Positions 1-47,257 of a DNA stretch of 47,257 bases are shown in pieces. Origin of the DNA: Thermoanaerobaculia bacterium (GTDB taxonomy: Bacteria; Acidobacteriota; Thermoanaerobaculia; Gp7-AA8); contig JBKJVD010000043.1 in NCBI GenBank assembly GCA_046590585.1, forward strand, positions 1 to 47,257, given 5' to 3'. Position 1 is the first letter of the stretch. Every line of letters begins with the position of its first letter. The translations under genes and the position numbers were made by a program. A model generated the notes under the pieces. That model did no database searches. It was given only the letters and a program-made list of their open reading frames with translations, and had not been told where the DNA came from.

Positions 1-1130
1 CTTCGGCCGTGGTTCGCGGTGATGGTGCTTTCCACCGCCGATTCGATTTCGCGAAGGTAGAGTTGCAGTGCCCGGTGCGCCGTGGCATCAGGCGCGGTTT
101 CGAATGCCACAGTCAGGACCAGGCCATCCAGGCTCTGGGGATTGACCGGTGCGCTGAGCACGGAGACTACGGTCTCGGCTGCGATCGGCTCCCTGCGCTC
201 ACCAAACGGGGTGGTGAGCTGGGGGCGCACGATCATCCAGGGGAGATTCATCCGTTTCACGAATCCCTCGAGATGTACCTGAAGAGCCGATGCGAAGTCT
301 TCCGTGACTCGCCCGAGGGAGACGATCAGTTGCGGATTGTTCTGGTGACCGACGGCGCTGAAGCTCGCCAGCACTGCACCCGGGATTGCGAGAGCGGCGG
401 GTAGGATGGTCCGCACGACGTCGAGATCGGATTCGGAGAGGACCGGCTTGCCGATGAACTGAGCCAGCTGGCGGCGGGAGATGTAAAGGCGTGATGCCTC
501 CACGGCCGCCAGTGCGAAAGGCGACAGCGGCTGGCCCGCGAGCGGCTGCCCGGGAGATGGCTGTGCCGGCGGCGCAGCAGGCGGAGGATTGAACGATGGC
601 ATCATCGAGTTCGCAGCTGGGGGCATGGAGATCGACCGCGCTCCCGCCGGCTCTTCGACCAGTGCGATCGGACCGACCCCGAACAGCCCTTTCGAACCGA
701 GGAGAGTGAGGACGTCTCCTGCGATCTTCCGGGCCGCGTCGAGATCCGCAGCCTCGAACGGCTTGCGGCCGGCCTTGTCGCGCATGTCGATGAAACCAAT
801 TAGTCGGCCGCGCGTGAAGAACGGAACCGCCAGCAGCCGGTCGGTATCCTGCCTGAACAGCATCTCGGCGAACCGCGGATCGGAGTTGAGTCCGTTCACC
901 AGAAACGCATCGCGACGCACGATCATCCGGTCGACGAGATCATCCGAGGCACCGAGTTGCCGGCGATCCGTCACCGTGTATTGATAACTGGTGACCAGCT
1001 CGAACTTCTTGTCGTTCAGGTCGAGCGAGGAGGTCAGATACATCGCCGCCTTCGTCGCCTGAACATCCTCGAGGCACTTGTAAAGGATTTCCTTGAGCTG
1101 AGGTTCGAGTGCTTTGATGTCTGCGAGCAT
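1..1130 (-). CDS. GAF-domain-like signalling protein, 3'-truncated at window edge
   Basis: Not in the ORF track. Read manually from ATG 1130 (MLADIKALEPQLKEILYKCLEDVQATKAAMYL...DPRFAEMLFRQDTDRLLAVPFFTRGRLIGFIDMRDKAGRKPFEAADL), open to base 1. GAF-like 'LLAVPF..GRLIGFID..PF...DL' pattern followed by a Pro-rich linker. Confidence 0.8.
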   Translation of the reverse strand, partial: MLADIKALEPQLKEILYKCLEDVQATKAAMYLTSSLDLNDKKFELVTSYQYTVTDRRQLGASDDLVDRMIVRRDAFLVNGLNSDPRFAEMLFRQDTDRLLAVPFFTRGRLIGFIDMRDKAGRKPFEAADLDAARKIAGDVLTLLGSKGLFGVGPIALVEEPAGARSISMPPAANSMMPSFNPPPAAPPAQPSPGQPLAGQPLSPFALAAVEASRLYISRRQLAQFIGKPVLSESDLDVVRTILPAALAIPGAVLASFSAVGHQNNPQLIVSLGRVTEDFASALQVHLEGFVKRMNLPWMIVRPQLTTPFGERREPIAAETVVSVLSAPVNPQSLDGLVLTVAFETAPDATAHRALQLYLREIESAVESTITANHGR

Positions 1131-1330
1131 GGGCCGTTGAAAGTGTAGGGGGAGGGAACCAAATCGGCAACAGGCATCCATGCCCGGCAGCTGAACCTGG
1201 CGGTTCGAGCTCCCGCGCTGAGGTGTTTTACTGGATAGTCACCTCACCACCGGCACGAGGATAAAATCCGTTTCGAACTACGACGAACGCGTCCGCTTCG
1301 GATTAAGGCGTGAACGCCAGGCTACTGAAG

Positions 1331-2199
1331 ATGAAACCGAGGAAACAGACATCGATGGCATTCGTGATTGTGTCGCTGCTCGTTGCAGCGACGTCGTTCG
1401 CAGCCGCGCCGGTTCGCATCACGCTGCGTATGGTCCCCCAGGCGGTCGACGGCGCACCGGTCGTGGCGACGCTGACAATCGCGAATACATCCACCCGCGT
1501 CGTGATACTCGAGGCGCTCGATCCCCGCAACATTCGTTTCGACGTCAACAAAACGCACGACGAGCACAGCGGCAAGTGGGTACTCCACTACGAGCGCGCC
1601 CTCGTCAACGCCGTCGCGAAGCCGGCGCCGGTGAGCGTGCGCTGAAGTTCGCGGAAGACAATCCGCGCTTCACGTACACGGCGCCGCTCTTGTCGGCGCT
1701 GGTCACTCGCACCGGCGGGGACATCGGTCTGCGTATCGCCGATTTCATCCTCCGCGAATATCCACAGACCCAGTACGCAGTCGTCGCAACGCACGCGCGC
1801 GAAGCGATGATGCGGCAGAAGAGCGGGGCAAATCGGAAGGTGTCGCCACGGGCGACGGGCCCGGCGGCACTACGTTCGACAGCTGCTTCTGAGACACCGC
1901 GACCGGCAGAGACCAGCACTGCGTTCATGGTCGGGGGTGAGGTAAGCGCCCCCATCGTGATCTCCAGAGCGAATGCTGTCATCACGAAAGACATGAAGTG
2001 CCGCGGTCTCGTGATGATCGCCGCGATCATAGACACTGCGGGCCGGCCGACGCATATCGTTGATCTGAGTCGATCGCCTGATGCGTTCACGCACGCGCAC
2101 GCCATTGCGCTGCAATCGTGGCGATTTCGTCCAGCCACACGGCGCGGCGAGCCGGTGCCTGTGCATTTCAACCTCACGATTCAGTTGCGCTGCGTCTGA
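1331..2199 (+). pseudogene. Secreted TonB C-terminal-domain protein split by a frameshift (1331-1645 and ~1576-2199)
   Basis: The first frame carries the signal peptide and stops at 1645. The overlapping -1 frame ends in a TonB-C signature (VGGEVSAP...IIDTAGRP...WRFRPATRRGEPVPVHFNLTIQL). Confidence 0.6.
1342..1410 (+). repeat. 69-bp signal-peptide-coding duplication, copy 1 (copy 2 at 2245-2313)
   Basis: 65/69 identical to 2245-2313 by manual alignment. Confidence 0.9.
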
Positions 2200-2242
2200 T
2201 TGCGCATCACCAGCGATGGTAATCTCTGGCACTTCCATCGCC

Positions 2243-2938
2243 ATGAAACAGACATCGATCGCATTCGTGGTTGTGTCGCTGCTCGTTGCAGCGACGTCGT
2301 TTGCCGCCGCGCCCGCACGGCAGCCGCCGTCGGCGCTGGTGAAGTATCTGCGCGCTGCTGCACCACGCGCCGCGATCGACTGTGGCGTCGGACGAGACGA
2401 ACGGACCGACAGGACGCTCTACCAGTGCGGGGCCGCGGCCGTCGTCCGCGGTGAGCCGTTCTACTGCGTGCTCCTGCCCTGGCCGGGTCCGCAATCGGAT
2501 ATTGAGGTTGCCGCCGCACAACAATCGGCGATCAGTTACGTCTTTGACGCGCGCGTCATCAGTGCCGTGAAGCAGCAAACGGAAACAACGTTTCGGATGA
2601 CGCCCGTCTGGCGAATAGGCGAGCGGCCTGTCCAACCAGTACGCCTGCTGCGCGGGATACACCCCCCGCGCTTCAGAACGACCGCACGACCCGCGGCGCC
2701 CCTGCCGGGAACAGTCGTGCTCGAAGCTGCCATCGCTTCTGATGGCCACGTTTCATCTATCCGTGTCCTGAAGAGTTTGTCACCTGCGCTCGATGCCGCC
2801 GCGAGCACTCTCGTCCGTCAATCGGTCCAGGAACCGGCACGGCTCTTCGGAATCGGTGTGCCTGCGATCGTGACCATCGCCGTCGATGTGGCCAGCGGGC
2901 TTCCGTCGATTCGACCAGCATCCAGCGGCACCCCATAA
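2243..2938 (+). CDS. Secreted protein with TonB C-terminal-like domain
   Basis: Signal peptide MKQTSIAFVVVSLLVAATSFA. C-terminal GTVVLEAAIASDGHVSSIRVLKSLSPALDAAA...PARLFG is TonB-C-like. Confidence 0.75.
   Translation: MKQTSIAFVVVSLLVAATSFAAAPARQPPSALVKYLRAAAPRAAIDCGVGRDERTDRTLYQCGAAAVVRGEPFYCVLLPWPGPQSDIEVAAAQQSAISYVFDARVISAVKQQTETTFRMTPVWRIGERPVQPVRLLRGIHPPRFRTTARPAAPLPGTVVLEAAIASDGHVSSIRVLKSLSPALDAAASTLVRQSVQEPARLFGIGVPAIVTIAVDVASGLPSIRPASSGTP
2245..2313 (+). repeat. 69-bp signal-peptide-coding duplication, copy 2
   Basis: 65/69 identical to 1342-1410. Confidence 0.9.
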
Positions 2939-3096
2939 CGATCAAAGTCGCAGCGTCGACGTCGTCTGCAGCTAATCGGCTCGGCCTCGCGCCGGGCGCG
3001 TACTACTGACGAGTGTAAGAAACGGACGGCGCTCGCGATCGGGAATCGTTTGGAATAAGCAGCTGGGGCGGCCCAGTTACCGGCCGTGAGACGCGC

Positions 3097-3125
3097 TTGA
3101 CAGTGACGGCGACCGTGACTATCCT
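3097..3125 (+). promoter_or_regulatory. sigma70-type promoter of tRNA-Gly
   Basis: TTGACA-N17-TATCCT, 12 nt upstream of the tRNA. Confidence 0.8.
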
Positions 3126-3137
3126 ACGCCTCCCGCT

Positions 3138-3213
<76 letters not shown>

Positions 3214-3225
3214 ACGACAACAAGC

Positions 3226-3262
3226 AGAGGCTGCACGGCAACGTGCGGCCTCTTTTTTGTTT
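3226..3262 (+). terminator. Intrinsic terminator after tRNA-Gly
   Basis: AGAGGCTGCACG-GCAA-CGTGCGGCCTCT hairpin followed by a T-run. Confidence 0.85.
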
Positions 3263-3279
3263 ACGCCGAACAGTATGTT

Positions 3280-3702
3280 TTACGCCGTCCATCTCCACGG
3301 TCGCCTCGCATCGGCCGTCGGACGAAACGCATCGGTGAATCGGGTGAGTGCGAAACGCCAGCCGGTCCAGTGGATGGAGACGATGTCGTACCGGATCTGC
3401 AGACCGCTCAGATCACGCCTTGATGCGACCAGTTGATCGGCAGCGCGGATCAGCCTCAGGCGCTTTTCGCGGTCGACCTGAACGTGCCCCTCACCCCCCG
3501 AGGCGCTTTGCCGGGTCTTGACCTCGACGATCACGAGCATCCGCCCGCGGCGAACGACGAGATCGAGTTCCGCGCCGCGGAGTTTCAGGTTCGCCGCGAC
3601 GATCCGGTAACCGCGAAGGCGGTAGTGGAGCCGCGCGCGCAATTCTCCGGCGCGGCCGAGGTCGGTCGACGAGAATCTGCGGGGGCGGAACAGGGGCAAC
3701 AC
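3280..3702 (-). CDS. yraN: YraN family (UPF0102) putative endonuclease
   Basis: LGRAGE..A..H...GYRIVAAN...ELDLV...LVIVEVKTR...RYDIV pattern. Confidence 0.9.
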   Translation of the reverse strand: MLPLFRPRRFSSTDLGRAGELRARLHYRLRGYRIVAANLKLRGAELDLVVRRGRMLVIVEVKTRQSASGGEGHVQVDREKRLRLIRAADQLVASRRDLSGLQIRYDIVSIHWTGWRFALTRFTDAFRPTADARRPWRWTA

Positions 3703-3708
3703 GGCGGT

Positions 3709-5517
3709 CTACTTCCTGTGAAAGTGACGTTCGATGTCGAGGTGACGGATGTCGACGATGATCGGCCGGCCGTGAGGGCAGGCATACGGGTTCGATGAGG
3801 CCAGCAGTTCCCCGACCAGCCGCGCCATCTCATCGCCTCCGAGAGGACGATGGACCTTGATGGCGGCCTGGCAGGCCAGGGATGCACAGACCTTTTCGCG
3901 AACCGCGATCACGTGGGAGCGCTTCTCGTCGGAGGATGCATCGATCAGCTTGCGCAGGAAAAGGCCGATGTCGTTCCGCACGAGTTCGGGAGGCACTGCG
4001 GAGATGGCGAACGTGTTTCCCGAGAAGCGTTCGATGTCGAAGCCGACGGAGCGGAGTTCGTCGATATGCGATTCGAGAACGGCGCACTCAGAAGCCCCGG
4101 CCTCGTACAGCATCGGGATGAGAAGGCTCTGCGACTCCGCCGCGTGCATTTCGGCGCGCGCCCAGTAACGGTCGTACAGCACGCGCTCGTGCGCAACGTG
4201 CTGATCGACCAGGCGCAGACCTCCAGGGATGTCGAGAAGGATGTAACTCATCCGGTACTGGCCGATGACCCGGCCCTGAAGATCGCCGAGGTCGGGAGCG
4301 GCATCGTCGAGAGCGCGCAGGTCGGGTTGAGCCAGCGCCGCTGACTGGGACGGCAGCGGTGGTTGCACGAGCGGGCTGGAACGAAACAGGGGCGAGAGGA
4401 GAGCGGCGTCCGAGACCCTCCCCGACATCGCCTCCATTGCAGCATGAAGAATCGGTTGCGAGGCCGACAGCGCCGTGAGCCGTCCGGCAGCCGGAGCATC
4501 GTCATTCGCCGCCAGCAGTTCGCGCCCTTCCTCCGCTCCGCCAAGTGCCTTGCGGATCGCGTTTTCCACGACGACGTGGACGCGACCCGAATCCCGGAAA
4601 CGGACTTCGGTCTTGGCCGGGTGCACGTTCACGTCAACCAGGTCGGGCGGCATGTCGACAAAGAGAATGATCGCGGGATGACCGTCGAAGTCGAAGGCAA
4701 CTGCCGCCCGGTTCGCCGCATGAGTCAGCACGCGATCCTTGACGAGGCGGCCGTTGACGAAGAAGTACTGATTCCGCCTGCTTCCGAACCGGAGACCGCG
4801 CGTGACGAAGCCTGTGGCGCGCGTCTCGCCGTATTCTCCATCCACGCACTCCAGCGAATCGGCCACGTCGTTTCCCAGAATCTGCAGCACCCTCTCTCTG
4901 GACGAACTGGCCGCGGGGAGGTCGAGGACCACCCGACCGTTGTGCTCGACGCGCACGGCAATGGACGGCATCGGCAGCGCGTAGGAGGTGACGATGCTGA
5001 TGATCGCGCGAAACTCCGCGTCGGCGCTCTTGAGGAACTTGCGGCGTGCCGGGACGTTTTCGAACAGACCGGCGACGATGATGGTCGTCCCCCGGTCGCG
5101 TGCGGCCGGCCGCACGCTCCGTTCGCCCGTGAGGGGGTCGCAGGAGAGTTCCACGCCGTGAGGTGCCACACCATCCCAGGTCGTGAGCAGGAAGCGGGAA
5201 ACACTCGCGATTGAGGGGAGCGCTTCTCCGCGAAACCCGAGCGTGCGGACGTGGGTGAGATCGTCGAAGTCGCGGATTTTCGAAGTGGCGTGGCGCTCGA
5301 TGGCAAGAATCGCATCGTCTTCGCTCATCCCGGTGCCGTCGTCCCGGATCTCGATCCGCTTCCGTCCTCCGTGTTCGAGAATCACATCGATCACAGTCGC
5401 TCCTGCATCGATCGCGTTCTCGATTAACTCCTTGACGACCGAGGAGGGACGCTCGACCACTTCACCAGCGGCGATCTGATTGATGAGATCGGACGGGAGC
5501 AGTTGCACGCGCGGCAT
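3709..5517 (-). CDS. mutL: DNA mismatch repair endonuclease MutL
   Basis: NQIAAGEVVERPSSVVKELIENAIDAGA, GFRGEAL, DVNVHPAK, DQHVAHER, AC, CPHGRP motifs. Start at 5517 is preferred because 5526 overlaps a -10 box. Confidence 0.97.
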   Translation of the reverse strand: MPRVQLLPSDLINQIAAGEVVERPSSVVKELIENAIDAGATVIDVILEHGGRKRIEIRDDGTGMSEDDAILAIERHATSKIRDFDDLTHVRTLGFRGEALPSIASVSRFLLTTWDGVAPHGVELSCDPLTGERSVRPAARDRGTTIIVAGLFENVPARRKFLKSADAEFRAIISIVTSYALPMPSIAVRVEHNGRVVLDLPAASSSRERVLQILGNDVADSLECVDGEYGETRATGFVTRGLRFGSRRNQYFFVNGRLVKDRVLTHAANRAAVAFDFDGHPAIILFVDMPPDLVDVNVHPAKTEVRFRDSGRVHVVVENAIRKALGGAEEGRELLAANDDAPAAGRLTALSASQPILHAAMEAMSGRVSDAALLSPLFRSSPLVQPPLPSQSAALAQPDLRALDDAAPDLGDLQGRVIGQYRMSYILLDIPGGLRLVDQHVAHERVLYDRYWARAEMHAAESQSLLIPMLYEAGASECAVLESHIDELRSVGFDIERFSGNTFAISAVPPELVRNDIGLFLRKLIDASSDEKRSHVIAVREKVCASLACQAAIKVHRPLGGDEMARLVGELLASSNPYACPHGRPIIVDIRHLDIERHFHRK

Positions 5518-5651
5518 CGCGGCCATTATGAAGGAGGACGACGGTGGACGCGCCCACCCCTCGGAGGCGTGCAGGAGATTCCTGCCTGCAGCGCGACCGC
5601 TGACTCAATTTCACTACAGATCGTAGAGAGGAGAGGACGGAGGTGCACGAC

Positions 5652-5667
5652 GGGCACAACGGTTGCT
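5652..5667 (+). promoter_or_regulatory. sigma54-like -24/-12 motif
   Basis: GGGCAC-AACGG-TTGCT upstream of a small membrane ORF. Confidence 0.45.
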
Positions 5668-5680
5668 CGAAGGCCGAGGC

Positions 5681-5872
5681 ATGAAAGACAATCGCAGAAT
5701 GATCCGCAGAACTGGAGGATTGATCGGGCTCGTGATTGCCCTTTCGCTTGCGCTGGCGCTGGTCTGGCGGGTTTACGTGCACCACAAGCGAGCAGATCAT
5801 CGCGACGAGCCGGCGGTAGTCTTGTTCACGCTGCCGTCAGATTCCGTAAAAAGTTCCGCGCGGCTGGCGTAA
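5681..5872 (+). CDS. Small single-pass membrane protein
   Basis: One hydrophobic helix (GLIGLVIALSLALALVWRVYV). Start may be 5681 or 5699. Confidence 0.5.
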   Translation: MKDNRRMIRRTGGLIGLVIALSLALALVWRVYVHHKRADHRDEPAVVLFTLPSDSVKSSARLA

Positions 5873-5901
5873 AATACTGAGCAACCGCTCATTCCTGTTT
5901 G

Positions 5902-5917
5902 TGGCACGCTCACTGCT
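5902..5917 (+). promoter_or_regulatory. sigma54-like -24/-12 motif
   Basis: TGGCAC-GCTCA-CTGCT, ~30 nt upstream of the BON gene ATG. Confidence 0.55.
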
Positions 5918-5945
5918 GAGGCAGAGGCCAGGAGATTCAAATAAC

Positions 5946-6434
5946 ATGGTCCGTACCCGATCCGCCATTGCCGCCACCCTCCTCGCTACGTTCGTCTCGA
6001 CTGGCCTCTTTGCAGCCACCTCGGTCAAGCAGCCGCAGGCGCGCAATCTGACCAGCGACTTCCGCACGGCCGGCTCCTCGGTCGAGCGCCTCGAGGTCTA
6101 CGAGATCGGCGGCATCGTCATCATCCGCGGCCGGACTGCCAGCAAGGCCGAGGCGGCAGAGGCGGGAGTCATTGCATCCTCACTCGGGTATCGCCGGGTT
6201 GCCAACCTCGTTCAGATCACGCCGCCGAGCGACGATTCGGCGCTTCGTCGCAGGGCCGAACGGGAGTTGACGATGAACCGCTCACTCGATGGATGCATCT
6301 TTCGAGTCGATGCCCGGGCAGGGGTCGTTCATCTCGCCGGCTCGGTCCAGCATGAACTGCAGAAGGACATGGCGGTCAATCTGGTCCGCAACCTCGACGG
6401 AGTGATTTCGGTCGAGTCCGACCTGAAACGCTGA
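5946..6434 (+). CDS. Secreted tandem BON-domain (OsmY-like) protein
   Basis: Signal peptide and two BON-like repeats (GIVIIRGR...VANLVQI; VDARAGVVHLAGSV...VRNLDGVISVESDL). AGGAG RBS. Confidence 0.85.
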   Translation: MVRTRSAIAATLLATFVSTGLFAATSVKQPQARNLTSDFRTAGSSVERLEVYEIGGIVIIRGRTASKAEAAEAGVIASSLGYRRVANLVQITPPSDDSALRRRAERELTMNRSLDGCIFRVDARAGVVHLAGSVQHELQKDMAVNLVRNLDGVISVESDLKR

Positions 6435-6453
6435 CGCCCTCTTAAATTCTGAC

Positions 6454-6492
6454 AAAAAAACGCAGGCCTGAGTTCCGATGAACTCAGGCCTG
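6454..6492 (-). terminator. Intrinsic terminator between convergent genes
   Basis: 13-bp stem CAGGCCTGAGTTC/GAACTCAGGCCTG with A7 on the left (U-tract on the minus strand). Confidence 0.85.
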
Positions 6493-6520
6493 AATCGTTT
6501 CTGGACGATGCTGCGACAGA

Positions 6521-7825
6521 CTACCTCGCAGTCCGGATGGCGAACCGCACCTTGGAACCGCGAAGCTCGTCGGGACCGGTGATTGTCTTGGCGTAGATCA
6601 CACTCAGGTAAACGTCGAAGTCGCGGATGGTGATGGAGGTTTCTGCGCCGAGTCCCGCATCGACGGTGAGACGGTCGGCGTCGGTGATCTGGTCATAGTC
6701 GAATCCGACCGTGCCGGCACCCACATACCCGATTCCGTAGAGGTTCGTGAAATGCATCAGCCAGGCTTTGTAGTCCCGGTTGCGGAAGATGGGGACGAAC
6801 AGTTCGTTCGTGACGTGAATCTCGTTGCTGCCCTGGGCCGATTTGTCGTTCGCGATCGATTTCAGTGCTTCGCGCCCGCCTAGCTTGAAAAGCTCATAGC
6901 GAGGAATGCTGTAGCGTTCCAGGTCATCGAACTCGGGTCCGCGGATCTCGTCCTTGACGAGGAATGAGCCGACGTGGAGCCGTGAGAAGACGAACGAAGT
7001 TGAGGTCAGGTCGAAACGGCGGAGTGTTTCAGCTTCCAGTTTTGCGTAGTGATAATCGCCCGTGCCGATGTCGTCGGAGTAGGTGACCGCCGCGGCGAAG
7101 CCGCCTTTCTGCGAGCCAATGTCGCGAAACGCGGTGAGGACCGGAGCGAGCCTTCCCCGCGATTCTCCGACGATCGCATTCAGCCGCTCGTCGAACTGGG
7201 TTCCGTGCTGATAGCCGATCTTCGTGTAGACGTTGTTCTTGCGATTGTCGACCTGGGTGAGGTCGCCGAACGTGAGCCGGTCGTCCTGGAGCAGCCAGAA
7301 GTAGCGGTTGTTGTAGTTTCGCGGAATGCCGAGCAGCAGCAGTCCACCGCGCACCCGCTCGAACTCCAGCGTGCTGTTGTCCCCGAGTTCTGGAAACTGG
7401 ATCGAGTCGAAGACGCCGAGGCGGTAGGTGTAGTTGCGTGCGTAGTATTTGTAGCGGAGGTACGTACTGATGTCGCCGTTGACGAAGTTGTATTCGATCT
7501 GGCTTTCGAAGAGCACGTTGCGGATCAGCTTTCTGAGCCGGACGCTGGCCTCGCCCTCGGGCAGATAGATGTTGACGTTCGGGAGCCCGTCGCGTCGCTC
7601 GTAGGCGCTGCTGGCGGCATCCGACAACACGGAGGATGCCGGAGTTGGCGCGGCGACCGGAACATCGGCAGTTTCGGCCTCCTCTTCGGCAGTTTTCGCC
7701 TCGTCGGCCGGAGCGGTGGAGGTAAGGGGAGGAACAGGCGCGGGATCGGGTGTCTGGGCCACGATGTGGCTGGCGACGGACAGAATTACGACCAGGGCGG
7801 CCGCGCGTACTGGGCTCGATAGCAT
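6521..7825 (-). CDS. Outer-membrane beta-barrel protein, Omp85/BamA-TamA C-terminal-like
   Basis: Signal peptide, low-complexity linker and alternating beta-strand pattern. RYELFKLGGREALKS resembles the Omp85 'F.lGG..slRG' loop. VDAGLGA lies near the C-terminus. GGAGGA RBS. Confidence 0.6.
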   Translation of the reverse strand: MLSSPVRAAALVVILSVASHIVAQTPDPAPVPPLTSTAPADEAKTAEEEAETADVPVAAPTPASSVLSDAASSAYERRDGLPNVNIYLPEGEASVRLRKLIRNVLFESQIEYNFVNGDISTYLRYKYYARNYTYRLGVFDSIQFPELGDNSTLEFERVRGGLLLLGIPRNYNNRYFWLLQDDRLTFGDLTQVDNRKNNVYTKIGYQHGTQFDERLNAIVGESRGRLAPVLTAFRDIGSQKGGFAAAVTYSDDIGTGDYHYAKLEAETLRRFDLTSTSFVFSRLHVGSFLVKDEIRGPEFDDLERYSIPRYELFKLGGREALKSIANDKSAQGSNEIHVTNELFVPIFRNRDYKAWLMHFTNLYGIGYVGAGTVGFDYDQITDADRLTVDAGLGAETSITIRDFDVYLSVIYAKTITGPDELRGSKVRFAIRTAR

Positions 7826-8000
7826 GAAACGGGTTCCTCCGTGGAAGCGCCGATTGACGCGGCGCGACACAACCTATGGTAAACTCAACCGGTTGAAAGG
7901 TTTATGCACTTAGTGGATCCTCGTATTGGCATAAGCTTTGTAAGTCGCGAGGATTATAGCTACGGACGTATACCGTGCGAAGCTCCTGAGGAGGTGGATT

Positions 8001-9470
8001 TTGTTGCGTCTCAAACATCGACTGCTGTTGGCCGTGGTTTCTTTCCTCGTCGTTGTGCCTGTGTTCGCGCAGGACGCCATGATGACTACGACGATGGATA
8101 CGACGATGACGAGAGAGAATCAACTCTCTCTTCTCGCGCCGAGTTCGTCCGGGCAGACAGGACTATTCACCGTAGTCACCGCTGACACCTTGCGTCACGG
8201 CGATCTGTCGTTCGGCGTCTACTATCAAAACTGGGATCTGACCGCGGGCGAGGCTCGCGACTTCGCTCCGCCCTCGGCGCGCGATTACAACGATCTCAGC
8301 TACGACCTCTACCGTCTCAGCGGCTCGATCGGCTACGGTCTGACCGACCGGTGGGAAGTCAGCGCAATGCTTCCGTTCGATCGGATCTCGGCGAACGGTG
8401 GCGATCGCGTTGGCTACATCAACGGATTCCTCTACGACGGACACATCTCCGACAGCGGAATCGGCAACGTCCGGCTGGCGACGAAGTTCGCAGTCACTCC
8501 GGTGGACAACCCGACGCGCTTCGCGCTTTCAATCTTCGCCGATCTCCCGACCGGTGACGAAGAAGGCGGAATCGCGACCGGCAGCGGCGCCTTCGGCGTC
8601 GGAGGTCACTGGACCCGCGGGATCGCTACCCTCGGTGGCTCGTATGTCGTCAATGGCGACCGCAGCGAGTCCGACCGCAACGACGGCTCCTTCAACGGGG
8701 ACTTTTCAGTTCCCAACGAAGTGCACATCGACGGCGGTCTGAACATCCCGCTGAGCCGTTTCGGAACGACGAACTGGATCAACGAACTGAATGCAGTCGT
8801 CTACACCGGGGGTGATCGCACTCCTGATTCGCCAATCTTCCTGACCACCGGCTTCCGCCACTGGTTTGGACAGAGCGGCTGGGCACTCAGCGCCGGTGCG
8901 CGCTGGAATGCCGCCAAGTTCTTCAACGAGCACGACGAATGCCGGTTCACGGAACTCGATGACTGCGCGTTGTCGGGCCTGGTCGGGCTGACGTTCGCGC
9001 CGTTCCACCTTGCTGCTGCAGCGCCGCCAGCGCCTCCTGCTCCGTCCCCGGTTCCGCCGCCGCCAGCACCAGAAGCGGCTCCGGTACCGCCGCCCGAGCA
9101 GCCAGTTGCCCCGCCGCGCGAGCCGCAGGAACTGCGCAACGACGAGATTCACTTCGAGCCGGGTTCGGCCCGTCTCACCAACATCGCCAAGGCGATCCTC
9201 GACGACGTGGCGCTCCGCATGAAGCAGGAGCCGACGGCGACGGCGCTCGTCATTGGTTACACGGATGATCGCGAGAACACCGGCGCCAACGCCGATCTCG
9301 ATCGCCGTCGTGCAGAAGCGGTCCGCGACTACCTCGTGAGCCGCCATGGTATCGACGCATCGCGGATCACGGTCGAAGGCCGGAACGGTCGCGAGCCGAT
9401 CGGTGACAATGCAACGGCAGAAGGCCGCCTGCGCAACCGCCGTGTCGTCATCCGTCTCGTCCTGCCGTAA
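8001..9470 (+). CDS. OmpA-family protein (N-terminal beta-barrel, Pro-rich linker, OmpA C-terminal peptidoglycan-binding domain)
   Basis: IHFEPGSARL, IGYTDD, RRAEAVRDYL, GRLRNRRV. GAGGAGG RBS. Confidence 0.9.
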   Translation: MLRLKHRLLLAVVSFLVVVPVFAQDAMMTTTMDTTMTRENQLSLLAPSSSGQTGLFTVVTADTLRHGDLSFGVYYQNWDLTAGEARDFAPPSARDYNDLSYDLYRLSGSIGYGLTDRWEVSAMLPFDRISANGGDRVGYINGFLYDGHISDSGIGNVRLATKFAVTPVDNPTRFALSIFADLPTGDEEGGIATGSGAFGVGGHWTRGIATLGGSYVVNGDRSESDRNDGSFNGDFSVPNEVHIDGGLNIPLSRFGTTNWINELNAVVYTGGDRTPDSPIFLTTGFRHWFGQSGWALSAGARWNAAKFFNEHDECRFTELDDCALSGLVGLTFAPFHLAAAAPPAPPAPSPVPPPPAPEAAPVPPPEQPVAPPREPQELRNDEIHFEPGSARLTNIAKAILDDVALRMKQEPTATALVIGYTDDRENTGANADLDRRRAEAVRDYLVSRHGIDASRITVEGRNGREPIGDNATAEGRLRNRRVVIRLVLP

Positions 9471-9495
9471 GGTTTCTCTCTGTTCTTCAATCCCC

Positions 9496-9528
9496 GGCCC
9501 CCGCGAAGTCTCGCGGGGGCCTTTTTTT
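9496..9528 (+). terminator. Intrinsic terminator
   Basis: GGCCCCCGCGA-AGTC-TCGCGGGGGCC followed by T7. Confidence 0.9.
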
Positions 9529-9542
9529 ATCCCGGAGGCTGT

Positions 9543-11750
9543 TTGAAACAGATCGCCATCGCGCTCGCTGCCATCCTCGCCGCCGCCTGTGTTTCGACGC
9601 CTCCCGCTCCGGTTCCGGGACCAGGGCCGTCGTCGACCCCGATGCCCGGGCCGGTTTCGCGGCGCGGGATGACCCCTCTAGCGTCTGCGCCGCGCGGAAT
9701 CGTTGAGCCTCGAATCCGCGTCGGCCTGCTGAGCGATCAGCCCAGCGTCGAGTTTCCCCGCACGCCCCAGGGGTACATTCTGGTCGCTGACGCCGGCCCG
9801 GTCATGTTGCGTCGCGGGTTCACCGTCGAAGCACCACTGGCAAATGCCGTCGTGAGGTATGCCGTCCAGGCAGGCGCAATCTCGGACCTTCCGAGCGCAA
9901 CGACGTTCGTGGAAAAAATCCGCACCGGGACCGGTCAGCGGGTCGATCGCGTGTTCGACCCGGCGAATGGGTTGTACCGGATTCTGGTCGGCGAGTTCGC
10001 CGATTCGCAGTCCGCCAACCCTCTCCGGGATCAACTGGTCACAAGCGGCTACGGAAAGGACATGCTCGTCGTCCGCCGCCCTTCGGATGATCGTTTCGAA
10101 AAGGTCATCAAGCTCACCGATGATGAAGGGGACTCGCACACCGTTCGAGGTGAATCGCTCCTCGTGATGCCCGCCGCGGGCGACACATTGATGCTCGACA
10201 ACAAGCAGTACCGGACGGCGGGACGTCTCTTCGTGAACGCGCGTGGCCTGCTCAATGTCATCAACGAATTGAATTTCGAGGACTACCTTCTCGGCGTGGT
10301 CCCGGCAGAGATGGGACCGAAAATCTACGATGAACTGGAGGCGTTGAAAGCGCAGGCGATCGCGGCTCGAACGTATGCGGTCCGCAACATGGGCCAGTTC
10401 CAGGCGGAAGGCTTCGACATCTGCCCTGGCCCCGCATGCCAGGCCTACAAGGGCTACTCCGGTGAAGAGGAGTTGAGCAATCGCGCGGTGCGCGAGACGG
10501 CAGGACAGATTCTGACCTTCGAAGGCAAGCCGATCGATGCGCTCTACACCGCCACATGCGGCGGCGAGACGAGCGACGTCGGCACGATGTTCCCGGGACG
10601 GAACGAGCCCTACCTCCGTCGCTCACGCTGCATCGAACTGGAACTCGTGTCGGTGCAGGGACGCGAAGATAGTCCGTTGCTGAGCGAGGTGCAGATGCAG
10701 GCGCGCGTCTTCGCCGCCATTGCGGGACTCGAGAACGGGAGTGCGTGGACGGCTCGCGAGGCCGGCGCCGCAGTCGATGCCGTGCTCCGGCTGACCGGTG
10801 CGCCACCAGCGACGACGCGTCCGCGTTCGAGCCGGCGCCGCGATGTCCTCGAATTTCTTTCCGCAGCACTTCGGCTGGACCAGAAGGCCAGAGCTCTGAT
10901 GCTGCCCGAAGACCGCGGATATTTCTTTCCGGCGCGCAGCGATCGCGAGGCCACCGCTTCTGCGGCGGCGGGACTGCTGATCAAGTACGGCCTCGTTCCG
11001 GCGCAGGCGATCGACCGTGTCGACCTCGACGCCGCGATGCCGCGGGAAGAACTGCACGCGCTGCTTCTTTCGTGGTTGCGGGAGCATGCGTCGCTTTCCG
11101 AAGCCACTGGCAAGATCGTCTCGGTCACCGGCCGCCGCCTGATGCTCAAGGCAGAGGGAAAGAGCACCACCTATCAGTTGCCAGCCGGCATTCCCGTATT
11201 TCGACGCGTGGCGGATCGCTACCAGGAGATGACGAGCGTGCCAGTCATGATCGGCGATCGCGCCTCACTCCTGCAGGCGCGCGGCGCGTCGGCTGCACTG
11301 ATCGTTCAGGCAAACGTGGATGGAGCTTCGTTCGACCGTACGTCGAGTTTTGCCAACTGGACGCGCAGCTACCGCGCTGATGATCTGGTGACGTCGATCA
11401 ACCGGCGCAATCCGATCCAGCAGCTGGTCGATCTCCGGCCCATCACCATCGACGCCTCGCAACGGGTCGCCGAGATGGAGGTCACCGCAGAAGGAGGACG
11501 GAAGTTCATCCTTCGCGGCCTGCCCGTGCGCTGGTCCCTGAATGTGCCAGACAATCTTTTCGTATTCGACAAGACGCGGGATGCCGATGGAGTCGACCGC
11601 TACACGTTCTTCGGAAAGGGCTGGGGACATGGAACCGGCTTCTGTCAGGTAGGAGCGTACGGAATGGCCTTCCGCGGATGGAACGCTGAGCGAATCCTGA
11701 AGAACTTTTACGCAGGAGTGGAACTGGTGCAGGCGTCCACGGTGAAGTGA
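9543..11750 (+). CDS. SpoIID/LytB-domain lipoprotein with SPOR-like domain (lytic transglycosylase family)
   Basis: Lipobox LAAAC. SPOR-like YAVQAGA...YRILVGEF. SpoIID EDYLLGVVPAEM..EALKAQAIAARTYA, CQAY, GWGHGTGFCQVGA. Confidence 0.9.
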   Translation: MKQIAIALAAILAAACVSTPPAPVPGPGPSSTPMPGPVSRRGMTPLASAPRGIVEPRIRVGLLSDQPSVEFPRTPQGYILVADAGPVMLRRGFTVEAPLANAVVRYAVQAGAISDLPSATTFVEKIRTGTGQRVDRVFDPANGLYRILVGEFADSQSANPLRDQLVTSGYGKDMLVVRRPSDDRFEKVIKLTDDEGDSHTVRGESLLVMPAAGDTLMLDNKQYRTAGRLFVNARGLLNVINELNFEDYLLGVVPAEMGPKIYDELEALKAQAIAARTYAVRNMGQFQAEGFDICPGPACQAYKGYSGEEELSNRAVRETAGQILTFEGKPIDALYTATCGGETSDVGTMFPGRNEPYLRRSRCIELELVSVQGREDSPLLSEVQMQARVFAAIAGLENGSAWTAREAGAAVDAVLRLTGAPPATTRPRSSRRRDVLEFLSAALRLDQKARALMLPEDRGYFFPARSDREATASAAAGLLIKYGLVPAQAIDRVDLDAAMPREELHALLLSWLREHASLSEATGKIVSVTGRRLMLKAEGKSTTYQLPAGIPVFRRVADRYQEMTSVPVMIGDRASLLQARGASAALIVQANVDGASFDRTSSFANWTRSYRADDLVTSINRRNPIQQLVDLRPITIDASQRVAEMEVTAEGGRKFILRGLPVRWSLNVPDNLFVFDKTRDADGVDRYTFFGKGWGHGTGFCQVGAYGMAFRGWNAERILKNFYAGVELVQASTVK

Positions 11751-11762
11751 CGCGGTACGTCA

Positions 11763-11792
11763 AAGGCAGAAGGCAGAAGGCAGAAGGCAGAA
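11763..11792 (+). repeat. (AAGGCAG)x4 heptamer tandem repeat
   Basis: Directly visible, intergenic between convergent genes. Confidence 0.9.
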
Positions 11793-11856
11793 AGGGGTCA
11801 GACGATTCGACGTGATCTCTGATCGCTTCTCCTCGGCCCTCGTCTCTTCGTCCTCG

Positions 11857-12630
11857 TCAGACGTCGCCGGTGAGGATCAGAATCGCGGCTGCGAGGGTCA
11901 GGCGGGAGTCGATTCGGTGACGGGCCACTTCGAGCCGGTGCGGCGAGCCGGAGGATGCGCGAACAATCCGGCCCTGTGTTTCACGTCCCACGATGAAAAT
12001 CAGGTCGCCGGATCGCCCCGGGGCGAGGTCGAGCGTCAATTTGCGCAGGAGCGCCCGGCCGGCTGAGACGGGTCGAAAGCGAGCGACTTCCCGTTCCTGC
12101 GCGCTCGAGATCGTCCACCGCTCCGGGACGAAGCGACGAAGTATCGACCTTCGAACGAAACCGAGCGGCTCGCCGGCGGGAGACATCACTACCCAGAGAC
12201 CTGGAATCTTCGAGCGCTGGCGCAGGCTGAATGCCACGGCGGCGCTGGTGTCGTGAATGTTCACCGTAATGCGAGGCGCGATGAACACGACCAGTCCGAG
12301 AAACGCGAGCGTGAGGATGACGGCCGCGATGGCGCCGCCCCAGAGACTCTGACCGACGAGCAGCATCGTTACGGCCACTCCCGTAACGATGATCAGCATC
12401 GAAGCCAGCGACGCAACGAGGTCAGCGAACCCGGCAAAGTTCTTCCACGTGAACAGAACCTGCCCGTCGACTCCGCTGATGCTGCAACTCCGGCCGGCGG
12501 CCCTGCCGGTTTCTACTAGATATTCGGTTCGCGTCAGCGGCTCGGGAGGAGGCTGAGCAGGGGAGGCGTGATCAATGCGATCCGTGGGTGGCTCAGCCGA
12601 TTGTGTTTCGCGCGTCAGTCCGCTTTTTTT
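11857..12630 (-). CDS. Two-TM plus LURP-one/scramblase-like domain ORF, likely the C-terminal part of the FHA gene via a frameshift
   Basis: The frame is open from 12630 (inside the A9 run), with 77 codons lacking ATG/GTG/TTG before ATG 12399. Two hydrophobic helices, then a LOR-like pattern ending IDSRLTLAAAILIL. Confidence 0.65.
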   Translation of the reverse strand, partial: KKSGLTRETQSAEPPTDRIDHASPAQPPPEPLTRTEYLVETGRAAGRSCSISGVDGQVLFTWKNFAGFADLVASLASMLIIVTGVAVTMLLVGQSLWGGAIAAVILTLAFLGLVVFIAPRITVNIHDTSAAVAFSLRQRSKIPGLWVVMSPAGEPLGFVRRSILRRFVPERWTISSAQEREVARFRPVSAGRALLRKLTLDLAPGRSGDLIFIVGRETQGRIVRASSGSPHRLEVARHRIDSRLTLAAAILILTGDV

Positions 12631-13070
12631 TTAACGTCGTCGACGGAGATTTTCTGGTGGGGCAGCGTCGAGAGGGGAGGATGCTCGTGATAGGCGGTCG
12701 CCATGACCCCGAAGCCGCTGTCGGCGTTCATCGGCGATGCGTTTTCGCGGGCCGGAAACGGATCGTCGCTCTCCGTGGGAAGTTCCTCGGAAAAGCGGCC
12801 GTAGGAGTTCCCGATCCGCAATTGGGCGCCATGAGTCAGCGGCGCCACCCGAACCTTCTTGCCGTTCACGAACGTGCCGTTGGCGCTGGCGAGATCGTGC
12901 AGCACGAAAAAGCCGCGCTCGAAGACGATCTCGGCATGATGCCGGGATGCTTTCGGATCGCGGAGAATGATGTCGTTTCCCGGGTCTCGGCCGACAGTGA
13001 ACGGGCGATGCGTTTGAAGGCGGTAAGCCTTCTCCGTCCCATCGAGTCCGACGAAGTAAATCTTCGCCAT
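12615..13070 (-). CDS. FHA-domain protein
   Basis: FTVGRDPGNDI..DPKASRHHA..LHDLASANGTFVNG has the conserved GR, SxxH and NG residues of the pThr-binding site. Confidence 0.92.
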   Translation of the reverse strand: MAKIYFVGLDGTEKAYRLQTHRPFTVGRDPGNDIILRDPKASRHHAEIVFERGFFVLHDLASANGTFVNGKKVRVAPLTHGAQLRIGNSYGRFSEELPTESDDPFPARENASPMNADSGFGVMATAYHEHPPLSTLPHQKISVDDVKKKAD

Positions 13071-13092
13071 TGCGCTGATTGTACAGCAGTTC

Positions 13093-13458
13093 TCAGCCGA
13101 GGCCGGCAAGGCCGGGATGTTCGATCTGGTGGACGACCTCGTCGAGTGAGACAGGTTTCGTCAGCCAGACCTTGATCCGGTCGTCCAGAACCTCGTCTTC
13201 GGGCCGGGTCTGGCCGCTGATCACGATCACATGCACTGGAGTTGAAGAGTCGACGTGTTCGAGGACCTCTCCTCCGCTCATGAGCGGCATCATCCAGTCG
13301 AGAAGGACCACGTCGGGACGCTCGCAGCGGATGCGCTCGATTGCTTCCGCCCCGTTCGCTGCAAGCTTCACCTCGAATCCACGCTGGTTGAGGCCGATGG
13401 CGTAGAGCCGCCGGATTTCCGGATCATCTTCCACAACCAGTATCTTTGCCTTCGGCAT
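13093..13458 (-). CDS. Single-domain response regulator (receiver)
   Basis: KILVVEDD, PDVVLLDWMMP, ISG, KP. Confidence 0.9.
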   Translation of the reverse strand: MPKAKILVVEDDPEIRRLYAIGLNQRGFEVKLAANGAEAIERIRCERPDVVLLDWMMPLMSGGEVLEHVDSSTPVHVIVISGQTRPEDEVLDDRIKVWLTKPVSLDEVVHQIEHPGLAGLG

Positions 13459-13588
13459 CCAGGTCCGACTGGCTGCAGTTTTCGTGCAAGTGCGGGGAGC
13501 ACGGCCGCGTGGGCGCAGAGAGCTGAGCATGCTATCCTCCCGCAGCCGCACCGACCGGGCGGCCAGATTCCAGTGAATGAGAGAGTCC

Positions 13589-14125
13589 ATGAACGTCAAA
13601 AAACGTCTGCTTGATGCTGCCCGGATGAATCGTGCAATCCGTCGTATGGCGATCGAAATCGTCGAACGCAATCGCGGGATCGACGACCTGATGATCGTCG
13701 GGATCCGCAGCCGGGGAGTTCCGATCGGGGAGCGTCTGGTGAAAGAGATCGAGGAACTGGAAGGGAAGGCCGTTCCGTTCGGCATCCTGGACATCACACT
13801 CTATCGCGATGACCTCACCACGATTGCACCGCAGCCGGTCGTGAAACCGACTAAGCTGCCCGAGCCGATCGACGACAAGATCGTCGTGCTGGTAGACGAC
13901 GTGCTCTACACGGGACGGACCGTCCGCGCGGCGCTCGACGCGCTCATCGACTTCGGTCGTCCAAAGGCGGTGCAACTGGCCGTTCTCATCGACCGGGGAC
14001 ATCGCGAACTGCCGATTCACGCCGATGTGGTGGGCAAGACCGTGCCGACGGATGCGGATGAAGTCATCAAGGTCAAACTGGCCGAGACCGATGGAGAAGA
14101 TGAAGTTCTCATCATGGAGCGCTGA
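13589..14125 (+). CDS. pyrR: Pyrimidine regulatory protein / uracil PRTase PyrR
   Basis: [38 protein letters not shown]. Alternative start at 13577. Confidence 0.96.
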
Positions 14126-14176
14126 CCCGGGCAGTTGCCCACAAACGCCACGAGCGAAGGACCACCCCCAGGAAGC

Positions 14177-15121
14177 ATGCGAACTCAGAACTCCGCGCTC
14201 CGTTCAAAAGACCTGCTCGGCATCGAGCAACTGAGCCCCGAAGAAATCTCGCTGATCCTCGATACCGCGGAAGGCTTCAAGGAAGTGAGCGAGCGCCCGG
14301 TAAAGAAAGTCCCGGCGCTGCGCGGCCAGCTGGTCATCAATCTTTTCATGGAGGCCTCGACCCGGACCCGCGTCTCCTTCGAGATCGCTGAAAAGCGCCT
14401 GTCGGCAGACACGCTCAGCTTCTCCGCCTCCGGATCGTCGGTCGAAAAGGGCGAGACTCTCATCGACACTGCCGAGAATCTGATGGCGATGCAGCCGAAC
14501 ATGATAGTGATCCGCCACAAGCATCCAGGCTCGGCCAAGATGCTTGCTGAGCGCCTCCCCGCATCGATCATCAACGCCGGCGACGGCCCGCATGAACATC
14601 CCACCCAGGCACTCCTCGATGCCTTCACGATCCGGGAGCGTCTCGGCCGACTGCAGGGGGTCAACGTCTCGATCATCGGAGACATCGCTCACTCGCGCGT
14701 GGTGCGGTCGAATATCCACCTGCTGACGAAGATGAAGGCCAATGTCACGATCGCGGCGCCGCCGACACTCATGCCCGCCGAGGTCGAAAAGATGGGCGTG
14801 CGCGTGGTGCATTCTCTCGACCAGGCGCTCGAGGGCGCCGACGTCGTGATGATGCTGCGCATCCAGCTCGAGAGGCAGGGAAAGCTGAGCTTCCCGTCGC
14901 TGCGCGAGTACTACAACACGTTCGGCCTGACCCCGGAGCGGCTGAAGCGCGCGAAGGAAGGGGCGATCGTGATGCATCCCGGGCCGATGAATCGCGGCGT
15001 CGAGATCGCTTCCGATGTAGCCGATGGACCTGACTCAGTGATCCTGGACCAGGTGACGAATGGCGTAGCCGTGCGGATGGCAGTCCTGTATCTGCTCGGC
15101 GGCGCGCATCTCGCGGAGTAA
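14177..15121 (+). CDS. pyrB: Aspartate carbamoyltransferase catalytic subunit
   Basis: [39 protein letters not shown]. Confidence 0.97.
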
Positions 15122-15136
15122 CGGAACTCTACGGAT

Positions 15137-16477
15137 ATGAACCTGCTCATCACGAACGGACGGGTCATCGACCCGGGCCAGAAACTGGATGCGAAACTCG
15201 ATGTCCTGATCGAGAACGGTATCGTCACGAGGGTCGACAGGAAGATCCGCGCTGATGTCGCGACGATCGATGCGTCCGGCCTCGTCGTCTCACCAGGGTT
15301 CATCGACCTGCACACGCACCTTCGCGAGCCGGGCCAGGAACACAAGGAAACCATTGCCTCCGGAACCAGGGCCGCTGTAGCGGGTGGTTATACCGCGGTA
15401 TGTGCCATGGCCAACACCGTCCCGCCGAACGACGAGCGCGCCGTCACGGAAATGATGGTCGCCGAGGCCGCCCGCAACGGATCGTGCAGGGTCTATCCGG
15501 TCGGTGCGGTGAGCAAGGGGCTGAAGGGCGAGGCGCTCGCCGAGCTGGCCGACCTGCGCGCAGGGGGCTGTGTCGCGGTCAGTGATGACGGTCACCCCAT
15601 CGCCAATGCCCAGCTCATGCGGCGAGCTCTCGAGTACTGCTCCATGCTCGGGATTCCGGTCATCGCCCATGAGGAGAATTCCGACCTGAACGAAGGCGGA
15701 GTGATGCACGAGGGACTCGTCTCCACGATCCTCGGCATGAGCGGCATTCCTGCCGCGTCGGAAGAGACGCTGGTCGCACGCGACGTCATTCTGGCGCGGA
15801 TGACCGGCGGCCACGTTCACATCGCTCATCTGTCGACGGCCGGTGCGGTCGACCTGGTTCGTTCGGCGCGGGCCGCAGGCACACGGGTGACGTGCGAGGT
15901 CACGCCGCATCACATCGCGCTCACGGACGAAGCGGTGAGGTCATTCTCGACGAACCTCAAGATGAATCCGCCGCTGCGATCCTCGATGCACCGCGATGCC
16001 GTGATCGAAGGCATTGCCGACGGCACGATCGACGCCATTGCCACGGACCACGCTCCGCATCATTTCGATGAGAAGAATGTCGAATTCGACCTCGCGCCTT
16101 TCGGCGTGATCGGCCTCGAGACGGCATTCGCGATCTGTTACGACCGCCTGGTTCGCACGGGCGTGATCGGGTTATCGCGATTGATCGAGCTCCTTTCCAC
16201 CGGTCCGGCGCGCGTCTTCAACCTTCCCGGTGGCTCGCTGGCCCCGGGAAGTCTCGGCGACGTGACCATCCTCGACCTCGAGGCCAGCCTGAAGGTGACG
16301 AAGACGTTTGTTTCGAAAGCCTCCAACTCACCCTTTCTCGGTGAAGAACTTCGGGGCCGGGTCGTGAAGACGATCGTCGGCGGGGTGCTGCGTTTCGAAC
16401 TTCCGGAACCCGGCGGGAAGGCGAAGAAGCAGACTCCCGTGACCGCAACCGGGTCGAAAAAGCGCGGACGCCGATGA
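15137..16477 (+). CDS. pyrC: Dihydroorotase (type I)
   Basis: PGFIDLHTHLREPG, CEVTPHH, KMNPPLR, ATDHAPH. Confidence 0.96.
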   Translation: MNLLITNGRVIDPGQKLDAKLDVLIENGIVTRVDRKIRADVATIDASGLVVSPGFIDLHTHLREPGQEHKETIASGTRAAVAGGYTAVCAMANTVPPNDERAVTEMMVAEAARNGSCRVYPVGAVSKGLKGEALAELADLRAGGCVAVSDDGHPIANAQLMRRALEYCSMLGIPVIAHEENSDLNEGGVMHEGLVSTILGMSGIPAASEETLVARDVILARMTGGHVHIAHLSTAGAVDLVRSARAAGTRVTCEVTPHHIALTDEAVRSFSTNLKMNPPLRSSMHRDAVIEGIADGTIDAIATDHAPHHFDEKNVEFDLAPFGVIGLETAFAICYDRLVRTGVIGLSRLIELLSTGPARVFNLPGGSLAPGSLGDVTILDLEASLKVTKTFVSKASNSPFLGEELRGRVVKTIVGGVLRFELPEPGGKAKKQTPVTATGSKKRGRR

Positions 16478-16872
16478 ACGAAGCTCCAGCCAGAAAAACC
16501 AAGCGGGTCGTGATCGTCGATGACTCTCCGGCGTTCTGCGACCTCTGGTCGAACTTCATGGCCGAACGCTACTCGGAGGTCGCCCGCGTGGAGACCTACA
16601 GCCATCCTTACGATGCGCTGCCCAAAATCGATGAATCGATCGACCTGCTGATCGTCGACCTGGAGATGCCGGGCATGGATGGCAAGAAGTTCGTCGATTA
16701 CGCCCGTCAGAAGGGCCTCTCGCCGCGCCGGATCATCGTGACCTCTTCGCATTCGGCCGACGAACTCCATCAGCGGTTTCGCATCGGTGAAACGATCGCG
16801 GTCATCAACAAGACCGAGGCCCGGCAGCAGGAAGCCTTTCTCATGATTCTCGACTCCGTGATGCGGCGATGA
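16474..16872 (+). CDS. Single-domain response regulator
   Basis: VVIVDDS, DLLIVDLEMPGMDG. ATGA overlap with pyrC. Confidence 0.85.
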   Translation: MNEAPARKTKRVVIVDDSPAFCDLWSNFMAERYSEVARVETYSHPYDALPKIDESIDLLIVDLEMPGMDGKKFVDYARQKGLSPRRIIVTSSHSADELHQRFRIGETIAVINKTEARQQEAFLMILDSVMRR

Positions 16873-16956
16873 GCAGGTGGCGGCTGCAGGAAGATATCCC
16901 CGGCCCGTTCGCCGTTCACCAACAACGGGATCCGAATCTCTATAATCGATTCTGAA

Positions 16957-18426
16957 ATGACAGTTCCGAACCAGGCCGCCCCACCCACGACGCCCTCCTC
17001 CAGCGTCGCATTGAACGACCTGCTCGTGTACATGGCGAAGCAGCAGGCGTCCGACCTGCATCTCAAACCGATGCGGCCGCCACTGATCCGGGTCTCGGGA
17101 AGGTTGATCCCCATTCCTGGACTCGAGCCACTCAAGCCTGCCGATCTCGAGCGGATGCTCATGCCGCTGCTGAACAAGGTGCAGCGCGAGCGATTCGACG
17201 CCATCCAGTCGGTCGACTTCGGGTACGGCGTGCCTGGTGTGGCTCGCTTCCGCGGAAACATGTACCTGCAGCGAGGGACGGTCGGAGGAGTCTTCCGGCG
17301 TATCCCGATTCAGATTCTCGGTGTCGATGCGCTCGAATTGCCAGTGGCAATTCGCGAACTGACTCAACTCCCGGATGGTCTCGTGCTCGTTACCGGTCCC
17401 ACAGGATCGGGCAAGTCGACGACATTGGCGGCGATGATCTCTGAGATCTCCGATAAGGAGCCGCTTCACGTCGTCACCATCGAGGACCCGATCGAATTTC
17501 TTTTCCAGGACCGGACGGCCGCAATCTCCCAGCGCGAAGTCGGTACCGACACCCCCTCCTTCAAGGAAGCGCTCCGCAATTCGCTCCGGCAGGATCCTGA
17601 CGTAATCATGGTCGGCGAAATGCGTGATAGCGAGACGATCGAGACGGTTCTGACGGCGGCGGAGACGGGTCACCTCGTCTACTCCACGCTGCACACGAAC
17701 AGTGCTGCCCAGACCATCGACCGGATCATTGACTCCTTCCCTCCCGAACAGCACAAGCAGGTGCGTTCCCAGCTGGCGCTCGTGCTTCGCGGAATCATCT
17801 CGCTCAAGCTCGTGAAGACGGTGGAAGGAAAGATGACGGCGGCCGTGGAGATCCTGAAGAATTCTCCCCGGATTGCCAAGCTGATCGAGGAAGGCCAGAC
17901 CAAGGACATTCACGAAGAGATGGAGGGCTCGGTCGGCCTCTATCGCATGCAGACCATGAATCAGTCGCTGGTCGCCCTGCTGGTCCACCAGAAGATTACC
18001 TACCAGGACGCGATGGGACTGGCGAGCGATCCCGACGATCTCTCGCTGAAACTGCGCAAGCTGTTCCCGCAGATCGAAGAACGCGTTCGCACCGGAGGAG
18101 AGATGGCCCCGAGTCACTCTGATTTTTCGCAGATCACGGAACTGATGGACATCAAGCGGCTGTACGAAGAGCAGGACGTGCAGTGGCACCAGCGGTTCGC
18201 CGAGAAGGAAGAAGAAGTCGAGAATCTTCGCCACGACATGGATTTCCTCCGCCAGCAGATGAATAACCAGCAGACTTCCAGGTCTCAGTTTGACGAGGAG
18301 TCGAGCCGGCTGCGCGGCGAGAACGAACGACTGCGGGCCGATGCCCAGGCGAAAATTACGCAGCTGCAGGAACGGATCAAGGAACTCAACCAGAAGTTGA
18401 TGGTCACGGCTCCGGCCAAGAAATGA
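16957..18426 (+). CDS. pilT: PilT/PilU-family type IV pilus ATPase with C-terminal coiled coil
   Basis: ASDLHL, Walker A GPTGSGKSTT, TIEDPIE, LRQDPDVIMVGEMRD, His box TGHLVYSTLH. Confidence 0.9.
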   Translation: MTVPNQAAPPTTPSSSVALNDLLVYMAKQQASDLHLKPMRPPLIRVSGRLIPIPGLEPLKPADLERMLMPLLNKVQRERFDAIQSVDFGYGVPGVARFRGNMYLQRGTVGGVFRRIPIQILGVDALELPVAIRELTQLPDGLVLVTGPTGSGKSTTLAAMISEISDKEPLHVVTIEDPIEFLFQDRTAAISQREVGTDTPSFKEALRNSLRQDPDVIMVGEMRDSETIETVLTAAETGHLVYSTLHTNSAAQTIDRIIDSFPPEQHKQVRSQLALVLRGIISLKLVKTVEGKMTAAVEILKNSPRIAKLIEEGQTKDIHEEMEGSVGLYRMQTMNQSLVALLVHQKITYQDAMGLASDPDDLSLKLRKLFPQIEERVRTGGEMAPSHSDFSQITELMDIKRLYEEQDVQWHQRFAEKEEEVENLRHDMDFLRQQMNNQQTSRSQFDEESSRLRGENERLRADAQAKITQLQERIKELNQKLMVTAPAKK

Positions 18427-18536
18427 TGGCGGTCTGGAGTTTTCGGCGGCGGTTTTTCCTTCATCGATGAACCGCTGGGGCACTGCCATCAGCAGCGCGC
18501 GCACACGACTGACTTCAGGCGAACCCGAGACCCCTC

Positions 18537-18896
18537 ATGCCCACCCAGCCATCCAGAGAACTGCAGACGTTTCCGAACTCGAATCCCGAGCGGGATTACG
18601 AGATCACCTTCGAAGCTCCTGAATTTACCTGTCTCTGCCCGATGACCGGCCAGCCGGACTTTGCCACCATCCGCATCCGGTACATTCCCGCGGCGAAGTG
18701 TGTCGAGCTCAAGTCGCTCAAGCTCTACCTCTGGTCTTTTCGCGACGAAGGCGCCTTCCATGAAGCGGTCACCAACAAGATCGCCAACGACCTCATCGCC
18801 GCAACCGATCCGCGATTCCTCGAAGTGGAAGGCGACTTCTACGTCCGCGGCGGCATCCGCACGAAGGTCAAGGTAACCCACCGGGCCGAGAGATGA
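18537..18896 (+). CDS. queF: NADPH-dependent preQ0 reductase QueF (type I)
   Basis: [30 protein letters not shown]. Confidence 0.96.
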
Positions 18897-18958
18897 GTTC
18901 TGAGGACTGAGGGTCGAGAACTGCGTCGAGACGATCCCGCTTCAGACCTGGAACTGAT

Positions 18959-20005
18959 TCACACGATGTAGTCGCGCCGGACCCGCCAGCGGTCGTTGAG
19001 CCGCTCGACGAAACTGGAGTTTCCGCTGGCCAGCCACTCAGTGAGGATGCCGGCGCTCACCTCATCCAGCGCATCGATGATGGTGAGGCTCGCGGCCTCT
19101 GCGATGCGTGAGACCGGCTTGTCGAGCGTAGCCACGAGGCGCGCCGATCGCGCGAGGGTCCCGGCCAGTTCGACTTCGTGGTCCATCGCCAGCATCCGGG
19201 TCGCAGTGATCGTGAGCAGGATGGCGGCATTCCAGTTCGTCTTCATCTCCCAGCCGGGAGGGAGGATGAAGTCGTCCATTCCGGCCTGATGCGTCAATGC
19301 AGCGAGGTGACGCTCGGATGCGACGTGAACGGCATCGAGGTCAGAGTGGAACAACGTCTCATACTGCTCGTCGTCCTCGTCGTCGCTCAGGCGCGAGCGT
19401 GCGATGGCTGCCTTCGCGTTCGGCTCGACCTCGAGAATTAGCGAGCCGACGAACGCGGCGCCGTGGCGGACCGCAAGGCTGACGAGTTCACGCAACGCGG
19501 CGAGTTCAGTCGTGATCGGGTAGAGCAGTGGTACCGCCAGCCCCCACACGCCGCCGCGTCCGGCCGCTTCCGCGCAGATCGCCTCGAGTCGCGGAGGATC
19601 GAGCGGCCACGCGACGATGGCGACCACACTGTCTGCAGGCAGTCGTGCCGGGATGGCGCCGCGCGTCGACGTGAGCAGGAGAGACGGAAGTTCATGCTCC
19701 CCCGCGTAGGCGAGCGTGTCGGCTCCCCGTCGAAAGACGAGTTCTGCCGACTCTGCGGCGTCAATCAGGAGCGGCGGCTGGAGCGGTTGCCTGAGTTCGA
19801 GGCGCTCCAGTTCCGCTGCGGGCGCGTCGGCAATGGAGGTCTCGACACGCTCCGCATGGGTGACACGAAGGTCGAGCAGGTCGATTGCGATCGGGGTGGC
19901 GCGTTTCGCGCCGTAGGGGGCAATCGAGGTGGCGCACCAGTACGGCGGAATCGGGACCGCGCTGCGGCGCACTCGGACAGATGAGCCTTTGCGATAGAGG
20001 ATCAA
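18959..20005 (-). CDS. Hypothetical protein resembling a degenerate SPL/Rv2578c-type radical SAM barrel with a C-terminal PolX 8-kDa HhH-like domain
   Basis: 348-aa ORF overlapping the ribE stop. Fold similarity was judged by eye, and no CxxxCxxC is present. Confidence 0.6.
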   Translation of the reverse strand: MILYRKGSSVRVRRSAVPIPPYWCATSIAPYGAKRATPIAIDLLDLRVTHAERVETSIADAPAAELERLELRQPLQPPLLIDAAESAELVFRRGADTLAYAGEHELPSLLLTSTRGAIPARLPADSVVAIVAWPLDPPRLEAICAEAAGRGGVWGLAVPLLYPITTELAALRELVSLAVRHGAAFVGSLILEVEPNAKAAIARSRLSDDEDDEQYETLFHSDLDAVHVASERHLAALTHQAGMDDFILPPGWEMKTNWNAAILLTITATRMLAMDHEVELAGTLARSARLVATLDKPVSRIAEAASLTIIDALDEVSAGILTEWLASGNSSFVERLNDRWRVRRDYIV

Positions 20006-20607
20006 CGGAAGTTTTTCGACAGATACGGAGCCACGAGATTGCGGACGTACTTGGCCATCATGTCGAACTCGAGGTTCACCGCGTCGCCGATCCTGGCGGT
20101 GCCGAGGTTGGTGCGTAGCAGCGTTTCCGGGATCAGGGCGGCGCCGAAGCTTTCGACGTCGGGATCGACGACGGTCAGAGACACGCCATCCACAGCGATC
20201 GAGCCTTTGCTGAGGATCAGGTCGGATGCATCACGAGGGCAGCTCCATCGATACACCGCGAACTCCCCTTCAGTCTGGATGGAAAGCAGACGACCTGTCG
20301 TATCGACGTGTCCCTGCACCATGTGGCCGCCGAGCCGGTCGCCGACTGCAAGCGCGCGTTCGATGTTGACGCGGGTTCCTGTACCGAGTGACCCGAGAGT
20401 GGTAACGCTGAGCGTCTCGTTCGACACGTCGGCGGCCAGCGATCCATCTTCCTGCGGCAGCACGGTAAGGCACACGCCATTCACGGCGACGCTCTCCCCT
20501 CGCTGATATCCTGCATCGATCGATGTTCGCAGCCGCAGGCGGGCGCCAGCGCTGAGCCGTTCGAACACCTCGATCGTGCCGTTGTCTAGAATGATTCCGG
20601 TAAACAT
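20002..20607 (-). CDS. ribE: Riboflavin synthase (alpha chain)
   Basis: N-terminal MFTGII, SVAVNGVCLTV, GGHMVQGHVD, KGSIAVDGVSLTV. Confidence 0.96.
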   Translation of the reverse strand: MFTGIILDNGTIEVFERLSAGARLRLRTSIDAGYQRGESVAVNGVCLTVLPQEDGSLAADVSNETLSVTTLGSLGTGTRVNIERALAVGDRLGGHMVQGHVDTTGRLLSIQTEGEFAVYRWSCPRDASDLILSKGSIAVDGVSLTVVDPDVESFGAALIPETLLRTNLGTARIGDAVNLEFDMMAKYVRNLVAPYLSKNFR

Positions 20608-20629
20608 GAATGGGCCTCGGCGCTGAAGA

Positions 20630-21691
20630 TCAGAGAGGATATGCCGTAAGCATCAGATCATCGCCGGCAAACTCGACGCGATCAAAACGGAAGCGGTGCG
20701 CGTCTGTCAACCGTTCTACAGCCGATCCCGCGTAGAGAGACGGTGCTTCTCCGCCGCCTACGATCATCGGCGCGATGAAGAGCGTGAGTTTCTGCCAGAG
20801 GGAAAGCAGCAGGAACTGTCCGATGACCTGCGACCCTCCTTCGACGAGGATCGACTGGATGCCGCGCTCGAATGCGGTGGCGAGAATGGTCTCGAGATCG
20901 GCGCGACCGCTCGTCTCGATGATCTCGAGTCCGGAGGACGTGGCGTAGCGATCGGGGTGGCGCGTGTAGAGCAGTGTCCTCCCACCATCGCAAAGCAACT
21001 GCGAATGCGGCGGGATGTCGCCGTCGCCATCGAGCACGATGCGTGTCCAGGGCGTGATGCTCGAGGCCAGTCCGAGGCGGCGGTTGAGCCTCGGGTTATC
21101 GGCGCGCACAGTTCCGCTTCCAATGAGGATGGCGTCGTACTCCTCTCGCAGCCGAAGGCTCTTCTCCCTGGCATCCTCCGACGTGATCCACTGGCTCTCG
21201 CGCGTGACCGTGGCCAGTTTCGCATCGAGGGTCATTCCCGCCTTGACGAGCACGAAAGGCCGGCGATGCGTGACCGCCCAGATGAACTTCTCGTTGAGTT
21301 GCCGGGCCTCGCCGTCGCAGAGCCCGACCTCCACGACGATGCCTGCGGCACGAAGCTGATCGATTCCACGTCCGTCGACCAGATCGTGGGGGTCGCGAAC
21401 CGAAACCACGACCCGTGACAGTCCGGCCGCGATGAGAGCTTCCGAGCAGGGGGGAGTGCGGCCCCGGTGAGCGCACGGCTCGAGCGTGACGTACATCGTT
21501 GCGCCCCGGGCGTCGCACTGCGCGAGAGCGGCGACTTCCGCGTGCGCCTGGCCCGCCCGTTCATGCCACCCTTCAGCGAGGATTGCGCCGTCGCGCACGA
21601 TGACGCATCCGACCATCGGGTTCGGGCTCACCGAGTAACGGCCGCGCCCCGCAAGTTCCAGCGCCTGGCGCATGTATAGCTCGTCGGTCAC
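20630..21691 (-). CDS. ribD: Bifunctional deaminase/reductase RibD
   Basis: PNPMVG, HAE, LEPC...TPPC, DNPRL, LVEGG. Confidence 0.96.
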   Translation of the reverse strand: MTDELYMRQALELAGRGRYSVSPNPMVGCVIVRDGAILAEGWHERAGQAHAEVAALAQCDARGATMYVTLEPCAHRGRTPPCSEALIAAGLSRVVVSVRDPHDLVDGRGIDQLRAAGIVVEVGLCDGEARQLNEKFIWAVTHRRPFVLVKAGMTLDAKLATVTRESQWITSEDAREKSLRLREEYDAILIGSGTVRADNPRLNRRLGLASSITPWTRIVLDGDGDIPPHSQLLCDGGRTLLYTRHPDRYATSSGLEIIETSGRADLETILATAFERGIQSILVEGGSQVIGQFLLLSLWQKLTLFIAPMIVGGGEAPSLYAGSAVERLTDAHRFRFDRVEFAGDDLMLTAYPL

Positions 21692-21699
21692 GACGACAT

Positions 21700-22009
21700 T
21701 CTATTCAAATGAACCTTCAGGGGTTTCAGTGGGTGAAGCGAGGCTGGAAACTCGACTTGCATCCGGCGCGCGCGAAGGGTGCGTCGTACCGATGAAGCGA
21801 GGACGACCACGCCGAACCGGTGGCTCGCGGGCGTCCCCGCCCGTACTGGACGGCGCCCGGGCCGGCCAGTGCCCTGTTGCAAATCGCGGCGACGTTGGAT
21901 TGTGTCGCGTGAGATGCACGAGAGCAGTGCGCTGCGGCGCACGACGGGCGAGGACGCCCGCCAGCCTCTCAAACCCGCCTAAACACTGGGAGTTTCTTAG
22001 AAGTCGGCG
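21700..22009 (+). repeat. Composite palindromic intergenic element (REP/REPIN- or MITE-like)
   Basis: Inverted REP-like pair at 21822-21844 and 21944-21966, with imperfect outer inverted ends. Segments recur at 35254-35334, 44788-44825 and 47165-47204. Confidence 0.7.
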
Positions 22010-22047
22010 GAGGGCGCTCCAGCAGCTTCGTCGCGAGGAGCATGAGC

Positions 22048-22081
22048 AAAGAAAACGGGCCGAGGTTTTCCTCGGCCCGTT
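22048..22081 (-). terminator. Intrinsic terminator after the HtrA gene
   Basis: AACGGGCCGAGG-TTTT-CCTCGGCCCGTT with an A-rich left flank. Confidence 0.8.
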
Positions 22082-22103
22082 CGCTGCGATTCGTCGATTC
22101 TGC

Positions 22104-23633
22104 TTATGGAATCTGGATGACCCGATAGCCGGAGACCGAATTGCCGCCGTGTGCCGATGTCGTGACGTACACGCGGATGCGTTGACCGCTCTTGGCTCGT
22201 TCGAGGAACGCGCGCAGGTTGTCGGCCGTCTCGATCCGCTGGCCCTGGACCTCGCTGATGACGTCGCCAGTGGCCAGGCCTGCTTCCGCTGCCGGCGAGA
22301 CCCGCTTCACGTCCGTGACGACGACGCCCTGGGCGTCGTCGCGAAGGCTGTACATGCGCCGCACCTGGGGCGATAGATCCTGCACCGAGATGCCGAGCTT
22401 GTTCATCGCCGGCGCGGCGGCCTCGCTGCTGGCCTTCGCTGCTTCCTCGCCACCGTTCGGACGCTCGGCCGTCTTCGCGGTCAGCGTCTGGCGCTTGCCG
22501 TCACGGATGATGACCACTTTCACGTTCGTGCCGACCGGGAGGTAGGAGATGTAGTCGATGAGGTCGCGGTTGGTGTTCACCTTGCGGCCATCAATCTCGA
22601 CGATGACGTCGCCGTGGCGGATGCCCGCCTTGTCGGCCGGTTTGCCACCCTCGACGTTCTGGACCAGCGCGCCACGCGCTTCGGACAGTCCGAAGGCATC
22701 ACGAAGGTCCTCGGTCACTTCCTGAATGGCCATGCCGAGGTAACTGCGTGTGACCTTGCCGCCCTTGAGCTGTGGGATCAGGAGTTTGGCGGTATTGATC
22801 GGAATGGCGAAACCGAGGTTCTGCGCTCCGCCGCGGATGGCCGTGTTGATGCCGACCACCTCACCGCGGATATTCACGAGAGGGCCGCCCGAGTTGCCGA
22901 GATTAATCGCCGCGTCGGTCTGGATGAAATTGTCGAACGAACGGCTTTCGCCGTCCACATTGATCGAGCGTCCCTTCGCGGAGATGACGCCAACCGTGAG
23001 TGTGTTCTCGAGGTTGAACGGGTTGCCCATGGCGATCGCCCAGTCGCCGCGACGGATGCGGTCGGAGTCGCCGAGCGACAGCACCGGAAGCGGCCCGTCG
23101 ACATCAATCTTGAGAAGGGCGAGGTCGGTGGCCGCGTCGTGGCCGATGATTTTCGCTGCAACCGTGCGCCCGCCCGAGCCGTTTTCGTCCGCCCCGAAAT
23201 GAACCTCGACTTTCGAGGCGCCCTCGATGACGTGATTGTTGGTGAGGATGTAGCCGTCCTGGGAAACGATGAACCCGGAACCTCCGCCTCGCTGCGGTAT
23301 GCCGTCGTCATCGTCGTTGCGGCGAGGGGCACTGTTGGGATCGGGGATGAGGTCGAACGGATCGAAGCCGAATCGCCGCCGCATGTCGCTGCCTTTGACG
23401 ATTTCGGTCGTGCTGACCGACACGACGGCCGGCATGGCTCGCGCGGCGAGATCGGCGAACGAGGGAATCGTGACCGCGGTGATCGCTCCTTGCGGGGTCT
23501 GGATCATCGGGCTGGAGGTCTGGGCGTGAGAGCTGCGGAGCAGGCCGAGGTCGGCGCTGACGAGCACTCCGAACGCCACTGAAGCGATGACGATCGCAAT
23601 CGTCGAAAGAATGCGTTTAGTGAACTGACTCAT
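22104..23633 (-). CDS. Do/DegP (HtrA) family serine protease with two PDZ domains
   Basis: TNNHVI, TDLALLK, QTDAAINLGNSGGPL triad motifs and two PDZ domains. GAGGAG RBS before ATG 23633. Confidence 0.95.
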   Translation of the reverse strand: MSQFTKRILSTIAIVIASVAFGVLVSADLGLLRSSHAQTSSPMIQTPQGAITAVTIPSFADLAARAMPAVVSVSTTEIVKGSDMRRRFGFDPFDLIPDPNSAPRRNDDDDGIPQRGGGSGFIVSQDGYILTNNHVIEGASKVEVHFGADENGSGGRTVAAKIIGHDAATDLALLKIDVDGPLPVLSLGDSDRIRRGDWAIAMGNPFNLENTLTVGVISAKGRSINVDGESRSFDNFIQTDAAINLGNSGGPLVNIRGEVVGINTAIRGGAQNLGFAIPINTAKLLIPQLKGGKVTRSYLGMAIQEVTEDLRDAFGLSEARGALVQNVEGGKPADKAGIRHGDVIVEIDGRKVNTNRDLIDYISYLPVGTNVKVVIIRDGKRQTLTAKTAERPNGGEEAAKASSEAAAPAMNKLGISVQDLSPQVRRMYSLRDDAQGVVVTDVKRVSPAAEAGLATGDVISEVQGQRIETADNLRAFLERAKSGQRIRVYVTTSAHGGNSVSGYRVIQIP

Positions 23634-23877
23634 ACCGTGGAAGCTCCTCATGTTCGTTGGGTGCGGATAACGGGGCGACGCCTTCATGCTGGCCCATTCT
23701 CGTCGGCGTGCGTGGAAAGCGCCAGCGGAGCAGGGCCGCCTGCTATTTCTGACGGGGCGACAGTTCCGAGGGTTCCATCACGAATCTGTTACGGCGTGAG
23801 GGGTGAGGTACGAGGGGAGTCCAGCGACTTCGCAGGAGGCCGCGGGTTTCTGCAGCCGCGAACAGCGGGGCCATCGC

Positions 23878-23903
23878 AAAAAACCCCGCTTGCGCGGGGT
23901 TTT
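23878..23903 (-). terminator. Intrinsic (possibly bidirectional) terminator
   Basis: AAAAAACCCCGC-TTGC-GCGGGGTTTT. Confidence 0.85.
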
Positions 23904-23931
23904 GGTGACAGTGGAAAACTCAGACGAAGCG

Positions 23932-24183
23932 TCAGACAGCTCGTCTGCCGACGATGAGGCGGTAAACGAAAAGCAGTAGGATCGCGCCGATGATCGAGCC
24001 GATCCAGCCAGCAGCCTGTCCTGACCCGCCCATCAGGGTCTTGGCGAGGAATCCGCCGATGAAAGAGCCGGCAATGCCGAGGAGAATCGTGACGATCCAA
24101 CCACCTGGGTCACGTCCCGGCATCAGGAACTTGGCGATCGCACCGACGATCAGACCGAACAGAAGCCATCCGATGAATTCCAT
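23932..24183 (-). CDS. GlsB/YeaQ/YmgE (transglycosylase-associated) stress membrane protein
   Basis: [35 protein letters not shown]...[17 protein letters not shown]. Confidence 0.92.
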
Positions 24184-24230
24184 GTAATTCCTCCAAATTG
24201 AGCAGCTTTGAAGCTGACGGACACGTATAG

Positions 24231-24247
24231 AGCAACGGCGGTGCCAG
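24231..24247 (-). promoter_or_regulatory. sigma54 -24/-12 promoter
   Basis: Minus strand CTGGCAC-CGCCG-TTGCT matches TGGCAC-N5-TTGC. Confidence 0.7.
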
Positions 24248-24296
24248 AGTCGTGACAGTTCGGGAGGAGAGGGCCAGGGATGGATACGAATCCGTT

Positions 24297-24487
24297 GAAG
24301 GCAGAAGGCAGAAGGCAGAAGGCAGAAACTAGAAACTGGAAACTAGAAACCAGAAGGAGGGCAGGGAGAGGGTCATGATCGGACCAAACCCGGAAAGGTC
24401 CTCACTTCTGCCTGACAGCCGTTGGTGGGTCAGAAACCCGCACTCTGGTTTTCTGCCTTCTGCCTTCTGCCTTCTGGTTTCCGGTTT
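24297..24487. repeat. Inverted heptamer-repeat element A
   Basis: Left arm (GAAGGCA)4 plus (GAAACYR)4 at 24297-24352. Right arm (TGCCTTC)3 plus TGGTTTC at 24444-24487. Confidence 0.9.
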
Positions 24488-24512
24488 GCCGTCAATGCAG
24501 TAACCTCCCCCC

Positions 24513-25580
24513 ATGAGTGTGAGACGGATTGGAATCCTGACCGGCGGGGGTGATTGTCCCGGCCTGAACGCCGTGATTCGTGCGGTGGTGAAGACGGCCA
24601 CGCACGATTACGGGATGGAAGTGTTGGGGATCCAGCTCGGATTCGAAGGACTGATGACGCAGGCGGTTCTGCCGCTCACCCCGGAATCGATCCGCGGGAT
24701 TCTCCCCAAGGGCGGAACGCTCCTTCGAACCACGAACAAAGGAAATCCCTTCGAATATCTGCTCGACGGCACCATCACCGATTGCTCCGATCAGGTGCTC
24801 GCCAATGTCCACAAGCTCGGGATCGACGGCATCGTCGCCATCGGCGGCGACGGCACGCTGAAAATTGCGCAGCGCCTGTACGAAAAGGGAGTGCCGATGG
24901 TGGCGGTCCCGAAGACGATCGACAACGATCTCGCGGCCACCGATTACACCTTCGGATTCATGACGTCCGTCGCCATTGCCACTGACGCGGTCGATCGCCT
25001 CCACACGACTGCGGAGAGTCATGACCGGGTCATGATCCTCGAGGTCATGGGTCGCAATGCCGGTTGGATCGCCCTCTACTCGGGCATCGCTGGTGGCGCC
25101 GACATCATCCTGCTTCCCGAGATCCCGTATCGTCCCGAAGCGATCATCCAATCCATCGGCGAGCGCCAGAGCGAAGGGTCGAAGTTCGACATCATCGTGG
25201 TCGCCGAAGGGGCCAAGCGCGAAGGGGGCGAGGAGAGTTACCTCGACACCGCGAAGCGGCGGCTGGGCGGAATCGCTTACCAGGTTGCGGCTGACATTGC
25301 CGAGAAGATTGATTTCGAGATCCGCGTCACCGTCCTCGGCCACGTGCAGAGAGGAGGTTCGCCGATCTCGTTCGATCGCGTGCTCGCCACACGCTACGGC
25401 AAGGCAGCGGCCGATCTCGTCGGGCGCGGCGAGTGGGGACAGATGGTCGCGCTCAAGGGTGACACCATCACCTCCGTCGCCATCAAGGACGCGATCTCCA
25501 AGCTCAAGAACGTCGACCCCGATGGAGAACTGGTGCAGATGGCCCGGAGCGTCGGGATCTCGTTTGGAGACGGCAGGTGA
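24513..25580 (+). CDS. pfkA: 6-phosphofructokinase (PfkA family, group III-like)
   Basis: GGGDCPGLNAVIR, GGDGT, PKTIDND, EVMGR, LGHVQRGG. Confidence 0.95.
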   Translation: MSVRRIGILTGGGDCPGLNAVIRAVVKTATHDYGMEVLGIQLGFEGLMTQAVLPLTPESIRGILPKGGTLLRTTNKGNPFEYLLDGTITDCSDQVLANVHKLGIDGIVAIGGDGTLKIAQRLYEKGVPMVAVPKTIDNDLAATDYTFGFMTSVAIATDAVDRLHTTAESHDRVMILEVMGRNAGWIALYSGIAGGADIILLPEIPYRPEAIIQSIGERQSEGSKFDIIVVAEGAKREGGEESYLDTAKRRLGGIAYQVAADIAEKIDFEIRVTVLGHVQRGGSPISFDRVLATRYGKAAADLVGRGEWGQMVALKGDTITSVAIKDAISKLKNVDPDGELVQMARSVGISFGDGR

Positions 25581-25583
25581 CGT

Positions 25584-25861
25584 AAGTCAGAAGTCAGAAG
25601 GCAGAAGGCAGAAGGCAGAAGGCAGAAGGCAGAAGGCAGAAGGCAGAAGGCAGAAAATAGAAAATAGAAAATAGAAAATAGAAAATAGAACCAGAAAGCA
25701 GAAGGCAGAAACCAGAAGCTAGACCAGAAGGCAGGGTTGATCACTAAAGAGAAAAGAGAGTTGTTTCTTTAGGAACGAGGGAATGGAGCGAAAGGGTGAT
25801 GTCATTCCCTTCTGCCTTCTGCCTTCTGCCTTCTGCCTTCTGCCTTCTGCCTTCTGCCTTC
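25584..25861. repeat. Inverted heptamer-repeat element B
   Basis: (AAGTCAG)2(AAGGCAG)8(AAAATAG)5 plus variants at 25584-25734. (CCTTCTG)7 at 25808-25861. Confidence 0.95.
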
Positions 25862-25898
25862 AGATCTTTGACGCGAGCATTTCATTCACGGGGGAGTC

Positions 25899-26699
25899 AT
25901 GACCGACTGTCTGGTCGATTATCGAGTTGAGAAAGGCGTGGCGATCTTGGAGTTGAATGATCCGCCGGCCAACGCCTACACCTACGAAATGAACCGTCAG
26001 CTCGACGAGCTGATTCTCAGGGCGCGCATGGATGAGGAAGTCCATGTCATCGTTCTCCGGGGTGCAGGCGAGAAGTTTTTTTCCGCGGGAGCGAACCTTC
26101 AGATGCTCGCGGAGGTCACGCCTCAGTTCAAGTACTACTTCTGCCTGCACGCCAACGAGATGCTGCTGCGCTTCGAGCAGACTCCCAAGCTCGTGATTGC
26201 GGCCCTGAACGGCCACACGGTTGGCGGAGGGCTGGAGATCGCCATGGCCGCCGACATCCGGATCGCGCTCGAAGGGGGCGGGAAGATCGGGCTTCCTGAA
26301 GTGAAACTGGGCGTACTCCCGGGCACCGGTGGAACGCAGCGGCTGGCTCGCCTCATCGGAAAGGCGAAGGCCATCGAATTGATGGTCGAAGGAGGCCTCT
26401 TCACGTTCGAACGCGCCCAGGAGCTCGGGATCGTGAATTACGTCTGGCCAGCGGAAGAGAACGGCCGGACCTGGTGGGATCGCGTGATGGAGTACGCGGC
26501 CGGTTTCTGTCCTCCCCATCGCGCCTCACGCGCGGTCGGTTTCATCAAACGCTCGGTGCAGAGTGGCTGGGAAGTGCCGCTTGAGTCGGCGCTCGCGCTC
26601 GAGCGTGAATTGCAGCAGCAGCTTTTCCAGAGTGAGGACGCGAAGGAAGGGGTGGCGGCGTCCAATGAGAAACGAGCTCCCGCGTTCTCCGGCAAGTGA
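25899..26699 (+). CDS. Enoyl-CoA hydratase/isomerase family protein
   Basis: FFSAGANL, IAALNGHTVGGGLEIAMAADIR, GLPEVKLGVLPGTGGTQRL (both catalytic Glu present). Confidence 0.93.
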   Translation: MTDCLVDYRVEKGVAILELNDPPANAYTYEMNRQLDELILRARMDEEVHVIVLRGAGEKFFSAGANLQMLAEVTPQFKYYFCLHANEMLLRFEQTPKLVIAALNGHTVGGGLEIAMAADIRIALEGGGKIGLPEVKLGVLPGTGGTQRLARLIGKAKAIELMVEGGLFTFERAQELGIVNYVWPAEENGRTWWDRVMEYAAGFCPPHRASRAVGFIKRSVQSGWEVPLESALALERELQQQLFQSEDAKEGVAASNEKRAPAFSGK

Positions 26700-26726
26700 G
26701 CCGCATCTACAACCCCGAGGGAATCC

Positions 26727-27863
26727 ATGCGCTATCGCAAACTGCACGACACTAAGATCGAAATTTCTGAACTGGGAATGGGCACCTGGACGCTGACCAC
26801 AGGATGGTGGGGCGAGTACACGGATGACGAAGCCCGGCGCATCATGGCGGCGGCGCTCGATCGCGGGATCAACTACATCGACACGGCAGATGCCTACGGC
26901 AACGGCAGGGGTGAGACGGTCCTGCAGCCGCTGCTGGCCGGCCGCAACGACATTCATGTCGGCACCAAGTTCGGCTACGACTTCTACAACAATCCGGTCC
27001 GGCCGCGAGGCCAGCGGGAGCTGCCGCAGGACATGACGCCGAAGTTCATTCGCTTCGCGTGCGAACAGTCACTGCAGCGCCTCGGCACCGAGACGATCGC
27101 CATCTATCAGCCGCACAATCCCCGCATCGACACCCTGATGACCGACGAACACTGGGAAACGCTGGAACGACTCAGGTCGGAAGGAAAGATCCTGACGTAC
27201 GGCCCTTCCTACGGCCCGGCCATCGGCTGGCGCGACGAAGGCATCTATTCGTCATCGGTGCGCAAGGCGCCGGTCTCGCAGATGATTTACAACATGCTCG
27301 AGCAGGATCCGGGACGTGAGTTCATTCTCGCGGCCGACCTCGCGATGCGCGGCGAGTCGTACCCCGCGGCGGATGACGCGATGCGGGCAGAGACGGGCAA
27401 GAAAGTCTGCGAGCCTACGTCTCACTTCGACTCCTCGTTTCGCGCCTGGCAGACTCCCTCACTCGAACAGGAAGGTCCGCAGTTCCTGATCCGGGTGACC
27501 CATTCCTCAGGCATGCTCGAGGGGCAGTACACGATCGACACGAAGTTTGACGCGAGCGATCATCGCTCGCACCGTTCGCGGGCCTGGCTCGTGGAAGGCA
27601 TCCAGAAGATCGAGCGCCTCGAGGCCTTGCGAGCAAAACGCGGCGTGACCATGGGGCAACTGGCGCTGCTGTGGCTCTACGCGCATCCGTCGATGCTCTC
27701 AGCGTTGCCGAACATCTACAACGAGCAGCAACTCGAAGAGTTCGTCGCGGCCTCCGAGCATGAGCCGCTGACCGGCGAGGAAATGGAAACGGTCCACGAT
27801 CTGTACGTTCGCAACTTCGATGTCGTTCCCTACGTGGAAAGCGAAGCAGTCGCGGCGGAGTGA
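26727..27863 (+). CDS. Aldo/keto reductase
   Basis: SELGMGTW, IDTADAYGNG, TKFG, SLQRLGTE..IYQPH. Confidence 0.92.
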   Translation: MRYRKLHDTKIEISELGMGTWTLTTGWWGEYTDDEARRIMAAALDRGINYIDTADAYGNGRGETVLQPLLAGRNDIHVGTKFGYDFYNNPVRPRGQRELPQDMTPKFIRFACEQSLQRLGTETIAIYQPHNPRIDTLMTDEHWETLERLRSEGKILTYGPSYGPAIGWRDEGIYSSSVRKAPVSQMIYNMLEQDPGREFILAADLAMRGESYPAADDAMRAETGKKVCEPTSHFDSSFRAWQTPSLEQEGPQFLIRVTHSSGMLEGQYTIDTKFDASDHRSHRSRAWLVEGIQKIERLEALRAKRGVTMGQLALLWLYAHPSMLSALPNIYNEQQLEEFVAASEHEPLTGEEMETVHDLYVRNFDVVPYVESEAVAAE

Positions 27864-27866
27864 CCT

Positions 27867-28634
27867 CTGTCGCTGCTCCTGATCTTCATCGCCGGGATCG
27901 CCGCCGGCATGATCAACTCCATCGCGGGGGGCGGGACGCTGTTGTCGTTTCCTGCGCTGATCGCGATCGGCCGGGACCCGATCATCGCCAATGCCACGAA
28001 CACGGTGGCGCTGCTTCCCGGCTCCCTGGCCGGAATGCTCGGCTTCCGGCGCGAGCTGCTCGCCTCGAGACGATGGCTGTTCCTGCTGATCGTCCCGTCG
28101 ATCGCAGGCGGGATCGTCGGCGCGTGGCTCCTGCTCAACACCCCATCCTCGACGTTCGAACGCCTGGTGCCCTGGCTCATTCTCGGCGCCACACTCCTCT
28201 TCGCGGTGCAGGAGACGGTCTCGAAACGGTTAGGCCGCGTCGGGCAGGCTCACCACTCTCCCACGCCGGCCGCGATCGTCATGGCGCTCCTGTTTCAGAG
28301 TGCCGTTGCGATCTACGGCGGCTACTTCGGGGCCGGAATCGGCATCCTGATGCTGGCGGCACTGGGGCTGATCGGCATGTCCGACCTGCACCAGATGAAC
28401 GCCCTCAAGAACCTCTTCGCCATCTGCATCAATGGCGTTGCGGCACTCATCTTCGCCTTCTCGGGAATGGTGAACTGGGTCGATGCCGGTCTGATGGCAG
28501 GAGGTTCGATCATCGGCGGATTCATCGGCGCCCGCGCCGCCCGCCGTCTGGGCCGTCGCTTCGTTCGTGGAACCGTGATCGCGATCGGTCTGCTGATGAC
28601 CGCGGTCATGCTCGCGCGAACATGGTGGGCCTGA
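27867..28634 (+). CDS. TauE/SafE (TSUP) family exporter, start uncertain
   Basis: AGMINSIAGGGTLLSFP and YGGYFGAGIGI motifs. The first TM helix lies upstream of the first ATG (27909). Confidence 0.88.
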   Translation: MSLLLIFIAGIAAGMINSIAGGGTLLSFPALIAIGRDPIIANATNTVALLPGSLAGMLGFRRELLASRRWLFLLIVPSIAGGIVGAWLLLNTPSSTFERLVPWLILGATLLFAVQETVSKRLGRVGQAHHSPTPAAIVMALLFQSAVAIYGGYFGAGIGILMLAALGLIGMSDLHQMNALKNLFAICINGVAALIFAFSGMVNWVDAGLMAGGSIIGGFIGARAARRLGRRFVRGTVIAIGLLMTAVMLARTWWA

Positions 28635-28641
28635 ACGTCCG

Positions 28642-31365
28642 CTACTTCAGCCCCTGCGCGACGTAAAGGTCGGAGGTCGTGCGGAGCGCGTTGTAGGCCC
28701 ACGCCGTGGCGTCCGCGGTGGCCACGACCGGCGTGATCTTGTAGACGCCCGCTGGATCGGCCGGCACGAACTCTTTCCATAGTTCTCGCGTTCCGTTGGC
28801 GAGATTGATTTTGAAAACCCGTGCAGGCATCGCGGTCGGGCGGTAGACGAACAGCGACAGGCCGTCGGCGGACCATTGCACCGGGACCTCGCCTTTCTCC
28901 ACACCCGCGACGGGCATCGGAGCAAGGCTCCCATCCGTGGGATAGCGGGCGATGAGTTCGTCCATCGTCGGACCAGCCACGAACCGCCCGTCGGGGGATG
29001 CGGCGAACGCGCGCGTGGTTCCACCCCAGACCGTCTCGGGCGAGATGGTGGTGATCTTCTCTTCCAGCGTGTCGATCACGTGGATCTGATAGTTTTTCCC
29101 CGGCAGCGCACCTCCGACCACGACCCGTCGCGAGTCGGGGAGCCAGATTCCTCCGAGATCAAACGAACCTTTGATGGCGAGTTCGCGCGTCTCACCCGAA
29201 CCGGTCGGGACGATGATGAGCCGGTTCCCGCTGTGAGTGAGCACGAGCCGACCGTCCGGCGAAAGAGCATCGCCGAATCCGTCCGCGATCTTCATCGCCG
29301 CAGGCGTGTCGAGGCGGCGCAGGTAGACGCCGCTCTTCTCGCCGCCACCCTCGCGTGTCTCATTGAACAGAATCGTTCTTCCATCGCCGGAGAGATCGGC
29401 CAGGACCGACCAGTCGAGCCACGCGTAGTCGCGCTCGGCGGGAGTGGTCGCGCTGCCGTAGAGCAGCGCGGCGCGCCAGTTTCCGTTCGACAGCAGCACC
29501 CTTCCCGCCGTCGAGATGTCGAAGAGCTTCATCGACCCGGTCAGGCGATCCACAAGCCGGGTATCGCCATTGAGCTTCACGGCATAAAGCGAAGGGGGAG
29601 CGGAGGTGCTGGTGCCGGTGATCCAGAGTTCGCTGCCGTCCGGTGTCCACGCGAGTCCGTTGGCGCCGTGCGACCATCCGCGGGCGATCGACTCGGGAGC
29701 GGCATCGGAGACGACCACGACATCCGTCTCGCCGCCGTGGGGTTCCAGGAATGCAACCCGCGTCCCATCGGGAGAGACGCGGACTTCCCGGAGCTGGTGC
29801 GGAGTTTCGTAGCGCACTTTGCCGAGCGGATACTCGACGCGATACTTTCCGTTGTTCACGCGGATCAGTGCGAGTTGTGCTCCGTCGGGCGACCAGTCGG
29901 CCTGGGCAACCTGATCCGAGAGTTCGCGCGGGACGCCACCAGCCATCGCCACGCGCGCCAGCGTTCCAAGTCCGCTGATCCGGTCGCGGCGGAGCAGGAT
30001 CGCCACCTCCGCATTCTTCGAGACGGCCAGCACCTCGGCATCCGGAATTCCCAGCGGCCGCGCCTCGGGGTTCTGCCTCGTGGCGACGAAGATCTCGGCC
30101 GGGCTGCCGTCCCAGGCAGCGCTGTAGACGACCGTGTCTCCGTCGCTCGCGAAACGGGCGCCGCGAATCTCGCCGCGACGGAACGTCAGTCGTGAAAACG
30201 TCAGCTCGCCCGTGGAGGACGACTGATGGGTCGCGAGGTACCAGCCACCGAGCGCGGCCCCAGCGATCGCGACGACGACCAGGGCCGTCAGGAGCATTGG
30301 CGACACCGAGCGTTTCTTTGCCTGCGCAACGGTGCGGGGGCGCTGAGGGGCAATCGCAGGCGGAATCGCTGCGGAGGCTGTGCGGACGGTCGGCGCACCG
30401 GGTGAAGAAAAGGGCTGCTGTGCGGTAAGGCGTGCAGCGGTCGGGACGGCCGGCGTGCGCGCGGTCATCGTTCCTGGCCCGGCCGGGTTGCTGACATTCG
30501 ACAGCGTCCCGGCGGATGAAAACGTCGAGAGCGTTTCGAGGTTGAAGGCGAGATCCTTCGCCGACTGGAAGCGCTGTGAGCGATCCTTCTCGAGGCAGCG
30601 GCGGACCAGGCGATCGAGCGCCGGCGGAATGTTCGGATGCGACTCGAGCAGGTCGATCGGCTCTTCCTTGAGGATTGCGCTCAGCGTCTCGATCGACGAG
30701 CCGCGCTTGAAGGCGCGCAGCCCGGAAAGAATCTCGTAAAGAATGGCGCCGAACGCGAAGATGTCGGAACGGGCATCGACGACCTCGCCGCGCACCTGCT
30801 CGGGCGACATGTAACCCACCGTGCCGAGAACCATGCCCGGCTCGGTGGCGGCAACCTGAAAGGTCGGTCCTTCCGCATCCGCGCCTGGGCTGAGTTTCGC
30901 GATTCCGAAGTCGAGAATCTTCAGACGCCCATCGCGTGTGAGGAAAATGTTTTCCGGCTTGAGGTCGCGATGCACGACCCCTTTTTCATGCGCAGCGGCC
31001 AGGCCGCTGGCCATCTGCAACGCGGCTTCTACCGCGCGCCGCGGAGGCAGCGCACCCCGCGAGAGCCGGTCCCGGAGCGTCTCACCCTCGAGCAACTCGC
31101 TGACCAGGTACGGGGTGCCCTCTGCGCTTCCAATGTCGAAGATCGTCAGCAGGTTTGGATGGTTGAGCATCCCGGTGGCGCGCGCTTCCTGCTCGAATCG
31201 CGACAGCCGCTCCTGATCGCTGAGCGTGACGGCGGTGAGCACCTTGATCGCCACATCACGTCCGAGCCGCGTATCGCGCGCCCGGAACACCACGCCCATT
31301 CCACCCTCACCAAGAGTCCCGGTCACCTTGTAAGGCCCGAGCATCGAACCAATCTGAAGCGGCAT
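28642..31365 (-). CDS. Hanks-type Ser/Thr protein kinase with TM and TolB/PD40-like beta-propeller
   Basis: LGEGGMGVV, VAIK, HRDLKPEN, DFG, GTVGYMSPE, one TM helix, WSPDG/SPDG repeats. Confidence 0.95.
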   Translation of the reverse strand: MPLQIGSMLGPYKVTGTLGEGGMGVVFRARDTRLGRDVAIKVLTAVTLSDQERLSRFEQEARATGMLNHPNLLTIFDIGSAEGTPYLVSELLEGETLRDRLSRGALPPRRAVEAALQMASGLAAAHEKGVVHRDLKPENIFLTRDGRLKILDFGIAKLSPGADAEGPTFQVAATEPGMVLGTVGYMSPEQVRGEVVDARSDIFAFGAILYEILSGLRAFKRGSSIETLSAILKEEPIDLLESHPNIPPALDRLVRRCLEKDRSQRFQSAKDLAFNLETLSTFSSAGTLSNVSNPAGPGTMTARTPAVPTAARLTAQQPFSSPGAPTVRTASAAIPPAIAPQRPRTVAQAKKRSVSPMLLTALVVVAIAGAALGGWYLATHQSSSTGELTFSRLTFRRGEIRGARFASDGDTVVYSAAWDGSPAEIFVATRQNPEARPLGIPDAEVLAVSKNAEVAILLRRDRISGLGTLARVAMAGGVPRELSDQVAQADWSPDGAQLALIRVNNGKYRVEYPLGKVRYETPHQLREVRVSPDGTRVAFLEPHGGETDVVVVSDAAPESIARGWSHGANGLAWTPDGSELWITGTSTSAPPSLYAVKLNGDTRLVDRLTGSMKLFDISTAGRVLLSNGNWRAALLYGSATTPAERDYAWLDWSVLADLSGDGRTILFNETREGGGEKSGVYLRRLDTPAAMKIADGFGDALSPDGRLVLTHSGNRLIIVPTGSGETRELAIKGSFDLGGIWLPDSRRVVVGGALPGKNYQIHVIDTLEEKITTISPETVWGGTTRAFAASPDGRFVAGPTMDELIARYPTDGSLAPMPVAGVEKGEVPVQWSADGLSLFVYRPTAMPARVFKINLANGTRELWKEFVPADPAGVYKITPVVATADATAWAYNALRTTSDLYVAQGLK

Positions 31366-31420
31366 GGGGGGATTGTATCGTCGTGCCCGGTATGGGGTAC
31401 GACGGATGAGGGTGGGGAGG

Positions 31421-31660
31421 GGCAGAAGGCAGAAGGCAGAAGGCAGAAGGCAGAAACCAGAAATTAGAAACCAGAAACCTGAAACCTGGAGGCGGAAAAC
31501 AGAAGGCGGAAAACAGAAGGCGAGGCGGACGTCACAGTTGAGAATAGCCGCGGAAGGGTCTGACTCTTTTCTGGTTTCTGGTTTCTGGTTTCTAGTTTCT
31601 GGTTTCTGGTCTTTTCTGCCTTCTGCCTTCTGCCTTCTGCCTTCTGCCTTTCTGATTTCC
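31421..31660. repeat. Inverted heptamer-repeat element C
   Basis: (GGCAGAA)5 plus ACCAGAA-type variants at 31421-31523. (TTCTRGT)6 plus (TTCTGCC)5 at 31569-31648. Confidence 0.95.
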
Positions 31661-31703
31661 GCCCCCCGGCCTCACCCCACGTAGATGGTGTTAATCTCCG
31701 GGC

Positions 31704-33377
31704 GTGCCGGAGTTGTTGCGTCGTTTCCTTCCGATCCTTCTCGCAATCGTTGCTGCAGCGCTCTTTCTTCACCTCGGTTCGTACCCCTTGATGGATGCGG
31801 ATGAGGGACGGAACGCGGCGGTGGGACGGGAGATGGCGGAGACGAATGACTACTCGGTTCCGCACCTGAACCGCCTCCCGTATCTCGACAAGCCGATCGT
31901 CTACTTTGCGGCCGAAGCGGCGGTGATGGAGGTCGTCGGTCCGACCGAATTCGCGGCCCGGCTTCCGGCCTATCTGTTCACTTTGGCCACGGCACTGATC
32001 GTCTTCCTGTTCGGTCGCAGGTTATGGGATGTAGACCGCGGGCTGGTTGCTGCCATCGCGTTTCTGGCGATGCCGCTCACTCTGGCGTTTGCGCGCATCG
32101 TGATCTTCGACAGCGCTCTGGCGTTCTGCGTGACGCTTGCGACGGTGGCGTTCTATCTCGCAATCGAAAGTGGGGCGGTCGCAGGAAAACGATCGCCGTC
32201 TTTCTGGCGGCTCGTGGCGTGGGGTGGAATCGGCCTCGGCATTCTCACAAAGGGTCCAGTCGCGCTTCTCCTCCCGTTGCTGGTGGCGATTCCTTACGCG
32301 ATCTGGCGGCGGCGTTTCCGCGCGCTCTGGTCGTGGGCCGGACTCGGCGTCTTCCTCCTCGTGATTGCGCCGTGGCTTTATGCGATGCAGCAGGCACTGG
32401 GCGATTTTCTCCAGTACGCCTTGATCACCGAGACGATGGAACGCGTCGCGACGAAGAAACTTCAACGCACCGGCCCACCCTGGTACTTTCTGCCGTACAT
32501 CCTGGGGGGCGCTCTTCCCTGGTCGCTGCTGCTTCCGTTTGCCTGGACCCGCGAGAGCCGGCCGGAACGCGATCAGCCCGCGCCGCGCCTGTTCCTCATC
32601 CTCTGGTTGTTCCTGCCGCTCATTTTCTTCTCGATCTCCCAGTCGAAGCGGCCCCAGTACATCGTTCCCCTCATGATTCCGCTGGCTCTGCTGGTGGCTT
32701 CGCAATGGACCTCCGAGCGGTGGGTGCGCGGCGTGCGGGTCGCGGCCGGCGCCATGCTGCTGCTGGGGACGATCCTTCTGCTCGGGCCTCATCTTCCCCA
32801 GTGGCAGAAGATGAAACCTGGGATTGCGCCGGCGGCGCGTACCACTGCATTTCTGCTGGGCGGTTCGCTCGCCGCAGGAGGACTGCTCGCGTGGCTCACG
32901 CGGAACCGCAACTTACAACTTGCTCTCCTCGCGCTGCCGATCGCACTCATTCCAGCAACCTCGTATCCGGTGGTGAGCGCGATCGCGAAGCAACGCTCGG
33001 CGAAGGAACTGATCGTCGAGATGGCCCCGTATGCCTCCCTCGACACCGATGTGATTGGCGTCGAGGCGTTCACGGGATCGATGGCGTTCTATCTCGGCCG
33101 GCCCATCACCGTGATCAGCAGCGATGGCGGCGAATACACCAGTAACTACGTGCTCCGGCGCTACGCACGGTTCGCCAATGCGAAGGGGTCGACGCTGCGG
33201 ACCATCGACGCACTCGGGACGAGCCTGATGAGTTGCTGCCGGGCCCGGATCTACATCATCCGCGACGACGATCCTCATCATCAGCGCACGCTCGAAAATC
33301 TCGGGATGCGGCGGATTGCCGAGAGCGAGCACTTCTACGCGTACGGTCCCTGGACCGGCCCGCATACAATGCGCTGA
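31704..33377 (+). CDS. ArnT-like (GT-C, family 39/83) polyprenol-phosphate glycosyltransferase
   Basis: DADEGRNA..REM, YLDKP, AARLP, LTKGPV, SQSKRPQY and many TM helices. Confidence 0.9.
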   Translation: MPELLRRFLPILLAIVAAALFLHLGSYPLMDADEGRNAAVGREMAETNDYSVPHLNRLPYLDKPIVYFAAEAAVMEVVGPTEFAARLPAYLFTLATALIVFLFGRRLWDVDRGLVAAIAFLAMPLTLAFARIVIFDSALAFCVTLATVAFYLAIESGAVAGKRSPSFWRLVAWGGIGLGILTKGPVALLLPLLVAIPYAIWRRRFRALWSWAGLGVFLLVIAPWLYAMQQALGDFLQYALITETMERVATKKLQRTGPPWYFLPYILGGALPWSLLLPFAWTRESRPERDQPAPRLFLILWLFLPLIFFSISQSKRPQYIVPLMIPLALLVASQWTSERWVRGVRVAAGAMLLLGTILLLGPHLPQWQKMKPGIAPAARTTAFLLGGSLAAGGLLAWLTRNRNLQLALLALPIALIPATSYPVVSAIAKQRSAKELIVEMAPYASLDTDVIGVEAFTGSMAFYLGRPITVISSDGGEYTSNYVLRRYARFANAKGSTLRTIDALGTSLMSCCRARIYIIRDDDPHHQRTLENLGMRRIAESEHFYAYGPWTGPHTMR

Positions 33378-33389
33378 TTTTTCTCTCCT

Positions 33390-35237
33390 ATGTGTGGCAT
33401 TTACGGAATGGTCGCAATGGAGCCTCAGCCGCTCCACTTTCCCGACGTCCTCGACCGGATGGGGGCGAAATTGCGTCATCGCGGGCCCGACGGCCACGCC
33501 ACCCTCGTCGATCTTCATGCCGGCCTCGGCACCGAGCGGCTGAGGATCATCGACCTCCATCAGCGTGGCGATCAGCCGTTCTCTTCGCCTAACGGTGAAG
33601 CGTGGCTCGCTTGCAACGGCGAGATCTACAACTGGCGGCAGATTCGAGCCCCGTTTGGCGACTATCCGTTCCGCTCGGAGAGTGATGTCGAAAGCATCCT
33701 GCCGCTGTTTCTCGCGCACGACACGGCCGCGATCGCGCAGCTGGACGGCATGTTCGGACTGGCGATCCGCGATCATCGCGATGGAAGGCTGATCCTCGCC
33801 CGCGATCGTGCGGGAGAGAAGCCGCTGTTCTACGCGAGAGTCAGCGACGAGATCGTCTTCGCGTCCGAACTGCAATGCCTGCTGCAATATCCCGATCTCG
33901 ACCGGACACTCGATGATGTGTCGGTGGCCGAGTATCTCCGCCTGGGATACGTCCCGGAGCCGCGCACGATGTTTCGCGCCGTCCGGCGTGTGCCCGCCGG
34001 TGCCTTCATGGTGTTTGACGGAGCGAAGGAGACGACGACTCGTTACTGGGATCCAGACTCGTTCGAGATCGTCCCGCGTCGTCCGGAGGAGGCAGTTCGC
34101 GAAACCCGCCGGCTGTTCGAGCGCGCCATCGAGAAGCAGGTGATGTCCGATGTCCCCATCGGTGTCTTCGTCAGCGGCGGACTCGACTCGTCGATCCTGG
34201 CGACCGAGGCAGCGCGTGTGATTGGACCCGATCGGGTGCACACGTTTTCGGCACGGTTCGCGGAGGAATCCTTCGACGAGTCGGGCGACGCGGAGGTGCT
34301 CGCAAAGCATCTCGGAACGCGCCACGTCCCGGTTCCGATCGATGACATCACCCTGGCGGAAGCACTGGCCAGGGTGGTGAAGGACGTCGCCGAACCGGTG
34401 GCTGATCCGGCAATCCTGCCGACGTATCTGCTTGCCAGGACCGCTCGCAATCACGTGAGCGTCGTCCTCAGCGGAGAAGGAGCGGATGAATTGTTCGGGG
34501 GATATCCGACCTATCTCGGACACAAGGTCGCGCCGGTCTATGACGCGCTCCCTGGATTCGCGCGTGCGGCGATTCGAGGCGGAATCCGCAGGCTCCCGTC
34601 GTCATCGAAAAAGATGACGATCGAGTTCCTGCTCAAGCGATTCGTGACGGATGCGGAGCGCCCGTGGCTGGAGAGGCATCTCTCCTGGTTCGGGACCGGT
34701 CTGCCGGACACGATCTTCGCAGGCGGGGCACCTCCCATGCCGGACCTGCCAACCGGCAATTCCCACCTCGATCCGCTCGCGGCGGCGATGCTGCTCGATT
34801 ACCGGAGTTACCTGCGCGACAACCTGCTCGTGAAAGTCGATCGCGCCACCATGCTGTCGTCGGTCGAAGCACGTGCACCTTTTCTCGATCGCGACCTGAC
34901 GCAGTTTGCGCTTTCGCTCCCTTCCGACATCCGCGTGCGCGGCATGACGACGAAGTGGGTGCTGAAGAAAGCGGCGGAGAAGTGGGTCTCGAAGGACGTG
35001 ATCTATCGCCGTAAGCGCGGCCTGAGCGTGCCGGTCGCTTCGTGGATCAACCGGGGTCTGCGAACCGAAGTGGATCGTTTGCTGGACCCTCGATCCCTGG
35101 CAGTGTTTCCTGCGATCGACCCCACTACGGCGCGCCGGCTGCTCGACGAACATCGTTCAGGTGCCGCGAACCATGCGAAGTCTCTCTGGGCCCTGGTGAT
35201 GCTGATGTACTGGGCCGAGAATCAGACTCGCCCGTAA
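33390..35237 (+). CDS. asnB: Glutamine-hydrolysing asparagine synthase-family amidotransferase
   Basis: MCGI, HRGPD, NGEIYN, RDRAGEKP, SGGLDSS, SGEGADELFGGY, VEARAPFLD. Confidence 0.93.
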   Translation: MCGIYGMVAMEPQPLHFPDVLDRMGAKLRHRGPDGHATLVDLHAGLGTERLRIIDLHQRGDQPFSSPNGEAWLACNGEIYNWRQIRAPFGDYPFRSESDVESILPLFLAHDTAAIAQLDGMFGLAIRDHRDGRLILARDRAGEKPLFYARVSDEIVFASELQCLLQYPDLDRTLDDVSVAEYLRLGYVPEPRTMFRAVRRVPAGAFMVFDGAKETTTRYWDPDSFEIVPRRPEEAVRETRRLFERAIEKQVMSDVPIGVFVSGGLDSSILATEAARVIGPDRVHTFSARFAEESFDESGDAEVLAKHLGTRHVPVPIDDITLAEALARVVKDVAEPVADPAILPTYLLARTARNHVSVVLSGEGADELFGGYPTYLGHKVAPVYDALPGFARAAIRGGIRRLPSSSKKMTIEFLLKRFVTDAERPWLERHLSWFGTGLPDTIFAGGAPPMPDLPTGNSHLDPLAAAMLLDYRSYLRDNLLVKVDRATMLSSVEARAPFLDRDLTQFALSLPSDIRVRGMTTKWVLKKAAEKWVSKDVIYRRKRGLSVPVASWINRGLRTEVDRLLDPRSLAVFPAIDPTTARRLLDEHRSGAANHAKSLWALVMLMYWAENQTRP

Positions 35238-35253
35238 CACGACCCCTGCTCAG

Positions 35254-35334
35254 CGCCGACTTCCGATGAACTGAGGCTGGCGGGCATCTCGCCCGTCGTG
35301 CGCCGCAGCGCACTGCTCTCATGCATGCCACGCG
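35254..35334 (+). repeat. Partial copy of the 21.7-22.0 kb REP/MITE-like element, inverted
   Basis: 35273-35334 is the reverse complement of 21906-21968 with few differences, and is preceded by the CGCCGACTTC terminus motif. Confidence 0.85.
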
Positions 35335-35374
35335 TGAGCGCGGTTCAGAGCTCGCGTACCCGATGCAGGTGAAG

Positions 35375-35863
35375 TCACATCTTGTACGAGACGACTGAGG
35401 GATTTCGCTGTGAGTTCTCTGAGGCCAGCTCGTGGAGTGCCTTTTCACGGGAGTAGAACAACCGTGCGGGAACCTGATCCGAACCCTGGAGGCAGAACCG
35501 AACCACGTTGCTGAGTTCGGAAACGTCGAAGGGCTTGCGAAAGACGCCGGCCACGACGTCCGGGTCGACTTCGCGGAACCTCTGGTCCGAGTATGCACTC
35601 ATCACGATGACGATCGGCTTGATCTCGGGAGGATGCGCCGCCAGGTGAGCGATCACGCCGAATCCATCGAGGCGCGGCATCATCAGGTCGAGCAGGATGA
35701 TGGAGTACGCATGCTGTTCGAGGTGTTCGATCGCCGCGATCCCATCCTCGACACCGTCAACGGCAACCTGCTCCCGCCGCACGATCGTGCAGATCAGCTG
35801 CCGGATCGCATGGTCGTCGTCGGCTACCAGGATTCGTGGAGTCGCTTCAGGCTGGTCGTTCAT
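35375..35863 (-). CDS. Response regulator receiver protein
   Basis: RILVADDD, LLDLMMPRLDG, MSA, KPF. Confidence 0.9.
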   Translation of the reverse strand: MNDQPEATPRILVADDDHAIRQLICTIVRREQVAVDGVEDGIAAIEHLEQHAYSIILLDLMMPRLDGFGVIAHLAAHPPEIKPIVIVMSAYSDQRFREVDPDVVAGVFRKPFDVSELSNVVRFCLQGSDQVPARLFYSREKALHELASENSQRNPSVVSYKM

Positions 35864-36082
35864 CTGTCGGTCTTTCCGGAACTTAATCAATGGAATCCTT
35901 GTGCCATCGGCAGCGATCCCATCCTTGCTACCGCGTCGGGCCTAACACCCTGATGCTTCGTAAGCTCAACTGTCTCGCTGGATGTTTCCGATGATGATCC
36001 CGGTTCCGGCCGACGATTGACGGCGGTTCAGATCACGCGCGGCTGATGCAACATTGTGATGCAAGGACTTACGATGTGGTCC

Positions 36083-37117
36083 ATGGCCGACTTTCGATCC
36101 GACAACACTCTTGGCTGCTCCCCGGAAATCGCCGAGGCGCTTGCCCGCACGGGCAGCGGCGCGCTCTCGCCGTACGGCAACGACGAGATCACCGCCCGTC
36201 TCAGGGAACGCTGCCGCGAACATTTCGAAACCGATCTCGAAATTCTTCCGGTGCTTACAGGGACGGGCGGCAACTCGCTCGCCATTGCCACGATGACACC
36301 GCCCTGGGGCGCGGTGTTCTGTCATGAAGACGCGCACATCCATCGAGACGAGCTTGGCGCTCCGGAATTCTTCACCGAGGGGGCGAAACTGGTCCCCATC
36401 CCCGGCGAGCATGGAAAGATCCGGCCGGAGGAACTGGAGCGGATGATTCATGAGATCGGTGACACGAGGCGCATGGCCATCCCGTCCTGCCTGAGCCTGA
36501 CGAATGCAACAGAAGCGGGAACGGTGTACAGCGCCGATGAGACTCGCGCGCTGTGTGAAGTGGCGCACCGGTTCGACCTGGGAGTCCACGTGGATGGAGC
36601 CCGTTTCGCCAATGCGGTTGTCTCCACCGGATCGACGCTGGCGGAGATGAGCTGGAAAGCCGGTGTCGACATGCTCATTTTCGGCGGCACTAAAAACGGG
36701 GCGATGGCTGCGGAACTGATCGTCCTGTTCAAGCCGGAGATGATCGAGCAGTTGCGATTTCGCTGGCATCGCAGCGGGCACAGACTCTCCAAGATGCGAT
36801 TCCTCTCCGCGCAACTCGATGCCTACCTGACCGACGACCTCTGGCTTCGCAACGCCCGGAACGCAAACGGAATGGCCGCTCGCATTCGTCAGGGGATCGA
36901 AGGCGTCACCGGCGTCGAGATCCTTCGTCCCGTCGACGCAAATATTCTGTTACTTCGTTTCTCGCCGGCGCTGCTCACCGCTCTGAGAAGTGCCGGGTTT
37001 CTCTTTTACGACTGGGAGATCTTCGGCCCCGGTGCCGTGCGTCTGGTGACCGGGTTCAGCACGACGCCGGCGGATGCCGACGCACTCGTGGCGGCAATTC
37101 GCGCCGTGAAGGCCTGA
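36083..37117 (+). CDS. ltaE: Low-specificity L-threonine aldolase (PLP-dependent)
   Basis: DFRSDN, PYGND, HVDGARFANA, GGTKNG (PLP Lys), SKMRF. Confidence 0.88.
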   Translation: MADFRSDNTLGCSPEIAEALARTGSGALSPYGNDEITARLRERCREHFETDLEILPVLTGTGGNSLAIATMTPPWGAVFCHEDAHIHRDELGAPEFFTEGAKLVPIPGEHGKIRPEELERMIHEIGDTRRMAIPSCLSLTNATEAGTVYSADETRALCEVAHRFDLGVHVDGARFANAVVSTGSTLAEMSWKAGVDMLIFGGTKNGAMAAELIVLFKPEMIEQLRFRWHRSGHRLSKMRFLSAQLDAYLTDDLWLRNARNANGMAARIRQGIEGVTGVEILRPVDANILLLRFSPALLTALRSAGFLFYDWEIFGPGAVRLVTGFSTTPADADALVAAIRAVKA

Positions 37118-37210
37118 GTAGGACAAGCGAATATTGGAAGAAACGCTGATTCTAGCGAGCCGTGCATCTGCGGCAGCGTACGTGCATTGATCGCCGCGTA
37201 GTGAGTGCCG

Positions 37211-40200
37211 ATGCAGCTGATCCGTGTTCTGATCGTTGAAGATGATCGCAGCCAGCGAGCGCTGCTGGTCAGGCTGCTGACTCGTGCGATGGCACCGCGC
37301 GAAGTCGCGATCGATGAAGCCGATTCGATCGCCTCAGCCATCTCACGCTGCCGCGTCGGTGGTGAATGTTACGACGTCGTCCTGCTCGATCTCCAGCTGC
37401 CAGACAGCGAGGGGGCGAGGACATTCCGGACATTGCGCAACCTCGGGCTCGGCGCTGCTTTCCTCGTCGTCACGGCTTCGAGCGACGAGGATCTCGAACG
37501 CGAGCTGATCCGCGAGGGGGTGCAGGAGTATCTGGTGAAGGGAAGCTTCGATGAGCCCCTGCTGCGCCGCGCCGTCGACCACGCCATGGATCGTGAAACG
37601 TTACGTCGCGACCTGGAACGGAGCAGGGAGGAAGTGAAGGCTGGCGAACTGGCGTTCGAAGCTCAGTATCGCGGCGCCCCGATTCCGATTTACACCTTCG
37701 CGCATGAGCAGGGGCAATTCACACTGGTCGACTGTAACGACGAAGCGCTCGCAGCGACGGGTGGCGGAGCGCTCAACCTGTTGCGCCAGAATCTGGACGA
37801 ACTCCATCCGCCAGACAGCCTGATGGCGCGATCGATTCGCCAGGCGTTCTCGAGCAAAGAAGTCGTTCATGCGGAGATCGACTACCAGTTCCTCGCCATA
37901 GAGAAGAGGACGATCCTCGACGCCACATTTGCGTTTGTGCCGCCCCAGTTCGTCATGGTGTACGCCAAGGACATCGGCGTAGAGCGCGGGGCCATCGAAA
38001 AGCTCAAGACGAGCGAAGCCCGGTTTCGCTCGCAGTTCGAACAGAGTCTCATCCCGATGTTCGTCTGGTGCGCGATTGATGATGACTTCGAATTCGTCGA
38101 TTACAACGCAGCGGCGATTCCGCTGACGGGCAAGGATCCGAGATCGCTCCTGGGCGTGCGGGCCTCAGTGGCCCTGCGCGAAAGCCCCGAGCTGCTCGAG
38201 GCGATGGCGAAATGTTACAGAGTTGGGCGCCCGATTTCGCTCTCGGTCGAAGCGGTCATCGGTTCGCGTGGGCGGCGCATCGTCGACATCTCGGTCGGTG
38301 CGTTTGACGTGGACGGTCTGATTCTGCATGTGCAGGACATCACGGAAGTGGTCGAGGCCCAGCAGAAAATCGCCACGAGTGAACGCGACTATCGCGTCTT
38401 CTTCGAGGAGTCGCCGGCAGGGAAGCTGATCGTCTCCTCCGGAGGGCTCATCGTCGAGGCGAACGCTCAGATCACCCGGATTCTCGGATACGCGGCCGCG
38501 GAGCTCAAAGCAATGCCCTTTGCCGACCTGATGGCGAGAGGTCGAGCAACGGAGATGGGAGAGGACGCGCTGGCACGCCACGATGGCGAACTCCTCAGAA
38601 AGAACGGCACGTTCGCATCCGTCGAACTGTCGTCGAGTCGTCTGGACGACGGACGGCGTCTGATTGACGTACGCGATCTCAGTGACATTCGCGCCGCTAA
38701 GGCGCGCGAGACGTTCCAGGCGAATCTCCTGGCGAATGTCATCAACTCCATCGTGGCCACGGACACGCATGGGATCATCACCTACTGGAACCGGAGTGCC
38801 GAACGGCTCTTTGGCTGGACGGCGAATGAGGCCATTGGAAGGCAGATCACAGAGCTCCTGGTTCCTGACGATGCGCAGGAGATGACTCGGGAGCTGTTCG
38901 CGCGCTTGCCGCAACTGCGCAGGTTCGATGGCGAGATGCATGCGCTCCGTCGCGACGGCACGGACGTGCCGGTCTACGTCACGATCTCTACGGTCGCAGA
39001 CGCCGAGGGCAACCCGAGCGGTTACGTGGCCGTCTACTTCGATCTCTCCGATCTTCGCGCTGAGCAGGAGGCGCGTCGCAAGAACGAAACGCTGCTGTCG
39101 GCAGTGCTCGACGCCTTGCCGGTTGGCGTCTTCATCTTCGATCCGGACGGCGCGATCGTTCGATCGAACCCGGCCGCACGAGCGATCTGGGGAATCGAGG
39201 AGGCGGCCTGGCAGGGCAGCTATGGGGAGTTTCGCGCCTGGTGGCCACTCACGGGACGCGAACTCGGCGCCGACGAATGGCCGATGGTCCACACCCGGCG
39301 CGACGGGATTCCAATCCTCGACGTGGAACTGGAGATCGAGAGATTCGATCATCACCGGCGCGCCATCCTGAGCTCCACCTTCCCGATCCTGGGCGACGAA
39401 GGGAGGGTGGTGGCCGGCGTCGCAGTCAACCAGGACATCACCGATCAGCGGCTCACCGAAGAGAGCCTCCGCCGGAGTGAAGAGCTATTCCGTTCGCTGG
39501 TCGAGAATCTTTCGGAAGTGATCACGATCCTGGATGCCGAAGGAACGATTCTCTACGAGAGTTCATCCGTCACGACGGCCCTCGGCTACGACTCGTCGGA
39601 GTTGGTGGGGATCAACGTCACGGAACTGCTCCATCCAGGCGACGTAGAACGGATGCATGGACATCTTCGTGAGCAGATGAATTTTCGCAGCGAGGTCCAC
39701 TCGCTGACCATGGACCTGCGACACAAGGACGGCTCCTGGCGCACATTCGACATCAACACCCGGGGAGTGCGCGGCGATCAGTGGAACATCATCGCCACAT
39801 CGCGGGACGTCACGGAACGCAACGCGCTGGAGGAGCGGCTCCAGCAGATGGACCGGGTGAGCAGTCTCGGGCGCGTCGCCGCGAACGTGGCCCACGAAAT
39901 CAACAACGTCCTCATGGGCATCCAGCCGTTCGCGCAGCTGATCCAGCGGCGCGCCGCGGGCGACGCGGACCTGGAGCGAGCCTCCATTCAGATTGGCCGG
40001 GCATTGCAGCGAGGCAAGCGAGTGACCCAGGAAATCCTCAGGTTCACGCAGCCTGCCGAGCCGGAACTCGCAACCATTGACGTCCCGTCGCTTGTGGAGT
40101 CCTTTCGCGCGGAGGCACAGCATCTACTGGGAACGGCGATCGACTTCGTCGTGATCGTCGAAGGGGGTCCGCTCACGGTGGAAGCGGACGCAGACCAGCT

Positions 40201-40951
40201 GACCCAGGTGCTGACCAACCTGCTGCTCAACGCCCGGGACGCCATCGACGGAGCGGGCCATGTGACGGTGCTCTGCCGTCGCGATCGCGAGGTGATCGAT
40301 CCGCGTTCCCCCGATGGCAGTCGCGACATGGTGCACATCGAGGTCCGCGACAGCGGTCGAGGAATCCCGCAGGAGGTGACGGACAAGATTTTCGAGCCGC
40401 TCTTTACGACCAAGCCGCGGGGGACGGGTCTGGGACTTTCCGTCGTCCACCAGATTATCAAGACTCATGGAGGCGAGATTCACCTCGAGAGCCGGGAGAA
40501 GGTCGGAACGTCGTTCCACATCATGCTGCCGTCGGCCGCAGACGGGATAGTGGAAGAAGCGCCCACTCCGCGAGCTGCGGAACCCGAGTCAGAAGTCAGG
40601 CGTGTCCTGCTCGTCGAGGATGACCCGGTGGTGACCCTCGGGCTGAGCATGCTGCTCGAATCGGAAGGATTTTCGGTACAGACCGTCCTCACCGGCGGAG
40701 AAGCAGCACCGGAGATCGAACGCTTCCGTCCCGACATCGTCCTGCTCGACTACGGCCTGCCCGATATGACCGGAGTCGACGTCTTCAAGATCATCCGCGC
40801 ACGCTGGCCCGACCTGCCGGTGATTTTCTCGACCGGCCAGGGAGACCGCAACGCCCTGCGTGAGTCGATCGAGAGTGGTGGCGTGGGTTACCTGCTCAAG
40901 CCGTATGAGCTGAATCAGCTCCTCGACGAGATGCGACGCATCACCGAGTAG
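37211..40951 (+). CDS. Cytoplasmic hybrid histidine kinase (REC, ~6 PAS, HisKA-HATPase, REC)
   Basis: N-terminal LLDLQLPD receiver, repeated PAS S-boxes, AHEINN, NLLLNARDA, DSGRGI, FEPLFTTK, GTGLGL and a C-terminal receiver. No TM helix. Confidence 0.93.
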   Translation: MQLIRVLIVEDDRSQRALLVRLLTRAMAPREVAIDEADSIASAISRCRVGGECYDVVLLDLQLPDSEGARTFRTLRNLGLGAAFLVVTASSDEDLERELIREGVQEYLVKGSFDEPLLRRAVDHAMDRETLRRDLERSREEVKAGELAFEAQYRGAPIPIYTFAHEQGQFTLVDCNDEALAATGGGALNLLRQNLDELHPPDSLMARSIRQAFSSKEVVHAEIDYQFLAIEKRTILDATFAFVPPQFVMVYAKDIGVERGAIEKLKTSEARFRSQFEQSLIPMFVWCAIDDDFEFVDYNAAAIPLTGKDPRSLLGVRASVALRESPELLEAMAKCYRVGRPISLSVEAVIGSRGRRIVDISVGAFDVDGLILHVQDITEVVEAQQKIATSERDYRVFFEESPAGKLIVSSGGLIVEANAQITRILGYAAAELKAMPFADLMARGRATEMGEDALARHDGELLRKNGTFASVELSSSRLDDGRRLIDVRDLSDIRAAKARETFQANLLANVINSIVATDTHGIITYWNRSAERLFGWTANEAIGRQITELLVPDDAQEMTRELFARLPQLRRFDGEMHALRRDGTDVPVYVTISTVADAEGNPSGYVAVYFDLSDLRAEQEARRKNETLLSAVLDALPVGVFIFDPDGAIVRSNPAARAIWGIEEAAWQGSYGEFRAWWPLTGRELGADEWPMVHTRRDGIPILDVELEIERFDHHRRAILSSTFPILGDEGRVVAGVAVNQDITDQRLTEESLRRSEELFRSLVENLSEVITILDAEGTILYESSSVTTALGYDSSELVGINVTELLHPGDVERMHGHLREQMNFRSEVHSLTMDLRHKDGSWRTFDINTRGVRGDQWNIIATSRDVTERNALEERLQQMDRVSSLGRVAANVAHEINNVLMGIQPFAQLIQRRAAGDADLERASIQIGRALQRGKRVTQEILRFTQPAEPELATIDVPSLVESFRAEAQHLLGTAIDFVVIVEGGPLTVEADADQLTQVLTNLLLNARDAIDGAGHVTVLCRRDREVIDPRSPDGSRDMVHIEVRDSGRGIPQEVTDKIFEPLFTTKPRGTGLGLSVVHQIIKTHGGEIHLESREKVGTSFHIMLPSAADGIVEEAPTPRAAEPESEVRRVLLVEDDPVVTLGLSMLLESEGFSVQTVLTGGEAAPEIERFRPDIVLLDYGLPDMTGVDVFKIIRARWPDLPVIFSTGQGDRNALRESIESGGVGYLLKPYELNQLLDEMRRITE

Positions 40952-40988
40952 GTGGAACCCGCCACGCGAGTACGGCCATAATCACGGC

Positions 40989-42416
40989 TTGCATCCGCTC
41001 GATCTCACCATCATCGCCGGTTATCTCGCGGCGGTAGTCGGAGCCGGCTTCTGGTTCGGGCGCCGGCAGAAGACGACGACTCAGTACTTCACGGCCGGGC
41101 ACGCGGTGCCGTGGTGGGCGATCGCGGCATCGATCGTGGCGACGGAGACGTCGACCATCACGTTCATTTCGGTGCCTGGCATCGCATGGGCCGCGGGCGG
41201 CGACTTCCGCTTCCTTCAACTGGTGGCGGGTTACATGGTGGCGCGGGTGATCATTGCCGCGTTCTTCATGCGCTGGTACTTCCGCGGCGACCTGGTCACG
41301 GTCTACGAACTGCTGCGAACCCGCTTCGGGAACGGAGTGAAGGCGCTCGCTGCGTCGCTGTTCGTCGTGATGCGGACCATTGCCGACGGCGTTCGCCTCC
41401 TGCTGACGGCGTACGTCCTGGCGGCTGTGTTCCGGAGCATCGGCCTGCCGGGAGTGGGAGTACCGGAAGCGATCATCGGACTCGGGCTGGTGATGATCGT
41501 CTTCACGCTGGTCGGTGGAATCGAGGCGATCGTCTGGATCGAAGTCGCGCAACTCGTGATCTACGTGGGAGGCGCGCTCGCCGCTGCCGCGGTGCTGATC
41601 GGGAACGTGGGATTCGCGCACGCAATCGCGGTGGGGTCGGCAGCGCACAAGTTCCGCCTCTTCGATTTCTCGTTCGACGTCACGCGCAATTTCACCTTCT
41701 GGTCCGGCTTGATCGGCGGCACGTTCCTCACACTCTCGACGCACGGAACCGATCAGTACCTCGTGCAGCGGTATCTCTGCACCGACCGCCCCGGCAGTGC
41801 GTCGAAGGCCCTACTCGCCTCAGGAGTCGCAGTGCTGCTCCAGTTCACCGGGTTTCTGTTCATCGGCGTGCTGCTGTTCGCGTTCTACGGCAATGCCGCT
41901 CCCGTCACGGCTTCGGATCAGGTCTTTCCACACTTCATCGCCAATCATTTGCCCACGGGATTGTCAGGGCTGGTCGTGGCGGCCATCCTGGCCGCCGCAC
42001 TCTCATCGTCGCTCAATTCGATCGCGGCGACCGTGATCGCGGATCTTTACCGGCCATTCACGAGGCGTCATAGCGATCGACGCGACCTCGTGCTCTCACG
42101 GGTCATTACCGTGATCGCTGGGGTGGCGCAGATCGTGGTCGGTCTTCTGCTGCAGTCCCAGCAGCGCTCAGCGCTGAGCACAGCGCTCTCCGTCGCCGCG
42201 CTGATCAACGGTCCCATTCTCGGCGTGTTCTTCCTCGCATTTCTGAAACGGGCCGGCTCGCACGCCGCACTCGCCGGGATGAGTGCGGGCATGGCGGTCG
42301 TCGCGTGGGTCGCCTTCGCAACTCCCGTGGCCTGGCCGTGGTACACGATGATCGGTTCGCTGACGACCCTGGCCGCCGGGTCAACGGTGGCGGCGATGAA
42401 GAGGCAGGCGGCGTGA
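40989..42416 (+). CDS. Sodium:solute symporter (SSS) family transporter
   Basis: YFTAGHAVPWWAIAASIVATETSTITF, GTDQYLVQRYL, AALSSSLNS. Confidence 0.92.
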   Translation: MHPLDLTIIAGYLAAVVGAGFWFGRRQKTTTQYFTAGHAVPWWAIAASIVATETSTITFISVPGIAWAAGGDFRFLQLVAGYMVARVIIAAFFMRWYFRGDLVTVYELLRTRFGNGVKALAASLFVVMRTIADGVRLLLTAYVLAAVFRSIGLPGVGVPEAIIGLGLVMIVFTLVGGIEAIVWIEVAQLVIYVGGALAAAAVLIGNVGFAHAIAVGSAAHKFRLFDFSFDVTRNFTFWSGLIGGTFLTLSTHGTDQYLVQRYLCTDRPGSASKALLASGVAVLLQFTGFLFIGVLLFAFYGNAAPVTASDQVFPHFIANHLPTGLSGLVVAAILAAALSSSLNSIAATVIADLYRPFTRRHSDRRDLVLSRVITVIAGVAQIVVGLLLQSQQRSALSTALSVAALINGPILGVFFLAFLKRAGSHAALAGMSAGMAVVAWVAFATPVAWPWYTMIGSLTTLAAGSTVAAMKRQAA

Positions 42417-42463
42417 GGTCCGACCGGAGATTTCCCGGATCGTGCCGCCCGGAGGGCCGGGCC

Positions 42464-44779
42464 ATGGAGCGGCGACAGCGTTGGGTGAGCCTGAATGTTG
42501 TTTTGATTTTCGTCGCCCTCGTTTCGACTTCCTGTGCGAGTTCGTTCCATTCGAATCGTCTTCGTGAGATCGACGCAGCGGTCACCAGCGCCATCGCTCA
42601 CAGGAAGCTGCCCGGCGGGGTGATCTGGATCGAGCGGCGCGGTTCGGTTTACGCACGGGCCTATGGCAACCGGGCGGAGGTGCCCGCGGTGGAGCGCATG
42701 ACCGTGGATACGGTCTTTGACGCCGCTTCGATCACGAAAGTGGTCGCCACCGCTCCTTCGATCTGGCTGCTGATTCAGGACGGGCGGATCGGACTCGACG
42801 TTCCGGCGCGCAGCTATCTTCCCGAGATGGCGGATGATCGAATCACGATCCGTCACCTGCTGACTCACACCTCTGGTCTGGCCGCGGGACTGGAACGAAC
42901 TCCGGAATGGAACGGCTACAAGGGCGGGATAGCGCGCGCGGCCGCGCAACTGCCGCGCAGCGCGCCTGGCGCGGTCTTCCGCTACAGCGACATCAACTTC
43001 ATCCTGCTTGGCGAGATCGTGGCCCGCGTCTCCGGTGAGTCCCTCGATCGATTTGCTTCCCGTCGCATTTTCCAGCCGCTCGGCATGCGCGACACCGGCT
43101 TTCGTCCTGTGGGACTCGAGCCCCAGGTGCCGGTTCCACCCGGGCGGATCGCGCCGACCGAGTTGACACGTGAGGGAATGCTCCGAGGAGTCGTTCACGA
43201 TCCAACCGCCCGGGCCATGGGAGGGGTAGCCGGGCATGCCGGTCTCTTCACCACTGCCGCGGATCTGGCCCGATTTGCGCGAACGCTGCTGGACCAAACG
43301 ATGTTTCCCCGCGAGATGACTGAGGTCGTCTCACCGCCTGGCGTGGTGAACCTGCGTGCCGGAGGATTCGACATCGACTCCGGTCACAGCCGCCCACGGG
43401 GTGACCATTTCCCGATTGGATCGTTTGGTCACACCGGCTACACCGGCGGCTTCTTCTGGATCGATCCGCAAAGCCGCAGCTTCTACATCTTCCTGTCGAA
43501 CCGCGTACACCCGGACGGCCGTGGCAGCGTCCTGGCGTTGCAGCGGGAACTGGGAACGCTGGTGGCCGAATCTCTGCGTGGCGCCAGCTTCTGCGGACGG
43601 AGACTGGCAGCGACGGGCGCGGTCGAACCGGCATGCCCTCCACGCCGGGTGCGCTGGGTCACGGGCGGCGCCGATGTCGAGAACGGGATCGACGTACTGC
43701 ACGCCGGCCGTTACGAAGCATTGCGCGGCATGCGTGTCGGGTTAGTCACGAACCAGAGCGCCACCGATCGCTCTGGCAATCCCACCATCGATGTTCTTCG
43801 CAGCGCGCCCGGCGTGACGCTCGTATCGCTGTTCAGTCCCGAGCATGGAATCCGCGGGATCGACGATGACAAAGTCGGCGACTCAAAGGATCTGCTGACC
43901 GGCCTTCCCATCTACAGCCTCTACGGCGAGCGCCGCCAGCCGTCACCCGGGCAACTGGCCGGGCTCGACGCCCTCGTCTTCGACATCCAGGACATCGGCA
44001 CCCGCTTCTACACCTACATCTCCACGATGGGGATGGCCATGGAGGCGGCCGCCGACGCAAAAATAAGGTTCGTGGTGCTCGACCGTGTCAATCCAATCGG
44101 CGGCACAGTCGTGGAGGGACCGCTGCTGGAAGGGAAGCACGACTTCACGGGATGGCACGACCTGCCGGTCCGTCACGCCATGACGGTCGGCGAACTGGCC
44201 ACGATGTTCCGCGACGAGAGAAAGATCGACGTCGACCTGACAGTCATCCCGGTTCGCGGTTGGAAGCGGGAACAGTGGCAGGATGATGCGGGGCTGCCCT
44301 GGGTCAATCCTTCGCCGAATATGCGCTCGCTCGACGCTGCCGCGCTCTACCCCGGCATCGGTCTCCTCGAGCGCGCCATCTCGGTGGGCCGCGGCACCGC
44401 CACGCCGTTCGAAGTCCTTGGCGCGCCCTACATCGATGGCCCATCGCTGGTCGAGGCGCTGCCAGCGACTCCGGGTGTGCAACTGACGCCGGTTCATTTC
44501 ACCCCGACGGCAAGCATCCACAAGGGACAGATGTGCGGCGGCGTCCGGATCACGATTGTCGACCGGCATGCGCTTCGATCGGTCGATCTCGCCATCGTCA
44601 TCGCGTCAGCCTTGACTCGCCTCTATCCGGCACAGTTTCCCCTCGAACAGCTGCAGCCACTGCTCAGGCACGAGGCAACCCTCGAAGCGATCCGCAAGGG
44701 GAAAGGGCTCGATGAAATCCGGAAGCTCTGGGACCTCGAGGCGTTCGAAACGCGACGGCGGCGATTTCTCCGGTACTAG
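42464..44779 (+). CDS. Serine hydrolase (beta-lactamase fold) fused to NamZ/DUF1343 exo-beta-N-acetylmuramidase, likely a lipoprotein
   Basis: SITK, YSD and GHTG motifs, then GLVTNQS, FSPEHG, DIQDIGTRFYTY, PSPNM. Lipoprotein-type signal ending STSC. GGAGGG RBS. Confidence 0.9.
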   Translation: MERRQRWVSLNVVLIFVALVSTSCASSFHSNRLREIDAAVTSAIAHRKLPGGVIWIERRGSVYARAYGNRAEVPAVERMTVDTVFDAASITKVVATAPSIWLLIQDGRIGLDVPARSYLPEMADDRITIRHLLTHTSGLAAGLERTPEWNGYKGGIARAAAQLPRSAPGAVFRYSDINFILLGEIVARVSGESLDRFASRRIFQPLGMRDTGFRPVGLEPQVPVPPGRIAPTELTREGMLRGVVHDPTARAMGGVAGHAGLFTTAADLARFARTLLDQTMFPREMTEVVSPPGVVNLRAGGFDIDSGHSRPRGDHFPIGSFGHTGYTGGFFWIDPQSRSFYIFLSNRVHPDGRGSVLALQRELGTLVAESLRGASFCGRRLAATGAVEPACPPRRVRWVTGGADVENGIDVLHAGRYEALRGMRVGLVTNQSATDRSGNPTIDVLRSAPGVTLVSLFSPEHGIRGIDDDKVGDSKDLLTGLPIYSLYGERRQPSPGQLAGLDALVFDIQDIGTRFYTYISTMGMAMEAAADAKIRFVVLDRVNPIGGTVVEGPLLEGKHDFTGWHDLPVRHAMTVGELATMFRDERKIDVDLTVIPVRGWKREQWQDDAGLPWVNPSPNMRSLDAAALYPGIGLLERAISVGRGTATPFEVLGAPYIDGPSLVEALPATPGVQLTPVHFTPTASIHKGQMCGGVRITIVDRHALRSVDLAIVIASALTRLYPAQFPLEQLQPLLRHEATLEAIRKGKGLDEIRKLWDLEAFETRRRRFLRY

Positions 44780-44787
44780 CGCGCTAA

Positions 44788-44925
44788 CACCGGCTTCCAA
44801 GAAACTCACAGTACTTATGCGGGTTGGCTGACGATAGGCTCTCTCGCTCCGAGGGCACTCCTATCTTCCTTCTCCCCGGTGGGAGAAGGGACACAGCTTG
44901 CGCGGCTCCGGCTCCAGTTTCTTAC
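44788..44925 (+). repeat. Intergenic element with terminus related to 21972-22009 and a REP-like hairpin
   Basis: 44788-44825 matches the reverse complement of 21972-22009 at 31/38. Hairpin CCTTCTCCC-CGGT-GGGAGAAGG at 44868-44889. Confidence 0.6.
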
Positions 44926-44955
44926 CCCAGTTGCCGCGAAGCGCGGTTCATTGGT

Positions 44956-46947
44956 TCAGAACGTAAAATCGTACGACAGCGTGATTGCCCTGGCAGGAAG
45001 GCGGTAGTACTGCGCGTCCCCGAGTTCGCTTTCGGCGACCGCGTCGCGGCGGCCGGTGAGATTCTCGCCATCCAGGCGAAGTTCGCCGCGGCCGACGTGC
45101 ATTGCCGCGCCGGCCGACCAGGTCGTGAATGCTGCGGCGGGCGCGGTGTTGCGCTTATTCAGGTACCGCTCGCCCGTGTAGTTCAAGGCGGAGTGAACGC
45201 TCCAGCGGGAAGAAGGTGCGTAACTCGTGCCGAGGGCGAGCGAGTGAAGCGGGGACATTTCAAATCGGTGGCCGGCCAGCTGCGTCAGGATACCGCCGAA
45301 CGCCTGCTCGAAATCGCGGAAGCGTGCGTCGTGGTAGGCGTAAGCGAGATTAGCGCCGAGGGCCGGGGTGATGCGTGTGCCCAACTCGAACTCGGCACCG
45401 TCGACCCGAATCGTGCCGCCGTTCACGAGTTGTGGCTGGCCGTTGACTGCGGAAGGTACGAGAAGGTTGGTGAGGTCGTTGCGAAAGACGGTCGCCTGCC
45501 AGTTCGAAGCAGTCCCGAACGATCCCTTCGCACCCGCCTCGATGCTCTTTCCGCTTTCAGGGCGAAGCAGTTCGCCATCCGACTCCGGACCAAAATCGAA
45601 CGCCGCCGGCTTGAACGTGTTGCGGGCGTTCGCAAAGATTGCGAGCCGGGCCGGGATGGCCTGCCAGGTCGCGCCAAGGCTTCCCGAGCCGCGAGTCACT
45701 GTGCTTTGGTCTCGGGGTTCGTCCGAGGTCTTCGTTTCATCCGTGTGATTCAGGCGCAAGCCGGCGTCAATCCGGATCGAAGGAGCCGGTGTCCATTCTG
45801 TCTGGGCGTACAGACCGGAGAAGTTGCGCTTCTCCGTGATGTCGGAGTCGCCGGTTGGCGTCTCGGTACTGCCTCCGGCGACATAGTCGAAGCGGTCGCT
45901 CCGGGCGTGGCCGTTTCCGTAGAGGTGATCGACTCCGACGATCGTCCGGAACGTGGTGCCGGATAGAAATACGCGGTGCGCATCGAAATAGGCGTCGGTA
46001 ATTGAACGGTCCTGGTTGAAGCCGGATGCGGCTCCGGAACTGATGTTGTCGAGGAATCCGCGGCGGATGTCGTACTGGCTCCGCGCGATCGAGACGGTCG
46101 TGGACCATGACGGCCTCTCGAATCCGATGACGGCCCGGAGCGTGTCCTGGTCGAGCTTTGCACCGGCCGGGTTGTGATTCGCATCGAGCGCGACGCGCGG
46201 GGAGAGGGCGCGGCCTTCTCGCGGATGGGGGCTGGATGGGGACTGCTGAAGGCGAAGGGCGTCGAAATCGAAGCGCAGCGTTCCCTGGAAGAAAGTCATT
46301 GCACCGCGGTAGAGCAGATGTGCCCGATTCAAGCCGCTCTTCTCATCTGCGAAGCCGCGTCGTGCGTAGCTGGCGGTGACGGAGTGACGCAAATCTTCCC
46401 GCTGCGCGAGCGGAAGCGAAGCCGTGATGCTGCCGCTGTTGTCAGTCCCCACCGAAACTTTCCCGCGCGCAGCGGAACCCGGCTGGCGGTGGATGACGTG
46501 AATCACCCCGGTGAACGACGTCGCGCCGTACATCACAGGCGCGGAGCCACGCACGACCTCGATACGTTCCACGTCGTCCAGATCGACGGCGGTGACATCG
46601 GGATTGAATGCGCCTCCCCAGGGCACGCCGTCGACGACGAGCAGGAACGCATCTGCTTCACGGATTCCCCACATCTCCGGCACGCTGCCAGCGGGACCGC
46701 TGTCGCCGCCCGCGATGACCGTGACACCGGCCACGAAGCGAAGCGCCGAGGCGAGGTCGTGTGCGCCGCGGGCTCGAAGTTCATCCCCTTCGATGATGGT
46801 GATCGAGGCCGGGACGGCCTGAACGTCTTCCGCAATTTTCGTCGCCGTGACTTCGATCGACACCTGTGCCGGAGGAACCGTCTGGGCGCGGGAGGAAGTG
46901 CCGGCAAGAGCCAGCACGAGTAGGAAACGCGATGAGAGGTTGGTCAT
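44956..46947 (-). CDS. TonB-dependent outer-membrane receptor
   Basis: Signal peptide, TonB box SIEVTATK, plug motif LVVDGVP...VERIEVVRGSAPVMYG and C-terminal ENLT...LSYDFTF. Confidence 0.93.
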   Translation of the reverse strand: MTNLSSRFLLVLALAGTSSRAQTVPPAQVSIEVTATKIAEDVQAVPASITIIEGDELRARGAHDLASALRFVAGVTVIAGGDSGPAGSVPEMWGIREADAFLLVVDGVPWGGAFNPDVTAVDLDDVERIEVVRGSAPVMYGATSFTGVIHVIHRQPGSAARGKVSVGTDNSGSITASLPLAQREDLRHSVTASYARRGFADEKSGLNRAHLLYRGAMTFFQGTLRFDFDALRLQQSPSSPHPREGRALSPRVALDANHNPAGAKLDQDTLRAVIGFERPSWSTTVSIARSQYDIRRGFLDNISSGAASGFNQDRSITDAYFDAHRVFLSGTTFRTIVGVDHLYGNGHARSDRFDYVAGGSTETPTGDSDITEKRNFSGLYAQTEWTPAPSIRIDAGLRLNHTDETKTSDEPRDQSTVTRGSGSLGATWQAIPARLAIFANARNTFKPAAFDFGPESDGELLRPESGKSIEAGAKGSFGTASNWQATVFRNDLTNLLVPSAVNGQPQLVNGGTIRVDGAEFELGTRITPALGANLAYAYHDARFRDFEQAFGGILTQLAGHRFEMSPLHSLALGTSYAPSSRWSVHSALNYTGERYLNKRNTAPAAAFTTWSAGAAMHVGRGELRLDGENLTGRRDAVAESELGDAQYYRLPARAITLSYDFTF

Positions 46948-47164
46948 GGTCACTTTCCATTCGACGCTCGGGCAGTCGATCGGAATCGGAAGATTGATGC
47001 GGCTCGTGTACGCCGCCCGGGAAGATACCTGATCAAAGCCTGCGATATTCCGCTGCGAATACGAGAGCGAAGACCAGGAGCGGGTCATCGGTGACGTGAT
47101 GAGAACGCAACTTGGTGGTTCGAGGAACGAGTCGACCCCCAATTCTGAGAAACTAGAAACTAGG

Positions 47165-47204
47165 ACCTTCCGGGAATTCAGTGGGTGAATCGAGCCAAGA
47201 AACT
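47165..47204 (+). repeat. Direct copy of element segment 21713-21752
   Basis: 33/40 identity (ACCTTC...TTCAGTGGGTGAA.CGAG...GAAACT). Confidence 0.7.
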
Positions 47205-47257
47205 GGCACTGTCAGGCTGAGTCGGCGGAGTGCGCCCTCGCAGCCTCATCGCGAGGG

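Follow-up and report, generated by a model that had tools for sequence, protein, structure and literature searches.

A run of nine adenines (A9) at the end of an FHA-domain gene of a Thermoanaerobaculia bacterium is probably a programmed recoding site kept by selection, with slippage of RNA polymerase as the most probable means of recoding. The gene lies on the minus strand of the DNA studied here (the window, a stretch of 47,257 nucleotides), which belongs to a metagenome bin of 258 contigs and 73% completeness. The run splits the gene into two reading frames. About 100 related sequences are split likewise at the corresponding run, and we therefore infer that two proteins, a short soluble isoform and a long membrane-anchored one, are very probably made from one gene. 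Unshifted expression would yield a 151-aa soluble FHA protein ending at a stop two codons past the run. RNA polymerase slipping on the T9 template would add one A in a fraction of the transcripts, and these A10 mRNAs, translated normally, would give a protein of 404 aa, although a −1 slip of the ribosome on A_AAA_AAA may contribute to the shift. In the long protein the FHA domain would be joined through a linker rich in Thr and Pro to a tubby/LOR-like barrel, with an inserted two-helix hairpin as membrane anchor, and the gene would in this way keep free and membrane-tethered forms of a phosphothreonine reader at a fixed ratio. The features discussed below are collected in Table 1.

Table 1. 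Features of the FHA locus, in window coordinates.
Feature	Position	Strand	Remarks
Single-domain response-regulator receiver gene	13096-13470	minus	Pfam Response_reg, E 1.4e-20
Zero-frame ORF (FHA), 151 aa	13070-12615	minus	ends GTT AAA AAA AAA GCG GAC TGA
TAA of the −1 frame	12631-12633	minus	shuts the −1 frame upstream of the A9 run
A9 run (T9 on the plus strand), putative slip site	12632-12624	minus	three zero-frame AAA Lys codons
−1 frame (P0001), 257 codons plus stop	12630-11857	minus	stop at 11859-11857; needs a frame shift
Zero-frame stop TGA	12615-12617	minus	two codons past the A9 run
8-bp inverted repeat GGCTGAGC/GCTCAGCC	12598-12591 / 12558-12551	minus	32-nt loop, 25 nt past the run
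PPTD, P0001 residues 14-17	12580-12591	minus	window form of the linker motif xT[ED]P[LFIMY]
Tubby/LOR-like 12-strand barrel (AF2 model)	11860-12543	minus	interrupted by the hairpin
Two hydrophobic helices, P0001 residues 68-93 and 97-117	12280-12429	minus	predicted hairpin inserted in the barrel

Two open frames at an A9 run

The FHA domain occupies residues 1-100 of the zero-frame ORF (PF00498; E 1.1e-20, 74.2 bits against a gathering cut-off of 20.7) and is nearly invariant in relatives; it is followed by a variable Thr-rich tail with the C-terminus ...VDDVKKKAD. An alignment of the FHA part of the relatives contains 65 invariant columns. Among the 39 sequences aligned, G27-R28, S42-R43-H44-H45 and N64-G65 do not vary and reproduce the conserved GR...SRxH...NG pattern; these are the residues known to bind phosphothreonine in FHA domains. 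The nearest solved relatives by sequence are the FHA domains of GarA/OdhI (E 3.4e-10). The 151-aa product is the predicted short soluble isoform. The receiver gene ends 22 nt upstream of the FHA start and also precedes the FHA gene in 35 of the 38 other split loci and in 9 of 13 loci in which the two parts are fused; the two genes are likely operon partners.

Since the −1 frame is closed by a TAA upstream of the run and the zero frame by a TGA downstream of it, any shift is confined to 16 nt, essentially the A9 run itself. P0001 contains no ATG, GTG or TTG in codons 1-77, and the first such codon (78) falls within the first hydrophobic helix. One additional A at the run joins 149 residues encoded upstream to 255 encoded downstream, with the junction peptide VKKKSGLTR in the resulting 404-aa product. 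The original prediction had described the 151-aa FHA ORF ending at the run, the −1 frame opening there, the late first start codon and the 404-aa fusion, and all of these, including the coordinates and terminal codons of the ORF, proved correct when the sequence was re-read.

The 3.15-Mb genome contains three A/T runs of at least nine nucleotides, against about 1.5 expected from base composition. The A9 run is thus unremarkable within its own genome; its conservation in relatives exceeds chance. Complete genomes of the family have 4-10 runs of this length each. The number of adenines in the DNA, nine or ten, had been singled out for checking by the original prediction. A Logan contig of sequencing run X2 (record 10) covers positions 12493-12838 with zero differences, so that an independent assembly likewise reads nine A. 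In run X1 two Logan contigs end and begin at the A-run. X1 or X2 may be the source sample.

Conservation of the junction and of the shifted frame

Homologues of P0001 are present in 35 of 60 related genomes. The junction was compared in 97 distinct versions, drawn from the window, 22 related genomes, 16 further species genomes and 58 distinct metagenome junctions; 39 of them are genome-derived loci, namely the window and 38 species-level genomes of the same Thermoanaerobaculia family. All 97 carry an A9-A11 run at the homologous spot, none shorter than nine, with a zero-frame stop soon after it (0-6 nt past the run in the 39 genome loci). The original prediction had asked whether orthologues share the split at a conserved A-run; they do, and all 97 are out of frame, although such counts overstate independence because the sequences are kin. 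The commonest class is A10 with a −1 offset (52 junctions), followed by A9/−1 (28), A10/+1 (16) and A11/−1 (1); the downstream domain accordingly lies in the −1 frame in 81 cases and in the +1 frame in 16, the latter including the conserved sister species L014 and L049. A single contig (L126, A9) is in frame, against the 97 that are not, although the length of the run is not fixed even among close strains.

The run is extended by an A-ending codon (xTA for Leu or Val, or TCA for Ser) in 38 of the 39 genome loci. AAA makes up 22% of the Lys codons in long ORFs of this genome and 37% elsewhere in the split FHA genes, and the run is never interrupted; its nucleotides themselves appear, on this comparison, to be under selection. 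The run of the window has the minimum length and an unusual phase (GTT AAA AAA AAA), so that slippage may be less efficient in the window than in its relatives.

At the same genomic position, thirteen more distant orthologues have an uninterrupted ORF of 375-449 aa without a run, and SpoIID lies downstream in nine of them. In a quick tree, which was built without two loci with incomplete C-frames (L034, L055), one with no FHA part on its contig (L026) and all 58 metagenome loci, the split genes lie on one side of a branch with an SH-aLRT value of 95. The frame offset is stable over a clade in which identity of the C-terminal domain has fallen to about 30%. We propose that the gene was ancestrally one continuous ORF and that one clade of the Thermoanaerobaculia family gained, and then kept, the run and the offset.

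Protein-level conservation of the shifted frame begins at the run itself, ahead of any usable start codon, and translation of this frame probably does so too. A T[EDQ]P motif within 35 codons past the run is found in the shifted frame of 75 of the 97 loci and in each other frame of just one, and in four loci (L001, L011, L041 and L051) no start codon occurs until 74-79 codons past the run. GC3 in the linker was also tried as a frame discriminator and did not discriminate (0.709 in the shifted frame, 0.746 in the zero frame and 0.594 in the other). In public gene calls the downstream protein is given an internal start (P0003-P0007, 171-239 aa). Annotation pipelines that truncate it to such orphans miss the predicted 404-aa FHA-tubby membrane protein.

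The AF2 model of the downstream part (mean pLDDT 85.9, pTM 0.77) places barrel strands at P0001 residues 36-63 and 122-235, with residues 242-255 forming a C-terminal helix at the centre. The stretch that interrupts the barrel is modelled as a hairpin with pLDDT 92-98, and 29 Kyte-Doolittle windows of 19 residues exceed 1.8 between residues 62 and 123; this inserted hydrophobic hairpin is a predicted membrane anchor. In wide VIA-align comparisons the model matched At5g01750, a LOR protein (2q4m_A; Z 13.9, rmsd 2.9, 139 aligned), and Tubby (1i7e_A; Z 12.6). A Foldseek search of the downstream part against the PDB gave no match at E ≤0.001, the best natural one being 1zxu (E 2.4e-3), and the Pfam LOR family (PF04525) did not match P0001 up to E 1; the latter family matched a paralogue on contig C164 alone, weakly and below the cut-off (E 5e-4). 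The model thus supports a place for the downstream part in the tubby-like/LOR superfamily at the level of the fold only, and it is at this level that the LOR/scramblase-like assignment of the original prediction is borne out. Pfam matches of the downstream part to MauE and DUF6594 were discarded as sub-threshold noise.

Candidate routes to the long product

Several observations favour polymerase slippage. All runs are at least nine nucleotides long, although a ribosomal shift needs only seven; −1 and +1 offsets are both present; and the surroundings of the run show no excess structure, no common GGAG-type word and no Rfam match. Folding z-scores were obtained with shuffles that preserved base composition, not dinucleotides, and indicated no excess structure in the 70 nt downstream of the run (mean z +0.46 versus −0.32 in the control, n=39) or in the 45 nt upstream (mean z 0.08, n=97). 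A scan of positions 11500-13600 against Rfam returned no match up to E 1. GGAG, GAGG or AGGA occurs within 20 nt upstream of the run in 15 of the 39 genome loci at variable spacing, and a consistent Shine-Dalgarno-like element was thus not found. The 8-bp stem pointed out in the original prediction does exist, but it is not conserved, is absent from the 70-nt minimum-energy fold and lies 25 nt from the run. With neither excess structure nor an Rfam match near the run, the stem was left out of the mechanism.

Two further genes of the lineage bear on the question. In all 19 loci of a DUF4388 gene an A9-A11 run stands in frame and is followed exactly one codon later by a stop in the −1 frame; the gene is split at the same run in two genomes of a sister family. 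In a DUF374 gene the run is exactly A10 in all 17 split loci and the C-terminal part is in the −1 frame, the shift falling within the enzyme domain. Both genes thus have conserved A-run sites of the same kind in the Thermoanaerobaculia family.

The same two isoforms would result if the ribosome made the shift, by a −1 programmed frameshift on A_AAA_AAA, A_AAA_AAG or A_AAA_AAC or by sliding on poly-A, and we regard this as unlikely but still a serious competitor. Each of the 39 genome loci has one of these heptamers correctly phased with the zero frame, and ribosomes have been reported to slide on iterated AAA codons (PMC4363877). The predominance of −1 offsets fits the ribosome too, and in this respect counts against the preferred reading: exactly −1 is required at 81 of the 97 FHA junctions and at all 17 split DUF374 loci, and the DUF4388 layout, with its −1-frame stop one codon past the run, mirrors E. 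coli dnaX. However, the direction is not single, since +1 is needed at the remaining 16 FHA junctions, L014 and L049 among them; no run is shorter than nine although seven would be enough; and stimulators of the dnaX type, a downstream structure and an upstream Shine-Dalgarno-like element, are not conserved.

The original prediction had left recoding and phase variation side by side. Recoding is supported, and phase variation is the weaker option because in-frame alleles are almost never seen. Under the latter, slippage during replication would alter the run length in the DNA and switch the long form on or off in subpopulations. Close strains do differ in run length (L123 with A10 and L126 with A9 at 99.4% identity; L162 with A10 and L183 with A11 at 97.4%), and this variation, together with the break of the X1 contigs at the run, makes some heterogeneity at the DNA level possible. 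Yet the in-frame state occurs in one of 98 distinct sequences, whereas a switch in use should often show it as the consensus; the offset has remained stable across the diverged clade; and a DNA switch does not explain the in-frame DUF4388 run in 19 of 19 loci. A phase-variable contingency locus is therefore improbable.

Still harder to sustain is an arrangement of two separate genes, in which the tubby-like protein would start by coupling or re-initiation and the A-run would be an A-rich, unstructured landing site for ribosomes. The internal starts of the public gene calls, and a GTG or ATG a few codons from the run in some loci, would suit it. No start codon is conserved, however, and in the four loci named above the first one lies inside or beyond the conserved protein; the xT[ED]P motif just past the run is peculiar to the shifted frame; the orthologues that represent the ancestral state are fused; and in DUF374 a similar run splits a single enzyme domain. 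Finally, an assembly or sequencing error in the homopolymer, or a recent pseudogene, is barely credible even for a fragmented metagenome bin in which homopolymers are error-prone, given that the 97 out-of-frame junctions come from many records with differing contig naming styles, that the independent contig is also A9 and that both frames are open and conserved as protein.

Slippage by RNA polymerase, the preferred reading, might extend to the lineage as a whole. As a tentative generalization, which we hold to be possible rather than probable, the family would use poly-A slippage as a general isoform device, with at least three unrelated genes (FHA-tubby, DUF4388 and DUF374) having acquired A9-A11 runs independently. 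RNA polymerase would then slip reliably on A9-A11, and run length and offset class (A9, A10 or A11; −1 or +1) would tune the ratio of free to membrane-tethered phosphothreonine reader. As slippage depends on elongation conditions, this ratio might also reflect the physiological state of the cell. The xTEP[L/F/I] and ELPTE motifs could be kinase targets bound by the FHA domain in cis or in trans, as in GarA, and the short form could compete with or regulate the long form. The connection drawn by the original prediction to one particular kinase gene (28642-31365) did not hold up as specific, because the genome contains 42 Pkinase matches over the Pfam cut-off.

Comparison with known systems

Conserved recoding is rare in cellular, non-mobile bacterial genes, the named cases being dnaX, a few type III secretion genes, IS elements and some candidates. 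The FHA case would add a signalling gene whose recoding has persisted throughout a family of uncultured soil Acidobacteriota, and it offers for comparison a fused ancestral state and natural variants in run length and offset. With the two further genes of the lineage that appear to carry the same device, one of which (DUF374) needs the shift to complete its enzyme domain, it forms a natural series for telling polymerase slippage from ribosomal shifting. We found no literature that joins the FHA domain to transcriptional slippage or homopolymeric frameshifting, or Thermoanaerobaculia to frameshifting. The GeneTack survey of Antonov et al. (2013) covered 1106 genomes, just three of them from Acidobacteria, and 'FHA' was not found in its text, supplementary tables aside, which could list a related cluster (PMC3711429). 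The poly-A clusters described there resemble the FHA gene in that cellular genes change frame at a conserved A-rich heptamer or run, and in a reporter the frameshift efficiency grew with run length, from 10% for 7A to 40% for 9A and 63% for 11A (PMC3711429).

Slippage usually matters from nine A or T upward (PMC1088944), and the closest parallel is dnaX of Thermus thermophilus (tau/gamma), where slippage at A9 gives mRNAs with variable numbers of A and two products that share their N-terminus (PMC1088944, PMC5009743). Both are cellular genes with a sense-strand A9 run, and in the accounts cited no elaborate stimulator is known for dnaX either. The outcome is reversed: the genomic frame of T. 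thermophilus dnaX encodes the long product and the slip gives the short one, whereas in the FHA gene the short product is the one encoded in the genomic frame and the long one would require the presumed slip. The DUF4388 gene of this genome has the layout of T. thermophilus dnaX. In mxiE and spa13 of Shigella flexneri a non-templated base at a homopolymer fuses overlapping ORFs in some mRNAs (PMC1088944, PMC5009743), so that, as proposed for the FHA gene, two ORFs overlap and the longer product requires a slip. The Shigella genes reside on a plasmid and serve type III secretion in one pathogen, whereas the FHA gene, a signalling gene, is chromosomal and has been conserved in an uncultured soil family, with −1 as well as +1 offsets among its 97 distinct junctions. 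The −1 ribosomal frameshift of E. coli dnaX (A_AAA_AAG) relies on a Shine-Dalgarno-like element upstream of the slip site and a stem-loop downstream of it. Many relatives of the window have the same heptamer in phase and a close stop in one frame; unlike in E. coli dnaX, neither stimulator is conserved at the FHA junctions, and the runs are always 9-11 nt long.

The two halves of the predicted long protein also have relatives. GarA and OdhI of Actinobacteria are small FHA proteins in which the protein's own phosphorylated Thr motif binds the FHA domain. The acidobacterial FHA domain is likewise flanked by an invariant ELPTE and by recurrent PTE/TEP motifs, which are putative phosphorylation sites; GarA, however, has neither a tubby-like or membrane part nor recoding, and the FHA-tubby gene is predicted to have both. 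With the Tubby/LOR (DUF567)/scramblase superfamily the model shares a 12-strand barrel round a central C-terminal helix, from which the FHA-tubby protein would differ by the two-helix hydrophobic hairpin inserted after the third strand and by the FHA domain fused to its N-terminus.

The split FHA gene and its conservation

The split anatomy claimed in the original prediction is borne out by the minus-strand sequence and the ORF listing of the window. The upstream ORF encodes an FHA domain (Pfam E 1.1e-20), and the zone in which the two frames can be joined extends over 16 nt, from the -1-frame TAA to the zero-frame TGA; it is essentially the A9 run and no other stretch. Addition of one A is predicted to yield a protein of 404 aa, a form absent from the protein collection searched (141–450 aa window). 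Within the genome the run is statistically unremarkable: the 3.15-Mb bin (G000; 258 contigs, 73% complete), of which the window is contig C236, contains three A/T runs of at least nine, against ~1.5 expected from composition. The sequencing runs containing the window stretch are labelled as soil or rhizosphere metagenomes. One Logan contig from run X2 reads A9 with zero differences over 12493-12838, and two contigs from run X1 meet at the run; either may be the source sample, and both carry low weight.

Coordinates of the FHA gene and of the other features discussed (positions without a contig or locus refer to the window)
Feature	Location	Strand	Remarks
FHA ORF	13070 (ATG) to 12615	minus	151 aa; 3' end GTT AAA AAA AAA GCG GAC TGA; ORF listing
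Run of nine A's	12632-12624	minus	strand read-out
-1 frame	TAA at 12633-12631, then down to 11857	minus	257 open codons
Tandem repeat	11763-11792	minus	~4 copies of a 7-nt unit (CTGCCTT); spacer between the convergent FHA-tubby and SpoIID/SPOR stops
Pkinase match	30565-31332	minus	within 907-aa ORF 28642-31365
In-frame FHA allele, A9 run	L126:1935-1943		metagenome contig
DUF4388-gene A10 run	G000:C34:5803-5812 = L200:1504-1513; gene L200:1243-2040	minus	in frame; LKKK, residue 176, inter-domain linker
Split DUF374 loci	L231, L234, L236/L253, L240-L242, L245-L249, L251, L252, L257, L262, L263		
G000 copy of DUF374 gene	L254 (G000:C8:342-764)		no run, in frame
Third long run of G000	G000:C58:1671-1679 (L199)		A9 on plus strand, T9 on minus strand
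Tubby/LOR-like paralogue	G000:C164:5705-5935 (L002:1330-2064)	minus	stand-alone, 244 aa
A9 run near a relative's FHA gene	G028:C94:14588-14596 (L237)		3 kb downstream of the FHA-gene run

The downstream protein was found in 35 of the 60 related genomes searched, and these 35 were sorted by tracing frames and by local tblastn. Twenty-two, all belonging to one family with the window, have an FHA ORF that ends after 141–177 codons directly behind an A9 or A10 run, and their downstream domain is out of frame. The remaining 13 genomes carry a single ORF of 375–449 aa with no run at that site; two sister families supply three of these fused loci and the window's own family the other ten (L032, from genome G022, is among the 13). 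Scanning of species-level genomes added 16 further distinct split loci, and a metagenome scan 58 further distinct junctions, with seven exact duplicates, ten contigs too short downstream and three running off the contig end set aside, and with L126 and L179 handled separately.

The original prediction turned on whether orthologues keep the split at a conserved A-run, and they do: an A9–A11 run with an out-of-frame downstream domain is present in 97 distinct junctions (A10/-1, 52; A9/-1, 28; A10/+1, 16; A11/-1, 1, the sign giving the frame of the downstream domain relative to the FHA frame), and none of the 97 has a run shorter than nine. Among the 39 loci derived from genomes, the distance from the run to the zero-frame stop is 0–6 nt. 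In 38 of them the run begins with the last base of a Leu/Val (xTA) or Ser (TCA) codon; the sole exception is the window (GTT AAA AAA AAA), where T stands in place of the leading A of the common A10 form. A different in-frame A9 (ATA AAA AAA AAC) occurs at codon ~289, in the tubby-like domain, of a fused 391-aa orthologue without the linker run (L029, G005:C305). The additional run in L237 sits beside a GC-rich inverted repeat and has a terminator-like look.

Gene order is the same around most of the loci, split or fused, and consists of a receiver-domain gene immediately upstream of the FHA gene, the FHA gene itself and a convergent SpoIID/SPOR gene, so that the fused genes can be regarded as positional orthologues. 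In a quick maximum-likelihood search on 50 rows of the downstream domain, a branch supported by SH-aLRT 95 has the 37 split genes as one of its sides and the three sister-family genes on the opposite one; the branch of the window gene is long. These sequences would be most simply explained by a fused ancestor, a single origin of run and offset, and subsequent retention. The FHA domain is nearly invariant (65 invariant columns in 39 sequences), and the downstream domain has diverged to 23–35% identity with the window copy.

Selection on the run and the route into the shifted frame

Lys is encoded by AAA in 22% of cases across 838 long ORFs of G000 and in 37% in FHA-tubby genes outside the run; despite this low usage the run is unbroken in every sequence. 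L126 (A9) and L123 (A10, +1 offset) are 99.4% identical over 2838 nt, and L162 (A10) and L183 (A11) are 97.4% identical. A11 with the -1 offset (L183, L194) and A10 with the +1 offset (L149, L162) are found on the same flanking sequence, which indicates switches in run length and in offset class between close strains that bypass the in-frame state. Free drift in length predicts one third of the alleles to be in frame, but the only such allele seen is L126, with a single 402-aa FHA-tubby ORF; the out-of-frame state is thus being maintained. Judging from these comparisons, selection acts both on the nucleotides and on the offset. The FHA tail of another metagenome contig, L179, contains an extra in-frame TAG (…MPT*QHPQL…) upstream of its A10 run, which may be a lesion or an error in this one contig.

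Across the junctions, the alignments show a conserved requirement for a frame change within the A9–A11 run. We regard slippage of the polymerase during transcription as the likeliest mechanism, with moderate confidence, given the run length of at least nine, the occurrence of both offsets and the lack of a conserved stimulatory element. No FHA-gene run has fewer than nine A's, and most have ten; in many bacteria, slippage is described as becoming noticeable once a run reaches nine, and Thermus thermophilus dnaX as having an A9 slippage site (PMC1088944). Efficiencies of 10, 40 and 63% are given for 7, 9 and 11 A's, respectively (PMC3711429). A shift made by the ribosome is unlikely, although it would exploit just such features as the A_AAA_AAR/C heptamers in phase and the marked bias towards the -1 frame, and ribosome sliding on poly-A is described (PMC4363877). 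A ribosomal -1 shift needs only seven A's, whereas the runs here never fall below nine, and it cannot supply the one base fewer or two more needed by 16 junctions, including those of the sister species L014 and L049. Nor are the stimulatory elements of such a shift conserved at the FHA run. The 8-bp inverted repeat noted in the original prediction is present in the window but is given no part in the mechanism: the 70 nt after the run are no stabler than shuffles (mean z +0.46, n=39, versus -0.32 in control windows). The upstream 45 nt display no excess stability (mean z 0.08, n=97), Shine-Dalgarno-like words are not conserved (15 of 39 loci, at varying distance) and an Rfam search gave no match. 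Polymerase slippage and a ribosomal mechanism may also operate together.

Independent initiation behind the run does not explain the conservation, since a motif is specific to the shifted frame and start codons are not conserved. The downstream translations are alignable from directly behind the run; an xT[ED]P[LFIMY] motif lies at most 50 codons from it in 67 of 97 loci, and T[EDQ]P at most 35 codons from it is found in the shifted frame in 75 of 97 loci and in each other frame in one of 97. The first start codon in L001, L011, L041 and L051 lies 74–79 codons downstream, past the motif and inside the conserved protein; in the window, codons 1–77 of the downstream frame lack ATG, GTG and TTG, and the first ATG falls inside the first hydrophobic helix. 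The alignments thus argue for translation of the shifted frame that starts at the run itself. Gene callers annotate this frame as orphan proteins of 171–239 aa from internal starts (public clusters P0003-P0007).

Assembly or sequencing error as the cause of the split is ruled out, the same split being conserved across relatives. The gene most probably carries a conserved, selected poly-A recoding site yielding two FHA proteins, one short and soluble, the other long and tethered to the membrane, and this core of the original prediction gains support from the conserved split and from the conservation of the shifted frame.

Long runs in the DUF4388 and DUF374 genes

The other two long runs of G000 are located in a DUF4388 gene (contig C34) and on contig C58. 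The DUF4388 run is in frame in all 19 loci of the own family and one sister family (A9, 4; A10, 14; A11, 1), and in all 19 a -1-frame stop follows exactly one codon behind it. Another sister family contributes two genomes (L222, L224) in which this A10 divides the gene and its C-terminal part is in the -1 frame; the run is lacking in nine loci of greater distance. Five complete relatives have 4 to ~10 runs of at least nine per genome; of these, one per genome belongs to the FHA gene, a second to the DUF4388 gene and, in three of the five, a further one to a DUF374 acyltransferase-like gene. In 17 DUF374 loci the run is exactly A10 and the C-terminal part (...LLRSWDR..P.PF...) is in the -1 frame, the shift falling inside the domain. 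The A10 is in frame in one locus (L244), 13 loci without the run, including the copy of G000, are in frame, and one locus is partial. Genomes G022 and G042 appear only among the no-run or partial rows of the DUF4388/DUF374 comparison. The DUF4388 and DUF374 genes indicate that A10 runs in the family lead into the -1 frame often enough for needed proteins, which supports recoding in the FHA gene.

The C58 run lies in the long open frame that forms the 5' end of a large ORF on the minus strand. By its look this ORF may encode a ribonucleotide reductase; the run probably belongs to the leader and not to the coding sequence.

Predicted products and comparison with known systems

The short product consists of the FHA domain, for which those of GarA/OdhI are the closest solved relatives (E 3.4e-10), and a variable tail that in the alignment has an invariant ELPTE, recurrent PTE/PTS, a PHEK motif and an LKKK end. 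The downstream part was modelled with AlphaFold from a 40-sequence alignment (mean pLDDT 85.9, pTM 0.77) as 12 strands and a C-terminal helix, with a strongly hydrophobic hairpin of two long helices (68-93, 97-117) inserted after the third strand. Among 48,161 chains compared by VIA-align, the LURP-one-related At5g01750 ranked first (Z 13.9, rmsd 2.9, 139 aligned) and Tubby second (Z 12.6), and the next natural folds scored below Z 8.5 and matched the hairpin only; Foldseek agreed weakly with the tubby/LOR fold. The LOR/scramblase-like membrane part guessed in the original prediction is in accord with these matches and with the hydrophobic hairpin, and the long product is predicted to comprise FHA domain, linker and membrane-tethered tubby-like barrel. 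A two-helix hairpin would leave the two halves of the barrel on one face of the membrane, together with the FHA domain; this is presumably the cytoplasmic face, since FHA domains act on phosphoproteins. The stand-alone paralogue on contig C164 lacks an FHA domain, and a hydrophobic hairpin was not noted in it either; its Pfam LOR match (E 5e-4) is below the cut-off.

Kinase partners are plentiful, as the bin has 42 Pkinase (PF00069) matches above the Pfam cut-off and is unusually kinase-rich; none is singled out, including the window kinase to which the FHA protein had been linked. FHA domains bind sites of the pT-x-x-[I/L/F] type, and the conserved Thr motifs before and after the run match this type, which suggests, by analogy, that the protein might bind itself as GarA does or that the short form might bind the long one.

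The gene, its lineage and the breadth of its conservation were not found in the literature searched, a scope outside which the supplementary tables of the GeneTack survey fall. This kind of system is already known. In Shigella mxiE/spa13 the long product needs the slip, as would that of the FHA gene, whereas the layout of T. thermophilus dnaX is the mirror image of that of the FHA gene and corresponds to that of the DUF4388 gene.
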